Source: Leptolyngbyaceae cyanobacterium (lineage in GTDB: Bacteria; Cyanobacteriota; Cyanobacteriia; Phormidesmidales; Phormidesmidaceae). From it: a stretch of DNA of 64,000 bases. Position numbers and translations under genes: made by a program. The stretch is taken from contig JBHJHA010000005.1 in NCBI GenBank assembly GCA_050331235.1, positions 37,371 to 101,370 of the forward strand. Reading direction: 5' to 3'. Below, piece by piece: positions 1 through 64,000 of the stretch (positions are counted from its first letter, which is position 1; each line of letters begins with the position of its first letter). The notes under the pieces are model-generated. The model saw only the letters and a program-made list of their open reading frames with translations. It did no database searches and was not told the origin of the DNA.

Positions 1-1
1 T

Positions 2-313
2 CCTGTTGCGATCGGTCGCGAGGGCTGGCAAACGCCAACTGGCGAATTCGCTATTTTTCAACAAGTGCAAAACCCCGCGTGGGAACATCCGCTCACCGGC
101 GAAGTGGTGCCTCCAGGTCCCGAAAATCCTTTGGGGGTTCGCTGGATTGGCTTTTGGAGTGATGGGGTTAATGCCATTGGCTTTCACGGTACGCCTGACG
201 AGCACTTGATTGGACAAGCTGTCTCCCATGGCTGCGTCCGCATGAGAAATGCCGATGTGATTGAGCTGTATGACCGCGTTCAGCTTGGCACCCAAGTCCT
301 TGTCCAGCCTTGA
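2..313 (+). CDS. L,D-transpeptidase (ErfK/YkuD family), 5'-truncated by window edge
   Basis: Frame is open from position 2 (PVAIGREGWQTPTGEF...) and contains NPLGVRWIGF and the catalytic HGT...SHGCVRM motif. Confidence 0.93.
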   Translation, partial: PVAIGREGWQTPTGEFAIFQQVQNPAWEHPLTGEVVPPGPENPLGVRWIGFWSDGVNAIGFHGTPDEHLIGQAVSHGCVRMRNADVIELYDRVQLGTQVLVQP

Positions 314-488
314 TTAGCCCCAAGTGAAAAATCTTGGCGCTTTCGTTGTGAGATGACGAGATCGACGTGTCAGAAAAGTTGAACGCATGTATCATGCCTG
401 TTGCAGGGCAGACTCTTTTGCGAGTTCTTTCACCTAGCGCATCAACTTCGTGTCCAGGCGATCGCCGACGTCGTCTCCCTTCAGCAGC

Positions 489-1592
489 ATGGTTTTAGAA
501 CTGCTTACTCGTATCCTGGTATACGCAGCCATGGGGCTGTTCATCTGGTATGTGCTGCTCAAATTCATTCCCCGGAGCTTTCTTACCTGGTTTGGGGGGG
601 CCATCATTCTCACTCTGATCGTGCTGTCCTTCATCGATCCCAACGATGAAACGATCGGCTCGATCTGGAAAATTATTTCTTTGCCCCTGACCCCGCTAGG
701 GGCGACGGTAGGGCTGCTGATTTTGGCGTTAGCCGAGAAAAAAATCAAAGGGCGATATGTGGGGGTGGCCCTAGCCATCTTGCTGGTTTGCAGCGTGCCG
801 CTGTTTGCGCGATTGATTGTCAACCAAGCCGAAAGCGCCGTTGATCGCGCCTATGAAGCTCAGCTAGAGGTCTGTGGCGATGTGTGTCCGGCGGGGGTGC
901 CGCCCTCCATTCCCCTCAGTCAAGTATCGGCAATGGTGGTCATCGGGGAAAATATGGATGTGATCACCCCCATCGAAGACTTTCCGAGTCAGGTTGATCG
1001 GGGGGTCGAGCTTGACCCCGTGCTGATTTCGCGGCTCAACAGTGCCGGCGATTTTTATCAACGGTTGCGTGCCCAAGGCAGCAATCCTTTTGTAATTGTG
1101 ACCGCCGGTCCCCTCTACGGTAGTGCGGAGGAGCAGGCAAACGAAACAGAACAGCTCCGGCAGCTGCTCATGAGCCGTGGCGTCCCAGGCGAGATTGTCT
1201 TTATCGAAGACGCTGGCATGGATATCCACAAAGCCATGCGACAAACCACTGCCTTTTTAGAAGAACGAGGCATTCGAGGCGACCCCGATGCTCCCCAACG
1301 AGAATCCCAACGGATTGCCCTCGTTGCTCCGGCGCTATCAATGCGACGAGCGGCGCTCACTTTTGAGAATAATGATTTGGAGGTGGTGGCTTGGCCGACG
1401 AATCTATATGGTACTCGGGAGGCTACCGGCGATACGCTGGCCAAGCTGTCTGATTTATTCCCTAGCGTGGAGGCGCTGCGGATCACGACCCGCTACTGGA
1501 ACGAGCTATTGACATCTTTTTATTATTTCCTGCGGGGCTGGCTACCGAGCTTCACCGTCCGCTGGGATGATGTCGTAGAAATCGTGCCATAG
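489..1592 (+). CDS. YdcF/DUF218 family membrane protein
   Basis: N-terminal TM helices, then a DUF218-like domain (RLNSA, LVAPALSMRRA, YYFLRGWL). Start moved to ATG 489 (MVLELLTRIL) by inference. Confidence 0.8.
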   Translation: MVLELLTRILVYAAMGLFIWYVLLKFIPRSFLTWFGGAIILTLIVLSFIDPNDETIGSIWKIISLPLTPLGATVGLLILALAEKKIKGRYVGVALAILLVCSVPLFARLIVNQAESAVDRAYEAQLEVCGDVCPAGVPPSIPLSQVSAMVVIGENMDVITPIEDFPSQVDRGVELDPVLISRLNSAGDFYQRLRAQGSNPFVIVTAGPLYGSAEEQANETEQLRQLLMSRGVPGEIVFIEDAGMDIHKAMRQTTAFLEERGIRGDPDAPQRESQRIALVAPALSMRRAALTFENNDLEVVAWPTNLYGTREATGDTLAKLSDLFPSVEALRITTRYWNELLTSFYYFLRGWLPSFTVRWDDVVEIVP

Positions 1593-1636
1593 ACTCACCG
1601 ATGAATTTCCGAGAATGAGTGGCCAATCCAATTCAT

Positions 1637-1665
1637 ATCTGCCTGTCTAAATCTAGATAGGAGAT
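1637..1665. terminator. Hairpin between convergent genes
   Basis: ATCT-G-CCTGTCTA-aatc-TAGATAGG-AGAT imperfect inverted repeat; no strong U-tract. Confidence 0.4.
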
Positions 1666-1689
1666 CAGATTGCTGATTCGACTGAATGA

Positions 1690-3030
1690 TTACTGGGGCG
1701 ATCGCCCTAGCTGAGTCGGGCTAGGGGTTGGAGCGGCCCAATAGCTGTCGATAGTGGGTTCGAGAGCGGAGACAGCCCGTAAAAATTGGATGTCTTGGTT
1801 TGATGCCAAACGAGATGGATCGCTAAAGAGCGCGCTTTCTTCCCCATTACTCAAATCAACTGCGATGTCTGGCGTAATGCCCCTTTGGCTAATATCAGTG
1901 CCATTGGGGGTGTAGTAATGGGCGATCGTGACAGCCAGACCTGATCCATCCGACAACCCGTACAGTGACTGTACCAGCGCCTTGCCATAAGTCGTTGTTC
2001 CAACAACGGTAGCGCGCTGGTTATCCTGCAGCGCCCCGGTCAAAATCTCGCTAGAGCTGGCAGAGCGACCATTGACCAAAACTGCCATGGGCAAGTCTGT
2101 CAGGGCCGAGCGGTTGGCGCTGATTTCAGCCGGATCCCCGTTACGATCAAGGGTCCGAACGATGGGTCCCCGCTGTAGCCACAGGCGGCTGATTTCAATG
2201 CTGGCCGACAATAACCCTCCAGGATTGCCTCGTAAATCCAGCACAAAGGCTTCCACGTCTTGATTAGTCAGTGACTCGATCGCCGCCGCCATCTGCTCTG
2301 TGGCATGACCGTTGAACTCTCCCAGGCGGATGTAACCAATCCGGTAGCCATTGACTTCTTTCAGCTCGTGGGCCACAGTGGGAATCTCGAGGCGAGCCCG
2401 CGTCAAAATCACTGAGCGCGGGGCACCGCTATTGCGGGAAAAGGTCAAGGTGACTTGGGACCCTTCTTCGCCCCGGAGTAGATTAGCTACCCCGGTAACA
2501 CTCAGGCGCTCCACCGACTGACCATCAACGAGCATGATGCGATCGCCCACCTGCAAGCCGGTTTGAGCCGCTGGCGAATCAGCCAGCACATTGGACACAA
2601 AGATCGAGCGCGTCTGACCATCACGCTGCAGTTGCAGGCCAATCCCCGAAACTTCGCCAGCGGTTTGGTCAGAGATTTCTGAATACTCCCGGGGATTCAA
2701 AAAGCGAGTGTACGGATCATTCAGCCGACCAAGCTCCTCTCTCAAGGCCGAATAGGCGGCCTCTGCGGAGACATACTCCTGGCCGAGCAGCCGCTGCCGG
2801 ACCGCCAACCAATCCGTTTGGTTAAAGGTGGAATCTACATACTCTTGATTGACAAGCTGCCACGCTTCATCCAGTACTGCCTTCGGGTTATCCTCAGTCA
2901 GCTCCGCCGCTTCAGCGGTGGAATTAACCGCCGGTGCAATGGTCGTAAAAGCGGTGAGTAGAGAGGTCGCGATCGCTCTTGGAATAAAGTCTGTCGGCGA
3001 AAGGAACCGTCGATTGGCAGCACGGGTCAT
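1690..3030 (-). CDS. S41 carboxyl-terminal processing protease (CtpA/B/C family)
   Basis: Signal peptide, LNDPYTRF, PDZ domain (GIGLQL), DLRGNPGGLL, catalytic SASSSEI and TYGKALVQ. Paralog identity not resolved. Confidence 0.93.
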   Translation of the reverse strand: MTRAANRRFLSPTDFIPRAIATSLLTAFTTIAPAVNSTAEAAELTEDNPKAVLDEAWQLVNQEYVDSTFNQTDWLAVRQRLLGQEYVSAEAAYSALREELGRLNDPYTRFLNPREYSEISDQTAGEVSGIGLQLQRDGQTRSIFVSNVLADSPAAQTGLQVGDRIMLVDGQSVERLSVTGVANLLRGEEGSQVTLTFSRNSGAPRSVILTRARLEIPTVAHELKEVNGYRIGYIRLGEFNGHATEQMAAAIESLTNQDVEAFVLDLRGNPGGLLSASIEISRLWLQRGPIVRTLDRNGDPAEISANRSALTDLPMAVLVNGRSASSSEILTGALQDNQRATVVGTTTYGKALVQSLYGLSDGSGLAVTIAHYYTPNGTDISQRGITPDIAVDLSNGEESALFSDPSRLASNQDIQFLRAVSALEPTIDSYWAAPTPSPTQLGRSPQ

Positions 3031-3427
3031 AAATAGGTTGTAGTGAGAGTAAAGAAAAGGGTCACACAGGCGAAGCCATGGTGATACTTGACAACCCTCA
3101 CGCCGCTTAAATCAAGGCTGACTGGGGCTGCCAGACTGAATAACTATTGCCAAATAGTCTAGCCAAAAAGTTTCGCTCCTGGGGGGGCTGTGTTCCAATT
3201 CTTAGACTGTATTAATCTTCGTCAGTGGGGGCCTCGTTGACCCATGCTCAGCTTTGCTCGAACTGTTGCGTGAGGTCCATTGATGCCCAACTTGCCAGAG
3301 TGCCGCACCGGCTTGGTAACGCACACCTCAATCCCAACGCCTGATTGGGCTCCCATGCCCGGATAATCGGTGCCGAAGCAACCTAAGTACTGCCACAGTA
3401 CAGCTACGATCGCCGTGCAAATTTGCT

Positions 3428-4444
3428 CTAGCTGTTGGGTTTGACCGAGGGCTTCGTTGCAGATTCTAGTTTGTTGGCTAGAAACCGCATGATGACATCG
3501 CGCTGATTAATGAGATAAATGCTGACAATTGTGAGCGCAACGCCCCCTGTCTGGATGGGACTTAAGACCTCCCCAAGAAACAAATTGCCGAACAGCAAGG
3601 CAAATACAGGGGTCAGAAAAGTCAACGCACTCAGACTCGTTAGGTTGCCCTTGGAGGCCAACCAGAAGAATATGCCATAGGCCAGCGCACTCCCCAAAAC
3701 GGTCGAATAGGCGATCGCGCCCCACCCGCCAAGACTCACCATTGACCAGGGCTCGGCCTCTAGCCCTGCCGACAGAGCCGCTAGGGGCACCCCTCCCAAC
3801 ACCATATGCCAACCGGTCGCCACGACCGGGTCGGCATGCGCCGACACGTAGCGAATCAAGATCGTGCCGACGGCCATCGATAATGCCGCCATCAGCATTA
3901 GCCATTCCCCTTGATTAAAGAGCAACTGCACTAACAGAAGGCCATCCTCAGGCAGCTCACTCAAGGCAAAATGCCCGTGAAAGATTTCCACAATCCAGGC
4001 GTCCGGCAGCCCTAGCAAACTGATCCCCAGTAAACCGACTCCGAGCCCTAGCCAGCCTAGCCAACCTACCTGCTCATCAAACAACCAGCGGGCCATCAGC
4101 GCCACAGCCAAAGGTTGGGAGTCAATCATGACTGATCCCAAACCAGCCCCCGTCCGAACGAGCCCCTGCGCTAAAAAGCCTTGAAATAAGGTGCCATCCA
4201 CAAGCGCAAACAGGCTAATCCACAACCACCCGCGCACACTTATTTGAAAGCTACGCTGCATTAGCAAAGCCGCTAACAGCACCAACAGGCCCGCTGGCAG
4301 TAGCCGCATGGTGGCGAGGAAAAACGGCTGGGTATGAGGAATGACGCCTTTCATCGCCACCATGGCAGTGCCCCAAAGAAAAAAGGGAGCAATCATCAAC
4401 GGGAGCTTTTTAGAAGAGTTTGGAGCGGCGAGGTTAGAGTCCAT
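3428..4444 (-). CDS. DMT/EamA family transporter
   Basis: APFFLWGTAMVAMK start, two EamA repeats, about 10 TM helices. Start at ATG 4444 inferred. Confidence 0.9.
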   Translation of the reverse strand: MDSNLAAPNSSKKLPLMIAPFFLWGTAMVAMKGVIPHTQPFFLATMRLLPAGLLVLLAALLMQRSFQISVRGWLWISLFALVDGTLFQGFLAQGLVRTGAGLGSVMIDSQPLAVALMARWLFDEQVGWLGWLGLGVGLLGISLLGLPDAWIVEIFHGHFALSELPEDGLLLVQLLFNQGEWLMLMAALSMAVGTILIRYVSAHADPVVATGWHMVLGGVPLAALSAGLEAEPWSMVSLGGWGAIAYSTVLGSALAYGIFFWLASKGNLTSLSALTFLTPVFALLFGNLFLGEVLSPIQTGGVALTIVSIYLINQRDVIMRFLANKLESATKPSVKPNS

Positions 4445-4664
4445 TACAGGCAGGCAGCGATCGCGCAGTTTTAAAGGATGAGTAACTTCAATATAAAGAA
4501 GCTTTAAGCTGCTAGCCAAGTCGGCCAGGGTGATTAAGCTGATTTCCCCTTCATCAGGGAGAGTACAATGGAGTTCACGCTTTGATATGGATGGTTCATG
4601 CTGTAGCCAACCACAGCGTTGAACGATATCCCAAACCTTTATTTTTTCGTTAGTACGCTCGTCT

Positions 4665-5516
4665 ATGATTTGGCCTTTTAAGTCTCGCGCTCAAAAATCA
4701 GTTGCTCGGATTGAAGTATCAGGCGCGATCGCCGGCACTACCCGCAAAAACGTTTTAGAAGCTCTAGATGAAGTCATCGAAAAGAAGTTTCCTGCCCTGC
4801 TCCTCCGAATTGATAGTCCCGGTGGCACCGTCGGCGACTCCCAGGAAATCTATAACGCGCTGCTCCGGCTACAAGACAAAAACATCCCTGTAGTCGCTAG
4901 CTTTGGCAACATTTCAGCGTCGGGAGGAGTTTACATTGGCATGGGGGCTCAGCATATTGTTGCTAATCCTGGCACTATTACCGGCAGCATTGGCGTTATC
5001 TTACGGGGCAACAATCTTGAGCGCCTGTTAGATCGCATTGGGGTTTCCTTCAAGGTCATTAAATCAGGCCCTTACAAAGATATCTTGGCCTTTGATCGTG
5101 AACTCACCGACGCGGAACAATCGATTTTGCAAGAGCTCATCGACGTCAGCTATGGTCAATTTGTCAAAACTGTAGCCCAGGCTCGAGGGCTGTCAGAGGA
5201 AGTTGTCAGAGGTTTTGCAGACGGTCGCATTTTTACCGGTGAGCAAGCACTAGAACTCGGAGTAGTGGATCGCTTAGGAACCGAAGAGGATGCCCGCCGC
5301 TGGGCCGCCGAATTAGGGGGCCTCGACCCTGAGAAAGCCCCCGTTGAGAAACTTGAGCCGAAGAAAACTGGCTTGCAGCGGTTTTTGCCGGGAGCTCGGC
5401 AGTCTGTTTTGTCCCGAGTGTTTCCTGAAGCAACCTCCAATCTACAAACCATTACCAATTGGTTAGAGTTTGAAATCAGTACGTCTGGGCTTCCTCTATG
5501 GCTCTATCGCCCTTAA
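4665..5516 (+). CDS. sppA: Signal peptide peptidase SppA (short 36K type, S49)
   Basis: RIDSPGG, ASGGVY, TGSIGV, KSGPYKD and ADGRIFTGEQA motifs. Confidence 0.95.
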   Translation: MIWPFKSRAQKSVARIEVSGAIAGTTRKNVLEALDEVIEKKFPALLLRIDSPGGTVGDSQEIYNALLRLQDKNIPVVASFGNISASGGVYIGMGAQHIVANPGTITGSIGVILRGNNLERLLDRIGVSFKVIKSGPYKDILAFDRELTDAEQSILQELIDVSYGQFVKTVAQARGLSEEVVRGFADGRIFTGEQALELGVVDRLGTEEDARRWAAELGGLDPEKAPVEKLEPKKTGLQRFLPGARQSVLSRVFPEATSNLQTITNWLEFEISTSGLPLWLYRP

Positions 5517-5628
5517 GCTAAGCCGTACCGTTTCCAGTTTCACTGTTGCTAGGATTGACTCGAGTTTTATAGCTGATCAATCAATTTTTGATAAACACTT
5601 TGGTGCAATCACGTTGGAGGAAGTGAGT

Positions 5629-6030
5629 GTGGAATGGCGTATTCAAGCGATCCGTGGCGCAACAACAGTTTCTCAAAATGGAGCTGAAGAGATTGCCGTA
5701 GCAACCCAGGAGCTATTAGATGCGATCGAAGCTCAAAATCGCCTCAGCCCTGAGCACATCATCAGTGTCACCTTCTCGGTTACTCGAGATCTTGATGCAC
5801 TGTTTCCAGCGGCAGCGGCCCGACAGCGTCCTGGTTGGGATGCCGTACCGCTGTTGGACGTTCAGCATATGCATGTCGAGGGCAGCCTACCACGCTGTAT
5901 TCGGATCTTGATTCATACCCAAGTGCCAGTGTTACACGATGAAGTGGTGCACGTGTATCTTAGAGATGCGCAAAATCTCCGTCCTGACCTCGGCGATCCC
6001 GCTACTTCAGTGTCTTCTAGCCACCCTTAA
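5629..6030 (+). CDS. aroH: Chorismate mutase, AroH class
   Basis: AIRGATTV, FSVTRDLDALFPAAAAR, SLPRCIRILIH, HVYL...LRPD. GTG start at 5629 follows GGAGG. Confidence 0.93.
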   Translation: MEWRIQAIRGATTVSQNGAEEIAVATQELLDAIEAQNRLSPEHIISVTFSVTRDLDALFPAAAARQRPGWDAVPLLDVQHMHVEGSLPRCIRILIHTQVPVLHDEVVHVYLRDAQNLRPDLGDPATSVSSSHP

Positions 6031-6238
6031 TGCCCAGTTGCCTTAGCGCTCAAGAAATTGTGTAAGGGCCAGAGGCTCCACAGAACTTTATGGGGATAGA
6101 TAGGGCGTCCAAGCCTCTGACAGAGGCCCCTATCTCGCCTCAAGATGACTTTATCCCCACCTGTTGCCAAGTGGGAAGACAGATCTTCTAGCGAAGGATG
6201 CCGCTAGACTAGCCGCGGCTGCCTTTAGGAAGCTCAGC

Positions 6239-7138
6239 TTATTTAGACTTACGAGAATGAAACCGAATACCTAAAAATAGGTCGTATAGAAATCCGAAGA
6301 GATCTTTCGTCCCATTTAAAATTCCTAATGATTGTGGTGAACCTTTCGCATCCAACAATGGCTTCATGATTTCGTAAGCTGATTTATAGCGATACCAGGG
6401 AATAGACGGCCACAGGTGATGGATTAGATGGTAATTTTGGCCCATGATCATCAAGTTCAAAACAGAACTGGGATAAACCCGGGCGTTTTTCCAGCGATCG
6501 CGCTCTTCAAACGGGCGGTGTGGTAAGTAGTCAAAGAATAGCCCTAGGGCAATGCCGACCACAAGCGCGGGAGAAAACCAAAAGTTAAAGATGTATCCCA
6601 AAAAGCCAAACTGAACCGCGGCCAACACCAGCAGGCCAACTGCTAGCCGGCCTAAAAACCACTCCAGTAGCTCCCACTTGCGCCAGAGACGGCGCTGAAA
6701 GAAATAAATTTCGTGATAGAAAAAGCGAGCCGCGATCAACCAAAGCGGTCCGCCTGTCGAAACAAAATGGTCTGGATCATTCTCGGGGTCATTCACATGG
6801 GCGTGATGCTGCAGATGAACGCGCGTGAAAACTGGGAATGAAAACCCGAGGATCAGAGCACTGCCATGCCCCAAAGCGGCATTGACAATACGGTTACGAT
6901 GCGCTGAATTGTGCGATGCATCGTGAATTACCGTGCCCGCCAGATGCAGCGCCAAAACGTTCATGCAAAAAACGCACCAGCTAACCCATCCCCAGAGGAA
7001 ATAACCCGCTGTAGACGTCGCAATTAAGACCACAGAAGCCAGAAGCATCAGCAGATTTAGGCTCAACCCACCATCTGCTTTCAAATACTCTGAGGGAACG
7101 GTCTTAGGAAGTGTCAGGGGCTGACCGGCCACCGACAT
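6239..7138 (-). CDS. crtR: Beta-carotene hydroxylase (fatty-acid-desaturase fold)
   Basis: His boxes HDASH, HLQHH, HLIHH; FFDYLPHRPF; AAGGAG before ATG 7138; divergent from pyk. Confidence 0.93.
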   Translation of the reverse strand: MSVAGQPLTLPKTVPSEYLKADGGLSLNLLMLLASVVLIATSTAGYFLWGWVSWCVFCMNVLALHLAGTVIHDASHNSAHRNRIVNAALGHGSALILGFSFPVFTRVHLQHHAHVNDPENDPDHFVSTGGPLWLIAARFFYHEIYFFQRRLWRKWELLEWFLGRLAVGLLVLAAVQFGFLGYIFNFWFSPALVVGIALGLFFDYLPHRPFEERDRWKNARVYPSSVLNLMIMGQNYHLIHHLWPSIPWYRYKSAYEIMKPLLDAKGSPQSLGILNGTKDLFGFLYDLFLGIRFHSRKSK

Positions 7139-7166
7139 ACGCAAAGCTCCTTACAATCTAACTTCG

Positions 7167-7180
7167 GTAGTATACGGTAC
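7167..7180. promoter_or_regulatory. Candidate NtcA box overlapping the crtR -10 element
   Basis: GTA-GTATACGG-TAC fits GTA-N8-TAC; the minus strand has TATACT at 7169-7174. Confidence 0.35.
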
Positions 7181-7532
7181 TTAGGAGTAACAATAAAGTT
7201 TTGTGACGTTTCTCATTTGGAGGTCCTTGGTCGGTCGACAGGCTCACGAGCCAGGTGAATTGATACTAATGGCCTCCCCGCGACTTTGAATCCCAAAATG
7301 CCGGGATAGTTGCTCGTCGATAGCAGTGCGATGGCTCTGCTAAGAGCTCTGTCCAAAGTTCTCAGAAACCCTAAGTAGCGCCCCATAAAAGGCGAGGAAG
7401 AGACATCCTCATGCTGGGATAACGTGATACTATCCCGATGACTTATGTCGAGAACTGTGGCGAATTGCCAGATATTCTGGGGTGTTCTCAGTTCTGCTTC
7501 ATCACTTCAATTTTTCCTTCCGTGAACCGGCT

Positions 7533-9323
7533 ATGCAACTTCGAAATGCTTTGCGACGCACTAAGATTGTGGCCACAATTGGTCCAGCAACTCAAGATCC
7601 TGATGTGTTGCGATCGCTGATCGAGGCCGGAGCTACGACATTACGCCTCAATTTTTCCCATGGCACCCATGAAAACCACCAGCGCAGCGTCCGCCTGATC
7701 CGCCAAATTTCCTTTGAGCTCAATCAGCCAGTGGGCATTTTGCAAGACTTGCAGGGACCCAAAATTCGCTTAGGCCGGTTTGAAGACGGTTCCATTCATC
7801 TCAATAAAGGTGATGCCTTTACGCTCACAAGTCGCTCAGTGCCAGGAACGTCTCGCATCAGCTCAGTTACCTACGAGCCGCTGGCCCAAGAGGTCCCCAG
7901 TGGCTCCACCATTTTGCTCGACGACGGCAAAGTTGAAATGAAGGTCGAATCCGTCGATAAAGCACAGGGAGAACTCCACTGCCGAGTTGTCGTGGGTGGT
8001 GTTCTGTCGAATAACAAGGGTGTCAACTTTCCGGGGGTCTATCTCTCCATCAAGGCCCTCACGGATAAGGACCGTAAGGATTTAATTTTTGGTCTCAATC
8101 AGGGGGTCGACTGGGTGGCTTTGAGCTTTGTGCGCAATCCCCAAGATGTGTTGGAAATCAAAGAACTGATCGCGAGTGCTGGCAAGCGGGTGCCGGTGAT
8201 CGTCAAAATCGAGAAGCATGAAGCAATTGAGCAAATGGACGCGATTTTGTCGCTGTCTGATGGTGTGATGGTCGCCCGGGGCGACCTCGGGGTCGAACTG
8301 CCCCCGGAGGAAGTACCCATTTTACAAAAGCGGTTAATCAAGACGGCCAATCGCCTGGGTATTCCGGTGATTACCGCCACTCAAATGCTCGACAGCATGG
8401 TCAATAATCCACGACCGACCCGAGCCGAGGTCTCCGATATTGCTAACGCCATCTTAGATGGCACCGATGCCGTCATGCTGTCAAATGAAACAGCGGTGGG
8501 CAAACATCCGGTCGAAGCCGTCGGTACCATGGCTCGAGTCGCTTTGCGTACCGAGCAAGAGAAGTTTGTCAGTGAGGCTCAAGAAATGGTGGGGTCACCG
8601 AGATCGATCCCTAATGCCATCAGTCAGGCTGTGGCCCGCATCGCCTCGCAGTTAAATTCGTCTGCGATTATGACCCTGACCAAGTCAGGAGCCACAGCTC
8701 GCAATGTGTCCAAATTTCGACCCAAGACTCCGATTTTGGCCGTTACCCCAGATGTGGCCGTATCTCGCCAGCTACAGTTGGTCTGGGGCGTGCGGCCTCT
8801 CGTCGTGCTGGATTTGCCTTCAGCCAGTCAAACATTTCAAGCGGCCATGAATGTAGCCCAAGAAAAAGGATTTTTACGAGAGGGTGACCTAGTGGTCATG
8901 ACCGCTGGCACGCTGCAGGGGGTTTCAGGATCCACTGATTTGATCAAGGTAGACATTGTCACGGCTGTTTTAGGGCATGGAGTCGGCATTGGCGAGGGAT
9001 CGGTCAGCGGGCGGGCTCGGGTTGCTCAATCTGGCCTTGAGGTTACGGATTTCAATCCGGGGGAAATTTTGGTGGTGCCCCACACCAGCGCTGACTTTGT
9101 GGAAGCCATTCGCCAGGCCGGCGGCATTGTTACCGAAGATGAAAACTTGGCCGGTCACGCGGCAGTATTGGGTCTCCGGTTGGGCATTCCGGTGATTGTC
9201 GGGGTTAAAGGGGCTACGGAAACCATTCGTGACGGCACCATTTTGACGTTAGATACCCGGCGTGGCCTGGTGTATTCAGGGGCGATGAGGGCCGTGAAAG
9301 CAGATTCCAATCTAGCAGTTTAG
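7533..9323 (+). CDS. pyk: Pyruvate kinase with C-terminal PEP-utilizer (swivelling) domain
   Basis: RRTKIVATIGP, RLNFSHG, DLQGPKIR, MVARGDLGVE, ATQMLDSM, C-terminal GHAAVLGLRLGIPVIVG. Confidence 0.97.
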   Translation: MQLRNALRRTKIVATIGPATQDPDVLRSLIEAGATTLRLNFSHGTHENHQRSVRLIRQISFELNQPVGILQDLQGPKIRLGRFEDGSIHLNKGDAFTLTSRSVPGTSRISSVTYEPLAQEVPSGSTILLDDGKVEMKVESVDKAQGELHCRVVVGGVLSNNKGVNFPGVYLSIKALTDKDRKDLIFGLNQGVDWVALSFVRNPQDVLEIKELIASAGKRVPVIVKIEKHEAIEQMDAILSLSDGVMVARGDLGVELPPEEVPILQKRLIKTANRLGIPVITATQMLDSMVNNPRPTRAEVSDIANAILDGTDAVMLSNETAVGKHPVEAVGTMARVALRTEQEKFVSEAQEMVGSPRSIPNAISQAVARIASQLNSSAIMTLTKSGATARNVSKFRPKTPILAVTPDVAVSRQLQLVWGVRPLVVLDLPSASQTFQAAMNVAQEKGFLREGDLVVMTAGTLQGVSGSTDLIKVDIVTAVLGHGVGIGEGSVSGRARVAQSGLEVTDFNPGEILVVPHTSADFVEAIRQAGGIVTEDENLAGHAAVLGLRLGIPVIVGVKGATETIRDGTILTLDTRRGLVYSGAMRAVKADSNLAV

Positions 9324-9380
9324 TCATCTGGGATTTGTTTGGGTGGACTCCCGGCAACGTCTATATACGGAATAGTGCTC

Positions 9381-9421
9381 GGGGCGGGATCTGACCCCTA
9401 CAGATCGCGCTCCCTGTCTTT
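9381..9421 (+). terminator. Probable pyk terminator hairpin
   Basis: GGGGCG-G-GATCTG / CAGATC-G-CGCTCC stem followed by TGTCTTT. Confidence 0.45.
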
Positions 9422-9509
9422 AAATGTGTAAAGCCCGGTGAGTTTGGCATAGATTGTCAGGAACTAAGGCAGTGTTGCCGGGCTTGGTGCGGTCGACCGA
9501 TGGTTTATA

Positions 9510-9696
9510 CAAACTATTCGAGTGAACATGAGTCTGATGAAACACAGATCGTACTGAACCTTGGCATTGTTGAGTGTGTTCTCAAAGTGCTTCGTTAAAC
9601 TCTTGCCGCGTCCCATCCAAGCCTTGGAGTGCTCGATTACCCAGCGAGCTTTGACCGGGACAAATTCGGTTTTGCCCGCTGCCGCTTTCTCCGCCA
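9510..9696 (-). pseudogene. IS5-family transposase C-terminal remnant
   Basis: AEKAAAGKTEFVPVKARWVIEHSKAW...KSLTKHFENTL...LCFIRLM resembles the GFVP..RWVIERSNAW..R..SL.KNFERTL C-terminus of cyanobacterial IS5 transposases; no N-terminal part or terminal repeats seen. Confidence 0.75.
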
Positions 9697-9935
9697 CAGA
9701 TGCATTTGCTGGAGCGGTCCCCCCCATCCCCTGGCAAAAGAGGGCAGCGAAATCCAGGTGATGAATAAAATAACCCCTGTTGATGAATAGCCCCTTTTAA
9801 GAGGGCGGTGATAGCCGGGGGAGCCTCGATTTGTAACGCTTTCATGCAGAATCGGTACTGCACGTCATAAGGCGCACGGGGATTCCATGGAACCCTGGGC
9901 ATTCTATAAACGAAGCCAATTGCGCAGGAAGGTTT

Positions 9936-11825
9936 ATGGGACTGCTGGAACTACCACAATTGACTCTAGTCAGTGGCAAAGGAGGCGTTGGGAAAACGAC
10001 TCTGGCTTGCGCGATCGCCCTGACGACTGCTGAAGATCATCCGACCGAATCAGTGTTACTCCTATCGACGGATCCAGCTCATTCGTTAGGCGACGTGTTG
10101 TTGCTACCCGTAGATGATGACGCGCGCGCTCACCCCCATCGTCCCAATTTACAGGTCCGTGCCCTGGACGCTGAGCGCTTGCTGACGGCTTTTAGACGTG
10201 ACTATGGCAAGGTGCTAGAAACTCTGGTGGAGCGGGGAAGCTTTGTCGAAGATAGCGATCTGACTCCCGTGTGGGATATGGACTGGCCTGGACTCAACGA
10301 GTTGATGGGGCTCCTGGAAATTCAGCGAATGCTGCGGGCTGGGGAGGCCGACTGCATCATTGTCGACATGGCCCCCAGCGGTCATACGCTCAACTTGCTG
10401 GGCCTCATGGACTTTTTAGAGACGCTGTTGTCCTCCCTGCAGCTCTTTCAAGAAAAGCACCGCTATATGGTGCAGTCGCTGTCTGGAAGCTACCAACCCG
10501 ATACAGCGGACGAATTTTTGACCACGATGACCGCTGATTTGGCCGCTGGGCGATCGCAACTCCAAGCTCCTGAGCGCACTGCCTGCTGGGTCGTCGCCAT
10601 TCCGGAGCCCCTCAGTCTACGGGAAACTGAACGGTTCGTTGCGGCATTGCATGATCTGCAAATTCCCCTGGGTGGAGTTGTCGTTAACCGACTAACGGGC
10701 AACGCCTCACAGCAAACGCAACTGCGGAAATTTGAGCAAATTCAGCCCGATATCCCGGTGTTGGGGTTGCCGCTGCAAACCGTTGAGCCCGTCGGCCATG
10801 AAGCACTCAAGCAACTGTTAGCGGCGGTGGCCGTCACCACCACTTGGCAAGCTGAGGCCCCGGATACAGTTTGGCACTGGCCTGAGCCTGTCGGCCGGGG
10901 ATTGCCCGATTTTATTAATGAGGGTCGACGGTTGATCATCCTTGGTGGCAAGGGTGGGGTAGGCAAAACAACCGTCGCCGCTGCGATCGCTTGGGGCATG
11001 GCGCATAAGCACCCCCAAGCTGCCGTGCGGGTGATGTCCATCGACCCGGCTCATTCCCTCGGGGATGTCCTAGAGATGCCCCTGGGACATCGGGCTACAG
11101 CGGTGAATGAAAATCTTACCGCTCAAGAAGTTGATGCTGATACGGTGCTGCAACAATTTCGTGACGATTACCTATGGGAGTTAGCCGCCATGATGAGTGG
11201 CGACACCGGTGATGACCAGCTACAAATTGCCTATGGTCCCGAGGCGTGGCGCCAAATCGTCGCCCAGGCCCTGCCCGGCATTGATGAAATGCTATCTCTG
11301 ATCACAGTTATGGAACTGCTAGAGCGGGATCAAGAGCAGCTCATCGTGTTAGACACGGCTCCGACCGGACATCTGCTGCGCTTCTTAGAGATGCCTACAG
11401 CCTTGGGGGACTGGTTGGCCTGGATCTTTAAACTATGGATGAAATATCAGGATGTAGTGGGTCATACGGAGCTAATGAGTCGCCTGCGGGGCTTACGCAA
11501 GCAGGTTATGAACGCCCAAAAACGACTCACCGATGCCACCCACACAGACTTCATCGGCGTCGTTCAAGATCAAACGGCGATTACGGCTGAAACTGCCCGC
11601 CTCTGCCAAACGCTGCAGGAGATGTCCGTGGCCCAGCGCTACATCATTCACAATCGCTATACTGGCACCGACTTGCCAGAGACGGTGTTCCCACAGCAGA
11701 TGATTGTACGTTTGCCGACTCTGCCGGATAGTGCCCCTCCCCGTGCCCAAGTGGAGGGCGCGGCAGCACTCCTGTTTGCTCAGCCCCAACGGCATTGTGC
11801 TCAAACCTTAGATGGCAACGGGTGA
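9936..11825 (+). CDS. Tandem-domain ArsA/Get3-family ATPase
   Basis: Two GKGGVGKTT P-loops, STDPAHSL and SIDPAHSL, DMAPSGH and DTAPTGH. Confidence 0.92.
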   Translation: MGLLELPQLTLVSGKGGVGKTTLACAIALTTAEDHPTESVLLLSTDPAHSLGDVLLLPVDDDARAHPHRPNLQVRALDAERLLTAFRRDYGKVLETLVERGSFVEDSDLTPVWDMDWPGLNELMGLLEIQRMLRAGEADCIIVDMAPSGHTLNLLGLMDFLETLLSSLQLFQEKHRYMVQSLSGSYQPDTADEFLTTMTADLAAGRSQLQAPERTACWVVAIPEPLSLRETERFVAALHDLQIPLGGVVVNRLTGNASQQTQLRKFEQIQPDIPVLGLPLQTVEPVGHEALKQLLAAVAVTTTWQAEAPDTVWHWPEPVGRGLPDFINEGRRLIILGGKGGVGKTTVAAAIAWGMAHKHPQAAVRVMSIDPAHSLGDVLEMPLGHRATAVNENLTAQEVDADTVLQQFRDDYLWELAAMMSGDTGDDQLQIAYGPEAWRQIVAQALPGIDEMLSLITVMELLERDQEQLIVLDTAPTGHLLRFLEMPTALGDWLAWIFKLWMKYQDVVGHTELMSRLRGLRKQVMNAQKRLTDATHTDFIGVVQDQTAITAETARLCQTLQEMSVAQRYIIHNRYTGTDLPETVFPQQMIVRLPTLPDSAPPRAQVEGAAALLFAQPQRHCAQTLDGNG

Positions 11826-14239
11826 TTTGGGAGCTGGTTGAGCGGTGGCGATCGCAGCTCTGCTTCGCGCTGGGCAACAAGCTGCTTGACCTTGACCACA
11901 CTATCAGGATTCAGTGAGATGGAATCAATACCGGCCTCCACCAAAAATGCCGCAAACTCTGGATGGTCGCTCGGGGCTTGCCCACAAATACCTACTTTGC
12001 GCCCCGCAGCGTGGGCTGTTTTAATCACGTGCTGAATCGCGATTTTGACCGCCTCATTCTGTTCATCAAACAGATCAGCAAGATCCCCAGCATCGCGATC
12101 AACACCCAAAACTAACTGCGTCAGGTCATTGCTACCAATCGAAAAGCCATCAAAGCGCTCTGCAAACTTGTGTGCCAGCAAGACGTTAGAGGGTATTTCA
12201 CACATGACATAAATTTGCAGGCCATTGACTCCGCGTTTGAGCCCGTTGTCCGCCAAAACCTCGAGGACTTTATCCGCCTCGGCAATGGTGCGACAAAAGG
12301 GCACCATGATGATCACGTTGGTAAATCCGAGTACCTCACGTACCTGTCTGAGGGCTCGACACTCTAAAGCAAAACCCTCACGGTAGCGATCGCTGTAGTA
12401 TCTTGAGGCCCCTCGAAATCCCAGCATTGGATTTGATTCAGCCTGCTCAAACCCCTGCCCTCCAATCAAATCCGCATATTCATTGGTCTTAAAATCGCTG
12501 AGTCGCACAATTACCGGATGGGGATATTGGGAAGCCGCAATCTTACCAATGCCTTGGGTCAGTTTATCGACAAAGTAATCCCGTTTGTCCTTATACCCCT
12601 GAGTCATGTCGCGAATCACTGCCCAAGCGTCATGGTCATTTAGCTGGTTATAATGCACTAGCGCCATGGGGTGAATCTTAATCAAGTTGTTGATAATAAA
12701 CTCCATACGGGCCAACCCGATGCCCTCGGCGGGCAGTTGCCACCAGCTAAACGCCGCTGCCGGCGTGGCAATATTCATCATGAGTTGAGTCTGGGTCGCC
12801 GGCACCTGACTTAAGTCAACCTCCGCCGTCTCATACGCCAACTGGCCTGGATACACAAAGCCCTGATCGCCCTCAGCACAAGAAATCGTCACAGACTGGT
12901 CGTGATACAGGCGTTTGGTCGCATTGCCGGTGCCCACAATCGCGGGAATGCCCAATTCGCGACTCACAATTGCGGCGTGGCAGGTTCGCCCCCCGTAGTC
13001 CGTCACGATACCGGCGACCCGCTTCATCACTGGCACCCAGTCGGGGTCAGTCATCTCGGTCACGAGAATGCTGCCGTCTTCAACCTCATCCATCTCGGAG
13101 GGATCCATAACCTGGCAGACCTGGCCGCTGGCGATCGCATCTCCAATACTCAAGCCAGTCACTAGGGGCTCTGCAGAGGCTTTCAGCTTATAGGTTTTGA
13201 GGCGACTCCGAACTTTCTGCGATTGTACGGTTTCGGGGCGGGCCTGCACGATAAATAGGTCGCCGCTGTTGCCGTCTTTGGCCCACTCCATATCCATCGG
13301 GCCCCCGTAGTGCTCCTCAATCAGTACGGCCCACCGAGCTAACTGCAACACTTCGGCATCGCTGAGCACAAAGGCCAAGCGCTCTTTACTACTCGTGTTG
13401 ATATTTTTGACGGCTGAGCGGCCGCCTTCCTCGTTGTAGACCATTTTCTTGGCCTTGCTGCCCTTGACTTTGTCAATGATGGGACTCAATCCTGCTTTGA
13501 GCAACGGCTTGAACACGACAAACTGATCGGGCGTAACAGTTCCCTGCACGACGTTTTCTCCGAGCCCCCAGGCCCCCGTGATGATGGCTGCATGGGGAAA
13601 ACCCGATTCAGTATCGATGGAAAAACTCACGCCAGCACAAGCTTTATCCGATCGCACCATTTTTTGTACGCCGATGGATAAGGCCACGTCCATGTGGGCA
13701 AATCCTTTTTCTTCGCGATAGCTGATGGCGCGATCGGTAAATAGTGACGCATAACATTTGTGGCAGGCCATCAATAGTTCTTTTTCGTTGTGAATATTGA
13801 GGTAGGTTTCCTGCTGTCCAGCAAAGCTGGCATCGGGCAGGTCTTCAGCCGTGGCGCTGCTCCGCACCGCCGTATCCACATGGTCAACATGATATTGCTG
13901 GCTCAGCGCGCGGTAGGCCCGGCGAATCTCGTCCTCCAAATCCTTAGGAAAAGGTGCTTCGAGCAACAGATTACGAATGGCTTTGCCTGTCTTTGCCAAA
14001 GCCTGCTGCTGCTGGGCAAATGCCTGTAGCTGCCTCTGAATTTCACCTTCGAGCTGGTTGGCTTTCAAAAAGACCCGATAGGCCGCAGCGGTAATAGCAA
14101 AACCGTTCGGCACACGAATACCTTTTGCGCTTAAATTACTAATTAGTTCTCCCAAGGAGGCATTTTTACCTCCAACGATAGCCACATCGGTATTGGTAAG
14201 GGTATTAAAGCGACGAATGTAAAATGACGTGTTTTCCAT
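11801..14239 (-). CDS. ppsA: Phosphoenolpyruvate synthase
   Basis: VGGKNASLGE, VRSSATAEDLP, phospho-His GGRTCHAAIVSRE, FSIGSNDLTQ, GICGQAPSD. Confidence 0.97.
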   Translation of the reverse strand: MENTSFYIRRFNTLTNTDVAIVGGKNASLGELISNLSAKGIRVPNGFAITAAAYRVFLKANQLEGEIQRQLQAFAQQQQALAKTGKAIRNLLLEAPFPKDLEDEIRRAYRALSQQYHVDHVDTAVRSSATAEDLPDASFAGQQETYLNIHNEKELLMACHKCYASLFTDRAISYREEKGFAHMDVALSIGVQKMVRSDKACAGVSFSIDTESGFPHAAIITGAWGLGENVVQGTVTPDQFVVFKPLLKAGLSPIIDKVKGSKAKKMVYNEEGGRSAVKNINTSSKERLAFVLSDAEVLQLARWAVLIEEHYGGPMDMEWAKDGNSGDLFIVQARPETVQSQKVRSRLKTYKLKASAEPLVTGLSIGDAIASGQVCQVMDPSEMDEVEDGSILVTEMTDPDWVPVMKRVAGIVTDYGGRTCHAAIVSRELGIPAIVGTGNATKRLYHDQSVTISCAEGDQGFVYPGQLAYETAEVDLSQVPATQTQLMMNIATPAAAFSWWQLPAEGIGLARMEFIINNLIKIHPMALVHYNQLNDHDAWAVIRDMTQGYKDKRDYFVDKLTQGIGKIAASQYPHPVIVRLSDFKTNEYADLIGGQGFEQAESNPMLGFRGASRYYSDRYREGFALECRALRQVREVLGFTNVIIMVPFCRTIAEADKVLEVLADNGLKRGVNGLQIYVMCEIPSNVLLAHKFAERFDGFSIGSNDLTQLVLGVDRDAGDLADLFDEQNEAVKIAIQHVIKTAHAAGRKVGICGQAPSDHPEFAAFLVEAGIDSISLNPDSVVKVKQLVAQREAELRSPPLNQLPNHPLPSKV

Positions 14240-15330
14240 GGTGAAGATGATTATTTTTATCAATTAAAGCTAGGAAATCTGAATATGTTTTGAGGCCCCA
14301 TATCTAATCTTTCCGCTAAGTTCGGTAATGGGTAATCAACTCACTAATGCTGTCAGCTCTTCTCTCAAGACCTTGAAACACAAGTCATTGAAGAGATTTG
14401 AGAAGAAAACTACCTGATTTGACCCAATCTAAACTCACTTGATTGGGAAACTGAAAGTGGCAAAGTTCCATGCTTTTATTCAGCCTAGCTTGTCTCTGCT
14501 GGCATTTGAAAAATTGAACTCATTTCTTCATTTTGACCAGTTTTTACTGTCATTAATAGCGAGAGACGATGCGATTGCCTGGGGTAGAGCGAAGCTTGAA
14601 GGGGGCTGGTGGGCAGTCGCTAATAAGGGGGCTTACCCTGACATCCCCATCACTGCGATCCATCGAGGATGACCGCAGTCTAAAATTTCTTCTCTCAGGA
14701 AAAATTACGGCTGCGGGCTCATTTTCAGGATCAACGATCATTTGTATTGGGGATGGCCGCTCTCAAAGCAGAAGGTGGACGGCGGATAAACTGATTTATG
14801 GTCGCCTGTACCCCATCGCCACTCCCTGAAAAATGTGTAAATGTCTGTGACAATTCAGCATTTCCTTTAAGTTATGTTGTCGATGCCTTGACCCCGGTGT
14901 TAACGTCAGACGCAATTGAATGTCTTGCATTCAATCTAGATGCTCCGCTTTACACATGCATTGGAATTGACTTCCGAGGAGGACTCATATGCTGAGTCAT
15001 GTCACGCTTCCGATTAGTTATCGTTGAGCATATTCAGGTGCCGCGATCTCTGGTTGAGTCTACAGCCCCATGAGTCTACTTAACCGATGAAGGGTTTCCC
15101 GCCCGTGATCGATTTGTAATACGACTCAAGTTCCAGTGATCGCTAGCACACCACATACTGCGTTTTTGAAAAGTTAGGGACGCCAGCTCTGAGCTCGGGA
15201 TGGGGTTTGTTTGTTGGCAAACCTTCGATCTTGTCCTTTGGATAGCGTTGCTCACATGACCTATCACTACTGCATTTGGTTTGGTGCTGCTCAATGACCG
15301 CAGCGCTGGACCTTCTTTATGGAGGTTTCT

Positions 15331-16137
15331 ATGAAACTGCACGGTAAAACTGCCCTAGTCACCGGGGCTTCGCGCGGCATTGGTCGTGCGATCGCTTTAG
15401 AACTGGCCCGTCAGCACTGTCGCTGCCTCATTTTGGTTGCCCGCGATGCCGAGCGACTCACTGAAGTTGCGACCGCCATTGAGGCGATCGGTACCCACGC
15501 TGTCATTCTCCCGGTTGATCTCACTCAGCCCGTTGACGTGCATGTCGCGGTTGCAAACGTGTGGCAGCGGTGTGGTCCTATCGATTTACTCGTCAACTGC
15601 GCGGGCGTCTCTCATCAGACCCCATTTTTGCAGTCTCGTCTGCCCCAGGTCGAGGCCGAGCTCTCCACCAACTTGGTGGGGCTGTACACCATTACTCATC
15701 TGGTAGCTCGCCGTATGGTCGTCTATCGACAGGGACATATCGTTAATGTTTCTAGCTTGATGGGTAAAGTCGCAGCCCCCACCATGGCAACCTATTCCGC
15801 CACAAAATTCGCCATTCTCGGCTTTAGCCAGGCACTCCGAGGCGAACTTGCCCCCCACAATGTCAAAGTGACGTCGCTGTTGCCGTCTTTGACTGACACT
15901 GACATGGTGCGACATTTTGACTGGTTTCGCTGGGTACAGCCCATGACCGCTGAGCAAGTTGCCGGGGCTTTGGTCAGAGGCCTACAGCGAGAGTCCGCTG
16001 AGATCGTCGTGGGCTGGCAGGCCCGCTTAGCGGTCATGGGCAACCGAGTCGCACCGGGCTTAGTCGAACGGGTCGTGCAATGGGCTGCTCCCCCTGCGCC
16101 GAGACAACCCGTATTTCGGCTAGAAAAGACCTTCTAG
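15331..16137 (+). CDS. Short-chain dehydrogenase/reductase
   Basis: TGASRGIG, VNCAG, NVSS, YSATK catalytic motif; GGAGG before ATG 15331. Confidence 0.93.
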   Translation: MKLHGKTALVTGASRGIGRAIALELARQHCRCLILVARDAERLTEVATAIEAIGTHAVILPVDLTQPVDVHVAVANVWQRCGPIDLLVNCAGVSHQTPFLQSRLPQVEAELSTNLVGLYTITHLVARRMVVYRQGHIVNVSSLMGKVAAPTMATYSATKFAILGFSQALRGELAPHNVKVTSLLPSLTDTDMVRHFDWFRWVQPMTAEQVAGALVRGLQRESAEIVVGWQARLAVMGNRVAPGLVERVVQWAAPPAPRQPVFRLEKTF

Positions 16138-16212
16138 CGATAAAAGTCTAGCAAAGGGTCTCAAGGGTGCAAATGAGAATCTCATGGCCGAACCCCAGGA
16201 CAAGCGGGGCAG

Positions 16213-16252
16213 TTGTCAGCGAGTCACTTTAATGGGATAAACTCGCTGACGA
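16213..16252. terminator. Hairpin between convergent SDR and aminopeptidase genes
   Basis: GTCAGCGAGT ... ACTCGCTGAC perfect 10-bp inverted repeat. Confidence 0.5.
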
Positions 16253-16279
16253 GTTGCCTCGCACCTATGGCTGTGCGAT

Positions 16280-18880
16280 CTACGCCTTACCCTTTGCTTC
16301 CAAGTCTTCTAGGCGGCTTTTGAGCTCTTGATTAGACCTTTTCAGTTCCTCAAAATCTTGCTGAAGCTTGGTGATTGCTTGGTCCTTATCGAGCTTCTCC
16401 TGGACCTTTTGCAGGGTTTCTTCTGCGCGGCGACGAACTCGTCCATCGTCAATGTGATTGGCGATACTCTGTAAGATGGCGATCGCGCCAGCATCTTCCA
16501 TCAGACCCAACGCAGCGATCGCCGTCATCTGAGTTGTGAACTGTGGTTCTCGGGAAATGGCATCCAGCCGTTCTAAGATCCGTTCAACGTTGGTCTTCGA
16601 CTGCCCCGTAGAGACCCGCCCCAACGCCCGCAACGCTCCTAGCCGCAACATTGCAGAAACATTGGGATCGGTATATTGCAAGATCACTGCCAGAGCCGCC
16701 TCCGACGATTTAAATTGACTGATGCCACTCAATGCGCCGGAGCGCACGACTTCGTTCCAGCCAATGCGTTCCTTAAGGAGGGTTTGTAACACCGCCAAGG
16801 TCTCCGTCTCCGGGGGAATGCCGGTAAGTTTTGATGCGCCAATTTCGCCGAGGGCACTGGCCGCCGCTGCTTCTACGTAGTAGCTGGCATCCCCGGCTTG
16901 AGCCACTTGTAAAACAGCTTGATAACTAGTCGCGGTCTTCACTTGCCCGAGGGCGGTTACCACAGCTCGCCTTACCTTAGGGTGCTCGTCTTGTAGCCCT
17001 TTGAGCAAAGCCTCGACGGCCTGATCGAGCTTGAGGGCGGCTAGCTGCTTGGCGGCCTCCGCCCGAATGCCCCAAAACGGATCGTCCATGAGGGCTCCTG
17101 CCAGTGCTTTCACTGCCTCCAGACCGCCTTTTTGGGCGATCGCTTCGACCGCATAGACCCGAGCAATCGGGTCAGGATCGTAGTGCAACTGAGCCTTGAG
17201 TTCCGGCATGGGATATTCCAGCTTGACCGTTTTGGTATGGTGGTTGCCCACATCAAAGCTGACAAAGTCAGGCTTTTTGGGTAGAGGAAAATACAGGGCT
17301 TGTTCCTGTTCATGGATGCGTACTGTGATGGGCTGTACCCCAGCTTTGCCCTGCTCAACATAGCCAAAACCGATGGGCATCTTGAGATCAAACAAACCGT
17401 TTTGACTGCTCTTATCCCCCGCTTTACCCTGCGTTTGGGTGACGGTTACTTTCGCGAGATTGCTATCTGCATCCCATTTATAGGCCACCTTAAAGTCTGG
17501 ATGCCCACCGCGATATACGTATTGGTCGAAGAGAAAGCGGAGATTGCGGCCAGTGGTTTCCTCAATCGTGCGAATCAGATCGAGGGTCTCGACGGTTTTG
17601 TGAACAAACTTGTTGACAAAACCATGAATTGCCTGCCAGAAGAGATCATCCCCCAGTTCAGTGCGGATCATGTGATAGACACAGGCCCCTTTCTCATAAA
17701 TATGGCGATCGTAGAGCTCAATCGGCTCTCGGTAGACGTGGGTCACCATGGGGCGACGATAGCGACCCTTATCTTCGGCGAGATAGCTCCGCATTTCGTT
17801 CAACCGATAATATGCGGCTTCTTCTGCCCCGTATTGATCATCCGTCCATAACACTTCTGAGTAGGTCGCCATGCCCTCTTTGACCCAGGCATGGGACCAG
17901 TGATTGATCACAAGCAAGTCGCCAAACCACTGATGGGCGAGTTCGTGGGCCACTAGCATTTCTGAGTTTGTGTTGTCTAGCGCCGCTCGCTGGTCAAGCA
18001 GGCAGCGATCTGTCAGCAGCGTACATGATGTATTTTCCATGCCGCCAAAGGTGAAGTCTTTAATGCAGACTTGCGCATATTTGGGAAAGGCGTAGCGGTA
18101 ACCGAAGCGATCGCTAAAAAAGCCAATCATGGCTGGGGTCTTGCCCATGGTCCGTTGCGCGTCATCCTTCTGGCCCTTTTGAGCGTAGTAGGTAACAGGA
18201 ATGCCGTCCCATTCATCGCGAACTTCGTCAAAGTCACCCACCGCCAGCGTCATCAGATAAGACGGATGCACTTCTTTTTGTACCCAGTGGAAAATTTTGA
18301 CGTCGCCATCATCAACCGCTTCTACTAACTCCCCATTGGAGATCGCCTGGTAGGGTCTGGGCACCCGCACCCGAATCTCACTGGTGGCCAACTGCCCAGG
18401 ATAGTCAAAGCAGGGAAACCAATAGCGAGAATCTTCATCTTCGCCTTGGGTCCACACCTGTACAGGTTTATCGGGCTGATGCTCAGTAGGCGTGACAAAG
18501 TAGAGTCCCCGTTGGGGGTTTTCGCTGCGATAGGTTACAGCTACCTCAATTTGCTTATCCACCTGTGTGGGAACGCTCAGATGGGCAATCAGTCGTTCTC
18601 CATCATGGTCAAACTGCTGTGCTAGGTTCCCTACCATGACGGAGTCAATTTGCAAATTGACCGCGTCTAGGACCAGGCGATCGATCCCATCGCGGACCGG
18701 TGTGAGCTGAATCTTACAGGTGCCGGTATAGCGCTGATGCTCAATGTCTAAATCTAGTTCTAAAGCGATATGATCAACTTGCCCTGGGCGATCCGGTGTG
18801 TAATGAGGCCTTGCCCCTGGCAGCTCAAACGACTTGTGCTTAGGGGGTTCAGCGGTGTCAAAGCCGGCAAAGTTGAGCAT
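16280..18880 (-). CDS. pepN: M1 family aminopeptidase with C-terminal HEAT repeats and coiled coil
   Basis: GGMEN, HELAHQWFG with downstream E (WVKEG), YEKGA; HEAT-like repeats (DDPFWGIRAEAA, DEHPKVRRAVV). Confidence 0.92.
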   Translation of the reverse strand: MLNFAGFDTAEPPKHKSFELPGARPHYTPDRPGQVDHIALELDLDIEHQRYTGTCKIQLTPVRDGIDRLVLDAVNLQIDSVMVGNLAQQFDHDGERLIAHLSVPTQVDKQIEVAVTYRSENPQRGLYFVTPTEHQPDKPVQVWTQGEDEDSRYWFPCFDYPGQLATSEIRVRVPRPYQAISNGELVEAVDDGDVKIFHWVQKEVHPSYLMTLAVGDFDEVRDEWDGIPVTYYAQKGQKDDAQRTMGKTPAMIGFFSDRFGYRYAFPKYAQVCIKDFTFGGMENTSCTLLTDRCLLDQRAALDNTNSEMLVAHELAHQWFGDLLVINHWSHAWVKEGMATYSEVLWTDDQYGAEEAAYYRLNEMRSYLAEDKGRYRRPMVTHVYREPIELYDRHIYEKGACVYHMIRTELGDDLFWQAIHGFVNKFVHKTVETLDLIRTIEETTGRNLRFLFDQYVYRGGHPDFKVAYKWDADSNLAKVTVTQTQGKAGDKSSQNGLFDLKMPIGFGYVEQGKAGVQPITVRIHEQEQALYFPLPKKPDFVSFDVGNHHTKTVKLEYPMPELKAQLHYDPDPIARVYAVEAIAQKGGLEAVKALAGALMDDPFWGIRAEAAKQLAALKLDQAVEALLKGLQDEHPKVRRAVVTALGQVKTATSYQAVLQVAQAGDASYYVEAAAASALGEIGASKLTGIPPETETLAVLQTLLKERIGWNEVVRSGALSGISQFKSSEAALAVILQYTDPNVSAMLRLGALRALGRVSTGQSKTNVERILERLDAISREPQFTTQMTAIAALGLMEDAGAIAILQSIANHIDDGRVRRRAEETLQKVQEKLDKDQAITKLQQDFEELKRSNQELKSRLEDLEAKGKA

Positions 18881-19399
18881 GATTTCCTCGAAGCCATTCA
18901 GTAAAGTGGGCGATCGCCACCGAAGTTATCTGGAGAGAGGGCGATCGTAACCTGATTAATAGGTTAACGCTTCTAAGGTGAGATGAATGGACACTCTCCC
19001 GGTCAACTCCAGGTAGGAATGAGTGTGACCAACCGAGCGATGCAGTGGCGACATATCGCTGTGGACGAGAGGACTTTGCCGCAGATGGCAGCTTCCTGCA
19101 TGCGTCGCAACTGTCTGATTCCTTGAGTCGTAGCTATGTCCAGACAATTCAACGGATCTAAATCCATCTGAATACAGATTGCCCGCCTCACTGATGTCAT
19201 GCATCCATGAGAACATCTCAAGCTACTCAAACCACCATGTCTGATGCGTCGCAGTTATCGGGCCGCGGCAACTATTCTGGGTTGCAATCCGGCTTCGTAT
19301 CCCATGGCCAGCTAATCCTAGAAGGAGCTGAATGCCACTATGCCAACCATTATCGGAACCATGATCATCAAGAACCGGAGGTGAGGGATTGCAGACAAT

Positions 19400-19431
19400 A
19401 AAAAGCGCCCCCCCGGAGAGAGGCGCTTTTT
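19400..19431 (-). terminator. Rho-independent terminator of psbA (likely bidirectional)
   Basis: AAAAAGCGCC...GGCGCTTTTT inverted repeat with A/T tracts on both sides, 30 nt after the psbA stop. Confidence 0.85.
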
Positions 19432-19461
19432 CACTCATTCAATTTAGCTGCGAGCTGCAGA

Positions 19462-20523
19462 CTAACCGATAATTTCGGGTGCTTCAGCAGCCGCCAAGTC
19501 GAGAGGGAAGTTGTGAGCATTACGCTCGTGCATCACTTCCATACCCAAGTTCGCACGGTTGATAATGTCCGCCCAAGTCGCAATGACACGACCCTGGCTA
19601 TCCAAAACCGACTGGTTGAAGTTGAAACCGTTCAGGTTGAACGCCATGGTGCTGATGCCCAAAGCGGTGAACCAGATGCCGATGACCGGCCATGCACCCA
19701 AGAAGAAGTGCAAGGAACGAGAGTTGTTGAAGGAAGCGTATTGGAAGATCAAACGACCGAAGTAGCCGTGGGCGGCCACGATGTTGTAAGTCTCTTCTTC
19801 CTGACCAAATTTGTAGCCGTAGTTCTGGGACTCGGTCTCGGTGGTCTCACTCACATATAAAAAGGTCACCAAGGAACCGTGCATCGCGGAGAACAAGCTG
19901 CCGCCGAACACGGCTGCTACACCCAACATGTGGAAGGGGTGCATCAAGATGTTGTGCTCTGCCTGGAATACCAACATAAAGTTGAACGTGCCAGAGATGC
20001 CCAGAGGCATACCGTCAGAGAAGGAGCCCTGACCCAAGGGGTAGATCAAGAAGACTGCAGTAGCAGACGCCAAAGGTGCAGAGTACGCAACACAGATCCA
20101 AGGGCGCATACCTAAACGGTAGGAAAGCTCCCACTGGCGGCCGAGATAGGCAAAACAGCCGATCAAAAAGTGAAAGATGATGAACTGGTAAGGACCACCG
20201 TTGTAGAGCCACTCATCGAGGGAAGCGGCTTCCCAGATGGGGTAGAAGTGCAGACCAATCGCGTTGGAAGACGGTACAACTGCACCAGAGATGATGTTGT
20301 TGCCGTACATCAAGGAGCCGGCAACGGGCTCACGGATGCCGTCGATGTCTACGGGAGGTGCGGCGATAAAAGCGATGACGAAACAAATGGTGGCGGCTGC
20401 CAAGGTCGGGATCATCAGCGTTCCAAACCAACCCACATACAGGCGGTTCTCGGTGCTGGTCACCCATTGACAGTAACGTTCCCACAGGCTCGCGCGATCG
20501 CGCGATTGCAATGTAGAAGTCAT
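19462..20523 (-). CDS. psbA: Photosystem II D1 protein (Q130 form), 353 aa
   Basis: [11 protein letters not shown]161, D170, E189/H190, H198, H215, H332/E333, D342/A344 all present; GRQWE gives Q130. Confidence 0.99.
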
Positions 20524-20727
20524 AGTGATGATTGCCAGATATATACGACAAGAATGGGATGAAGCGGTCTGTTAATACAGCGCCTCACCTTATTGATTAG
20601 CGTAAAGATTCGTATTTGATATTTGGCTCTGCCGACAGGATTCTTCGTTTTATGACACGTTTCGTAATTCCTGCCGACAAATGAAAATTCGAGGCTTCTA
20701 GCCTGAGATTCGCGCGAGTAGAGGCTA

Positions 20728-21084
<357 letters not shown>

Positions 21085-21228
21085 CTATGACGGAGCGTCC
21101 TCATCCTATCAGCGTCTTTGGGCCAACACACAAACCATTGAGTATCACAAACGCCGAGGTGAATGTTGAGAAGTCCCAACCGAGATCTATACATTTAGCC
21201 CCAGCCCTCGTGCCGACTTCAGGTTGTC

Positions 21229-21753
21229 TCAGCTTTGTCTGAAATCGTCGCTTTCAAGCATCTCCGACGCAAACCACCGCAGGAAATATAGGTTACAGCT
21301 GCTGTGCCCAGAATTTCCTAAGGGGGTGGAGATCGCGCGAAAGCCGGCTTTTTTATATAGCCGAATGGCATCCTTCATCGCATCGAACGTTTCTAAATAG
21401 CAACCTTGATAATTCAGCGTTTGTGCAGTGGTTAAGAGCTGCTGTATCAGCGCTTTGCCCATCCCCTGACCGCGCATTTGGGGGAGCAGATACATTTTTT
21501 GCAGCTCACAGATCTGCTCATATTCGCAAGCAAAGGGAGCGATGCCCCCACCTCCCACCACAGCCCTGTCAACCACTACTACGTAATACACCGCATTCTC
21601 AGCAGCATAGGCTCGGTGCAGGTAATCCAGCTCTGGATCCGCCCAAGCAAAACCGGGGCGATTGGCCCCAAATTCCGCTAAGACTTGTCGAATAATGGAC
21701 GCCATGGAGAGGCTGTCTTGGGGCTGAATCTGCCGAATTTCGAAACGCGTCAT
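21229..21753 (-). CDS. GNAT N-acetyltransferase
   Basis: CELQKMYL, RGQGMG acetyl-CoA motif, YLET, LYKKAGF. Confidence 0.92.
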   Translation of the reverse strand: MTRFEIRQIQPQDSLSMASIIRQVLAEFGANRPGFAWADPELDYLHRAYAAENAVYYVVVVDRAVVGGGGIAPFACEYEQICELQKMYLLPQMRGQGMGKALIQQLLTTAQTLNYQGCYLETFDAMKDAIRLYKKAGFRAISTPLGNSGHSSCNLYFLRWFASEMLESDDFRQS

Positions 21754-21761
21754 GGCTATAG

Positions 21762-22064
21762 TTACAATCGGCGGGAATCAGAATATCGGCGATCACGCCG
21801 AGTAAATAGTTTGAGAAAAGGCAGACGATTTTGGACCCGCTTCGGCTGGAGCTTTTCACCAATTTTGTTGAGCGGGCTGGGTGCTGAGTCAGTTTCCGGA
21901 GGCACCCCCCCTGGCGTTTGCCACCAGGCGGCGACTGTACCTCCTGCAAACCCGGCGATCGCCCCAAACAAAATACTTGGAGCGATTTCATACCCTAGTA
22001 AAATAAAGGCCAACAAGAAGCCAAGCCATAGCTTCAGGGCGACAGGAAAAATTTTGTCAGTCAC
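21762..22064 (-). CDS. Small hypothetical membrane protein
   Basis: Two hydrophobic helices and a basic tail; tightly packed in a co-oriented gene run. Confidence 0.7.
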   Translation of the reverse strand: MTDKIFPVALKLWLGFLLAFILLGYEIAPSILFGAIAGFAGGTVAAWWQTPGGVPPETDSAPSPLNKIGEKLQPKRVQNRLPFLKLFTRRDRRYSDSRRL

Positions 22065-22131
22065 GGTTCACCTACTGATCCACCGCCTTGCTTTGGAAAA
22101 CACTTGACTCGGGAACAACCGGTCATGTTAT

Positions 22132-23670
22132 CTATGGCTCTAATATAGACTGCAACTGAGAAGACAGGGCTTGGGGCGTGTCGATAGTCTTGACAAGGGC
22201 AGCTTCAGTTTCTGTGAATGGCTCAAACTGCTGCGTTGATAATACCGCCACCGTCGCATCGGCAATATCTCCCTGTCGTGCTCTTACCCGCTCCGCTAAT
22301 ACTGGATAAGGCGCTTGACAGTGAACGAATGTCAGCGGCAACTGATGAGCTTGCGCTTGCCCAATGGCGAGTTGACGAGTTTCAGCCCGGTCAAACTTGG
22401 CGTCCAAAATAATGGTATAGCCCTGTTTGGCCAGCATGCCTCCTAAAGCCGTCAGTCGCTGGTAGGTTTTTTGAGTCATCTCGGGCGTATAGAGACTGTC
22501 ATCGCCACGCGCCTCCACCGGCACGCCCCCCAGATGCTTCCTCACGGCATCAGAGCGAATGTAGATGGCCCCTAGCTGGCGGCTGATCGCCTGTGCCAGG
22601 GTACTTTTGCCCGAACCTGATAGACCTGACATGACAAATAACTGGCCTGTCTGAGGCTGTGTGTATGACCATGCTAGGGTGTAGTATTTGGCCGCTTTGG
22701 CTGCTGCTGCTTGCTTGACTAGCTCCTCAATGGAAGGATCGCCTAGCAAAAAAGACGTCACCTTAGCCCGCACATATGACTGACGGCTGACATACAGTGG
22801 TAAAACCTGCAGGCCTTCCCAATCGCCGGTGCATTCAACGTAATGGCTCAAAAAGCTGGCGGCTAGATCCGTGCGCCCTTCTACCGTCAAATCCATAATG
22901 ATGTAAGCGATGTCAAACATGACATCGACAAAGCGAAAAGGCTCATTGAATTCGATACAGTCGAACAGTAGCAGCTGGTCTTCCCAATAGCAGATGTTGT
23001 TGAGATGGAGATCGCCATGGCAGGCACGGATTTTGTCCTGGGCGATGCGCTGATCAAGCAAGTCGCGGCGGGTCGCAAAAAAGCCATCAGTGTAAGCTTT
23101 GGTCTCATCAAACTGCTGCTGAGTCTGAGGACCACCGATAAAGCCGGCGGTTTGCTCATAGTTTTCGTCAATAGACTGGCGAACATTCTCGACCGTCCCA
23201 AAAGCCCGGATATAGTTGTTGGTTTCAGCCTTAAGGTGGAAGGCAGCGATCGCCTCGGCCAGTTCGCGCAATAACTCTTCGGTCAGCTCTCCCCGCTCAA
23301 AATGTTGGCTCAAGAGCGTACTTTGAGGAAACTGGCGCATCTTGACAACATATTCCACGACATTAGCGTCGTCACCAAGAACAAAGCGATCGCCCCGCTC
23401 AGAGACGGGCAATGTCCCCAGGTAAACCGGGGCAGCAGCCCGCTGATTGAGACGTATTTCTTCTTCGCAAAATCGCTGCCGCTTCTCCAGGGTGGAATAA
23501 TCTAAAAAGCCAAAATTCACGGGTTTTTTGAGCTTATAGGCAAACTCTCCCGTCAATAGCACATATGACACATGGGTCTGCATCAGGGTGATGGGGGTCT
23601 GCACCGGATGGGGATAAAAATCTGGTTCGAGCATCTGCTGGATGAGGGGAGGAAGGGATGCGTTAGCCAT
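22132..23670 (-). CDS. Bifunctional APH-like kinase / AAA_33 P-loop protein
   Basis: QTHVSYVLL, YKLKKPV, CHGDLHL.N, FDCIEFN, C-terminal GLSGSGKST and RSDAVRK. Confidence 0.9.
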   Translation of the reverse strand: MANASLPPLIQQMLEPDFYPHPVQTPITLMQTHVSYVLLTGEFAYKLKKPVNFGFLDYSTLEKRQRFCEEEIRLNQRAAAPVYLGTLPVSERGDRFVLGDDANVVEYVVKMRQFPQSTLLSQHFERGELTEELLRELAEAIAAFHLKAETNNYIRAFGTVENVRQSIDENYEQTAGFIGGPQTQQQFDETKAYTDGFFATRRDLLDQRIAQDKIRACHGDLHLNNICYWEDQLLLFDCIEFNEPFRFVDVMFDIAYIIMDLTVEGRTDLAASFLSHYVECTGDWEGLQVLPLYVSRQSYVRAKVTSFLLGDPSIEELVKQAAAAKAAKYYTLAWSYTQPQTGQLFVMSGLSGSGKSTLAQAISRQLGAIYIRSDAVRKHLGGVPVEARGDDSLYTPEMTQKTYQRLTALGGMLAKQGYTIILDAKFDRAETRQLAIGQAQAHQLPLTFVHCQAPYPVLAERVRARQGDIADATVAVLSTQQFEPFTETEAALVKTIDTPQALSSQLQSILEP

Positions 23671-23692
23671 AAACACCGTGATTTTGAACAAT

Positions 23693-23719
23693 AAAAAACC
23701 AGGGATGTTGATCCCTGGT
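23693..23719 (-). terminator. Rho-independent terminator after rplY
   Basis: Minus strand reads ACCAGGGAT-caac-ATCCCTGGT-TTTTT. Confidence 0.8.
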
Positions 23720-23738
23720 CAAGCAAAATTTGCCTTAC

Positions 23739-24374
23739 TTAATTAGCCCCAGCGTCGGTAACCGTTTCCAGGGGCGAGGCCACTGGAGCTGATGCCTCTT
23801 CCTCAGCTGTCGGCATGGTGCGAGGTGCCGCAACCATGACTAACGTCTTGTCGGTGTCGGTGATCACCTCTACACCGTTTGGCAACTGCAGGTCGCTAAT
23901 GTGCAAATTTTCACCTACCGCCAAATGGGAGACGTCAATATCGACAGATTCAGGAATTGCTTCGGGAGCACAACGGATGGCTAGCTCACTAACAATAATG
24001 TCGAGAGTACCGCCTTCATCGATGACCCCTTTAGCTTCGCCAACGTAGTTGACGGCAACTTCAACATCCACACTGGCCTGACTTGCGATGGAAAAGAAAC
24101 TCAAATGGTAAAGCTGTTCCTTCCAAGGATGAGCTTGAACTTCCCGCAAAAGTGCCTGCCCGCTCCAGGACAGGTCAGGGACCTTGACATTGATCAACGT
24201 ATTGTTAATCGATGCACTCCGTACCAATCGCTCCGCTGCTCGCTGGGGCACGGTCAAGGAAACCGAGGCATCACCATCATGTCCGTATAAGACTGCAGGA
24301 ATCAGCCCCTCACGGCGCAGAGCTCTGGGATTTGCGCTATCGTCGCGCTTTTGACATTCAATCGACAGTTCCAT
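23739..24374 (-). CDS. rplY: 50S ribosomal protein L25/general stress protein Ctc
   Basis: LRREGLIPAVLYG, REVQAHP, HLSF, C-terminal beta domain. Confidence 0.95.
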   Translation of the reverse strand: MELSIECQKRDDSANPRALRREGLIPAVLYGHDGDASVSLTVPQRAAERLVRSASINNTLINVKVPDLSWSGQALLREVQAHPWKEQLYHLSFFSIASQASVDVEVAVNYVGEAKGVIDEGGTLDIIVSELAIRCAPEAIPESVDIDVSHLAVGENLHISDLQLPNGVEVITDTDKTLVMVAAPRTMPTAEEEASAPVASPLETVTDAGAN

Positions 24375-24424
24375 AGGACTTAATTAACAACTCAAAGTAA
24401 CTTAGGCAGCAAACAAACGAACAA

Positions 24425-25762
24425 TCAAGCGACCTGCGATGCGCTCCCATTTTCATAGAGCAGCGCTCGCTTAGGACCGTGAATCGGATCTTCCACGATA
24501 ATGGTCTGGTCGCGGCTAGCACCCAGCGATACGATCGCGATGGGTACTTCCATCAACTCAGCCAAAAACTTGAGGTAATCCAGAGCTTGTGACGGCAAGT
24601 CTTCCAAAGATCGACAGTTCTCAGTCGAAGTTTTCCAACCCGGTAGAGTAGTGTATATCGGTTCGCACTGAGCAAACAACCGTCCACTACTGGGAAGATC
24701 TTGATGCACTTGGTCGCCGACTCGATAGGCAGTGCAAACTTGAATTTCGTCTAGGGCATCCAAGACATCTAGTTTGGTGATGGCTAAGCAGTCAATGCCG
24801 TTAATCCGGACCGCATAGCGGCCAATCACTCCATCAAACCAGCCACAGCGGCGGCGACGACCGGTAGTCGTGCCAAACTCTGATCCCAGCTCACAGAGCT
24901 TGTCTCCTAGACCGCCTACTAGCTCCGTGGGAAAAGGTCCTTCCCCTACTCGAGTTGTGTAGGCCTTAGCAACGCCAATTACCCGATCAATCATGGTCGG
25001 CCCAACCCCAGAACCAATGCAGGCACCACCAGCTACCGGATTAGATGAGGTGACGTAGGGATAAGTCCCATGGTCTAAATCCAATAATGTGCCCTGGGCG
25101 CCCTCAAATAAAATGTTTTTACGTTGGCGAATAGCGTTGTCAATTAGCAGGGAACTGTCAACCACGTGAGGGCGCAAGCGATCGGCGTATCCGCGATACT
25201 CATCGAGCACTACTTTGGGATCGAGGGGCTCTAGCCCATACAGCTTCTCCAGCACGACATTTTTATACTGAATGGTCCATTCAAGCTGCTCTTCTAAACC
25301 ATCCATTTCAATCAGGTCGACCATGCGGATGCCTATGCGCTCAGATTTGTCTGCGTAGGTCGGGCCGATACCGCGACGGGTAGTCCCAATCTTCTTTTTG
25401 CCGCGACGTTCTTCCGAAGCCTGATCGAGTAACCGATGGTAGGGCATTGTGACGTGGGCTGCTTCCGAGATAAAAAGCTTTTCGGTTGAGATGCCTAGGC
25501 CCTCGAGCATGTCCAGCTCTTTGATAATTGCGCGGGGATCTATCACCGTCCCGCTGCCAATCACACATTCTGTATCGGGAGACAAAATACCAGAAGGAAT
25601 CAGGTGCAGCTTAAAAACTTGATCCTGTACCACTACGGTGTGACCTGCATTGACGCCGCCCTGGTAGCGCACGACGACATGAGCCGATCGACTCAAGAGG
25701 TCAGTTATTTTGCCTTTTCCCTCGTCGCCCCACTGGGCACCAATTACTACGACGTTAGCCAA
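24425..25762 (-). CDS. purA: Adenylosuccinate synthetase (TTG start)
   Basis: [43 protein letters not shown]. Confidence 0.98.
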
Positions 25763-26071
25763 TGTCTTAAGGTCTTCCGTTCACACAAATGACCATTATC
25801 CTCAGGTTTTTGCACCTCTGTCAAGGTGTTCAATCAGAAAAAGGACGACTATTATTCAGTCCGGCAGGATACATATCGATTCACTAAGACGTCTAGGACC
25901 TGATGCTAGGGGATTGAGGATGAACGCAGGTGGAAAACGCAAAGATTTCTAAGTTAACTCCTCACTATAAAGCTAATTAGGTGAATTCGCGGTAAAACAG
26001 TAGGTAGTCGACGAATTCGTTCACAATTCTTAGCGTTTGATGGCTGTTACTGCATTCAGAGGGAGTCTGCG

Positions 26072-27136
26072 ATGAGTCTTTATGCCGAGCTTCACCGCCA
26101 CCTGGGGGGGTCTGTGGTGCCCAGGGTGCTCTGGCGGTACTTCCAGCGCAATCGTCCTGACGTTAGCGATCGCTTTGATGACTATCCAGCCTTTGAGGAG
26201 TTTTACACGCGTCCCCGCAATACGCTGGCAGAATACCTGGAGCTCCACACTTTAGTGGAGAGCGTGCAGACTCAAGAGGCTCTTCCTTATTTTGTGTATC
26301 GCCTGATTCGGGGGGCTTACATTTTTGAGAACTTGGCTTATTTAGAGCTCCGCTACACCCCTTATCTCCGCACTCCGGAGCATCTATCCCAAAACGAACG
26401 CATCGATAAGATGACCGAGATCGTTCAAGTGGTGGGTCAGGCCAGTCAGCAAACGGAATATCCCGTGGTGACTAAGCAAATCCTCTGTATGCATTCGCGG
26501 TTGCCCTATGAGGTTAATCAGGCGATTGTTCAGTTGGCCATCCAATATCCAGAGTTTGTCTGTGCGATCGACTTGGCCGGTGGTGATGCGAAGTATGGCG
26601 ATCGCTTAGACGAATATATTGCTCTCTACTCCCACGCACGGAGTGCCGGTGTTCGTACAACAGGCCACGTGTTTGAAACCCAGGATGGCTGCCACCCCGA
26701 ACTGTTGCCTTACCTAATGCGGATTGGCCACGGCATTCAAATTCCGCTGCAGCGTCCCGACTTGCTCAAAGAAGTGGCTGCCCGCCGCCAGTGTCTCGAA
26801 ATTTGTCCAACCACGTATTTCAAAACCGGCACTTTAGACCACATTCAGCAGTTGAAGCCGGTGTTTGACCAATGCTTTGAGGCCGGCGTCGATATTGCCA
26901 TTTGCACTGACAATGCCGGACTGCACAATGTACGCTTGCCCTTTGAGTATGAGAACCTGCTGACTCAAGACATTATCGGGTTTGACCAGTTGCAGGCCTG
27001 TCAGGCAGCGGCCTTTCGTCATGCGTTTGCTTGGCCCCATGAGCGGCAACCGGGCTCAATGATTGATGCGATGCTGCGCCGCGATCTCGGCGATCTAATC
27101 GATGAGGAAGTCGATGAGCCGGCTGTGTATTGGTAG
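26072..27136 (+). CDS. Adenosine deaminase family protein
   Basis: AELHRHLGGS, YLELRYTP, RIGHG, LEICPT, CTDN. Confidence 0.9.
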   Translation: MSLYAELHRHLGGSVVPRVLWRYFQRNRPDVSDRFDDYPAFEEFYTRPRNTLAEYLELHTLVESVQTQEALPYFVYRLIRGAYIFENLAYLELRYTPYLRTPEHLSQNERIDKMTEIVQVVGQASQQTEYPVVTKQILCMHSRLPYEVNQAIVQLAIQYPEFVCAIDLAGGDAKYGDRLDEYIALYSHARSAGVRTTGHVFETQDGCHPELLPYLMRIGHGIQIPLQRPDLLKEVAARRQCLEICPTTYFKTGTLDHIQQLKPVFDQCFEAGVDIAICTDNAGLHNVRLPFEYENLLTQDIIGFDQLQACQAAAFRHAFAWPHERQPGSMIDAMLRRDLGDLIDEEVDEPAVYW

Positions 27137-27305
27137 CCAATCGTCTGTCTGAAAGGCTTGGAAGGGTTTAGCCAAGAATGATTTAACGGGTTTTTACCGG
27201 GGGTGCAGTAAATTACTCGCCGAAAGGGTGCGACTGGTTGCATGATCCTAGATAATGAACAGGTTTTGTAAATTCCTGTCGCGTTCAAAAATCACGGGCA
27301 AAGTC

Positions 27306-29117
27306 ATGCGAACCCACTACTGCGGTCACCTGCGAGCATCCCACCTTGGCGAAATCGTTACCCTCTTTGGCTGGGTTGATCGTCGTCGTGATCATGGGGG
27401 TGTCATCTTTGTGGACCTGCGCGATCGCACGGGCGTAGTACAAATTGTCAGCGACCCTGAGCGGACCCCGGACTCTTTTGGTATCGCCAACGACCTGCGC
27501 AATGAGTACGTGATTCGCATCACGGGCAAGGTTAGTCAGCGCCCAGACGCATCGCTGAATCCAAAACTGCCTACTGGCGAAGTCGAAATCTATGCTGATG
27601 AAATTGCTCTGTTGAGCGCTGTTCGCAAGCAACTTCCGTTTCAGGTTTCTACGGCTGATTCTGAACCAGTTAAGGAAGAACTACGACTGCGATATCGCTA
27701 TCTCGACCTGCGCCGTGAGCGCATGGCCCAAAACTTGCAGGTGCGCCACAACGTGATTAAAGCGATTCGTCGCTTCCTCGAGGACGAAGAGCAATTTATG
27801 GAGATCGAGACGCCGATTCTCACCCGTTCGACGCCGGAGGGAGCCCGCGATTTTGTGCTGCCTTCCCGAGTCAATGAAGGAGAATGGTTTGCGCTGCCCC
27901 AGTCACCCCAGTTGTTCAAACAAATTTTGATGGTATCGGGGGTTGATCGCTATTACCAAATTGCCCGCTGCTTTCGCGACGAAGATCTCCGCGCTGATCG
28001 CCAGCCCGAGTTTACCCAGCTTGATATGGAGATGAGTTTTCTTAGTCAAGAAGAGATTCTGGACTTGAACGAGCGGTTGGTTTGCCATATCTATAAGTCA
28101 GTTAAGGGGATTGAACTGCCCCGACCATTTCCTCGGTTGACCTATGCGGAGGCGATGGATCGCTATGGAAGCGATAAACCCGATACGCGTTACGGCTTAG
28201 AACTGGTTGAAGTTTCGGACTTAGTGGCTGGTTCTGGCTTCAAGGTGTTTTCAGGTGCGGTGAAATCCGATGGCATGGTTAAGGTGCTGCCGATTCCCAA
28301 TGGCAATGATGTTATCTCCAATGTGCGGATCAAACCCGGTGGGGACCTCTTCAAGGTGGCTGCCGACGCGGGAGCCAAAGGATTGGCTTATATTCGCGTG
28401 CGGGAGGGGGGCGAAATCGATACGATTGGGGCGATCAAAGATAACCTCACGCCTGAGCAGGTTGAAGAGTTGCTCGTACGCACTCGGGCAGAGGCCGGAA
28501 CGCTACTACTCTTTGGGGCCGGACCGAATGAGATTGTCAACCCCACCCTAGACCGGGTGCGACAGGCGATCGCGAAGGAGATGGCTCTCATTCCCGCCAA
28601 CCAAATTAATCTGCTCTGGGTGACTGATTTCCCGATGTTTGAGTGGAATGCTGATGAAAAACGCCTCGAAGCGCTTCACCATCCATTTACCGCCCCCCGC
28701 CCCGATGAAATGAACGACCTGACAACCGCCAGGGCTCAAGCCTATGACTTGGTTCTCAATGGGTACGAAATCGGTGGTGGCAGCTTGCGTATTTATCAAC
28801 CGGAGGTGCAACGTCAGGTGTTTGAGACTATCGGTTTATCTGATGAAGAAGCACAAGAAAAGTTTGGCTTTTTGCTGGAGGCTTTTGAATACGGCACCCC
28901 TCCCCACGGCGGTATCGCCTATGGCCTTGATCGCCTCGTCATGCTGATGGCTGGGGAAGAGTCTATTCGTGATGCGATCGCCTTTCCTAAGACCCAGCAG
29001 GCCCGCTGCTTGCTGACGGGAGCTCCCGCTTCGGTCAATCCCCAACAGTTAAAAGAACTTCACGTGGCGTCCACCTATCGGCCCAAGCCAAAGGAAACCG
29101 CTACAGAGGACTCATAG
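27306..29117 (+). CDS. aspS: Aspartate--tRNA ligase
   Basis: [55 protein letters not shown]. Confidence 0.98.
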
Positions 29118-29295
29118 TCAGGGTTTCGGAGCTAGTGATAGGGATTTAAGATGCCCAGTACATAGGCTGAAGTTTTCACAACTTTACCTAAAGTCATAAG
29201 GATTACTACAAATACATGGAGATGAGACCAGACACTTTTGCGATCACGATAGGATTTCATTAATTGATATCGAAGAGAAATCTCGTCTTTTCCCT

Positions 29296-29694
29296 ATGCT
29301 GATTGTTTTGCTGATTTTTGGCTTGAGCCTGGTGCCAGCCCTGATTTCTGTTTGGGTAAGTTTGCGGACCCGCGATCGCGTGCAGGCTGAGTTTGGCCGA
29401 GCGATGGAAGTGGCTGCCCAAAGAGGACTCAAGGCGGCACTTCAGCGCGATCAAGATCTCAACTACGTGGAAGGCATCGGCTACGTAATTGGTGACTTTA
29501 GCTGTGCGATGAACGCTCGCTCACCTTATTTGCGTTGTGCGATGAATCCTTGTGGGCCTTGTCACGGCTGCCAATACTATGAAGCCCCAATCGTGCGCGA
29601 GGTCGTCATGACCGTACCCGAAACAGCCAAAGCTTGTGTGATTCCACCGATGCCTAATACCTGTCCGTTGCCAGCTTTTTCCTCCGTCGCGTAG
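29296..29694 (+). CDS. Cyanobacterial Cys-cluster membrane protein (DUF6464-like)
   Basis: N-terminal TM helix; IGDFSC..NARSPYLRCAMNP.GPC..C..YE motif. Confidence 0.75.
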   Translation: MLIVLLIFGLSLVPALISVWVSLRTRDRVQAEFGRAMEVAAQRGLKAALQRDQDLNYVEGIGYVIGDFSCAMNARSPYLRCAMNPCGPCHGCQYYEAPIVREVVMTVPETAKACVIPPMPNTCPLPAFSSVA

Positions 29695-29943
29695 GCGGTT
29701 GCGGTTCTGTTAACGTTGGGGCTGCGATCGCTGCCGAACGACCAAACATAGTTCATTGGTAAACGCTCAGAAGTATATTTCCGGGCGTTTATTGCATTTT
29801 TGCTGATGTCTGAGAATGTTTTTAGCTCATCTCTGATGGGGGAATTGCTGCCCCCGCATGCTTTTGACTCCTGGGTGCTGGTAGCCGCGATTTGCCAAGA
29901 TGGGGCCGATTGCTTCCCGGATATTCAAGTGACTTGAGTGCGT

Positions 29944-30549
29944 ATGGATAGTCTGAATCTTTTGTTAGCGCTGTGCCTGGGACTTGGGCTGAGCGCCGCC
30001 TGTGGATTTCGAGTTTTCCTGCCTCCGTTTGCCATGAGCTTGGCCACCCATCGGGGCATGCTTGTGCCTGCTCCCAAGTGGGCTTGGCTGGGTAGTGAAA
30101 CGGCAGTAATCATCTAGGGCGTGGCAACTACGATAGAAGTCTTTGCTTACTTCATTCCGTGGGTCAGCAATGCGTTGGACTCATTGGAACTTATAGCCGC
30201 TCCCATCGCAGGCACTTTGATCACCGTCACCAGTTTGTCCATGGTGGGGGATATCAACCCGGTTTTAATGTGGACAACTGCCGTGATCGCGGGCGGCGGT
30301 ACGGCAGAGTTGGTTGAAGGCGCTACCACGGTAACTCGCCTAACGGCTGCCAGCGCCACCGGGGGCTTGGCTAATCCCGTCGTGGGCATAATTGAACTGC
30401 TTACTTCAACCATACTGACGCTCTTGGCGATGACGGCTCCGCTCTTGACCCTGGTCTTGGTTGCAGGGCTGGCGATTTATTGCTGGCGGCGGCTACAGCG
30501 CTGGCGCCGGTGGCGCTCGCGAGCCCGCCAGTCATCGACAGAGCCATAG
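29944..30549 (+). pseudogene. DUF4126 family membrane protein interrupted by in-frame TAG
   Basis: ATG 29944 gives MDSLNLLLALCLGLGLSAACGFRVFLP...ETAVII, TAG at 30115-30117, then the same frame continues GVATTIEVFAYFIPWV.NALD...GGLANPVV. Confidence 0.85.
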
Positions 30550-30695
30550 GACTTTACCCTCCCTTGGCCCTACCGATTTGAATATTTCTTCAGTCTAGCC
30601 AAGAGGAATGGTTAACCTGTCGCTGAGCGTCAGCGCGAACATGACAATCGCCCAAGATGATCGAATTTTTATCGCCGAGTTGTCGGCCATCGAGC

Positions 30696-31490
30696 ATGTT
30701 TTTATTTTTGTCAAAGCTGTTGCCGCTGCTCGTTTACCCCTTAGGACTAGCATCGCTCATGATGCTAGTCACCATATGGGGAGTTTGGCGTCGCCGCCGT
30801 CGATTGGCCATGACTACCGCGATCGCCACTGTAGTTATTCTGTGGTTTGGCAGCAATGCTTGGGTTGCTACCCGCTTAGTACAATCTCTAGAATGGCAAA
30901 ATCTCCCTCCGCAGTCGATGCCTGAGGCAGAGGCGATCGTGGTACTGGGTGGCTGCACTCGACCGGCTGATTATCCTCGTCCTTGGGTTGATGTGTCAGA
31001 AGCGGGCGATCGCGTCCTCCACGGGGCTCAGCTTTACAACGCTGGTAAAGCTCCCCGAGTCATCCTGAGCGGGGGACGTATCGCCTGGAAGGGTAGCGGT
31101 CCGCCAGAATCGGATGATATGGCGCAAATTGTGGTGGCGATGGGCGTTCCCCGTCAGGCGATCATTGAAGACCCGACCTCGCTTAACACTTATCAAAATG
31201 CGGTGAACGTCAAAGCTATCTTGGCGCGGGAACAAATCAGTCGAATTTTGTTAGTAACGTCCGCCATGCATATGCCGCGATCACTGGCGATTTTTCGTAA
31301 ACAGGGTATCGATGCAATTGCGGCCCCTACCGACTTTCTGATTTCTGAGCGGGCTGTCGCAGAGGTCAGCAGCACCCATCAGGCCGTTTTGCTTAGCTTG
31401 CTGCCAGATGCCAACAACCTCAACGTGATTAGCCGTGCCATCAAAGAATATCTTGGTCTATTAGTCTATCGGCTCCGGGGCTGGCTGTGA
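30696..31490 (+). CDS. YdcF/ElyC (DUF218) family protein
   Basis: MFLFLSKLLP, AIVVLGG, ILSGG, SLNTYQNA, LVTSAMHMPRS, KEYLG. Confidence 0.92.
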   Translation: MFLFLSKLLPLLVYPLGLASLMMLVTIWGVWRRRRRLAMTTAIATVVILWFGSNAWVATRLVQSLEWQNLPPQSMPEAEAIVVLGGCTRPADYPRPWVDVSEAGDRVLHGAQLYNAGKAPRVILSGGRIAWKGSGPPESDDMAQIVVAMGVPRQAIIEDPTSLNTYQNAVNVKAILAREQISRILLVTSAMHMPRSLAIFRKQGIDAIAAPTDFLISERAVAEVSSTHQAVLLSLLPDANNLNVISRAIKEYLGLLVYRLRGWL

Positions 31491-31524
31491 ACCGGAGGCC
31501 GTTACTGAGATATTTAGAGTGTAT

Positions 31525-32610
31525 TTACGTCAGGTAGGGACGAATGCGATCTGCCATTTGAGCACTGGCCGTATTTCCGGTGACTAGCTCAATCGCCTCA
31601 GATTGAACTGCGCCTAGACCCAGATCAGCCGCACGACGAATCTGAGCTTGACTCCAAATCGAGCCTTCAGCGACGGCTCGGGTGGTGCCCAACATCCGCA
31701 GAATCGCAATTCCCACGGCGTCAATAGCTATCCGATCCGTGCTAGCTAACATCACCCCAGCGCGAACTTTATCACCCTGAGCCGGTCCCCCAGCCACAAA
31801 TGCATCTACACCGTCGATCACGATAAGTGATGGGCGATAGGCCCGATTGACTTCAGCAATCATGAGTCGCTGGTTAGCCGACCGGTGCAGTTCTCGCATG
31901 TAGTTGTGACCGTCTCCAGGGACATACTTGGCCACCATGCCAATCGTATTTTTCAACGACAGGGTGAAATGACCGCCGTAACGATGGGTTTTGAGACAGC
32001 AGGCGTTCACAATCGCATCGGCCTCCAATACCGGCTTCGCGATCGCAAATCCCCTTGTCCAATTGGTACCCTCACCGGAAAAATACTGCCAGTCAGCACG
32101 GTTCAGTTCATCAAATACCCACGGTGTAAAGCCGTAGCGATCTGCTAAAGCAAATACTTGGGTCTGCTGCATAGCTGAACGGGTATCGGCCATGCCCGAG
32201 CGATCGCCCACCGATATTCTGCTGGCCCCCGCCCCTTGAATGACCTTCACCAGTGTCTCCAGCACCGCCGGATCCGTGGCCGCTGGTGCAGGATCGCCGG
32301 TATTGTAGTTGGGCTTGATAAACACGCGCTTCCCCTCAAATCCGGGGGGCTGCAACAGATCAACCAATTGGCGAATACCGGCCGCTCGATCAGTTGTATT
32401 GACTAGGGCCACCCGATGCGGATTTACATTGGCAGTGGCGATCGGCGATACCTGGGGTAGCTCGTCGAAGGAGAGCCTCGCTGTGACTGGGATGGTTGCG
32501 GATTGGCTTTGCGCATCACGCAGCAAGGGCGGCAACAGTGCAGCACTGCTGAGGCCACCAACCAACTGCAAAAGGCGCCGACGGGTTGTACGGGGTAATC
32601 GAGAAGACAT
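31525..32610 (-). CDS. DUF362 family protein with Tat signal peptide
   Basis: TRRRLLQ twin-arginine signal; IKPN, LKTH, TLSLKN.IG, D.IAID motifs. Confidence 0.85.
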   Translation of the reverse strand: MSSRLPRTTRRRLLQLVGGLSSAALLPPLLRDAQSQSATIPVTARLSFDELPQVSPIATANVNPHRVALVNTTDRAAGIRQLVDLLQPPGFEGKRVFIKPNYNTGDPAPAATDPAVLETLVKVIQGAGASRISVGDRSGMADTRSAMQQTQVFALADRYGFTPWVFDELNRADWQYFSGEGTNWTRGFAIAKPVLEADAIVNACCLKTHRYGGHFTLSLKNTIGMVAKYVPGDGHNYMRELHRSANQRLMIAEVNRAYRPSLIVIDGVDAFVAGGPAQGDKVRAGVMLASTDRIAIDAVGIAILRMLGTTRAVAEGSIWSQAQIRRAADLGLGAVQSEAIELVTGNTASAQMADRIRPYLT

Positions 32611-32977
32611 CGTTAATCCAAGACTTTAACAAAGCTAAAGGGCAGCAATCACCCATGGCCATCTTGGTTAATTGTGCCAACACCACCTTAATGCCGCCTG
32701 AGAGTTTAGTCTGAGATACCTGCTAAGGACGCTGAAAAGTTCTCTCCTATCGCAACCCAGAGGCAGGGTAACTGCGATTCCCCCGAGCAGGCTAACGAAT
32801 CCTTTGATGACGTTGTCACCGGCTAGCTAGCGTCTGATCTAGACTGCGACCTCAGCAGGGCCAGTCATCCGCCTCTATGACCGTTGCAGATGGCACGAAC
32901 AAAAATAGGAGTTTCAGCCAAATCCCATACATTTTTTGCAGGAAGGTGAATTTCGTAAAAATTAAAGATTCTCAGCG

Positions 32978-32986
32978 TGATATGAT
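32978..32986 (+). promoter_or_regulatory. Candidate extended -10 promoter of the atp operon
   Basis: TG-A-TATGAT about 40 nt upstream of atp1. Confidence 0.45.
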
Positions 32987-33026
32987 CTGCGGTGGCTTAG
33001 GCGTTGACTCACATGAGTCTGCTTAA

Positions 33027-33488
33027 GTGCAGAACTCTTATGACCGAATAGGCTACGTGCAGACTCCCTCAAGTTCTGAACCATCAAACATGATGGAACA
33101 ACAAGGTCTTGCCTCTTACTCTTCTAAAGAAGATTCAATGCAAGATTTTTATCGCCTCCAGCGGCAGTTGCTAAAAACCACTGCGGTTTTTTCAGCAATA
33201 ATTTTCATCAGCACTTGGTTTACCTACTCATTGCATATCGCACTTAATTATCTGATTGGTGCGTGCGTTGGTGTGGTTTACTTGAGGATGTTGTCAAAAA
33301 ACGTCGAAAAAATTGGAAAAAACTCTGGTGGAGTTTCAAGTGGCCGACTGGCCCTTGTTGCAGCTCTGATTTTGATTTCGAGTCAGTGGAACCAGCTTGA
33401 GGTGATGCCCGTTTTTTTGGGTTTTTTGACTTACAAGGCTGCTCTTATCGGCTACACCCTATGGACAGCAGTTCCTTCTAAGGAATGA
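33027..33488 (+). CDS. atp1: ATP synthase protein I (cyanobacterial atp1)
   Basis: SMQDFYRLQ, ALNYLIGACVGVVYLRML, FLGFLTYKAA; first gene of the atp operon; start uncertain. Confidence 0.9.
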   Translation: MQNSYDRIGYVQTPSSSEPSNMMEQQGLASYSSKEDSMQDFYRLQRQLLKTTAVFSAIIFISTWFTYSLHIALNYLIGACVGVVYLRMLSKNVEKIGKNSGGVSSGRLALVAALILISSQWNQLEVMPVFLGFLTYKAALIGYTLWTAVPSKE

Positions 33489-33574
33489 TCTGTTCTCAGG
33501 CTTTGAATGTAGTTATGAGAGTGTAGCACTGTTTTTTCGGTAGGTTTTCGTGCAAACCTTAAGAATCGCTAGAG

Positions 33575-34318
33575 ATGATTGATTTTATGCCGATTTCAAT
33601 GTTGTTAGCTGAGTTGGAAGTTGGCCAACATTTTTATTGGGAGCTTGCAGGCTTCAAGATTCATGGCCAGGTTTTCATGACGTCTTGGTTTGTGATCGCG
33701 CTTCTGGTTCTATTCTCGGTGCTGGCAACTCGCAACATTGAGCGTATTCCATCAGGGATTCAAAACCTCATGGAATATGCGCTTGAATACATTCGCGATT
33801 TGGCAAAAGGTCAGATTGGAGAAAAAGAGTATCGCCCTTGGGTTCCCTTTGTCGGAACGCTGTTCTTGTTTATCTTTGTGTCAAACTGGTCTGGGGCGCT
33901 TATTCCTTGGAAGCTGTTGCACATTCCAGGTAGCGAACTGGCTGCTCCTACGAACGATATCAACACCACTGTTGCCCTAGCCTTGTTGACATCTCTAGCC
34001 TACTTTTACGCTGGATTTAGTAAGCGTGGTTTGGGATACTTTGCTCGTTACATTGAGCCAACTCCAATCCTCTTGCCGATCAATATTTTGGAAGATTTCA
34101 CCAAGCCTTTGTCCCTGAGCTTCCGTCTTTTCGGAAACATCTTGGCAGACGAGTTGGTTGTAGCGGTGCTTGTATTGCTTGTGCCCTTGTTTGTTCCTTT
34201 GCCTGTTATGGTACTGGGGTTATTTACGAGTGCGATTCAGGCATTGATTTTTGCTACGCTTGCTGCTGTCTACATCGGTGAAGCGATCGAAGGACACGGT
34301 GAAGAAGAGCATGGGTAG
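33575..34318 (+). CDS. atpB: ATP synthase F0 subunit a (cyanobacterial atpI)
   Basis: [32 protein letters not shown]. Confidence 0.98.
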
Positions 34319-34464
34319 TTTACAGACTGCCCAGATGATCCTAAGTTGATGCGTGAATTTTGAAGCACGCGATATCAACGAGGCGGTCCCTCAGGACCAC
34401 ATTTAAGAGCAAGCCAAATGGCGAGTTCACTTCTGTAGTTGTAAGTAGAATGTCAACTCTTTGA

Positions 34465-34719
<255 letters not shown>

Positions 34720-34730
34720 TTATAGCCATA

Positions 34731-34767
34731 CTTGATTGAGAAGGTAAAACTTACTTTCTCAATCAAG
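34731..34767 (+). terminator. Long intra-operon stem-loop after subunit c gene
   Basis: CTTGATTGAGAAGGTAA-aac-TTACTTTCTCAATCAAG, 17-bp stem with one G-U pair, followed by ATTCTTT. Confidence 0.75.
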
Positions 34768-34817
34768 ATTCTTTCTGTTCTGTAGACTCCCTGGAATTGA
34801 GCTGAGGGCTTGATGTG

Positions 34818-35276
34818 ATGAATTGGATATTGCTAGCTGAAGAGGCGGGCGGGTTATTTGATATTGATGCCACGCTTCCTTTGATGGCTGTTCAGTTTTT
34901 GATTTTAGCAGCGGTTTTAAACGCGGTTTTTTATAAACCTCTTGGTAATGCTATTGATGAGCGTGATGGGTATGTCCGCTCCAGCATTACAGGCGCGAAG
35001 GAGCAGTTGGCTCAAGCCGAAAAATTAGCTGAGCAGTACGAACAAGATTTAGCTGCATCTCGTCGACAAGCTCAAGAAATTATTGCGGAAGCGAGATCGG
35101 AAGCAGAAAAAGTTGCTAATGAGCAGATTGCAGCGGCCCAAAAGGAAGCGCAGGAAAAGAGAGAACAGGCTCAGAAAGAAATTGAGGCTCAAATAGAGTC
35201 AGCCTTCCAAGTTTTAGAAGGTCAAGTAGACGCCCTTACGCAACAAATGCTGGATAAGCTTTTAAGTGCTGCGTAA
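34818..35276 (+). CDS. atpF2: ATP synthase F0 subunit b' (cyanobacterial atpG)
   Basis: [29 protein letters not shown], coiled coil. Confidence 0.96.
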
Positions 35277-35340
35277 GACGATTTCATTACTCCCTTAGGG
35301 ATATAAATTTTGTTTGCATTGTTTGTTAGGAAGTATCGCC

Positions 35341-35865
35341 ATGGTTAGTCTCTGGCTACTAGCAACCGAAGAAGGTGGCTTTGGGCTCAATTTCAATCTT
35401 CTAGAAACCAATCTGATCAACCTCATTATTATTTGGGGGGTCCTGTTTTATTTTGGTCGGAAGTTTCTAGGTGGAATCTTATCCGAGCGTCGAAAGAATA
35501 TCGAAGAATCTATTAAGGACGCGGAACGTCGTCAGCGTGAAGCTAAGCAAGACCTGGAAGAGCAGAAAGAGAAGCTGGCCCAGGCCAAGACAAAAGCCCA
35601 GGATATTGTCGAGTCTGCTAAGCAAAATGCTGCTGGTGTAAAGGAAGAATTGCTGGCTGAGGCCGATGCTGATGTCGAAAGGTTGAAGGCTGCAGCCGAT
35701 CAAGACGTTTCTTTTCAGCAAGAGCGAGTGATGCGTGAATTGCGGCAGCGGATATCTCGGTTAGCACTGGAGCGGGTTGAAAACGAATTACCTGATCGGC
35801 TGAACCAAGATGTTCAAACTGCTTTAGTTAATAAAAGTATTGCTCTGCTGGAGGATCAGAAATGA
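35341..35865 (+). CDS. atpF: ATP synthase F0 subunit b
   Basis: [18 protein letters not shown] helix and coiled coil. Confidence 0.96.
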
Positions 35866-36416
35866 GTTCTACCACCTTATCTCTAGAGGTTGCGGACCCT
35901 TATGCACAGGCTCTAATGTCTCTGGCCAAAGAGCAGGGTTTGGAAGATCGCTTTGGCGAAGATGCTCAAGGCTTGCAAGGACTACTTAAGGAGTCTGAAG
36001 AGCTGCAGCAATTCTTGGAAAACCCCTTAGTGGAGGAGTCGGCAAAGAAGAGGGTTTTGGCAAAAGTATCTGAGGACCTGCACCCTCTGTTTGTTAGCTT
36101 TCTGAAGTTGCTTGTCGACAAAGGACGCATTGGTTTTTTGAGTACTATCCTGAGGCGCTATCAGGATCTTCTGCGCGAGTTAAGGAAAACCGTGTTGGCA
36201 GAAGTAACAGCAGCCGTAGAATTGTCGGAAGACCAGAAAGGTCAGATCCGAGAAAAAGTTGCAGCGATGACTGGTGCTGAAAAGGTTGACCTGGAAACTG
36301 CTTTGGACTCCAACCTCTTGGGAGGGGTCATCATTAAAGTCGGCTCACAAGTCGTTGATGCTAGCTTACGAGGCCAGCTCCGTCGGTTGAGTATGCAACT
36401 AGATGCTCAAGCTTAA
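35862..36416 (+). CDS. atpH: ATP synthase F1 subunit delta (cyanobacterial atpD)
   Basis: [36 protein letters not shown] overlap with atpF. Confidence 0.97.
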
Positions 36417-36483
36417 GTAAAGCCCGTCGCTTTTTGACATCGTTTGATTTTAATCGTCCACCCAGTTCAGTAGAGCAATTCAA

Positions 36484-38001
36484 ATGGTAAGTATCAGACC
36501 TGACGAAATCAGCAATATTATCAAGGAGCAGATTGAGCAATACGATCAGTCTGTACAAGTTTCTAATGTTGGTACCGTGCTGCAAATCGGTGATGGTATC
36601 GCACGTATCTATGGTCTTGAGAAGGCTATGGCTGGTGAGCTTTTAGAGTTTCAAGATGGCACCATTGGAATTGTCCTGAACCTGGAAGAGGACAATGTGG
36701 GCGCTGTGTTAATGGGAGCTGGCCGCGGTATTCAGGAAGGCAGCCCGGTGACGGCTACCGGCAAAATTAACTCAATTCCCGTTGGGGATGCCATGGTTGG
36801 CCGAGTGGTTGATGCGTTGGCTCGTCCCATTGACGGTAAAGGCGATATTCAAGCAAGTGAGACTCGTTTGACTGAGTCTATGGCTCCGGGAATCATTGCG
36901 CGGAAGTCTGTCTGCGAGCCGATGCAAACTGGCATTACGGCTATCGATGCGATGATCCCCATTGGCAGAGGACAACGAGAGTTAATTATTGGCGATCGCC
37001 AGACGGGTAAAACCGCTGTTGCCATTGACACTATTCTGAATCAGAAAGGCGAGGACGTTATTTGCGTCTACGTTGCAGTGGGACAAAAGGCTGCATCAGT
37101 GGCTCAGGTCGTCAACGTATTGGAAGAACGCGGCGCGATGGAGTATACCATCGTTGTAGCGGCTAACGCGAGCGACCCGGCGCCTCTTCAATACCTTGCA
37201 CCCTACACCGGCGCTACCCTAGCTGAATACTTTATGTATAAGGGTAAGCATACGCTTGTGGTGTACGACGATTTGTCCAAGCAGGCCCAGGCATATCGCC
37301 AGATGTCTCTATTGCTCCGTCGTCCGCCGGGCCGTGAAGCTTATCCCGGTGATGTCTTTTACTTGCACTCTCGCCTCCTCGAGCGTGCGGCCAAGCTGAA
37401 CGATGAACTGGGCGGCGGTAGTATGACTGCCCTGCCGATTATTGAGACCCAGGCTGGTGATGTTTCGGCTTACATTCCAACCAATGTGATTTCTATTACC
37501 GATGGTCAAATCTTTTTATCATCGGACCTATTTAACTCGGGCTTGCGTCCTGCAATTAATGCTGGTATCTCGGTTTCTCGAGTTGGTGGTGCTGCTCAGA
37601 TTAAGGCGATGAAGAAAGTTGCCGGTAAGCTCAAGCTGGAGTTAGCTCAGTATGCTGAACTTCAAGCTTTTTCCCAGTTTGCCTCTGACCTTGATAAAGC
37701 GACCCAAGATCAACTTGCTCGCGGCGAGCGGTTGCGTGAGCTTCTAAAACAGCCTCAAAATTCTCCCCTCCCGGTTGAAGATCAAGTTGCCATCATCTAC
37801 GCAGGTACCAATGGCTACCTGGATGATTTGCCCGTTGAGAAAGTCACTGAGTTTGCTAAGCAGTTGCGTGACTACCTCAAAACCAGTAAGCCCCGCTATG
37901 CCGAGATTGTTAAAACCGAGAAGAAGCTCACTGATGAGCTGATTGAAATTCTCAAGGGAGCCATTCAGGAAACGAAGCAGACCTTCATGGCTTCGGCATA
38001 G
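36484..38001 (+). CDS. atpA: ATP synthase F1 subunit alpha
   Basis: [27 protein letters not shown]. Confidence 0.99.
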
Positions 38002-38013
38002 GTAATGGTCCAT

Positions 38014-38050
38014 GCATCCGAGGTGGTTTCCAGAGGACTACATCGGATGC
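38014..38050 (+). other. Intergenic stem-loop between atpA and the gamma gene
   Basis: GCATCCGA...TCGGATGC outer stem with an inner GTGGTTT/GGACTAC pairing. Confidence 0.6.
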
Positions 38051-38085
38051 CTTGTTTCGGTTAGATCGGTTAGAAAGGAAAAAAG

Positions 38086-39033
38086 ATGGCTAACCTCAAG
38101 GCGATTCGAGATCGCATTAAATCAGTAAAGAATACGCGAAAAATTACGGAAGCGATGCGGCTAGTGGCGACGGCTAAAGTCCGTCGAGCGCAGGACCAAG
38201 TTTTGGCGACTCGCCCGTTTGCAGACCGTTTGGCTCAAGTTTTGCATGGTCTTCAGACTCGGCTGAAGTTTGAAGATGTTGATTTACCTTTGCTGCAGGA
38301 GCGTCCGGTTGAAAAGGTTGCTCTGCTGGTGATTTCGGGCGATCGCGGTTTGTGCGGTGGTTACAACACCAACGTTATTCGTCGGGCTGAAAACCGAGCC
38401 TCGGAATTGACCAACACCGACGTTGACTATACCTACGTATTAGTTGGCCGTAAAGCGGTTCAGTATTTTGCCCGCCGCGAACGCCCGATTGACTCTAAGT
38501 TCACTGAGTTAGAGCAAATTCCGACAGCTGATGAAGCTTCTCAGATTGCCGATCAACTGCTTTCTCTGTTTTTGTCAGGCACTGTGGATCGTGTTGAACT
38601 GGTCTACACCAAGTTTGTTTCGTTGGTGAGCTCTCGGCCTGTTGTCCAAACCCTGCTGCCGGTCGATCCTCAAGGATTAGAAGCCGACGATGACGAAATT
38701 TTCCGCCTCATTACCCGCAGTGGTCAAATTGATGTCGCTCGAGAAAAGGTTGCCCTCGAGGGCCGCGTGATCCCCAAAGATATGCTGTTCGAGCAAGATC
38801 CAGTACAAATTCTGGATGCGCTCTTACCGCTGTATTTTAGCAACCAAATCCTGCGAGCTTTGCAAGAAGCTGCCGCAAGCGAACTGGCTGCGCGGATGAC
38901 GGCTATGAATAATGCGAGTGATAACGCTAGCCAATTGGTTAAGTCGCTCACGCTGGACTATAACAAGGCTCGTCAGGCAGCAATCACCCAAGAAATTCTT
39001 GAAATTGTCGGTGGCGCTGAAGCCTTAGGCTAG
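38086..39033 (+). CDS. atpG: ATP synthase F1 subunit gamma (cyanobacterial atpC)
   Basis: [19 protein letters not shown], cyanobacterial DDEIFRL insertion, [14 protein letters not shown]. Confidence 0.99.
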
Positions 39034-39062
39034 TAAACGCGACTTGGTAGTCTAATTGAGTT

Positions 39063-39102
39063 AAACCGGTGTGGAGCAATGCTCTATGCCGGTTTTCTTT
39101 TT
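39063..39102 (+). terminator. Rho-independent terminator of the atp operon
   Basis: AAACCGGTGTGGAGC-aat-GCTCTATGCCGGTTT followed by TCTTTTT. Confidence 0.85.
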
Positions 39103-39295
39103 AGAAAAAATGGCGTATGAGATTGCTTAGCAAGAAGATCCACCTTTAGGTTCCGACTTGGAAGGTACGAGTGAAGAAAAAGCGAACCTAGAAGATCATG
39201 CTTCAGTAGACATCATCATCGCCAGAATTGGCTCGACAGATTTTCCTAAGAAATCAGTATTTGAGCTGTATTTAGCAACTGCTGCAGGGCCTCGA

Positions 39296-41086
39296 TCAAT
39301 CGGCTGGTAGCTGCAGTAAGCAGTTAGCATCCAACAGCCAAAATTGTTGGGCGTCCCTCTCAGAAACTTTGTCAGAACCCCTTCTTTGTGGCGTCGTGGT
39401 GAGTACCGTACAGATGTCTATTCCCTTTATTAAAGCTGGAGAGATGTCCTGATTATCCAGCCGAGCGATCGCTGTTTGAGCTTCTGGACGATGCTGATTG
39501 AACCATTTATTTTGGAGCCAAAACGCTAACGAAAAGGATTTGTCATCTAGCAGCCAATAATCGATTTCATAGGTGCGAATAAAGTCTTGCACAGCACTTA
39601 AATCAGGATTGAATTGGGCCTCAATCAACGCGCCAACACGTTGCCGGAATTGTTGGTAATAGCCGGTATGATAGGGCAATCCCAGTTCTGGGGAAATCAA
39701 AGGCGATCGCCTGGTAAAGACATGAAGGTTGCTGGTCTCTTTCGTAAGACTAGCGATCGTTGTGTTCGGCGGTGTTTGATGGAAAAATTCGTATAAATCA
39801 GGCGTAACTCCATGACGGCTGCTGTTGAACAATCCTGGAAAGTTGTTTAACGTTTCAGAATAGCCCAGTAGATTAAGCGCAATAAATCCTACCGTTAATG
39901 AAGCTATCCCCCTCCGAAGCCACTGCCTACGAGAGGCGGTTGAATCCTCAATTATTTGTAATAAGTAGTCAAACAGTATCCAGATTACAAAACTGGCTGC
40001 AAGCGCAAACAAGATTCGCAAACTGTGGTGAGTATAGCGGCTCGGTAGATATAGCTTGTAAAGGGTCAAATGAGCTGCGAAAAATAAAATAAATGACGCT
40101 ATCACTAACTGCTGCAAAATGGCAGCACGACCGCGGATCGTTGACAGCCATGCTGAGTTTGAGCGCCACCAAAACCAAGGGAAAAGTAAGCTAAAGGCCA
40201 TCGTCGGCGGTGTGAGGACGGGGGTCGGAATTATCCCGGAGCGATCGCCAAACCAAAACTTGATGGGATTATCAGTAAAGTAAGCAGAACGACCTCCCGG
40301 CCAAAACTCTGGCATGGAACGGGCGGTGGCGGGGGTGATCACCGGGCCATATGGCGAACTTGCCAAGGCATAGGGCGCTAAGAAAATGACTAATAGGGCG
40401 AGCCCTAAACCCGATAACCAATAATCTCTGGAGTTTTGGGTCAGCCGCAGTCTTTCCGCTTTAAACTCAATTAGACGAAGGCCCAGAATAGCAGCGGATA
40501 GGAGCCCGCATAGGGGATAGATGAGGGACTGGGCAATGAGGACGATCAAGCAGGGAATAATTGCTCGCTGGTTGACATACACTAAGAAAGCCAAAAGTAA
40601 GGCATATAAAAAAGCTCGCGGTGTGCCTGACATCAAGTCATCGCGCATCCATAGACTTTGATTGAGTATGAGGGTGCTCGTAAAGGCTGCAGGTGCCAGA
40701 GGCATCACCTGTAGCGACAGTCGAAAGCAATAATGTGTCCCCACGAAGCCCAAAATCGGCGGTAACACCTTACTAAAAACGTAAGGATTGATACCTACTG
40801 CCGCCGCTGAGCGATACAGCCAAACGTAGCCCACTGGAGCATTAGACTGATAATAATCAGCCATAAAGTCGTTGGGAAATGCACCCGGTTCTACAAAACG
40901 CAGCATCCAAAAGACATGCTGACGGGCATCGTCCTGCATAACGTAGGGCCCACTAAAGGCATTTTGTAATGCCAGGTATCCATAATAAATGGCGAACAGT
41001 AGGCTTAGGCTGTACCACAGCACAACCCGTGGATCTGACCAGTTTTCACTGGGCGCTATGAGCCAGCGACGAAGGGAAGCTTTCAT
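39296..41086 (-). CDS. Polytopic membrane protein, possibly a GT-C fold glycosyltransferase
   Basis: About 11-13 TM segments, QDDARQH acidic pair in the first loop, soluble C-terminal domain. Function inferred. Confidence 0.6.
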   Translation of the reverse strand: MKASLRRWLIAPSENWSDPRVVLWYSLSLLFAIYYGYLALQNAFSGPYVMQDDARQHVFWMLRFVEPGAFPNDFMADYYQSNAPVGYVWLYRSAAAVGINPYVFSKVLPPILGFVGTHYCFRLSLQVMPLAPAAFTSTLILNQSLWMRDDLMSGTPRAFLYALLLAFLVYVNQRAIIPCLIVLIAQSLIYPLCGLLSAAILGLRLIEFKAERLRLTQNSRDYWLSGLGLALLVIFLAPYALASSPYGPVITPATARSMPEFWPGGRSAYFTDNPIKFWFGDRSGIIPTPVLTPPTMAFSLLFPWFWWRSNSAWLSTIRGRAAILQQLVIASFILFFAAHLTLYKLYLPSRYTHHSLRILFALAASFVIWILFDYLLQIIEDSTASRRQWLRRGIASLTVGFIALNLLGYSETLNNFPGLFNSSRHGVTPDLYEFFHQTPPNTTIASLTKETSNLHVFTRRSPLISPELGLPYHTGYYQQFRQRVGALIEAQFNPDLSAVQDFIRTYEIDYWLLDDKSFSLAFWLQNKWFNQHRPEAQTAIARLDNQDISPALIKGIDICTVLTTTPQRRGSDKVSERDAQQFWLLDANCLLQLPAD

Positions 41087-41107
41087 TGTGATTGTGGAAC
41101 CCGTCTC

Positions 41108-43633
41108 TTATTTCTCAGTGGGCCAAAGATAGAAGGCCCCATAAAGCCCCCAAATTGCGAGTGGTCGGAGATAATGGCAGGCTCTGAAGGTCCCAAAAGC
41201 TGTGATGGCTTCAGGGGTGCGAAACTGCAGGCCATAGGTGTAGATTTGCTGCACCACTGCTTCGGTAATGGCTAAGGCGCGATCGCGCTGGCCATTCTGA
41301 GCCAAAAAGGTGGCTAATCCAAAGTTGATGCCGGTCCAAACTTCTAACTGATGGGTCCCGTCGGGGTCCTCTGGGGAGCCGTCGGGTAAAACACCATTGG
41401 CGGCCCCGATCCTCGCGCCTGCTTGGGCTGGACGAAACAAGCCGCTCTGGGCCCCGGTAAACTTTTGCGTCTGTGGTGGGGCCGCCCCCGCCGCATATTC
41501 ATTGAACTTGATGAAACAGGCATGGTAGACGCTGTCCAAGGCTGACTTGAGGTAAGTGGCTTCCACCAAGTCAGGTAAACCCACGAGCCGCACACAAAAC
41601 TGTCCGCAGAGTTGGTCGGCCATGACTACCTCGGAGTGGCTGCTGGTATCTAACCGATAATAGTGACCGTTCCACAGCTTTTTGTGAAAGTGATTGCGGC
41701 TTTGCTCTAGCCAGCGACGATACTGAGTCAACAAAACGGGGGTGTTCCCCGGAGCCTGATCCGCCGCCGTCAGCGCTTCGCCAATCGCGATCGCGCTTTC
41801 CAATGCCGCCATCCACAACCCGCCACAGTAGGCACTCACCCCTTTGAGTTGCCAATCGTCAAAGGTTTGGTCAGGGGCGCCTCCGTTCTCCGGAATACCG
41901 TCGCCATCGGTATCAAACCGCTTGAGATAGGTCAGTGTTTCGGTCACGGCGGGCCAACACTCCGTCAAAAAAGCCAGATCACGCTCTCCCGTTAACTTGT
42001 AAGCGCGATAAACCTGAATCACAAAGTCGCTGGGCAAATCTTTCCACTGATTGCAATCTTGATAGCTGGTGTAATTGGTTTGGATAAAGGGCTGTTCATT
42101 GGGGGCACCCAAATCATGCGGGGTCGCGCCCTTGAGTTTACGGGGGGCGTAATGGTTAGCTTTGCCGACGGTGTAGTAGTAGCCGATAATGCGGGTGCGC
42201 TGATCGGCGGTGGGAATAGCGCGGGCAAACGCCCGAATGATGGCTTTCTCGAGCTCTGGCCAGAGAATGAGCGTAGCTAAACCACCGTAGAGTCGGACAT
42301 CGAGGCTTTCATACCACCGATAGTCTAAGCATTCCAAAACCGCAAATTGTCCAACAGGATCTTGATCGGTGGCGGCATGCCACAGCGTTCCTCCGCTGCT
42401 CAAATCGTAGAGCTCGTTAAACAAAGCCATCTTGAGCCAGTCGGGCAAGTCAGGCTTGTCGAGAATCGGCTGTTGCCAATCCACAATTTGCTGCTGCCAG
42501 GTGGGATAGTTGCCCAGAGCCGTCTTGGCGATCGCCCAGGCGTGGCCTCCCTCCCGACCAAAAAAGTCGGTATAGCGGCGATATGCCGCGATCCCCTCGG
42601 CATATTCTGTCACAGGCAAGTCCCAAGCTAGGGTCATAGGAAGCTGCCGGGTTTCTCCAGGTTGCAGGATAAATCTGACGGCGATCGCACAGCCAACTTG
42701 CTCATCTGCTGCGGCCCAGCGTTCAGTCTCGTCGTTGGCTAGAGAGCCGTCTTGGGCAAAGGTCTGCCAAAGGTCAGCGCCATTACCGGCGGGATCCCAA
42801 TGGCTATGAAAAAAGATTTCAACCCCGGGCTGAGGTGCCGTCGCGATCGCCCAGCTACCATCGCCTTCTGCGGGGGGCTGACCGGACTGGGCCCAATGAC
42901 CGCTCATGATGCAACCCACTGCTGATGTTGTGCGAACGATGTGGTTGTGATTGCCTTGGCTAACGCCAATCGCTGGCACATAATCGTAATAGGGACTGCC
43001 GTCGTCTCGCTGCAGAACTTCGGGAGACTTCTCAGTATTCTTAAACCAGCCCACAAGATTTTGCCAACTCAGCATAATGCTCAGCGTGATGGGTTGGTCA
43101 GTGGGGTTGTAAGCCGTCCACAAAAAGACTGCGACGGGGTAGCTTGCCTCTCGATAGTTATGAGCCCAAATGGGGGAAAGCTGCTCGCAAGTCAACTGAG
43201 CTGCGAACACGTTTTGATATTCAAACCAACTGCGCGGATAGAGGGCATGGTATGTACCCGTATTGATCGGAGCCGCCTCTGAAGCGGTTGGGACTGTTGA
43301 GGGATACCATTGCCAACGGCTTAATGTGGGATGCTCGGGGGGCTGGGTGGAGAGCGCGTAGGTCTGGGTGCGATCGCCCACCGACTCAAATACGCTGAAT
43401 TGGCAGGCGGGGAAGGTCTGGAAAATATGTTCGCCCCCGTCCAGATGCCAGAGGTTGAAATCGCCTTGGGGTGATCGGCCAATGCAGCCGGCTCCGAAGC
43501 CTCCGAGGGGAGCGCCGTGGGCGGGGCCATCATCCAAGTTACTGGCATACCGGACGACGTAGTAATGTTCCCAGCTTCGGCCAATGGGGTGCCACCAAGC
43601 ACACGGAGGAATTGTCAACAAAGATTGGGTCAT
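41108..43633 (-). CDS. GH116 glycoside hydrolase (GBA2-like beta-glucosidase)
   Basis: GAPLGGFGAGCIGR, FAVLECLDYRWYESLDV, PHDLG, PDQTFDDW, QFRTPEA, YLRPLAIW. Confidence 0.93.
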   Translation of the reverse strand: MTQSLLTIPPCAWWHPIGRSWEHYYVVRYASNLDDGPAHGAPLGGFGAGCIGRSPQGDFNLWHLDGGEHIFQTFPACQFSVFESVGDRTQTYALSTQPPEHPTLSRWQWYPSTVPTASEAAPINTGTYHALYPRSWFEYQNVFAAQLTCEQLSPIWAHNYREASYPVAVFLWTAYNPTDQPITLSIMLSWQNLVGWFKNTEKSPEVLQRDDGSPYYDYVPAIGVSQGNHNHIVRTTSAVGCIMSGHWAQSGQPPAEGDGSWAIATAPQPGVEIFFHSHWDPAGNGADLWQTFAQDGSLANDETERWAAADEQVGCAIAVRFILQPGETRQLPMTLAWDLPVTEYAEGIAAYRRYTDFFGREGGHAWAIAKTALGNYPTWQQQIVDWQQPILDKPDLPDWLKMALFNELYDLSSGGTLWHAATDQDPVGQFAVLECLDYRWYESLDVRLYGGLATLILWPELEKAIIRAFARAIPTADQRTRIIGYYYTVGKANHYAPRKLKGATPHDLGAPNEQPFIQTNYTSYQDCNQWKDLPSDFVIQVYRAYKLTGERDLAFLTECWPAVTETLTYLKRFDTDGDGIPENGGAPDQTFDDWQLKGVSAYCGGLWMAALESAIAIGEALTAADQAPGNTPVLLTQYRRWLEQSRNHFHKKLWNGHYYRLDTSSHSEVVMADQLCGQFCVRLVGLPDLVEATYLKSALDSVYHACFIKFNEYAAGAAPPQTQKFTGAQSGLFRPAQAGARIGAANGVLPDGSPEDPDGTHQLEVWTGINFGLATFLAQNGQRDRALAITEAVVQQIYTYGLQFRTPEAITAFGTFRACHYLRPLAIWGLYGAFYLWPTEK

Positions 43634-43966
43634 TTTGCCAGATCGCATCTACAGAGAAGCCTTGCTGCATCTCAATAGTAGAGGCAAGCCACCCCCTTTA
43701 CGGCAGAATGTGTGCCCAGTCTTCTGGAGCTGTCAGGTTGTGTCACAGCTCTCAGGCTGCCTGACAAGTCTTTCCCTCGTAGTGTGCCAATTGACTATGA
43801 AGGTCTGCCCGCTTTGCGCAATCTCTTTTTTATATCCTGTAGCTAGTGGATTTCTCTCTTTGGCGAGAGGAGATTAAGGACTGCAACCTAGTAATTTGAT
43901 GGGTGGAATGCTGAGCTGTGAAGCAAATGCAGCCAGCACATGTGTAGCAGTCAAAAGGATCAATTG

Positions 43967-44329
43967 ATGCAGACTATTTTTACTCGCCTCGGCAAATTTC
44001 TACGCAGTACTCAATTGCGCCGAGCGATCGCCGCCGGTTTCGTCGCAGTTTTGCTGCTCACCGTTCAGATTGCTGATGCCAACGTCGATGCCAGCACTCA
44101 AAATCGCTTGGACCAGCTTGAGGATCTAGGCGAAAACGGTCGTCCTCGCACTACTGGTCAGTTTCGGGAAGATAAGGAAGCTTTGAAAGGTCAACCGGGT
44201 AAAGTAATCAAGCAAATGGGCAGAAATACCGCCGATGCCTTTGGAAAGGCGAATGAAATGGTTGAGCAGACGATCAAAGACGTGACCCCCGGTTTGGACT
44301 ACGACGGCGATCTGCCTCAGGATAAGTGA
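43967..44329 (+). CDS. Hypothetical exported helical protein
   Basis: Signal-like N-terminus (RRAIAAGFVAVLLL), RPRTTGQF motif, amphipathic helices; AAGGA upstream. Confidence 0.7.
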   Translation: MQTIFTRLGKFLRSTQLRRAIAAGFVAVLLLTVQIADANVDASTQNRLDQLEDLGENGRPRTTGQFREDKEALKGQPGKVIKQMGRNTADAFGKANEMVEQTIKDVTPGLDYDGDLPQDK

Positions 44330-44524
44330 GGGCATTGGCTGAGCCGAGGCACAGCCATCCTGGCTACTTTATCGATGTTGACGTTGTCTGGCACCAGACA
44401 AGTTTCCCTGTTCTCAATCGAGGACAGGGATTTTTAAAGGGACATCAGTCGACAATTGACTGGCATCACTGCAGCGGAGAAATTTTTGAGGTGAACTACA
44501 ACTGCTGCCATAATTGCGAGCAGT

Positions 44525-45601
44525 GTGGTGACTGGGTCAATCACTGTGTTGCAGCGTGAAAAAGCAAGCATCGTCCGTCTGCTCGTCGCGATCGCGGCCT
44601 TCGTGATTGTTGTTGCCGGCTTGAAGGCGTCGGCAGAACTGCTCAGCCCAGTTTTGCTGTCACTCTTCATCGTTTTGGTGACTGCTCCCATAGTGCAATG
44701 GCTGCAGGTCCGAGGCATTCCCAGTTGGTTGGCCAACACTTTGGTCATCTTAGGCGTCGTCGCCGTTGGATTATTGCTTGTACTTTTTTTAGCAGCCTCG
44801 GTTGCTCAGCTTACCAGCGCTGTCCCTGAATACCGCTCACTCTTAGATGCCCAATTTGAGCAATTTGAGACATGGCTTAATAGCCATGGCTTTCGAAGCA
44901 CTGATCTATTTGACCTGGACTTTTTTCAGCCATCCCGGTTGATCCAGCTCGTAGTGGGCTTTTTGACTGGACTATTGGGCACCGTTGGTAACGTTGGCCT
45001 AACGCTGTTTATCTTTATCTACATGCTGGCAGGGGCCAACAGTTTCTCGACTAAGCTGAAGCGTGGTTTAGGGGAAGACAATCCTCTCTTACACAAAGTC
45101 AGAGCATTTGGCCAAAGCGTCAGTCTATATCTGCTGATCAAAGGCTGGTTAGGAGCCATGGCTGCCTTGGGGCAGATCCTCTTGCTATGGGCCATCGGTG
45201 TAGACTTTGCTCTGCTCTGGTGTGTGCTATCTTTCCTGTTTAACTTTGTTCCCAACATCGGTTACGTGATTGCTTTGGTGCCGCCGCTGATCTTGTCACT
45301 ACTCGACTCTGGGCTATGGGCTGGCATCGGGGTCTTTGTTGGGTATGCGCTGATCAACAATTTTTTTGATATGGTTGTCGGACCTCGCTTTTTAGGTCGA
45401 GGGTTGGATCTCTCAACTCTGGTAACGTTTTTAGCCGTTATTTTCTGGACCTGGATTTTGGGCCCAATCGGTGCCTTTTTGGCATTGCCGCTGACGGTGA
45501 TGGTCAAGACGCTGATATTGGAAACATTTGCCGACAGCCTGCTGCTAGCGCAAATCATGGGAGCTGATGAAGGTTCAGGGAAGGCCAATGAAAATGGATG
45601 A
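44525..45601 (+). CDS. AI-2E family transporter
   Basis: P.VQWLQ.RGIP, FLFNFVPNIG, PR.LGRGLDLS, W.WILGPIGAFLALPLT. Confidence 0.93.
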   Translation: MVTGSITVLQREKASIVRLLVAIAAFVIVVAGLKASAELLSPVLLSLFIVLVTAPIVQWLQVRGIPSWLANTLVILGVVAVGLLLVLFLAASVAQLTSAVPEYRSLLDAQFEQFETWLNSHGFRSTDLFDLDFFQPSRLIQLVVGFLTGLLGTVGNVGLTLFIFIYMLAGANSFSTKLKRGLGEDNPLLHKVRAFGQSVSLYLLIKGWLGAMAALGQILLLWAIGVDFALLWCVLSFLFNFVPNIGYVIALVPPLILSLLDSGLWAGIGVFVGYALINNFFDMVVGPRFLGRGLDLSTLVTFLAVIFWTWILGPIGAFLALPLTVMVKTLILETFADSLLLAQIMGADEGSGKANENG

Positions 45602-45625
45602 ACTGCGCGATCGCTCAATTCTGCG

Positions 45626-46177
45626 TCAGTTCACACAGGTGCGGGTGGCAGCTATCACTACCCCGTAGATCAGAGTCCCTAACCCGCCGAAGCAAATGGT
45701 GAGCCCAGTGACCATGCCCAACTGACGGTGCAGGCGGCTGAGCCAGTGCAACCGATCGAGATTCACTACAACATAGTCCAGCAGGGAATGGTTTACCATC
45801 AATAGCCCTACGCCGGCGATCGCATCAATGAAGCCCGACACGTGGGGGTCGACGACCGCAAAATCGGGATTGTGATGACTCACGTGAGCGGTCAACGTAT
45901 CGCCAACCCGATAATTACAAACGCCAACAGACCGATTACGCCCCCCAAAGGTATAGCGGCTGGAGACATGTTGAATGCCCTGGTATTCATAGACATAGTC
46001 AAATGTGTAGCGATAGCTGCCGGGACGATAGGTTGACCCCTCAATATACTCGCGGTCAGAGGCTGTGACGGTGGCTGTGACGGGAGCTACAGGCGTCAAC
46101 CTAGCCGTAAGGATGATAGCAGCCGCAAATCCTAATACGACCAAACTCAATAAGGTTTTGAACTGCTGCACTGTCAT
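45626..46177 (-). CDS. DUF3592-like membrane protein
   Basis: TM helix, beta domain (TATVTAS, YVYEYQG, YRVGDTLTAHV...NPDFAVV), further TM helices. Confidence 0.65.
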   Translation of the reverse strand: MTVQQFKTLLSLVVLGFAAAIILTARLTPVAPVTATVTASDREYIEGSTYRPGSYRYTFDYVYEYQGIQHVSSRYTFGGRNRSVGVCNYRVGDTLTAHVSHHNPDFAVVDPHVSGFIDAIAGVGLLMVNHSLLDYVVVNLDRLHWLSRLHRQLGMVTGLTICFGGLGTLIYGVVIAATRTCVN

Positions 46178-46338
46178 ACTGCGCTTTCTGGCTGGTTAGA
46201 GTTGGCCCACCATCGTTTTCTACGGGTAGCTGAGGCTAACACCAAGAAAGGCGATAGCTCCAACTCTGTGACCAAACAGGATCCCCATCTCAGTCTTGAC
46301 CCATTATGTTGAGGTCGATTTTACCTCAGTGGCGTGCG

Positions 46339-49300
46339 CTAAGCGGTGGCATAAATCCGCTGTAGCAAGCCAGGCTGCTGCTGATTACCGATTATCAGGA
46401 GCCGCATGCGCTCAAAGGCCCAGAGATAAAGAGGGGCTCCCCCATGGGCGGCCAAGTTGCGATACTTACTGATTTGATCAAGGGCGGTGGCGGCGGTCTC
46501 AGCATCGGCCTGGAGCCACTGCCCCATGGGATGCTCCCAGCGTTCAAAAAAGTCGGCGAGCAGTGCGCGATCGCTGCGGGAGAGACCCTGACGGGATTTA
46601 GCCTGACAGTACAGCTCGCGATCGTCTGGGGCCGTCGGGCGACCCAGGACTGATGTTTTTACCGATATCCATTGTTCTGCCAATAGCGGCGCTGCCATGC
46701 CTAAGGTATATTTTTTCCCCGGTGCAAGCGAGAAACCGGCTATCTCAGAACGCCCTTGCTCCAAAAGAAACTGATACAGGTCGGCGAAACAAGGCTGTAC
46801 GACTTCTCGCTCGACGACAAATCCCAACCGTAAACCAGCCTCGCTATAGTCCGCCGTTTGCGTATCAGTACCATCGGCCGCATTGAGGGCGGTATATTTA
46901 TAGGCCGCATATAGATCCTTTTGGCTCTGAGTCTGAAGACAGTACCAGATGGCATCCCCAACATCGGCCCGGACTTCTCGCTTAATCGCTTTGGGATTGA
47001 GGGTCGGGGTCGGCCGACTCATATCCTGTTTGAGCGTTTCAATATGGGCCTCTTGAGTTTGAATCGCCGTTTCTTGGGCTTCTACTTTTTCTTGTAAAGC
47101 TTGAAATTGTTGTTTTTGCGAAGACGAGAGCTGCCCCACTTTGGCCTGCAGCAGTTCGAGCTGCTGCGTCAAGGTGGCAATATGTTGATCCTTATCAGCC
47201 AGCAGTTCATCTTTTTCGAGGAGCAGGTGCGTTTGCTGACGAATCTCTAAAGCATCGAGACCAGCCCGCAGCAGATTGAAATAGTGCGCTTGACTAATAT
47301 CCACTTGACGCGCCGGTTCGCCTGGGACACATAAGTAGCCCTTGCGCTCAGGGAGCAACACGACTAAAACCTGCCCTTCAGGGTTGTGAATTTGCAGTTC
47401 TCGAGAGTCGCCTTTTCGTAGGGCCCGGGCTTGGTAGCGCCGCCGACTGAAATAGAAATCCGCTCGGTTAATGGGGGCTGCTGCCTCTGCCTCACTAGCG
47501 GTATAAAACTGCGATGGCTCATCCATAACCGGCTCTGGCGGCGATAGCGACCTCGTTATTAGAGTCCCATTCCCTTCAGTTTCCTCCTGAACAGGGTCTG
47601 CAGCGGGAGATTCAAACGGCAGCTTGACCGTGTTTGTTCCCCCGGTCGTTACAAAGAGCGGCTGCGCAGGACCGGTTGGAGCGGTCGCCGATAGCTGGGT
47701 CGGCATGCGTACCCCAATAAGCTCTAGCTGGATAGTGGTATTTCCTTGCCATTCGTTGATTTTGAGCTTGTAGGCAATATCAATCTGATTTGGCAGAGGG
47801 AGGTAATTGCCCCAGCGCCAGGCGATCGCCGTCAACTCATTGCCGCTTGCATTGGCTACAGATAGTTTCAGATGTGCTTTGGTTTGCCCAATGGCGCGTT
47901 GCTCTGTCACCCGCACATTGGGCGTCCAAAATATGGGCTCAGGGTTGCCGATACCACAGGGGTGCAGCGCATCGATTTGGTCGAATAGCGCGAATGTCAG
48001 TTGCTCTAACGATGCTCTCACGTCAACCGTGACCAACGGCTTCAGGTGCTCTAACCGCAACACTTGGTTGGCAAACTTGGCCAAGCGAGATTTGATTTGC
48101 CGGAGGTGTTTGGCTGGAAAGGAAAAGCCCCCCGCTGCCCGGTGCCCACCAAACTTTGTCATTAAGTCGTGGCAGCTCTGCAAGGCCTCAAACACATTGA
48201 ATTCAGGAATGCCGCGAGCTGAGCCCCGAATTTCCTTTTGTTCCTCATCTTCGTAGGTGCAGATAAATACGGGGACGCCATAACGTTCTACCAGCCGCGA
48301 TGCCACGATGCCAATGACGCCGTGATGCCATTCGGGCTGCACAATGAGTAAGACGCGATCGCGCGGTAGATCCACACTACCTTCTACCTTTTGGGCCTCG
48401 ACCCAAGTGATCGCTTCAGTCTCAATCCGCTCACACATTTCGCGTCGCCGCTGATTAGCCTGTTCACACTCCAGCGCGCGCTGCAAGGCGATGTCGACAT
48501 TGTCGGTCGTCAGCATCTCAATAACGACTTGCGGGTCGCCGATGCGACCTACAGCGTTGATGCGTGGCCCCAAACGGAAGCCAATATCCTCAGGCTTAAG
48601 GGATTCGTTTTCATTGCCGAGGCCAGCTACTTGGATCAGTGCTTGGACGCCAATCAGCCGTGATTTGGGCAATAGGCCGAGGCCTCGCCGCACCCAGCGC
48701 CGGTTCACCCCGGTCAGGGGCGCTAAGTCCGCGATCGTGCCCAGTGTGAATAGTTCTAGCAGCGGAGCCGTCAAATCTTGAATCTGCCCCATTGCTTGGG
48801 CCAGACAAACCGCCAAGATGTAAGCGACGCCGACCCCTGCAACTCCATAGTAAGGAGAGGTTTCAGCAACTAGCTTAGGGTTCAAAATAGCGTGGGCGGG
48901 GGGAATCTCTGGCGGTACATCATGGTGATCCGTCACAATTACTGTCAACCCGAGTTCGCGCGCGTAGGCGATCGGCTCCACGGCGGCAATACCATTATCT
49001 ACCGTTAAAATGACGCTGACCCTATCGGCAAAAAAATCTTCTACGATGCGGGTATTAATGCCATATCCTTCTTGCATGCGGCTGGGGATGGCATAGTCCA
49101 CATTTGCACCCAAACATCGCAGCGCCCGGATCAGCAAAGCCGTACTGGTCATCCCGTCGGCGTCATAATCGCCACAAATGGCAATCTTTTCACCAGCTTC
49201 GATCACTTCGAGTAGGATCTCGATAGTTTGAGCCAGATCCGGAAACTCATCCAGCGGCGAGGGCAACAGCAACGATTCGGGTTGCAAAAACTTTAATGCC

Positions 49301-49512
49301 TCTTCAGGCATGGCGATCTCGCGATTAAGCAACACCTGGGTGAGCAGCGGCGACAACTGTAACTGTTGAGCTAACCCTTGGGCTTCGCCCTTAAGTGCAG
49401 GATGAATAAACCAGCGCTGTTCGGGCAAGGTGGGATGGGCTTCAGAAGCTTGGGGGGACTCCGAAACCGATCGCTGAGAGGCTGTCTTTGCTTTTGCCGG
49501 GTCGCTTACCAA
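46339..49512 (-). CDS. recJ: Single-stranded-DNA exonuclease RecJ with long C-terminal extension
   Basis: GDYDADGMTS, TVDNG, TDHH, GTIAD, GPRINAVGR, GSARG, GGH..AGG, then OB fold; about 450 extra residues follow. Confidence 0.96.
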   Translation of the reverse strand: MVSDPAKAKTASQRSVSESPQASEAHPTLPEQRWFIHPALKGEAQGLAQQLQLSPLLTQVLLNREIAMPEEALKFLQPESLLLPSPLDEFPDLAQTIEILLEVIEAGEKIAICGDYDADGMTSTALLIRALRCLGANVDYAIPSRMQEGYGINTRIVEDFFADRVSVILTVDNGIAAVEPIAYARELGLTVIVTDHHDVPPEIPPAHAILNPKLVAETSPYYGVAGVGVAYILAVCLAQAMGQIQDLTAPLLELFTLGTIADLAPLTGVNRRWVRRGLGLLPKSRLIGVQALIQVAGLGNENESLKPEDIGFRLGPRINAVGRIGDPQVVIEMLTTDNVDIALQRALECEQANQRRREMCERIETEAITWVEAQKVEGSVDLPRDRVLLIVQPEWHHGVIGIVASRLVERYGVPVFICTYEDEEQKEIRGSARGIPEFNVFEALQSCHDLMTKFGGHRAAGGFSFPAKHLRQIKSRLAKFANQVLRLEHLKPLVTVDVRASLEQLTFALFDQIDALHPCGIGNPEPIFWTPNVRVTEQRAIGQTKAHLKLSVANASGNELTAIAWRWGNYLPLPNQIDIAYKLKINEWQGNTTIQLELIGVRMPTQLSATAPTGPAQPLFVTTGGTNTVKLPFESPAADPVQEETEGNGTLITRSLSPPEPVMDEPSQFYTASEAEAAAPINRADFYFSRRRYQARALRKGDSRELQIHNPEGQVLVVLLPERKGYLCVPGEPARQVDISQAHYFNLLRAGLDALEIRQQTHLLLEKDELLADKDQHIATLTQQLELLQAKVGQLSSSQKQQFQALQEKVEAQETAIQTQEAHIETLKQDMSRPTPTLNPKAIKREVRADVGDAIWYCLQTQSQKDLYAAYKYTALNAADGTDTQTADYSEAGLRLGFVVEREVVQPCFADLYQFLLEQGRSEIAGFSLAPGKKYTLGMAAPLLAEQWISVKTSVLGRPTAPDDRELYCQAKSRQGLSRSDRALLADFFERWEHPMGQWLQADAETAATALDQISKYRNLAAHGGAPLYLWAFERMRLLIIGNQQQPGLLQRIYATA

Positions 49513-49685
49513 CGGCTTAGCCCTGTTTACGCAACATAGATCGCTTGCACTAATATACCGCTTCTCATCAAAATGAGACGTCTACCCTGATGGGGCCGGG
49601 AGAGCGTTGCTGGTTCCCAGTAGGAGGCGAGTCCCCTGAGCCACAGCGCAGCCGTTATCTCAGCCATGACTAGTGGTAGCGATCG

Positions 49686-50705
49686 CTAGCTGGCTCCAGA
49701 TTTTGATGTAAATAGGACTAACACCGTCTTGATGATGAGCTGGATATCGTACATCAAACTCCAGTTTTGCTGGTATTTCATGTCGAGGCGAATGACATCC
49801 TCAAACTTTTTGATGTTAGAGCGACCACTGACCTGCCATTCCCCGGTCAGTCCTGGTTTGACGTTGAGGCGCTGCCAGGCTGGTATCTCGTAGTTCTCGA
49901 TTTCATCGGGGGTGGGTGGCCGCGTTCCGACTAAGCTCATGTCGCCTTTTAACACGTTCCAAAACTGCGGGAACTCGTCTAAACTCGTTTTTCTTAAAAT
50001 CCGCCCAATCCGGGTGATGCGAGGATCCTTTTCATTTTTGAATAGAGGACCTTCGACTTCGTTTTTGACTTGCTGCTTCAAGGCTTCGGCGTTCACTACC
50101 ATAGAGCGGAATTTCCAGATGCGAAAACGACGACCCATCCAAGAGCAGCGAATTTGGCTAAAGAAGATTGGTCCCGGATCATCAATTTGAATTGCGATCG
50201 CAATGGGAATAAAGAGGATGCCAGTGATGCCCAATCCGACTAAGGCTCCCACGATATCCATGGCGCGCTTCATTTTTGAGGTGACGGAAGGATGAGTTGC
50301 GATCGCTCCCCGATCTAGCCGACCCAGACGGGAGCCACCGACCGATGCTTGGGGTTGCTGTTGCGCGATAGTGAATACCTTATCCAGGTCTGTCATATTG
50401 AGGACCAACATGACCTGGGGACCCACTTCTTTGAGCAGCAGTTCGACCTGATGCTGCTCGCACAGGCGGCGGCAAATGACAAGGGAGCCTAAACCGCTGC
50501 TGTCTAAAAAGGTCGTCGCCGCAAAGTTGAGCGTCAGGCGCTCTAGGGCACCGTGATGGGTGGCAAAAATCTCTCGGCAGGTGCTTTGAAAATCTATTGC
50601 CTCATTGACGGCAAATATTTCCGGGAGCAAAATAGTGCATATCCCATTCTGGAAATGAGTCTGAATTGGGGGTCTGGGTGAACTTGAAGGCATGCCAGTC
50701 ATCAT
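49686..50705 (-). CDS. STAS (anti-sigma-factor antagonist) domain fused to a priming sugar transferase
   Basis: FLDSSGLG STAS motif; KRAMDI, KFRSM, DPRITRIG, SLDEFPQ, SLVGTRP, KPGLTG. Confidence 0.92.
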   Translation of the reverse strand: MMTGMPSSSPRPPIQTHFQNGICTILLPEIFAVNEAIDFQSTCREIFATHHGALERLTLNFAATTFLDSSGLGSLVICRRLCEQHQVELLLKEVGPQVMLVLNMTDLDKVFTIAQQQPQASVGGSRLGRLDRGAIATHPSVTSKMKRAMDIVGALVGLGITGILFIPIAIAIQIDDPGPIFFSQIRCSWMGRRFRIWKFRSMVVNAEALKQQVKNEVEGPLFKNEKDPRITRIGRILRKTSLDEFPQFWNVLKGDMSLVGTRPPTPDEIENYEIPAWQRLNVKPGLTGEWQVSGRSNIKKFEDVIRLDMKYQQNWSLMYDIQLIIKTVLVLFTSKSGAS

Positions 50706-51185
50706 TGCAATAAAGAGTTGCCCAAAGAAACCGGGTGACTAACGAAGCAAACAGCGGTGTTCCGAGCTGACCTACCGATGAGAACCCTGTGGCCATACCG
50801 CCAGGCCAGGCAATGAACACATGGCTATCGGGAAGCGATGCCCGCTGCCCAGGCTGACTGGCTTTGCTCTACACATTACTACAGCAGCCTCAGAGCGTTT
50901 TCGGGCGGTTCATGGTTATGGTGCCCAAGAATCTTGAAAAACAGTTGATTGCTACTTCCTTGGGTTGATAACTGCAATGGTGTGTTGAAGTTGACCTGCA
51001 ATGGTGCTTTTCGAGAATTGCTGGGACTCTCGAAGCATTAAATTAGACCAGTCCCAGAACTGTACCAGGCTCGGCGTTGTTGAGACAGAATGAACGGTTT
51101 GGCATAACCCAGGTTGGGTTGCGTCAGTCAGGCCGAGCTTTTAGTCCCGCTGATAAAGGTCTCATAATCGCGATCGCGTTGTGCT

Positions 51186-52262
51186 CTACTGATCTGACAA
51201 TTTCCCTTTTTGGGGGGGAGATAAGTCGCTAAAGCCTTTAGTTTGCAACAGGCGCTTGCGTCGTTGGCGGGCCAGGGCCTGGAGGTCTACATCTAAATCT
51301 GTCTCGTCAACAATCTCGCCGGTGAGTTCTTCCAAGACATCTTCGAGGGTAACGATGCCTGATACTCCGCCAAACTCATCCACCACCACCGCGATATGTT
51401 CGCGATTGGCCTGGAAACCTTGTAATAAGGTATCGGCTCGCTCCGTTTGGGCGATAAATCTCACTGGTCGCAATTGACTACTTGCTGGTTGGTCCCCTTG
51501 AGTGCGAACGAGTGCCGTCAAGAGGTCATCCTTCAACGCAATGCCTTGAATGTGGTCAATGTCTTCTTCGATCAATAAGATGCGACTATGGGGAGAGGCC
51601 AAAATCTCCTCCCGAAGCTCTGCAATGGTAGCCTCGCCTGGGATGTAGGTCAGCTCAACCCGGGGAGTCATAATGTGGGCCGCCTCAATATCATTGAGCC
51701 GAAACACCCGACGGATCATCTCGGCTTCATCTTCTTCAATGATGCCTTCTTGATAGCCAATGGCTGCCAGTAGCTTGATTTCAGTTTCGTTGGTCGTAGG
51801 GAGCCGCCGACTGCGCGAAAAAGGAGCCGTAATCCGCTCTAGTAAAACGACAAACGGCGTCATGCCCCAAGTTAATCCTCTTACGGGGACCGCCATAAAC
51901 AGGGCAATCCGCTGGGCATATTGCTCTGCTAGGGTTTTCGGCAAAATCTCCGCAAAGACGATGACCAAGAAGGTCAAGACGCCAGAAAAGACCCCTAATA
52001 ATGTGTCGCCAAAGACCTCTGCGGCGAGGCTGCCAATCACAATACTGCCAACGATGTTGAAAAGATTGTTGAGAATCACAATTGTGGCAATGGGGCGGTT
52101 AATTTTTTGCCTGATTGAGAGTAAGGCTAAGGCCCGAGGCTTGCGCGATTGGGCCAACTGCCGCGCCTTGAGAACTGACACCGATAAAAGGGCCGTTTCT
52201 GTTCCTGAGCAAATGGCCGATCCAATCAGCATAATAAGAACGGCGATCGCAAGTTTGAGCAT
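51186..52262 (-). CDS. CNNM/CorC (hemolysin-like) DUF21-CBS protein
   Basis: SGTETAL, EILPK, IMTPR, HSRI, VVDEFGGVSGIVTLEDVLEELTGEI. Confidence 0.93.
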   Translation of the reverse strand: MLKLAIAVLIMLIGSAICSGTETALLSVSVLKARQLAQSRKPRALALLSIRQKINRPIATIVILNNLFNIVGSIVIGSLAAEVFGDTLLGVFSGVLTFLVIVFAEILPKTLAEQYAQRIALFMAVPVRGLTWGMTPFVVLLERITAPFSRSRRLPTTNETEIKLLAAIGYQEGIIEEDEAEMIRRVFRLNDIEAAHIMTPRVELTYIPGEATIAELREEILASPHSRILLIEEDIDHIQGIALKDDLLTALVRTQGDQPASSQLRPVRFIAQTERADTLLQGFQANREHIAVVVDEFGGVSGIVTLEDVLEELTGEIVDETDLDVDLQALARQRRKRLLQTKGFSDLSPPQKGKLSDQ

Positions 52263-52332
52263 CCTTCTTTGAGTGAACCGTTTTTGGGTGGCACCGCTGT
52301 TATGATCCTGCTAATCCAACTGTACGCTGCAA

Positions 52333-54249
52333 GTGGCTGTGTTTGACGTTATGACTGTTCCTGTCTTGGATGTTCGCCACCTTTCTGTTCACTTCAAAAC
52401 TGACAGCGGTTTAATCCCCGCCGTGCGCGATGTGTCGCTGCAGGTGCCCCCAGGTCAGACCTTAGGCATTGTGGGGGAGTCGGGGTCAGGTAAGTCTGTC
52501 ACTGCCCTAACCGTCATGGATCTAGTGCCTAATCCGCCCGGTGAGATTACTGCTGGGGAAATTTTCTTTCAGGCCGATCCAGTCCAGCCGGCGGTCAATC
52601 TGCGATCGCTCTCGCCGCGAACGATGCAGCAGCTCCGTGGCGACCAGATTTCCATGATTTTTCAAGAGCCGATGAGCTCGCTTAATCCGGTATATACCTG
52701 TGGTTATCAACTGACTGAGGCGATTCTACAGCATCAAGACATTTCTGCTGAGCAGGCGACACAGCAGGCGATCTCCCGCCTTCAGGAAGTCAAACTTTTA
52801 GATAGCAATGAGGAACTGACCGCCGCGATCGCCCAAGAGCAACCCAGTTTGAGTCAGGCACAAATCGCTGAGGTCGTTGCTGCCCGGCAACAAGAGATTT
52901 TAGACCGCTATCCCCATGAACTGTCCGGTGGACAACTACAGCGCATCATGATTGCCATGGCGATCGCCTGCGATCCGGTTCTGCTGATTGCCGACGAGCC
53001 GACAACGGCCCTTGATGTCACTGTTCAGGCCCGAATTCTAGATCTCCTGCGGGAGTTGCGCGATCGCCGGGGCATGGCGATGATCTTTATCACCCACGAC
53101 TTAGGCATCATCGCTGAGATTGCCGACCAGGTTGCCGTCATGTACCAAGGTCAGATCGTGGAGCAAGGGCCCGTCTGGGAAATTTTTGCCAATCCCCAAC
53201 GGGCTTATACAAAAGGGCTGTTGGCCTGTCGCCCTTCGCCGCATGAGCGACTTCAGCGACTGCCTACGGTTGCCGACTTTATGGAAGTCGTTGATGGTGA
53301 CAACGGTAAAACCGAACTCCATGAAAAGCCGCAGGACGGTCCCATTGCTGCCTATCAAACTGTGGTCAGTGCCGCCGAATCAGCTGCTCGATTAGCAGCA
53401 ATTACCCAACGAGGTCCCTTACTAAAGGTGGAAAATTTGCAGGTGGGGTATCCGATTCGGGGCGTTTTTGGCAATACCCAGCGCCATGTCATGGCGGTCA
53501 ATCATGTCTCTTTCGAAGTCTTTCAAGGCGAAACCTTTGGCTTGGTGGGCGAGTCTGGCTGTGGCAAAACCACTCTGGGTCGAGCCTTGCTGTGCTTAGT
53601 CCCCGCCATGGGGGGAAAAGTTTGGTTTGACGGTCAAGATGCCCTGAGTCGGCGCGGCTCTGCCCTCAAGAAGCTGCGGCGGGAAATGCAGTATATCTTT
53701 CAAGATCCCTTTAGTGCTTTAGATCCTAGGATGAGTATTGGTGCGGCGATCGCCGAACCTCTCAAAATCCATAAAGTCTCTCGCAGCCGCCGCAATCGTC
53801 AGGAAAGGGTCGCTTATCTGCTCGAACGGGTGGGACTTGACCCAGGATGCATCCATCGATTTCCCCATGAATTTTCCGGGGGGCAGCGCCAGCGAATTTG
53901 CATAGCCCGTGCGCTGGCGCTCAATCCACAATTCATTATTTGTGATGAATCCGTGTCTGCCCTCGATGTCTCAGTGCAAGCACAGGTGCTGAACCTGCTC
54001 AAAGAACTGCAGGAAGAATTCAAACTCACTTATATCTTTATTTCCCACGACTTGGCCGTTGTCAAGTTTATGAGCGATCGCATTATGGTGATGAACCAAG
54101 GCAAACTTGAGGAGCTAGGCCCGGCTGATAAAATTTATTATGAGCCGCAACAGCAGTATACCCAGCGGCTCATTCAGGCAATTCCTGTGGGCAATTTGGA
54201 GCGGATCAAAGAATTACAGGCGGCTCGTCAACGGGCGATCGCTAGCTAA
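52333..54249 (+). CDS. Dual-domain peptide/nickel-type ABC transporter ATP-binding protein
   Basis: GESGSGKS and [17 protein letters not shown] and [20 protein letters not shown] and DESVSALD. Confidence 0.95.
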
Positions 54250-54851
54250 AGCTCTGTTAACCGACACCAGTTTCTCGCACATTTTGCGATCTCGGGCATT
54301 GATTCCGTTAACTTCTTTGTCAACATTTCAAGACATCTGTAGGATTATCCAGCGGCAAAGCGATCCTGCAAAATGGCGTAACGGATTGAGCTTCCTTTGC
54401 TGTCTTCGTTCCCCGGCAAACAGACACTTTCAGCTTTTCCCAATGGCAATGGAACTCAGGGAATTAGCTACCTAATCGATGGTTGCTGCCCAGTCTCAGA
54501 GAACCCTTTAAACGTACGGCGAGCAAACGCGTCTTGCTCATAGCTTCATGCGTAGCAATGATTTTATCTTGTTAAACCCGTATATTTATCGTTCAAGTGA
54601 TTTGGATCACTTGAGTAAACTAGTCTTAGCTGAATACTGACAGGCATCGCTCAATTCACTGATTTTTATTTCAGCCGTCTACGTTTGTTAGGCCTCAAGC
54701 CATCAAAGTTTGCCTTGAGTAGGTATTAGAGGGCTACTTGTTGCCTTGAAAAGGGCTCGCTGGTTGTCCATTTTCAGACAGTGCATCTTGATCCGACGGA
54801 GAGTGTTCCGTTTGAGAGTCACAGCCTCATAAACGTGTAGTTACTATTTTA

Positions 54852-57443
54852 ATGAACAGCCCTTTGGAACAGTCCCAGGTTGAAATAAACTTGCCAGCTT
54901 ATTTTCAGAAAGCTAGTGTCTCTGAGCTGCAATTTTTTTTTGATCCTTTTCCAATAGGCATTGTTATCCATGCCGAAAATGGCGATGTCATTTATCTCAA
55001 TGGGGCCGCAAAAACCCTCTTTCGGCTCGAGACTTGCAGTTACGTGACGCTGACTACTTTTGCCCGTCTGTGCCGTTTAAAAGTGGCTGGCACAGGCGAG
55101 CAATATCCCACCGAGCGTTTGCCGGCTGCCCAAGCTTTGGCCGGTAAAACAGCTAGCAGCAAAAACATCGAAATTTTTGATCATTTTCGTCGGATTGCTT
55201 TACAGTCCCAGGCGATGCCTATGCGAGATGCTGCGGGTCACATTACCCATGCTTTAGTCGCTTATCACAGCGTGGCTGAAACCGGTATCTTGGCAACCCA
55301 TCTCGGCTCTCAATCTCAAGGAGCAGCTAACCCCAGAAAGCTGAGCTTGGCTCCTAGGTCTCATGTTTTGACGTATCCGTGGCCCGATCCGGCATGGATG
55401 GCAAGGTCGCAGGTGAATTGGTGGACGGACGATATACCGGGTACGATTTTTTTGCTTGACGTTGGGGCTGACGGTGAGGTGAGGTGCGAGTACATTAACC
55501 GTCCAGCTGAGATCATTTTTGAAGCGCCTCGGCAGGACCTCATGCGAGCTCCGGGGCAATACTTTTGGTCGCAGATGCACCCCCACGATCGCAAAGGATT
55601 CCTGATTGCGATCGCTCAGCAGACGGACAGCGATCAGCTCTTTAGCTATGAATGGTGCAGTGTTGCCCCTTCTGGTCGGGCGCGCTGGCTTGAGGTGCAG
55701 GCCCGGCCACAATTCGAGGAATCAGGAGCCGTTAGATGGCAGGGGGTTCTGCTAGATATTAGCGATCGCAAAGCGGCGGAGCTGTCACGTCAACACAGGG
55801 AACATGAACTATACCGAATCATCCAAGCGCTCCCTGACTTGATGTTTCGGGTGAGCCACGAAGGGTATTGGCTCGGCTACGTTCATACCAATCGAGTGAT
55901 CGATTGCTTACCGGCTGATTACGATCCCACAGGCCGTCATATCAGCGATCATATGCCTCCGGAGATTGCCCAGCTGCAAATGCAGTCCATTCGGCAGGCG
56001 ATCGCGACCGGCGAGATACAGATCTTTGAGCAGACATTGACTATCAGCGATCGCGTACAGCACGAGGAAATTCGTGTTGTGCCCCAGGGACAAACAGAAG
56101 TCCTCTTCATCGTGCGAAACATTACTGACCGCAAGCAGGTTGAACTAGCACTTAAGCAGCGAGAAGCTGAAAATCAGGCCATTCTTTCTGGTATCCCGGA
56201 CCTGATCTTTCGTTTAAGTCGCGATGGCACCTACCTCAGCTACTCAAAAAATCAGATTACCAAGGATCTGCTCGAAAAACATGGCGACCCGATTGGTACG
56301 AACATTACTGAATATGCCACAAGTGAATTTTATGAATCTCACATAGCAACCCAACTTGAGTACGTTCACCAAGTATTAGAAACCGGCGAAATGATGCTCT
56401 ACGAGCAACACGTTCCGATTGAGGATCGTTGGCATTTTGAAGAGGTAAGAATCATTCCAACCGGGACGGATGAAGTGATGTTTATCATTCAAAACATCGA
56501 CGATCGTAAAGCGGCCCAAGCTGCCTTGCAACAAAGTGAAGCTCAGAAACAGGCAATTCTTAAGGCTATTCCAGATTTGATGCTTCGCCTACGCCATGAT
56601 GGCGTGATTTTGGATTATATGGGCGGCACCAATTTTGTTGACTTGCTCGAGGATGGAGAAGGCTGCATCGGCCAAAATCTTCTGGCCTATGCCTCCACGG
56701 CACGTCTGAAAGCACACGTTCACCGAAAAATGACGGCGATGCGTCAGGCCCTAGATACTGGCGAAATTCAGATTTACGAACAGGAATCTCAGCTCGAACA
56801 AACGCGACAGCAAGAAGAAGTCAGAGTCGTCCCCATTACCAGTGAGGAGGTACTGGTAATGATTCGAGATATTAGCGATTACAAGCGCATCGAAGCAGAG
56901 TTGCGTGCCGTAAATGAGCAGCTAGAAGAACTTTCGCTAACGGACTCGCTGACCATGTTGGCTAACCGGCGCCGCTTCGATGAGCACCTGCAACGTGAAT
57001 GGCAACGGGCTCAGCGTGAACAAACTCCTATTTCCTTGATTTTGTTTGATCTCGACTATTTCAAACGGTTTAACGATACCTATGGACACCCTCAAGGGGA
57101 CAGCTGCCTCTATCAGGTAGCTCAAGCCGCTCTTAGAGTGGTTCATCGAGCCTCTGACTTGGTAGCGCGCTATGGCGGCGAAGAGTTTGCGGTGATCTTG
57201 TCGGATACCCACCTGAGGGGAGCATTTGTAATCGCTCAGAAAGTTTGTGAAGCGATTCGTGCGTTACAGATTCCCCATGTGTCTTCAGAGGTCGCTTCGG
57301 TCCTGACGGCTAGTTTGGGCGTTAGTTGCATTATTCCGACTCCCCAGAGTCAGCCTAATGTGTTGATTCGCCAAGCTGACCAAGCGCTGTATGCCGCTAA
57401 GCAGGCAGGGCGTAATAACTGTCAATGTTTTGTGGTGCGCTGA
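54852..57443 (+). CDS. Multi-PAS diguanylate cyclase
   Basis: About five PAS/PAC units, LTDSLT, DLDYFK, NDTYGH, RASD I-site, GGEEF. Confidence 0.95.
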   Translation: MNSPLEQSQVEINLPAYFQKASVSELQFFFDPFPIGIVIHAENGDVIYLNGAAKTLFRLETCSYVTLTTFARLCRLKVAGTGEQYPTERLPAAQALAGKTASSKNIEIFDHFRRIALQSQAMPMRDAAGHITHALVAYHSVAETGILATHLGSQSQGAANPRKLSLAPRSHVLTYPWPDPAWMARSQVNWWTDDIPGTIFLLDVGADGEVRCEYINRPAEIIFEAPRQDLMRAPGQYFWSQMHPHDRKGFLIAIAQQTDSDQLFSYEWCSVAPSGRARWLEVQARPQFEESGAVRWQGVLLDISDRKAAELSRQHREHELYRIIQALPDLMFRVSHEGYWLGYVHTNRVIDCLPADYDPTGRHISDHMPPEIAQLQMQSIRQAIATGEIQIFEQTLTISDRVQHEEIRVVPQGQTEVLFIVRNITDRKQVELALKQREAENQAILSGIPDLIFRLSRDGTYLSYSKNQITKDLLEKHGDPIGTNITEYATSEFYESHIATQLEYVHQVLETGEMMLYEQHVPIEDRWHFEEVRIIPTGTDEVMFIIQNIDDRKAAQAALQQSEAQKQAILKAIPDLMLRLRHDGVILDYMGGTNFVDLLEDGEGCIGQNLLAYASTARLKAHVHRKMTAMRQALDTGEIQIYEQESQLEQTRQQEEVRVVPITSEEVLVMIRDISDYKRIEAELRAVNEQLEELSLTDSLTMLANRRRFDEHLQREWQRAQREQTPISLILFDLDYFKRFNDTYGHPQGDSCLYQVAQAALRVVHRASDLVARYGGEEFAVILSDTHLRGAFVIAQKVCEAIRALQIPHVSSEVASVLTASLGVSCIIPTPQSQPNVLIRQADQALYAAKQAGRNNCQCFVVR

Positions 57444-57543
57444 TGGGCCAATTGATGTGGGGGCAGTCCATAAGGTGTCCCCCTGGGATATTTAATCCTT
57501 AGTGCTATGCCCATACTGTTTGGGGTGGGTTTGAGGGGTCTTT

Positions 57544-57921
57544 ATGAGGCTGTTGATTACCGCTATCGCGACAACGATTGTGCTTTCGTCTTCGGTGTAT
57601 GCCGAGTCGGCCCGAGATACGACGAGTAAAATTCGGTTTGATTTGAATCAACTGGATGAGTTTGGGCTATACGGCCCTGAAGATGGCAAGCGATCGCTCA
57701 GCTATGAGTTTTGTGTACCTAACGATTTGCAAGCGATCGAGACGGTACAGGCCATCGACCCAAGCATTGTGATCTATCTGCACTCTCCGGGGCGAGTGGG
57801 CTGTGACAAGATGGAAGTGCTCGCCATCGGCGAAACTCATCAGCCTAACTATCGCGCTGTGCTAATTGATCTGGCTAATCTAGACTCAATCGAACGGATT
57901 GAACAGTTTTGGGGCGAATGA
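57544..57921 (+). CDS. Hypothetical secreted protein
   Basis: Signal peptide; GLYGPEDGKRSLSYEFC and SPGRVGC with two Cys; GAGG upstream. Confidence 0.75.
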   Translation: MRLLITAIATTIVLSSSVYAESARDTTSKIRFDLNQLDEFGLYGPEDGKRSLSYEFCVPNDLQAIETVQAIDPSIVIYLHSPGRVGCDKMEVLAIGETHQPNYRAVLIDLANLDSIERIEQFWGE

Positions 57922-57982
57922 GGTCCTTAAGCCTTGCCTGGTTTCGGGCTTTATTTCCCGTTGTCGATAGGGTAAAGGGATG

Positions 57983-58759
57983 TTAAGGGAAGCGTCGCGA
58001 TCGCACATCCTCGCAAAATCGTTGTGCTGCGGCAATCCCCTGATGGCGGAGGTCAGTATACCGCTTGGCAAAGGGTGGTTGCCAGTCGGCAAGGCCGAGC
58101 ACGTCGGCTGTAACCAAGACCTGCCCGTCACAAAACTTGCCGGCACCAATACCAATGGTCGTGATGGAGAGGGTATGGGTGATGGTCTTAGCCAACTCTG
58201 CCGGAATGTGTTCAAGTACGATCGCAAATGCGCCCGCTTTCTCAATCGCGATCGCCTCCTTCAAAATGCGATCGGCGGCCTCGGGTGATTTGCCCTGCTT
58301 TTGAAAGCCGCCCACCTGATTGACAGACTGTGGCGTCAGCCCAACGTGACCCACCACGGGAATACCGGACTCAACTAAAGCTCGAATCGTCTCCGCCATA
58401 CGGGGATAGCCGCCCTCCAGCTTCACTGCTTGGGCACCTGCTTCCTTCAACATCTGTCCGGCAGATCGCATCGCCTCCGCGATTTCCGCTTGGTAGCTCA
58501 TGAACGGTAAGTCGACAACTAGCAAGGCGTCTCTAACCCCGCGGCGGACTGCTTTAGCATGGTGCAGCATGTCAGCTAGGGTGAGGGGTAGGGTCGTTTC
58601 ATATCCTAGGGCTACCATCGCCAGGGAATCTCCCACCAAGACCATATCGGCTCCGGCATGATCCGCAATTTGCCCGGAAATATAGTCCCAAGCGGTGAGT
58701 ACGGCCACTGATCGCGCCTGTTGCTTCCACTCAATAAATTGATTAACCCGAATCACCAT
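57983..58759 (-). CDS. panB: 3-methyl-2-oxobutanoate hydroxymethyltransferase
   Basis: [44 protein letters not shown]. Confidence 0.98.
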
Positions 58760-58922
58760 GTTGCTGCTATCTCCGGAAGCCCAGTTGTCAACGTGTTGAA
58801 CGTGTTTTTTCTATCATCGCTGACGATGAGCCTGATCGAGGTATCGCCAGACGAGAAATCACGTCGTCAGCGGAAGAAACTGGGCTCCGATAGCAACAGG
58901 CACCGTTGTCATCGGGGGCCGT
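58760..58922 (-). promoter_or_regulatory. Structured 5' leader of panB (candidate cis-regulatory RNA, pan-motif-like)
   Basis: Nested inverted repeats: 58762-58786 with 58878-58898, and 58818-58826 with 58864-58872; the outer stem includes the GGAG site. Confidence 0.6.
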
Positions 58923-58987
58923 AGATTACTTTAACGACGGATAGCTCGCTAACGATAGCTTTGCCCCAGTTGCTTCAGCCCCGGCGC

Positions 58988-60040
58988 CTAAAGTGAACTG
59001 GGGTTAGAAAAGCCTTGATGGGGAACCCCTCTGCCAGTGGAGGTGCTGACCCAACCGAGGCCCTCACGGGTGCCGACCCAAACCTTGTTGCCAACATCAG
59101 GGGCGATCGCCAATGTTTGCCGCCCTGGTAGCCCTAGAATCTCACCAAATACTTCGCCGTTGTAGGGGTTGAGGGTAAACAGTCCCGACTCAGTCCCGAC
59201 CCATAAGGCCTGATTGGGATCAAAAGCCAAGGACAACACGTTGCGCCCGTTCATCGACCCTACCTGACGAATCACCGCACCATCAGTCGGATCGACGACA
59301 AAAAGACCCGCTGGGGTGCCCACCCATAGTCCCCCTTGGGCATCCATTGCTATCGCCTGTACCGTGTCCCCAGGAATATTACGCACCACCCTGATTTCTG
59401 AGCCGCTGGCCGTATTGACCTGGGTCAACCCCGTCAAAGTCCCCACCCACAGATGTCCGGCATTGTCGAGGGCCATTATATTAGCGCTGACTCCCGACAG
59501 GGATTTCAGCGTAGTCATGAGCAGTCCTTGATCGGGACTGACCATCGCCAACCCCTGGTCAGTCCCGACCCACAAAAATCCTCGAGTGTCTACTTGTAAA
59601 TCGAGAACTCGGCTCGACGGCAGTGAAAAATTGGCGGCCGTGACCTGATTACCGCGCGGATCAACGCGAACTAAACCGGAGTAAGTCCCAGCCCAAATGC
59701 GACCAACTCGGTCCTGGGCGAGGGCACTGATCGTTCGATCTGGCATGGTTAGACGTGCCTGGACTTGCCCGGTTTCGGGATTGAGGCGAGCAATTTCTCC
59801 GCGCCAAGTACTTAGCCACAGGCTACCGGTATAGTCCTCTTGCAGGGCCGGAATGCGATAGTCAGCTGCGGGACTTTGGCTAATTTCTACGGGCAGTGGC
59901 TGAGTATGCCAGAGAGACGGTATTGCCAATGGGCCGTCGATTGTTGGCTGGTCAGCCGTGGCGGCAATCGCACTCAAGCCGCCACCCAACCCCATCGCCA
60001 AGCCCCCGACTAACCATAGACATATGTTGTTCCCTTTCAT
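58988..60040 (-). CDS. Secreted beta-propeller protein (Reg_prop-type repeats)
   Basis: Signal-like N-terminus, then seven D..G.LW(V/A)GT..GL-type repeats; start at ATG 60040 inferred. Confidence 0.85.
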   Translation of the reverse strand: MKGNNICLWLVGGLAMGLGGGLSAIAATADQPTIDGPLAIPSLWHTQPLPVEISQSPAADYRIPALQEDYTGSLWLSTWRGEIARLNPETGQVQARLTMPDRTISALAQDRVGRIWAGTYSGLVRVDPRGNQVTAANFSLPSSRVLDLQVDTRGFLWVGTDQGLAMVSPDQGLLMTTLKSLSGVSANIMALDNAGHLWVGTLTGLTQVNTASGSEIRVVRNIPGDTVQAIAMDAQGGLWVGTPAGLFVVDPTDGAVIRQVGSMNGRNVLSLAFDPNQALWVGTESGLFTLNPYNGEVFGEILGLPGRQTLAIAPDVGNKVWVGTREGLGWVSTSTGRGVPHQGFSNPSSL

Positions 60041-60225
60041 AACCGTCACCTTTGCTGAATCATCCGATTGCTTTATCCCGCCCCGTCGGCTCGCTGCTAT
60101 GCCATCGGCTAAAGGGTACAGCAATTTTTCAGAAACGGAACCTCCAGTTCTCTGGTCACGGTACTAGCCCGACGAGAGAGACGCCCCACTCGACTGGAAG
60201 GCAGGCAACATTTCGGTCAGAGTCG

Positions 60226-60822
60226 CTAGCCTTGCACGGGCTCTGGAGCATTATCCGATCCCTCAATCGCCGCCTGTTCACGCTCCTTGTCCAGACGTCG
60301 CTTGCGCGCATAAAGCTGAATAGTCACCGCCATGAGTAGCACTAACCCCGCAATCAGCCAAGTTGTAACATCGGTCGGCAGTTCGTTTTTGAAAATCACC
60401 AACATCACAATGACAACTAGTAGCAAGGTTGGAGCTTCGTTCAGCGCCCTGAACTGCTGGCTGTTCCATTTGCACTCGCCGCGCCAGAGCTGCTTCATGA
60501 GCCGGGCACAGTAGTGGTGGTAAAACAGCAGGAGGGCGACAAAGCCCAATTTGGCATGCATCCAGCCCTGCTTGAGCCAATCGGGGTTGAGCACGAGCAA
60601 CCCGATCGCCATGGCTACCGTCACGACCATGCCGGGCGTTGTGATGATCCGATACAGCCGCTTTTCCATGATCTCGTACTGGTTTTTGAGGATTGTCGCC
60701 GCTGGCTCAGGCTCTTCCTCGGCCTCAACGTGATAGATAAACAGGCGCACTAGATAAAACAGCCCGGCGAACCAAACAACTACGCCAATGATGTGAAACG
60801 CTTTGAACCAGTAGTAAGGCAT
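60226..60822 (-). CDS. hemJ: Protoporphyrinogen oxidase HemJ
   Basis: WFKAFHIIGVVVWFAGLFYLVRLFIYH, MEKRLY, WMHAKL, FRALNEAPT. Confidence 0.97.
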   Translation of the reverse strand: MPYYWFKAFHIIGVVVWFAGLFYLVRLFIYHVEAEEEPEPAATILKNQYEIMEKRLYRIITTPGMVVTVAMAIGLLVLNPDWLKQGWMHAKLGFVALLLFYHHYCARLMKQLWRGECKWNSQQFRALNEAPTLLLVVIVMLVIFKNELPTDVTTWLIAGLVLLMAVTIQLYARKRRLDKEREQAAIEGSDNAPEPVQG

Positions 60823-61125
60823 AAGTCCTCAATCCGACAACCTCGGCAGGACTTCCCAGCAGTGACTCATTTTTGCCCACTGTAAAAGCCCTGAAACCTA
60901 TTGTGAGACAGGCGATCGCGATTTTGGTGATAACGCTGTCGGATCTTAACGTTTCGAGAAAATTCTCCCTTCAGAGTCTAACCCTGCCCTTTCAATCTCA
61001 TCCTAGGACGGCAGTTGTCCTTAGATTTGAAAGGATATTTCTAGGGCTGCTTACATTTGCTAACATACGAAAGACTCCTTCGATTTGTAAGTCAAAGCTA
61101 TAGATGAGTTTGGTTTGTAAGTAGA

Positions 61126-61599
61126 ATGAAGCTTGATGCTTTGGACTCTAAAATTTTGCGATCACTCCAGCAAAATGCTCGTATTACCTGGTCGGATCTA
61201 GCCCAACAGTTGGGGCTATCTGCACCGGCCACGGCTGACCGGGTTCGCAAGCTGGAGGAGCGTGGGCTCATTCGTGGTTACGTGGCTTACATGAATGCAG
61301 ATTGCCTGGGATATGACCTCACGGCTTTTATTGCGGTCACCTTGGAGCATCCACGCGATCGCTCGGAATTCCTCGCTCAGGTCCAGGCGCTGGTGAATAT
61401 TCAAGAATGTCACCACATTGTTGGAGACGGTGACTACCTACTTAAGGTCCGCTGCCAAGGGACCGCTGGTCTGGAAAGGCTGATCAGCAACCATATCAAG
61501 GAAATTCCCGGAGTGCTGCAAACTCGGACCACGATCGCCCTCTCCACGATTAAGGAAACCATTGCTTTGCCTATCGTCGTGCCTGACAACCCGACGTAA
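61126..61599 (+). CDS. Lrp/AsnC family transcriptional regulator
   Basis: LDALDSKIL..LQQNARI, GLSAPA..DRVRKLEE.GLIRGY, ECHHIVGDGDYLLKV. Confidence 0.96.
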   Translation: MKLDALDSKILRSLQQNARITWSDLAQQLGLSAPATADRVRKLEERGLIRGYVAYMNADCLGYDLTAFIAVTLEHPRDRSEFLAQVQALVNIQECHHIVGDGDYLLKVRCQGTAGLERLISNHIKEIPGVLQTRTTIALSTIKETIALPIVVPDNPT

Positions 61600-61650
61600 T
61601 CGAGCTCTACGCCATCGCTAGCCCCGGTATACCAGATCTCTAAATGACCT

Positions 61651-62325
61651 ATGTTCACAACATTCTTGACTGGGCTTTTGTGGGGCCTAGCAATTGCAGC
61701 TCCGGTCGGGCCTATTGGCATTCTCTGTATCCGTCGCACCTTGGCCATGGGGCAGTGGATCGGGATGATGTCGGGGTTGGGGGCCGCCACCGCCGATGGC
61801 CTTTATGGTTGCATTGCAGGCTTTGGGTTGACCGCGATCGCTGATTTCCTAGTCGATCAGTCTACCTGGCTGCGAATTGTGGGCGGCATTTTTCTCTGCT
61901 ACCTCGGGGTGACGACCTTTTTCAGCCGACCGTCAATGACCGGTGGGACCGATGTCCCGGATTCTCTGGTAGCAGACACAAGCCACGTGCCAGCAGCGCG
62001 ATCGCTACTGGCAGCTTATAGCTCAACTTTGATATTGACTCTAACCAACCCTGCGACCCTCTTTTCCTTTGCGGCTATTTTTGCGGGAGTAGGAATGGTG
62101 GAATCTGGTCAAGATTTTGCTGGTTCGACAGTGCTCATTCTCGGTGTGTTTATTGGGTCAGCCCTCTGGTGGTTCTGTTTGAGTGGTGTGGTGAGTCTTT
62201 TTCGCCGTCGGTTTACCCCCGCCGCCCTAGGCTGGCTCAATCGATTTTCAGGGATGGTGTTGTTGGCTTTCGGCTGCATAGCATTGACCTATGGATTCAG
62301 GGCTTTACTGCTGGGCGATCTCTGA
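61651..62325 (+). CDS. LysE family translocator
   Basis: IAAPVGPIGILCIRRTL, GLGAATADGLYG, TLTNP, GSALWW. Confidence 0.94.
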   Translation: MFTTFLTGLLWGLAIAAPVGPIGILCIRRTLAMGQWIGMMSGLGAATADGLYGCIAGFGLTAIADFLVDQSTWLRIVGGIFLCYLGVTTFFSRPSMTGGTDVPDSLVADTSHVPAARSLLAAYSSTLILTLTNPATLFSFAAIFAGVGMVESGQDFAGSTVLILGVFIGSALWWFCLSGVVSLFRRRFTPAALGWLNRFSGMVLLAFGCIALTYGFRALLLGDL

Positions 62326-62342
62326 GTTCCCCATTTGGCGAC

Positions 62343-62972
62343 TCATTCGTCGACCTCTAGCGATTGCTCCATGATCCTGCCAACGATTTGGCTATGGGGG
62401 TCGGGACTGCTTTTCAGGGCTTGGGCGACATTTCTGCGATCAGTTTCACTGCGGTTTTGGCTTAGCTTATATTTGCCTTCAAGACGAGTCACTGGCATTT
62501 CAAAGCCGATAATGCCATTCATCATGCCGACGCGATATGACTCTGATAAGCTGTGCCACTGTTGTTGAAAGCTGGCCTCGTAGGTGTTGGTCATGTCGTC
62601 GATCATGGCGGCCATTTTATCGGGTGCCTGCTGCAACGTGATGACTCTGGGGACGCCGTAAGCATGAACGGCAATGTAATTCCAGGTAGGGACGTTTTCC
62701 TGCTGTTCGTAATGCTTGGGAGAGATGTAGGCATGTGGACCGGTAAAGATTGCTAGCGCTTCTCCTGTCTCTAGTGTCAGCGCTTGGGGATTTTGCCTGG
62801 CGAGGTGTCCGGTTAGCGTTAAGCTGTGGTCAATCACCGTGGTCACAAGCGGAATATGAGACGCCCGGATCTGACCATTCACGCTGGAAACCAGCGTCGC
62901 GAAACTGTGAGCTTGCATAAAGGCAACTAACTTATCGGTGTCATCTTCCCGGAATGCAGGGGGTCGGTACAT
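62343..62972 (-). CDS. PaiB family FMN-binding protein
   Basis: MYRPPAF, GHLARQNP, GPHAYISP, VPTWNYIAVH, KYKLSQN. Confidence 0.93.
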   Translation of the reverse strand: MYRPPAFREDDTDKLVAFMQAHSFATLVSSVNGQIRASHIPLVTTVIDHSLTLTGHLARQNPQALTLETGEALAIFTGPHAYISPKHYEQQENVPTWNYIAVHAYGVPRVITLQQAPDKMAAMIDDMTNTYEASFQQQWHSLSESYRVGMMNGIIGFEMPVTRLEGKYKLSQNRSETDRRNVAQALKSSPDPHSQIVGRIMEQSLEVDE

Positions 62973-63062
62973 AACTCAATAGCCTCGATGTGAGATTTTG
63001 CTGTCTGCCAATGCTCTCCTCTAAGCTAGACAGGTAGACCGTTGATTGCTGCCTCGCTAGCC

Positions 63063-64000
63063 ATGACTGCTTCTATTCCTGCTCCCTCATCTGTGGTTAC
63101 AGCGCCGGTTGTGGTTTATCCCGTCAGCATTGCCCCCATGATGGATAGAACGGATCGCCACTATCGCTACTTTATGCGGCAGATCACCAAACGGACCCTA
63201 CTCTACACAGAAATGGTGACGGCCCAGGCCATTCTCCATGGCGATCGCGATCGCCTGTTAGGATTTTCGCCCTTAGAAAAACCCTTAGTCTTGCAAGTGG
63301 GCGGCGACGATCCAGCCTGGCTGGCCCAGTGCGCCCGCATTGCTGCTGACTATGGCTACGACGAAATCAATCTCAATGTGGGCTGCCCCAGCGATCGTGT
63401 CCAGAGTGGCAACTTCGGTGCCTGTCTGATGGCGCAGCCAGATTTGGTTGCCGAGTGTGTTGCCGCGATGATAGCCGCTGCCTCACTCCCGGTTAGTGTC
63501 AAACATCGGATTGGCATTGACGATCAGGACAGTTATGAGCACATGGCTAACTTTGTTGCAACGGTCGCCACCACTGGCTGTCAGCAGTTTAGTGTCCATG
63601 CTCGCAAGGCTTGGCTGCAGGGCCTTAGCCCTAAGGAAAACCGGGACGTGCCGCCGCTGCGCTATGCCGATGTGTATCGCCTGAAGCGAGACTTTCCTCA
63701 TCTGTGCATCGAAATCAATGGCGGCATCAAGACGCTGGCTCAAGTGCGTGATCACCTTGCCCAAGTGGACGCGGTCATGATTGGCCGCGCAGCTTACGAT
63801 ATCCCCTATTTGTTTGCTGAGGTTGACCGCCGATTTTTCGGGGTTGAGGACGCGGTGAATACGCGATCACAAGTGGTCGAAGCGATGTTGCCTTATGTTG
63901 ACTACTGGACTGGTCAAGGTCTCAAACTCAACAGCATCACGCGCCATATGCTCATGCTCTTTCATGGACAACCGGGCAGCCGCACTTGGCGCCGTCTGAT
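63063..64000 (+). CDS. dusA: tRNA-dihydrouridine(20/20a) synthase, 3'-truncated by window edge
   Basis: Missing from the ORF track because there is no stop in the window. ATG 63063 frame gives SIAPMMDRTDRHYRYF, LYTEMVT, EINLNVGCPSDRVQSGNFGACLM, VHARKAWLQGLSPKENR, EINGG, MIGRAAY. Confidence 0.96.
   Translation, partial: MTASIPAPSSVVTAPVVVYPVSIAPMMDRTDRHYRYFMRQITKRTLLYTEMVTAQAILHGDRDRLLGFSPLEKPLVLQVGGDDPAWLAQCARIAADYGYDEINLNVGCPSDRVQSGNFGACLMAQPDLVAECVAAMIAAASLPVSVKHRIGIDDQDSYEHMANFVATVATTGCQQFSVHARKAWLQGLSPKENRDVPPLRYADVYRLKRDFPHLCIEINGGIKTLAQVRDHLAQVDAVMIGRAAYDIPYLFAEVDRRFFGVEDAVNTRSQVVEAMLPYVDYWTGQGLKLNSITRHMLMLFHGQPGSRTWRRL

Follow-up and report, generated by a model that had tools for sequence, protein, structure and literature searches.

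The recJ gene of the window (the whole 64,000-nucleotide stretch of cyanobacterial DNA analysed here) encodes a RecJ that continues for ~455 residues beyond its core and ends in a coiled coil and a predicted HEPN domain of the RNase LS (RnlA/LsoA) type. RecJ proteins with such a tail recur throughout one large filamentous group of cyanobacteria. The preferred reading, held with a confidence that falls somewhat short of even, is that of an ordinary RecJ with a vertically inherited tail that performs two jobs, as a structural appendage and as a latent RNase LS-type site. It rests on the fusion, the predicted fold, the distribution of the motif and its repeated loss, the pattern of selection and a run of nine A's in certain relatives. 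The first job would be common to all lineages, with the coil and HEPN fold serving in self-association and/or the binding of nucleic acid or a partner, and this would be why the fold outlives the active site. The second would be optional; in the window gene the latent site would comprise R1018, H1023 and E901, with F898 at the position of RnlA R255.

Architecture and distribution of the RecJ tail

The reading frame comprises 1057 codons with zero internal stops. The first-pass annotation had described it as unbroken, and every motif that it named lies where it was placed (Table 1). GC content is flat along the gene. The DHH, DHHA1 and OB core that it recognized is equally sound. TIGR00644 matches residues 54-597 with 485.1 bits against a cut-off of 396.9, Pfam DHH, DHHA1 and RecJ_OB are all matched, and DYDADG, DNG, TDHH and GGH, which are taken here to be the catalytic motifs of RecJ and the DHH family, are intact. 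RecJ is a 5′-3′ ssDNA exonuclease. The linker behind the core is variable in length, the start of the next module shifting widely across orthologues. The coil gives weak matches to many unrelated coiled-coil families, and its Leu/Ile/Gln/Lys positions are conserved.

Table 1. Coordinates of the recJ fusion gene, its parts and related loci
Feature	Position	Strand	Remarks
recJ fusion gene, 1057 aa	46339..49512	-	RecJ core, linker, alpha/beta module, coiled coil, HEPN-like domain
RecJ core (DHH, DHHA1, OB), residues 54-602	47707..49353	-	TIGR00644, Pfam, motif positions
RecJ core motifs	DYDADG 49170-49153; DNG; TDHH 48933-48922; GGHRAAGG 48150-48127	-	intact
IQLELIGVR	47733-47707	-
Pro/Thr/Glu-rich linker, residues 603-683	47464..47706	-	sequence
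alpha/beta module, residues 684-757	47242..47463	-	six-stranded sheet and C-terminal helix, polo-box-like topology
FYFSRRRY; HYFNLLRAG	47457-47434; 47286-47260	-
Coiled coil, Gln/Glu/Lys-rich, residues 758-832	47017..47241	-
E766-K767-D768 (GAA AAA GAT)	47209..47217	-	five A's, in frame; corresponds to the A9 site of one relative clade
HEPN-like domain, RNase LS (RnlA/LsoA) type, residues 839-1057	46342..46998	-
Helix D888-Y-S-E...F898..E901-R-E903	46804..46851	-	RnlA register
DYSEAG; VEREV; YTLG	46851-46834; 46815-46801; 46710-46699	-
Rx4H motif R1018-N-L-A-A-H1023 (RNLAAH)	46444..46461	-	C-terminal end of long helix
STAS domain fused to bacterial sugar transferase	49686-50705	-	directly upstream of recJ, same strand
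596-aa membrane protein	39296-41086	-	no Pfam match
Second recJ paralogue, window's genome	G000:C11:183384-185117 (L166)		787-aa open frame
Split recJ (G410)	L067:6071-8901		two frames
Stand-alone genes, ~370-390 aa	L060:6891-8000, L061, L062, L063, L070, L071, L131-L139		R-x4-H intact
Stand-alone genes, genus g55	L120:5472-6281, L121:5643-6401, L122:5103-5861, L123:5353-6063		acidic tail
A9 loci, family f16	L141-L155 and L087		end of alpha/beta module; window equivalent 47209-47217

Residues 681-1057 as query gave 110 proteins of 581-1850 aa, one of them the window's own, and every one contains at least one RecJ Pfam domain; tail identity, the self match aside, is 39-74%. About 105 are full-length homologues with the same architecture. 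Those matches that carry a name belong to Leptolyngbya, Halomicronema, Leptothoe, Trichocoleus and related cyanobacteria. Extension of the search to longer lengths gave 48 proteins, all of them RecJ fusions. Three long matches from the representative search (P0171, P0184 and P0188) were discarded, since they were to unrelated proteins and inflated by repeats. A contig of run X1 covers 46000-49800 with 0 differences; it is not independent evidence, because X1 may be the source of the window. The stop or misjoin between RecJ and the C-terminal domain against which the first-pass annotation had warned was not found, all 110 tails being RecJ-linked and the contig spanning the junction. At one other locus (L067) recJ is split within the OB region, possibly by an assembly error.

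A profile of the last domain matches in 95 of 401 genomes of the class, almost always in single copy. It is found in 36/39 genomes of the window's family (f1), 33/39 of f16, 5/5 of f3, 1/1 of f13, 18/39 of f5 and 1/2 of f26, and in none of the other sampled families. The fusion gene behaves as a core gene and not as part of a defence island. With a full core above the cut-off and a second paralogue in the genome, it resembles cyanobacterial RecJ in general, two RecJ paralogues having been described for many cyanobacteria (PMC5101192). It differs from ordinary RecJ in the coil and HEPN-like domain, found in only those 95 genomes of the 401; the second paralogue in the window's genome, 33% identical, has neither the module nor the HEPN-like domain. 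The alpha/beta module, which the first-pass annotation listed among the parts of the extension, is not special to the fusion. It is a common C-terminal domain of cyanobacterial RecJ, present in 233 of 401 genomes and mostly in frames of ordinary length (~650-830 aa). Its best structural matches are polo boxes, and TBP-like domains are absent among the 50 match rows. Foldseek gave no match for the module at E<=0.001 and the Atlas search no usable one.

Module, coil and HEPN-like domain also occur by themselves, in stand-alone proteins of ~370-430 aa that start exactly at the module; recJ was not found within the 15-kb loci examined around their genes. In one genus (g23, 17/29 genomes) most examined stand-alone loci have an hfq-like gene immediately upstream and the gene of an AMP-binding enzyme behind them, and YlqD is found near them as well. 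In the unrooted HEPN tree 19 of the 20 stand-alone rows form a group that also takes in a single fused row (SH-aLRT 95) and is separate from the remaining fused rows; 18 of these 19 keep R-x4-H. In genus g55 an acidic low-complexity tail replaces the HEPN-like domain of the stand-alone proteins, and the genomes concerned carry a second match to the module. At one such locus (L122) the alpha/beta-coil gene has two DUF488 genes and one dual-OB gene as neighbours.

Fold, active site and selection

The HEPN fold originally suggested for the C-terminal domain has been borne out by prediction. The best fold matches are RnlA and LsoA, and R1018-H1023 (model residues 182-187) terminates a long helix (168-186) of the predicted structure. 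The upstream helix Glu proposed with it is likewise present, E901 falling in the register of RnlA E258 in a gapless by-eye alignment from the DY motif. By the same register F898 occupies the position of RnlA R255, so that an Arg equivalent is missing (E258 and R255 are the RnlA residues used for the register; PMC8266594). Among motif-intact tails E901 is conserved at 0.95. The last 221 residues matched no Pfam, PADLOC or NCBIfam model, and homologues gave sub-threshold matches to the Abi_2, HEPN_Swt1, DUF4145 and HEPN_RiboL-PSP profiles. Foldseek found no match for the domain at E<=0.001, and hhalign detected no significant similarity between the family alignments and parts of RnlA entered as single sequences. 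Sequence searches of solved structures yielded nothing useful, with one match at E 1.5 in the first and none in the second. Homodimer prediction of the domain scored 0.00 in two runs in which the controls did not fold, and speaks neither for nor against self-association. In 5000 shuffles of the 221-aa domain any R-x4-H arose in 13% and RN-x3-H in 0.16%; the motif alone is thus modest evidence, and the case for a predicted HEPN domain rests on fold and conservation. It is very improbable that the domain is a helical bundle merely resembling HEPN, or the fusion an assembly artefact. Two different methods converge on the RnlA family, the motif occupies the helix end where it would be expected, and the junction recurs in ~105 proteins besides being spanned by one contig.

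In the preferred two-job reading the site would fire only once two HEPN domains form a face-to-face dimer, much as RnlA passes from a resting to an active dimer (PMC8266594). The likeliest trigger would be an altered state of RecJ, such as its ssDNA load when DNA is damaged or the cell infected. As output, a conditional cleavage of cellular RNA with a logic like that of RloC would be the most likely.

Conservation of RxxxxH among homologous domains, whose absence the first-pass annotation had named as a refutation, is only partial. Both residues are present in 59 of 110 rows of the first alignment, where 30 rows have neither, 14 the His only and 2 the Arg only, the region being missing from 5. 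In a FastTree tree of 166 RecJ cores, in which some genes count twice (as protein and as locus), the motif is kept in 65, lost in 81 and gapped in 8, with no full HEPN match in 12. It is thus intact in 65 of 154 tails, the window protein included, and purifying selection still maintains the domain once the motif is lost. Inactive members occur in the HEPN superfamily (PMC3710099). The tree requires at least 23 motif changes, or 31 losses if the origin was single; 500 shuffles gave a mean of 47.9 changes and a minimum of 37. The active site is optional and has been lost independently many times while the tail was kept. The predicted RNase activity may be costly or only sometimes useful, which would account for the repeated switching off. 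Outright loss of the tail also occurs. In four genomes (L124, L125, L126 and L128) the tail breaks off within the coil or at its end, and a frameshift lies in mid-HEPN in another (L112, G020); the three genomes of family f1 without a profile match retain part or all of the coil and no HEPN remnant. No HEPN remnant was found beside recJ in the five tail-less loci (L124-L128).

These patterns bear on the quite unlikely possibility that the tail is a pseudo-enzyme everywhere, a scaffold or binding module in which the RNLAAH of the window is a vanishing relic. In its favour, many neighbouring lineages in the window's clade have lost the motif, and the RnlA R255 position is Phe. Against this, motif-keeping tails have a nearly invariant DQI[SN]KLRN[IL]AAH over deep branches, and N1019, F898, E891, E901, G938 and M939 decay jointly with R and H. 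Selection is also tighter where the motif is intact, with a median dN/dS of 0.06 in 28 pairs (23 stand-alone, and 5 fused at 0.03-0.12) versus 0.16 (range 0.03-0.46) in 36 motif-lost pairs; all are within-genus pairs with dS of 0.03-1.5 and are not independent of each other. At 21 positions conservation is at least 0.9 in both groups. This points to selection on the predicted catalysis where it is present and on the fold even without the motif.

The first-pass annotation had seen a guarded housekeeping gene, and one version of that view would make toxicity, in abortive infection or dormancy, the main purpose of the tail, with phage anti-repair proteins releasing it. In its favour, the fold comes closest to that of an anti-phage toxin, the motif is intact in the window gene, recurrent inactivation fits a costly effector, and stand-alone copies starting with the RecJ C-terminal module could serve as decoys. 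The genomic context has so far lent this role no support, and it is considered rather unlikely. No conserved neighbour (ORFs of at least 90 aa) exists at 55 fused loci, the commonest occurring in 16, and no rnlB-like adjacent antitoxin gene was found among them; the surroundings are of a housekeeping kind. PADLOC returned 0 families for the HEPN-like domain, the whole tail giving only coil noise, and tblastn against 50,697 phage and 72,556 plasmid records gave no match. More than half of the tails are motif-less yet conserved, whereas deletion would be expected more often of a pure toxin, and the almost always single-copy gene is near-universal within families. In the window recJ is flanked by the STAS-sugar transferase gene and that of a small membrane protein, and a promoter and terminator scan remained at chance level. 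Homologues of the 596-aa membrane protein adjoin recJ directly at three other loci (g90, g147).

The same core-gene behaviour in single copy and the lack of antitoxin or defence neighbours would suit a local repair helper, in which the HEPN site removes the RNA of RNA:DNA hybrids or R-loops where resection takes place, letting RecJ proceed, with no part in toxicity or defence; frequent loss would then follow from redundancy with RNase H. HEPNs of the RNase LS family occur in fusions with RNase H or TBP-like domains, and the RNA in hybrids has been proposed as their target (PMC3710099). However, no hybrid-binding domain was found in the tail, the module best matching polo boxes, the stand-alone subfamily keeps the motif in all but one of its clustered rows without RecJ, and at least 20 independent losses would be unusual for a steady housekeeping activity. 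This role is unlikely.

The A9 run in relatives

In family f16, short recJ frames stop a few codons past the module, and coil and HEPN-like domain continue in the -1 frame, the switch always falling where nine A's precede a G. The run is exactly A9 at each of the 13 loci examined in one clade and the neighbouring genus g147, with the tail out of frame in 6 and in frame in 7. The two states, which coexist within genus g34, differ by the base preceding the run and not by its length. A pattern search, which is blind to shorter runs and left four incomplete genomes (g149, g34) unmatched, detected A9 in 15 of 57 f16 genomes from 7 genera, and a control pattern in 0; one genome missed by the pattern brings the total to 16, 8 in frame and 8 out. 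Such runs are otherwise rare: none in the 3.55 Mb of coding sequence that the window's genome contains reaches nine A's, and in the other genes at the A9 loci (93.5 kb) no run is longer than 7. Out-of-frame tails are stop-free in the three loci checked and have dN/dS of 0.03-0.14 (four pairs). The conserved coil begins at the run, and the first start codon lies 23-66 codons later in 4/6 loci; in the other 2/6 independent translation is possible from a TTG two codons before the run. A Shine-Dalgarno-like stimulator precedes A9 in some out-of-frame genomes and is not conserved. An in-frame A9 one codon downstream, in a genome outside the clade (G286; L102/L055), may be due to chance or convergence.

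One clade thus appears, from its sequences, to make short and long RecJ from one gene through slippage at A9, a candidate recoding event by which it would tune the dosage of its tail instead of switching off the site. The short product would equal ordinary cyanobacterial RecJ. Alternatively, the pattern may reflect assembly error or phase variation at the DNA level. The window gene, with five A's and an in-frame tail, should make only the long form.

The arrangement resembles the tau/gamma system of dnaX in placing A9 at a domain boundary, with in-frame and out-of-frame versions. Slippage at A9/T9 and A_AAA_AAG has been described (PMC5009743 and PMC3711429), and the dnaX systems compared comprise slippage on a 9-nt run in T. 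thermophilus, the -1 shift at A_AAA_AAG in E. coli and two-ORF dnaX. Unlike dnaX, the gene is recJ, the window's copy is without the run and recoding in recJ is a prediction from sequence. There is no mention of recJ in the text portion and two supplements of PMC3711429, or in the first 300,000 of the 449,034 characters of PMC5009743.

Relation to known systems and significance

RnlA and LsoA (PF19034, PF18869) are the closest relatives by fold, although sequence similarity is not significant. The RecJ tail differs from them in a ~57-residue insertion between the two motifs and in the Phe at the R255 position. It also sits behind a core repair nuclease, has no conserved RnlB-like neighbour and is without the motif in over half of its orthologues. 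A second likeness is to RloC and PrrC, anticodon nucleases that join a Rad50-like ABC-ATPase to a coiled coil and HEPN. RloC contains a coiled coil. As in the RecJ fusion, a DNA-facing N-terminal module is combined with a C-terminal HEPN, and RloC is activated by DNA damage (PMC3710099). In contrast to these proteins, the N-terminal part of the fusion is a DHH exonuclease with a housekeeping job and not an ATPase, its HEPN is of the RNase LS type and its gene is near-universal within families.

Nuclease-fused HEPN domains have precedents, and so have inactive HEPN members; the HEPN family and its architecture are new, as is the undescribed candidate recoding site in relatives. The literature searched, which excluded most subscription papers, holds no account of a RecJ-HEPN fusion or of recJ recoding, in keeping with the first-pass annotation, which knew of no such fusion. 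Neither RecJ nor DHH is mentioned in the available part of PMC3710099 and one short supplement, and its larger supplements may bear on novelty.

A bolder version of the two-job reading, doubtful as a whole, gives a core DNA-repair exonuclease its own damage- or phage-triggered RNase. RecJ would oligomerise through the coil, and an ssDNA load, or a phage protein on the polo-box-like module, would flip the HEPN pair into a cutting dimer so that the cell arrests. Lineages would keep the site, kill it or ration the long isoform by slippage at A9, with the stand-alone proteins acting as decoys or partners.

In several cyanobacterial families a HEPN family without a library profile has been joined to a core repair enzyme. 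Dozens of orthologues can be matched with and without an intact active site, and together with the truncations, the stand-alone subfamily and an A9 site that occurs in two phases they form a natural experiment. The A9 site would be a new example of recoding in a repair gene. If the RNase is real, ssDNA processing would be tied directly to RNA cleavage with no separate sensor, placing RloC-like logic on a housekeeping gene. Even as a mere scaffold, the tail would clearly exemplify the domestication of a toxin fold by a repair enzyme.
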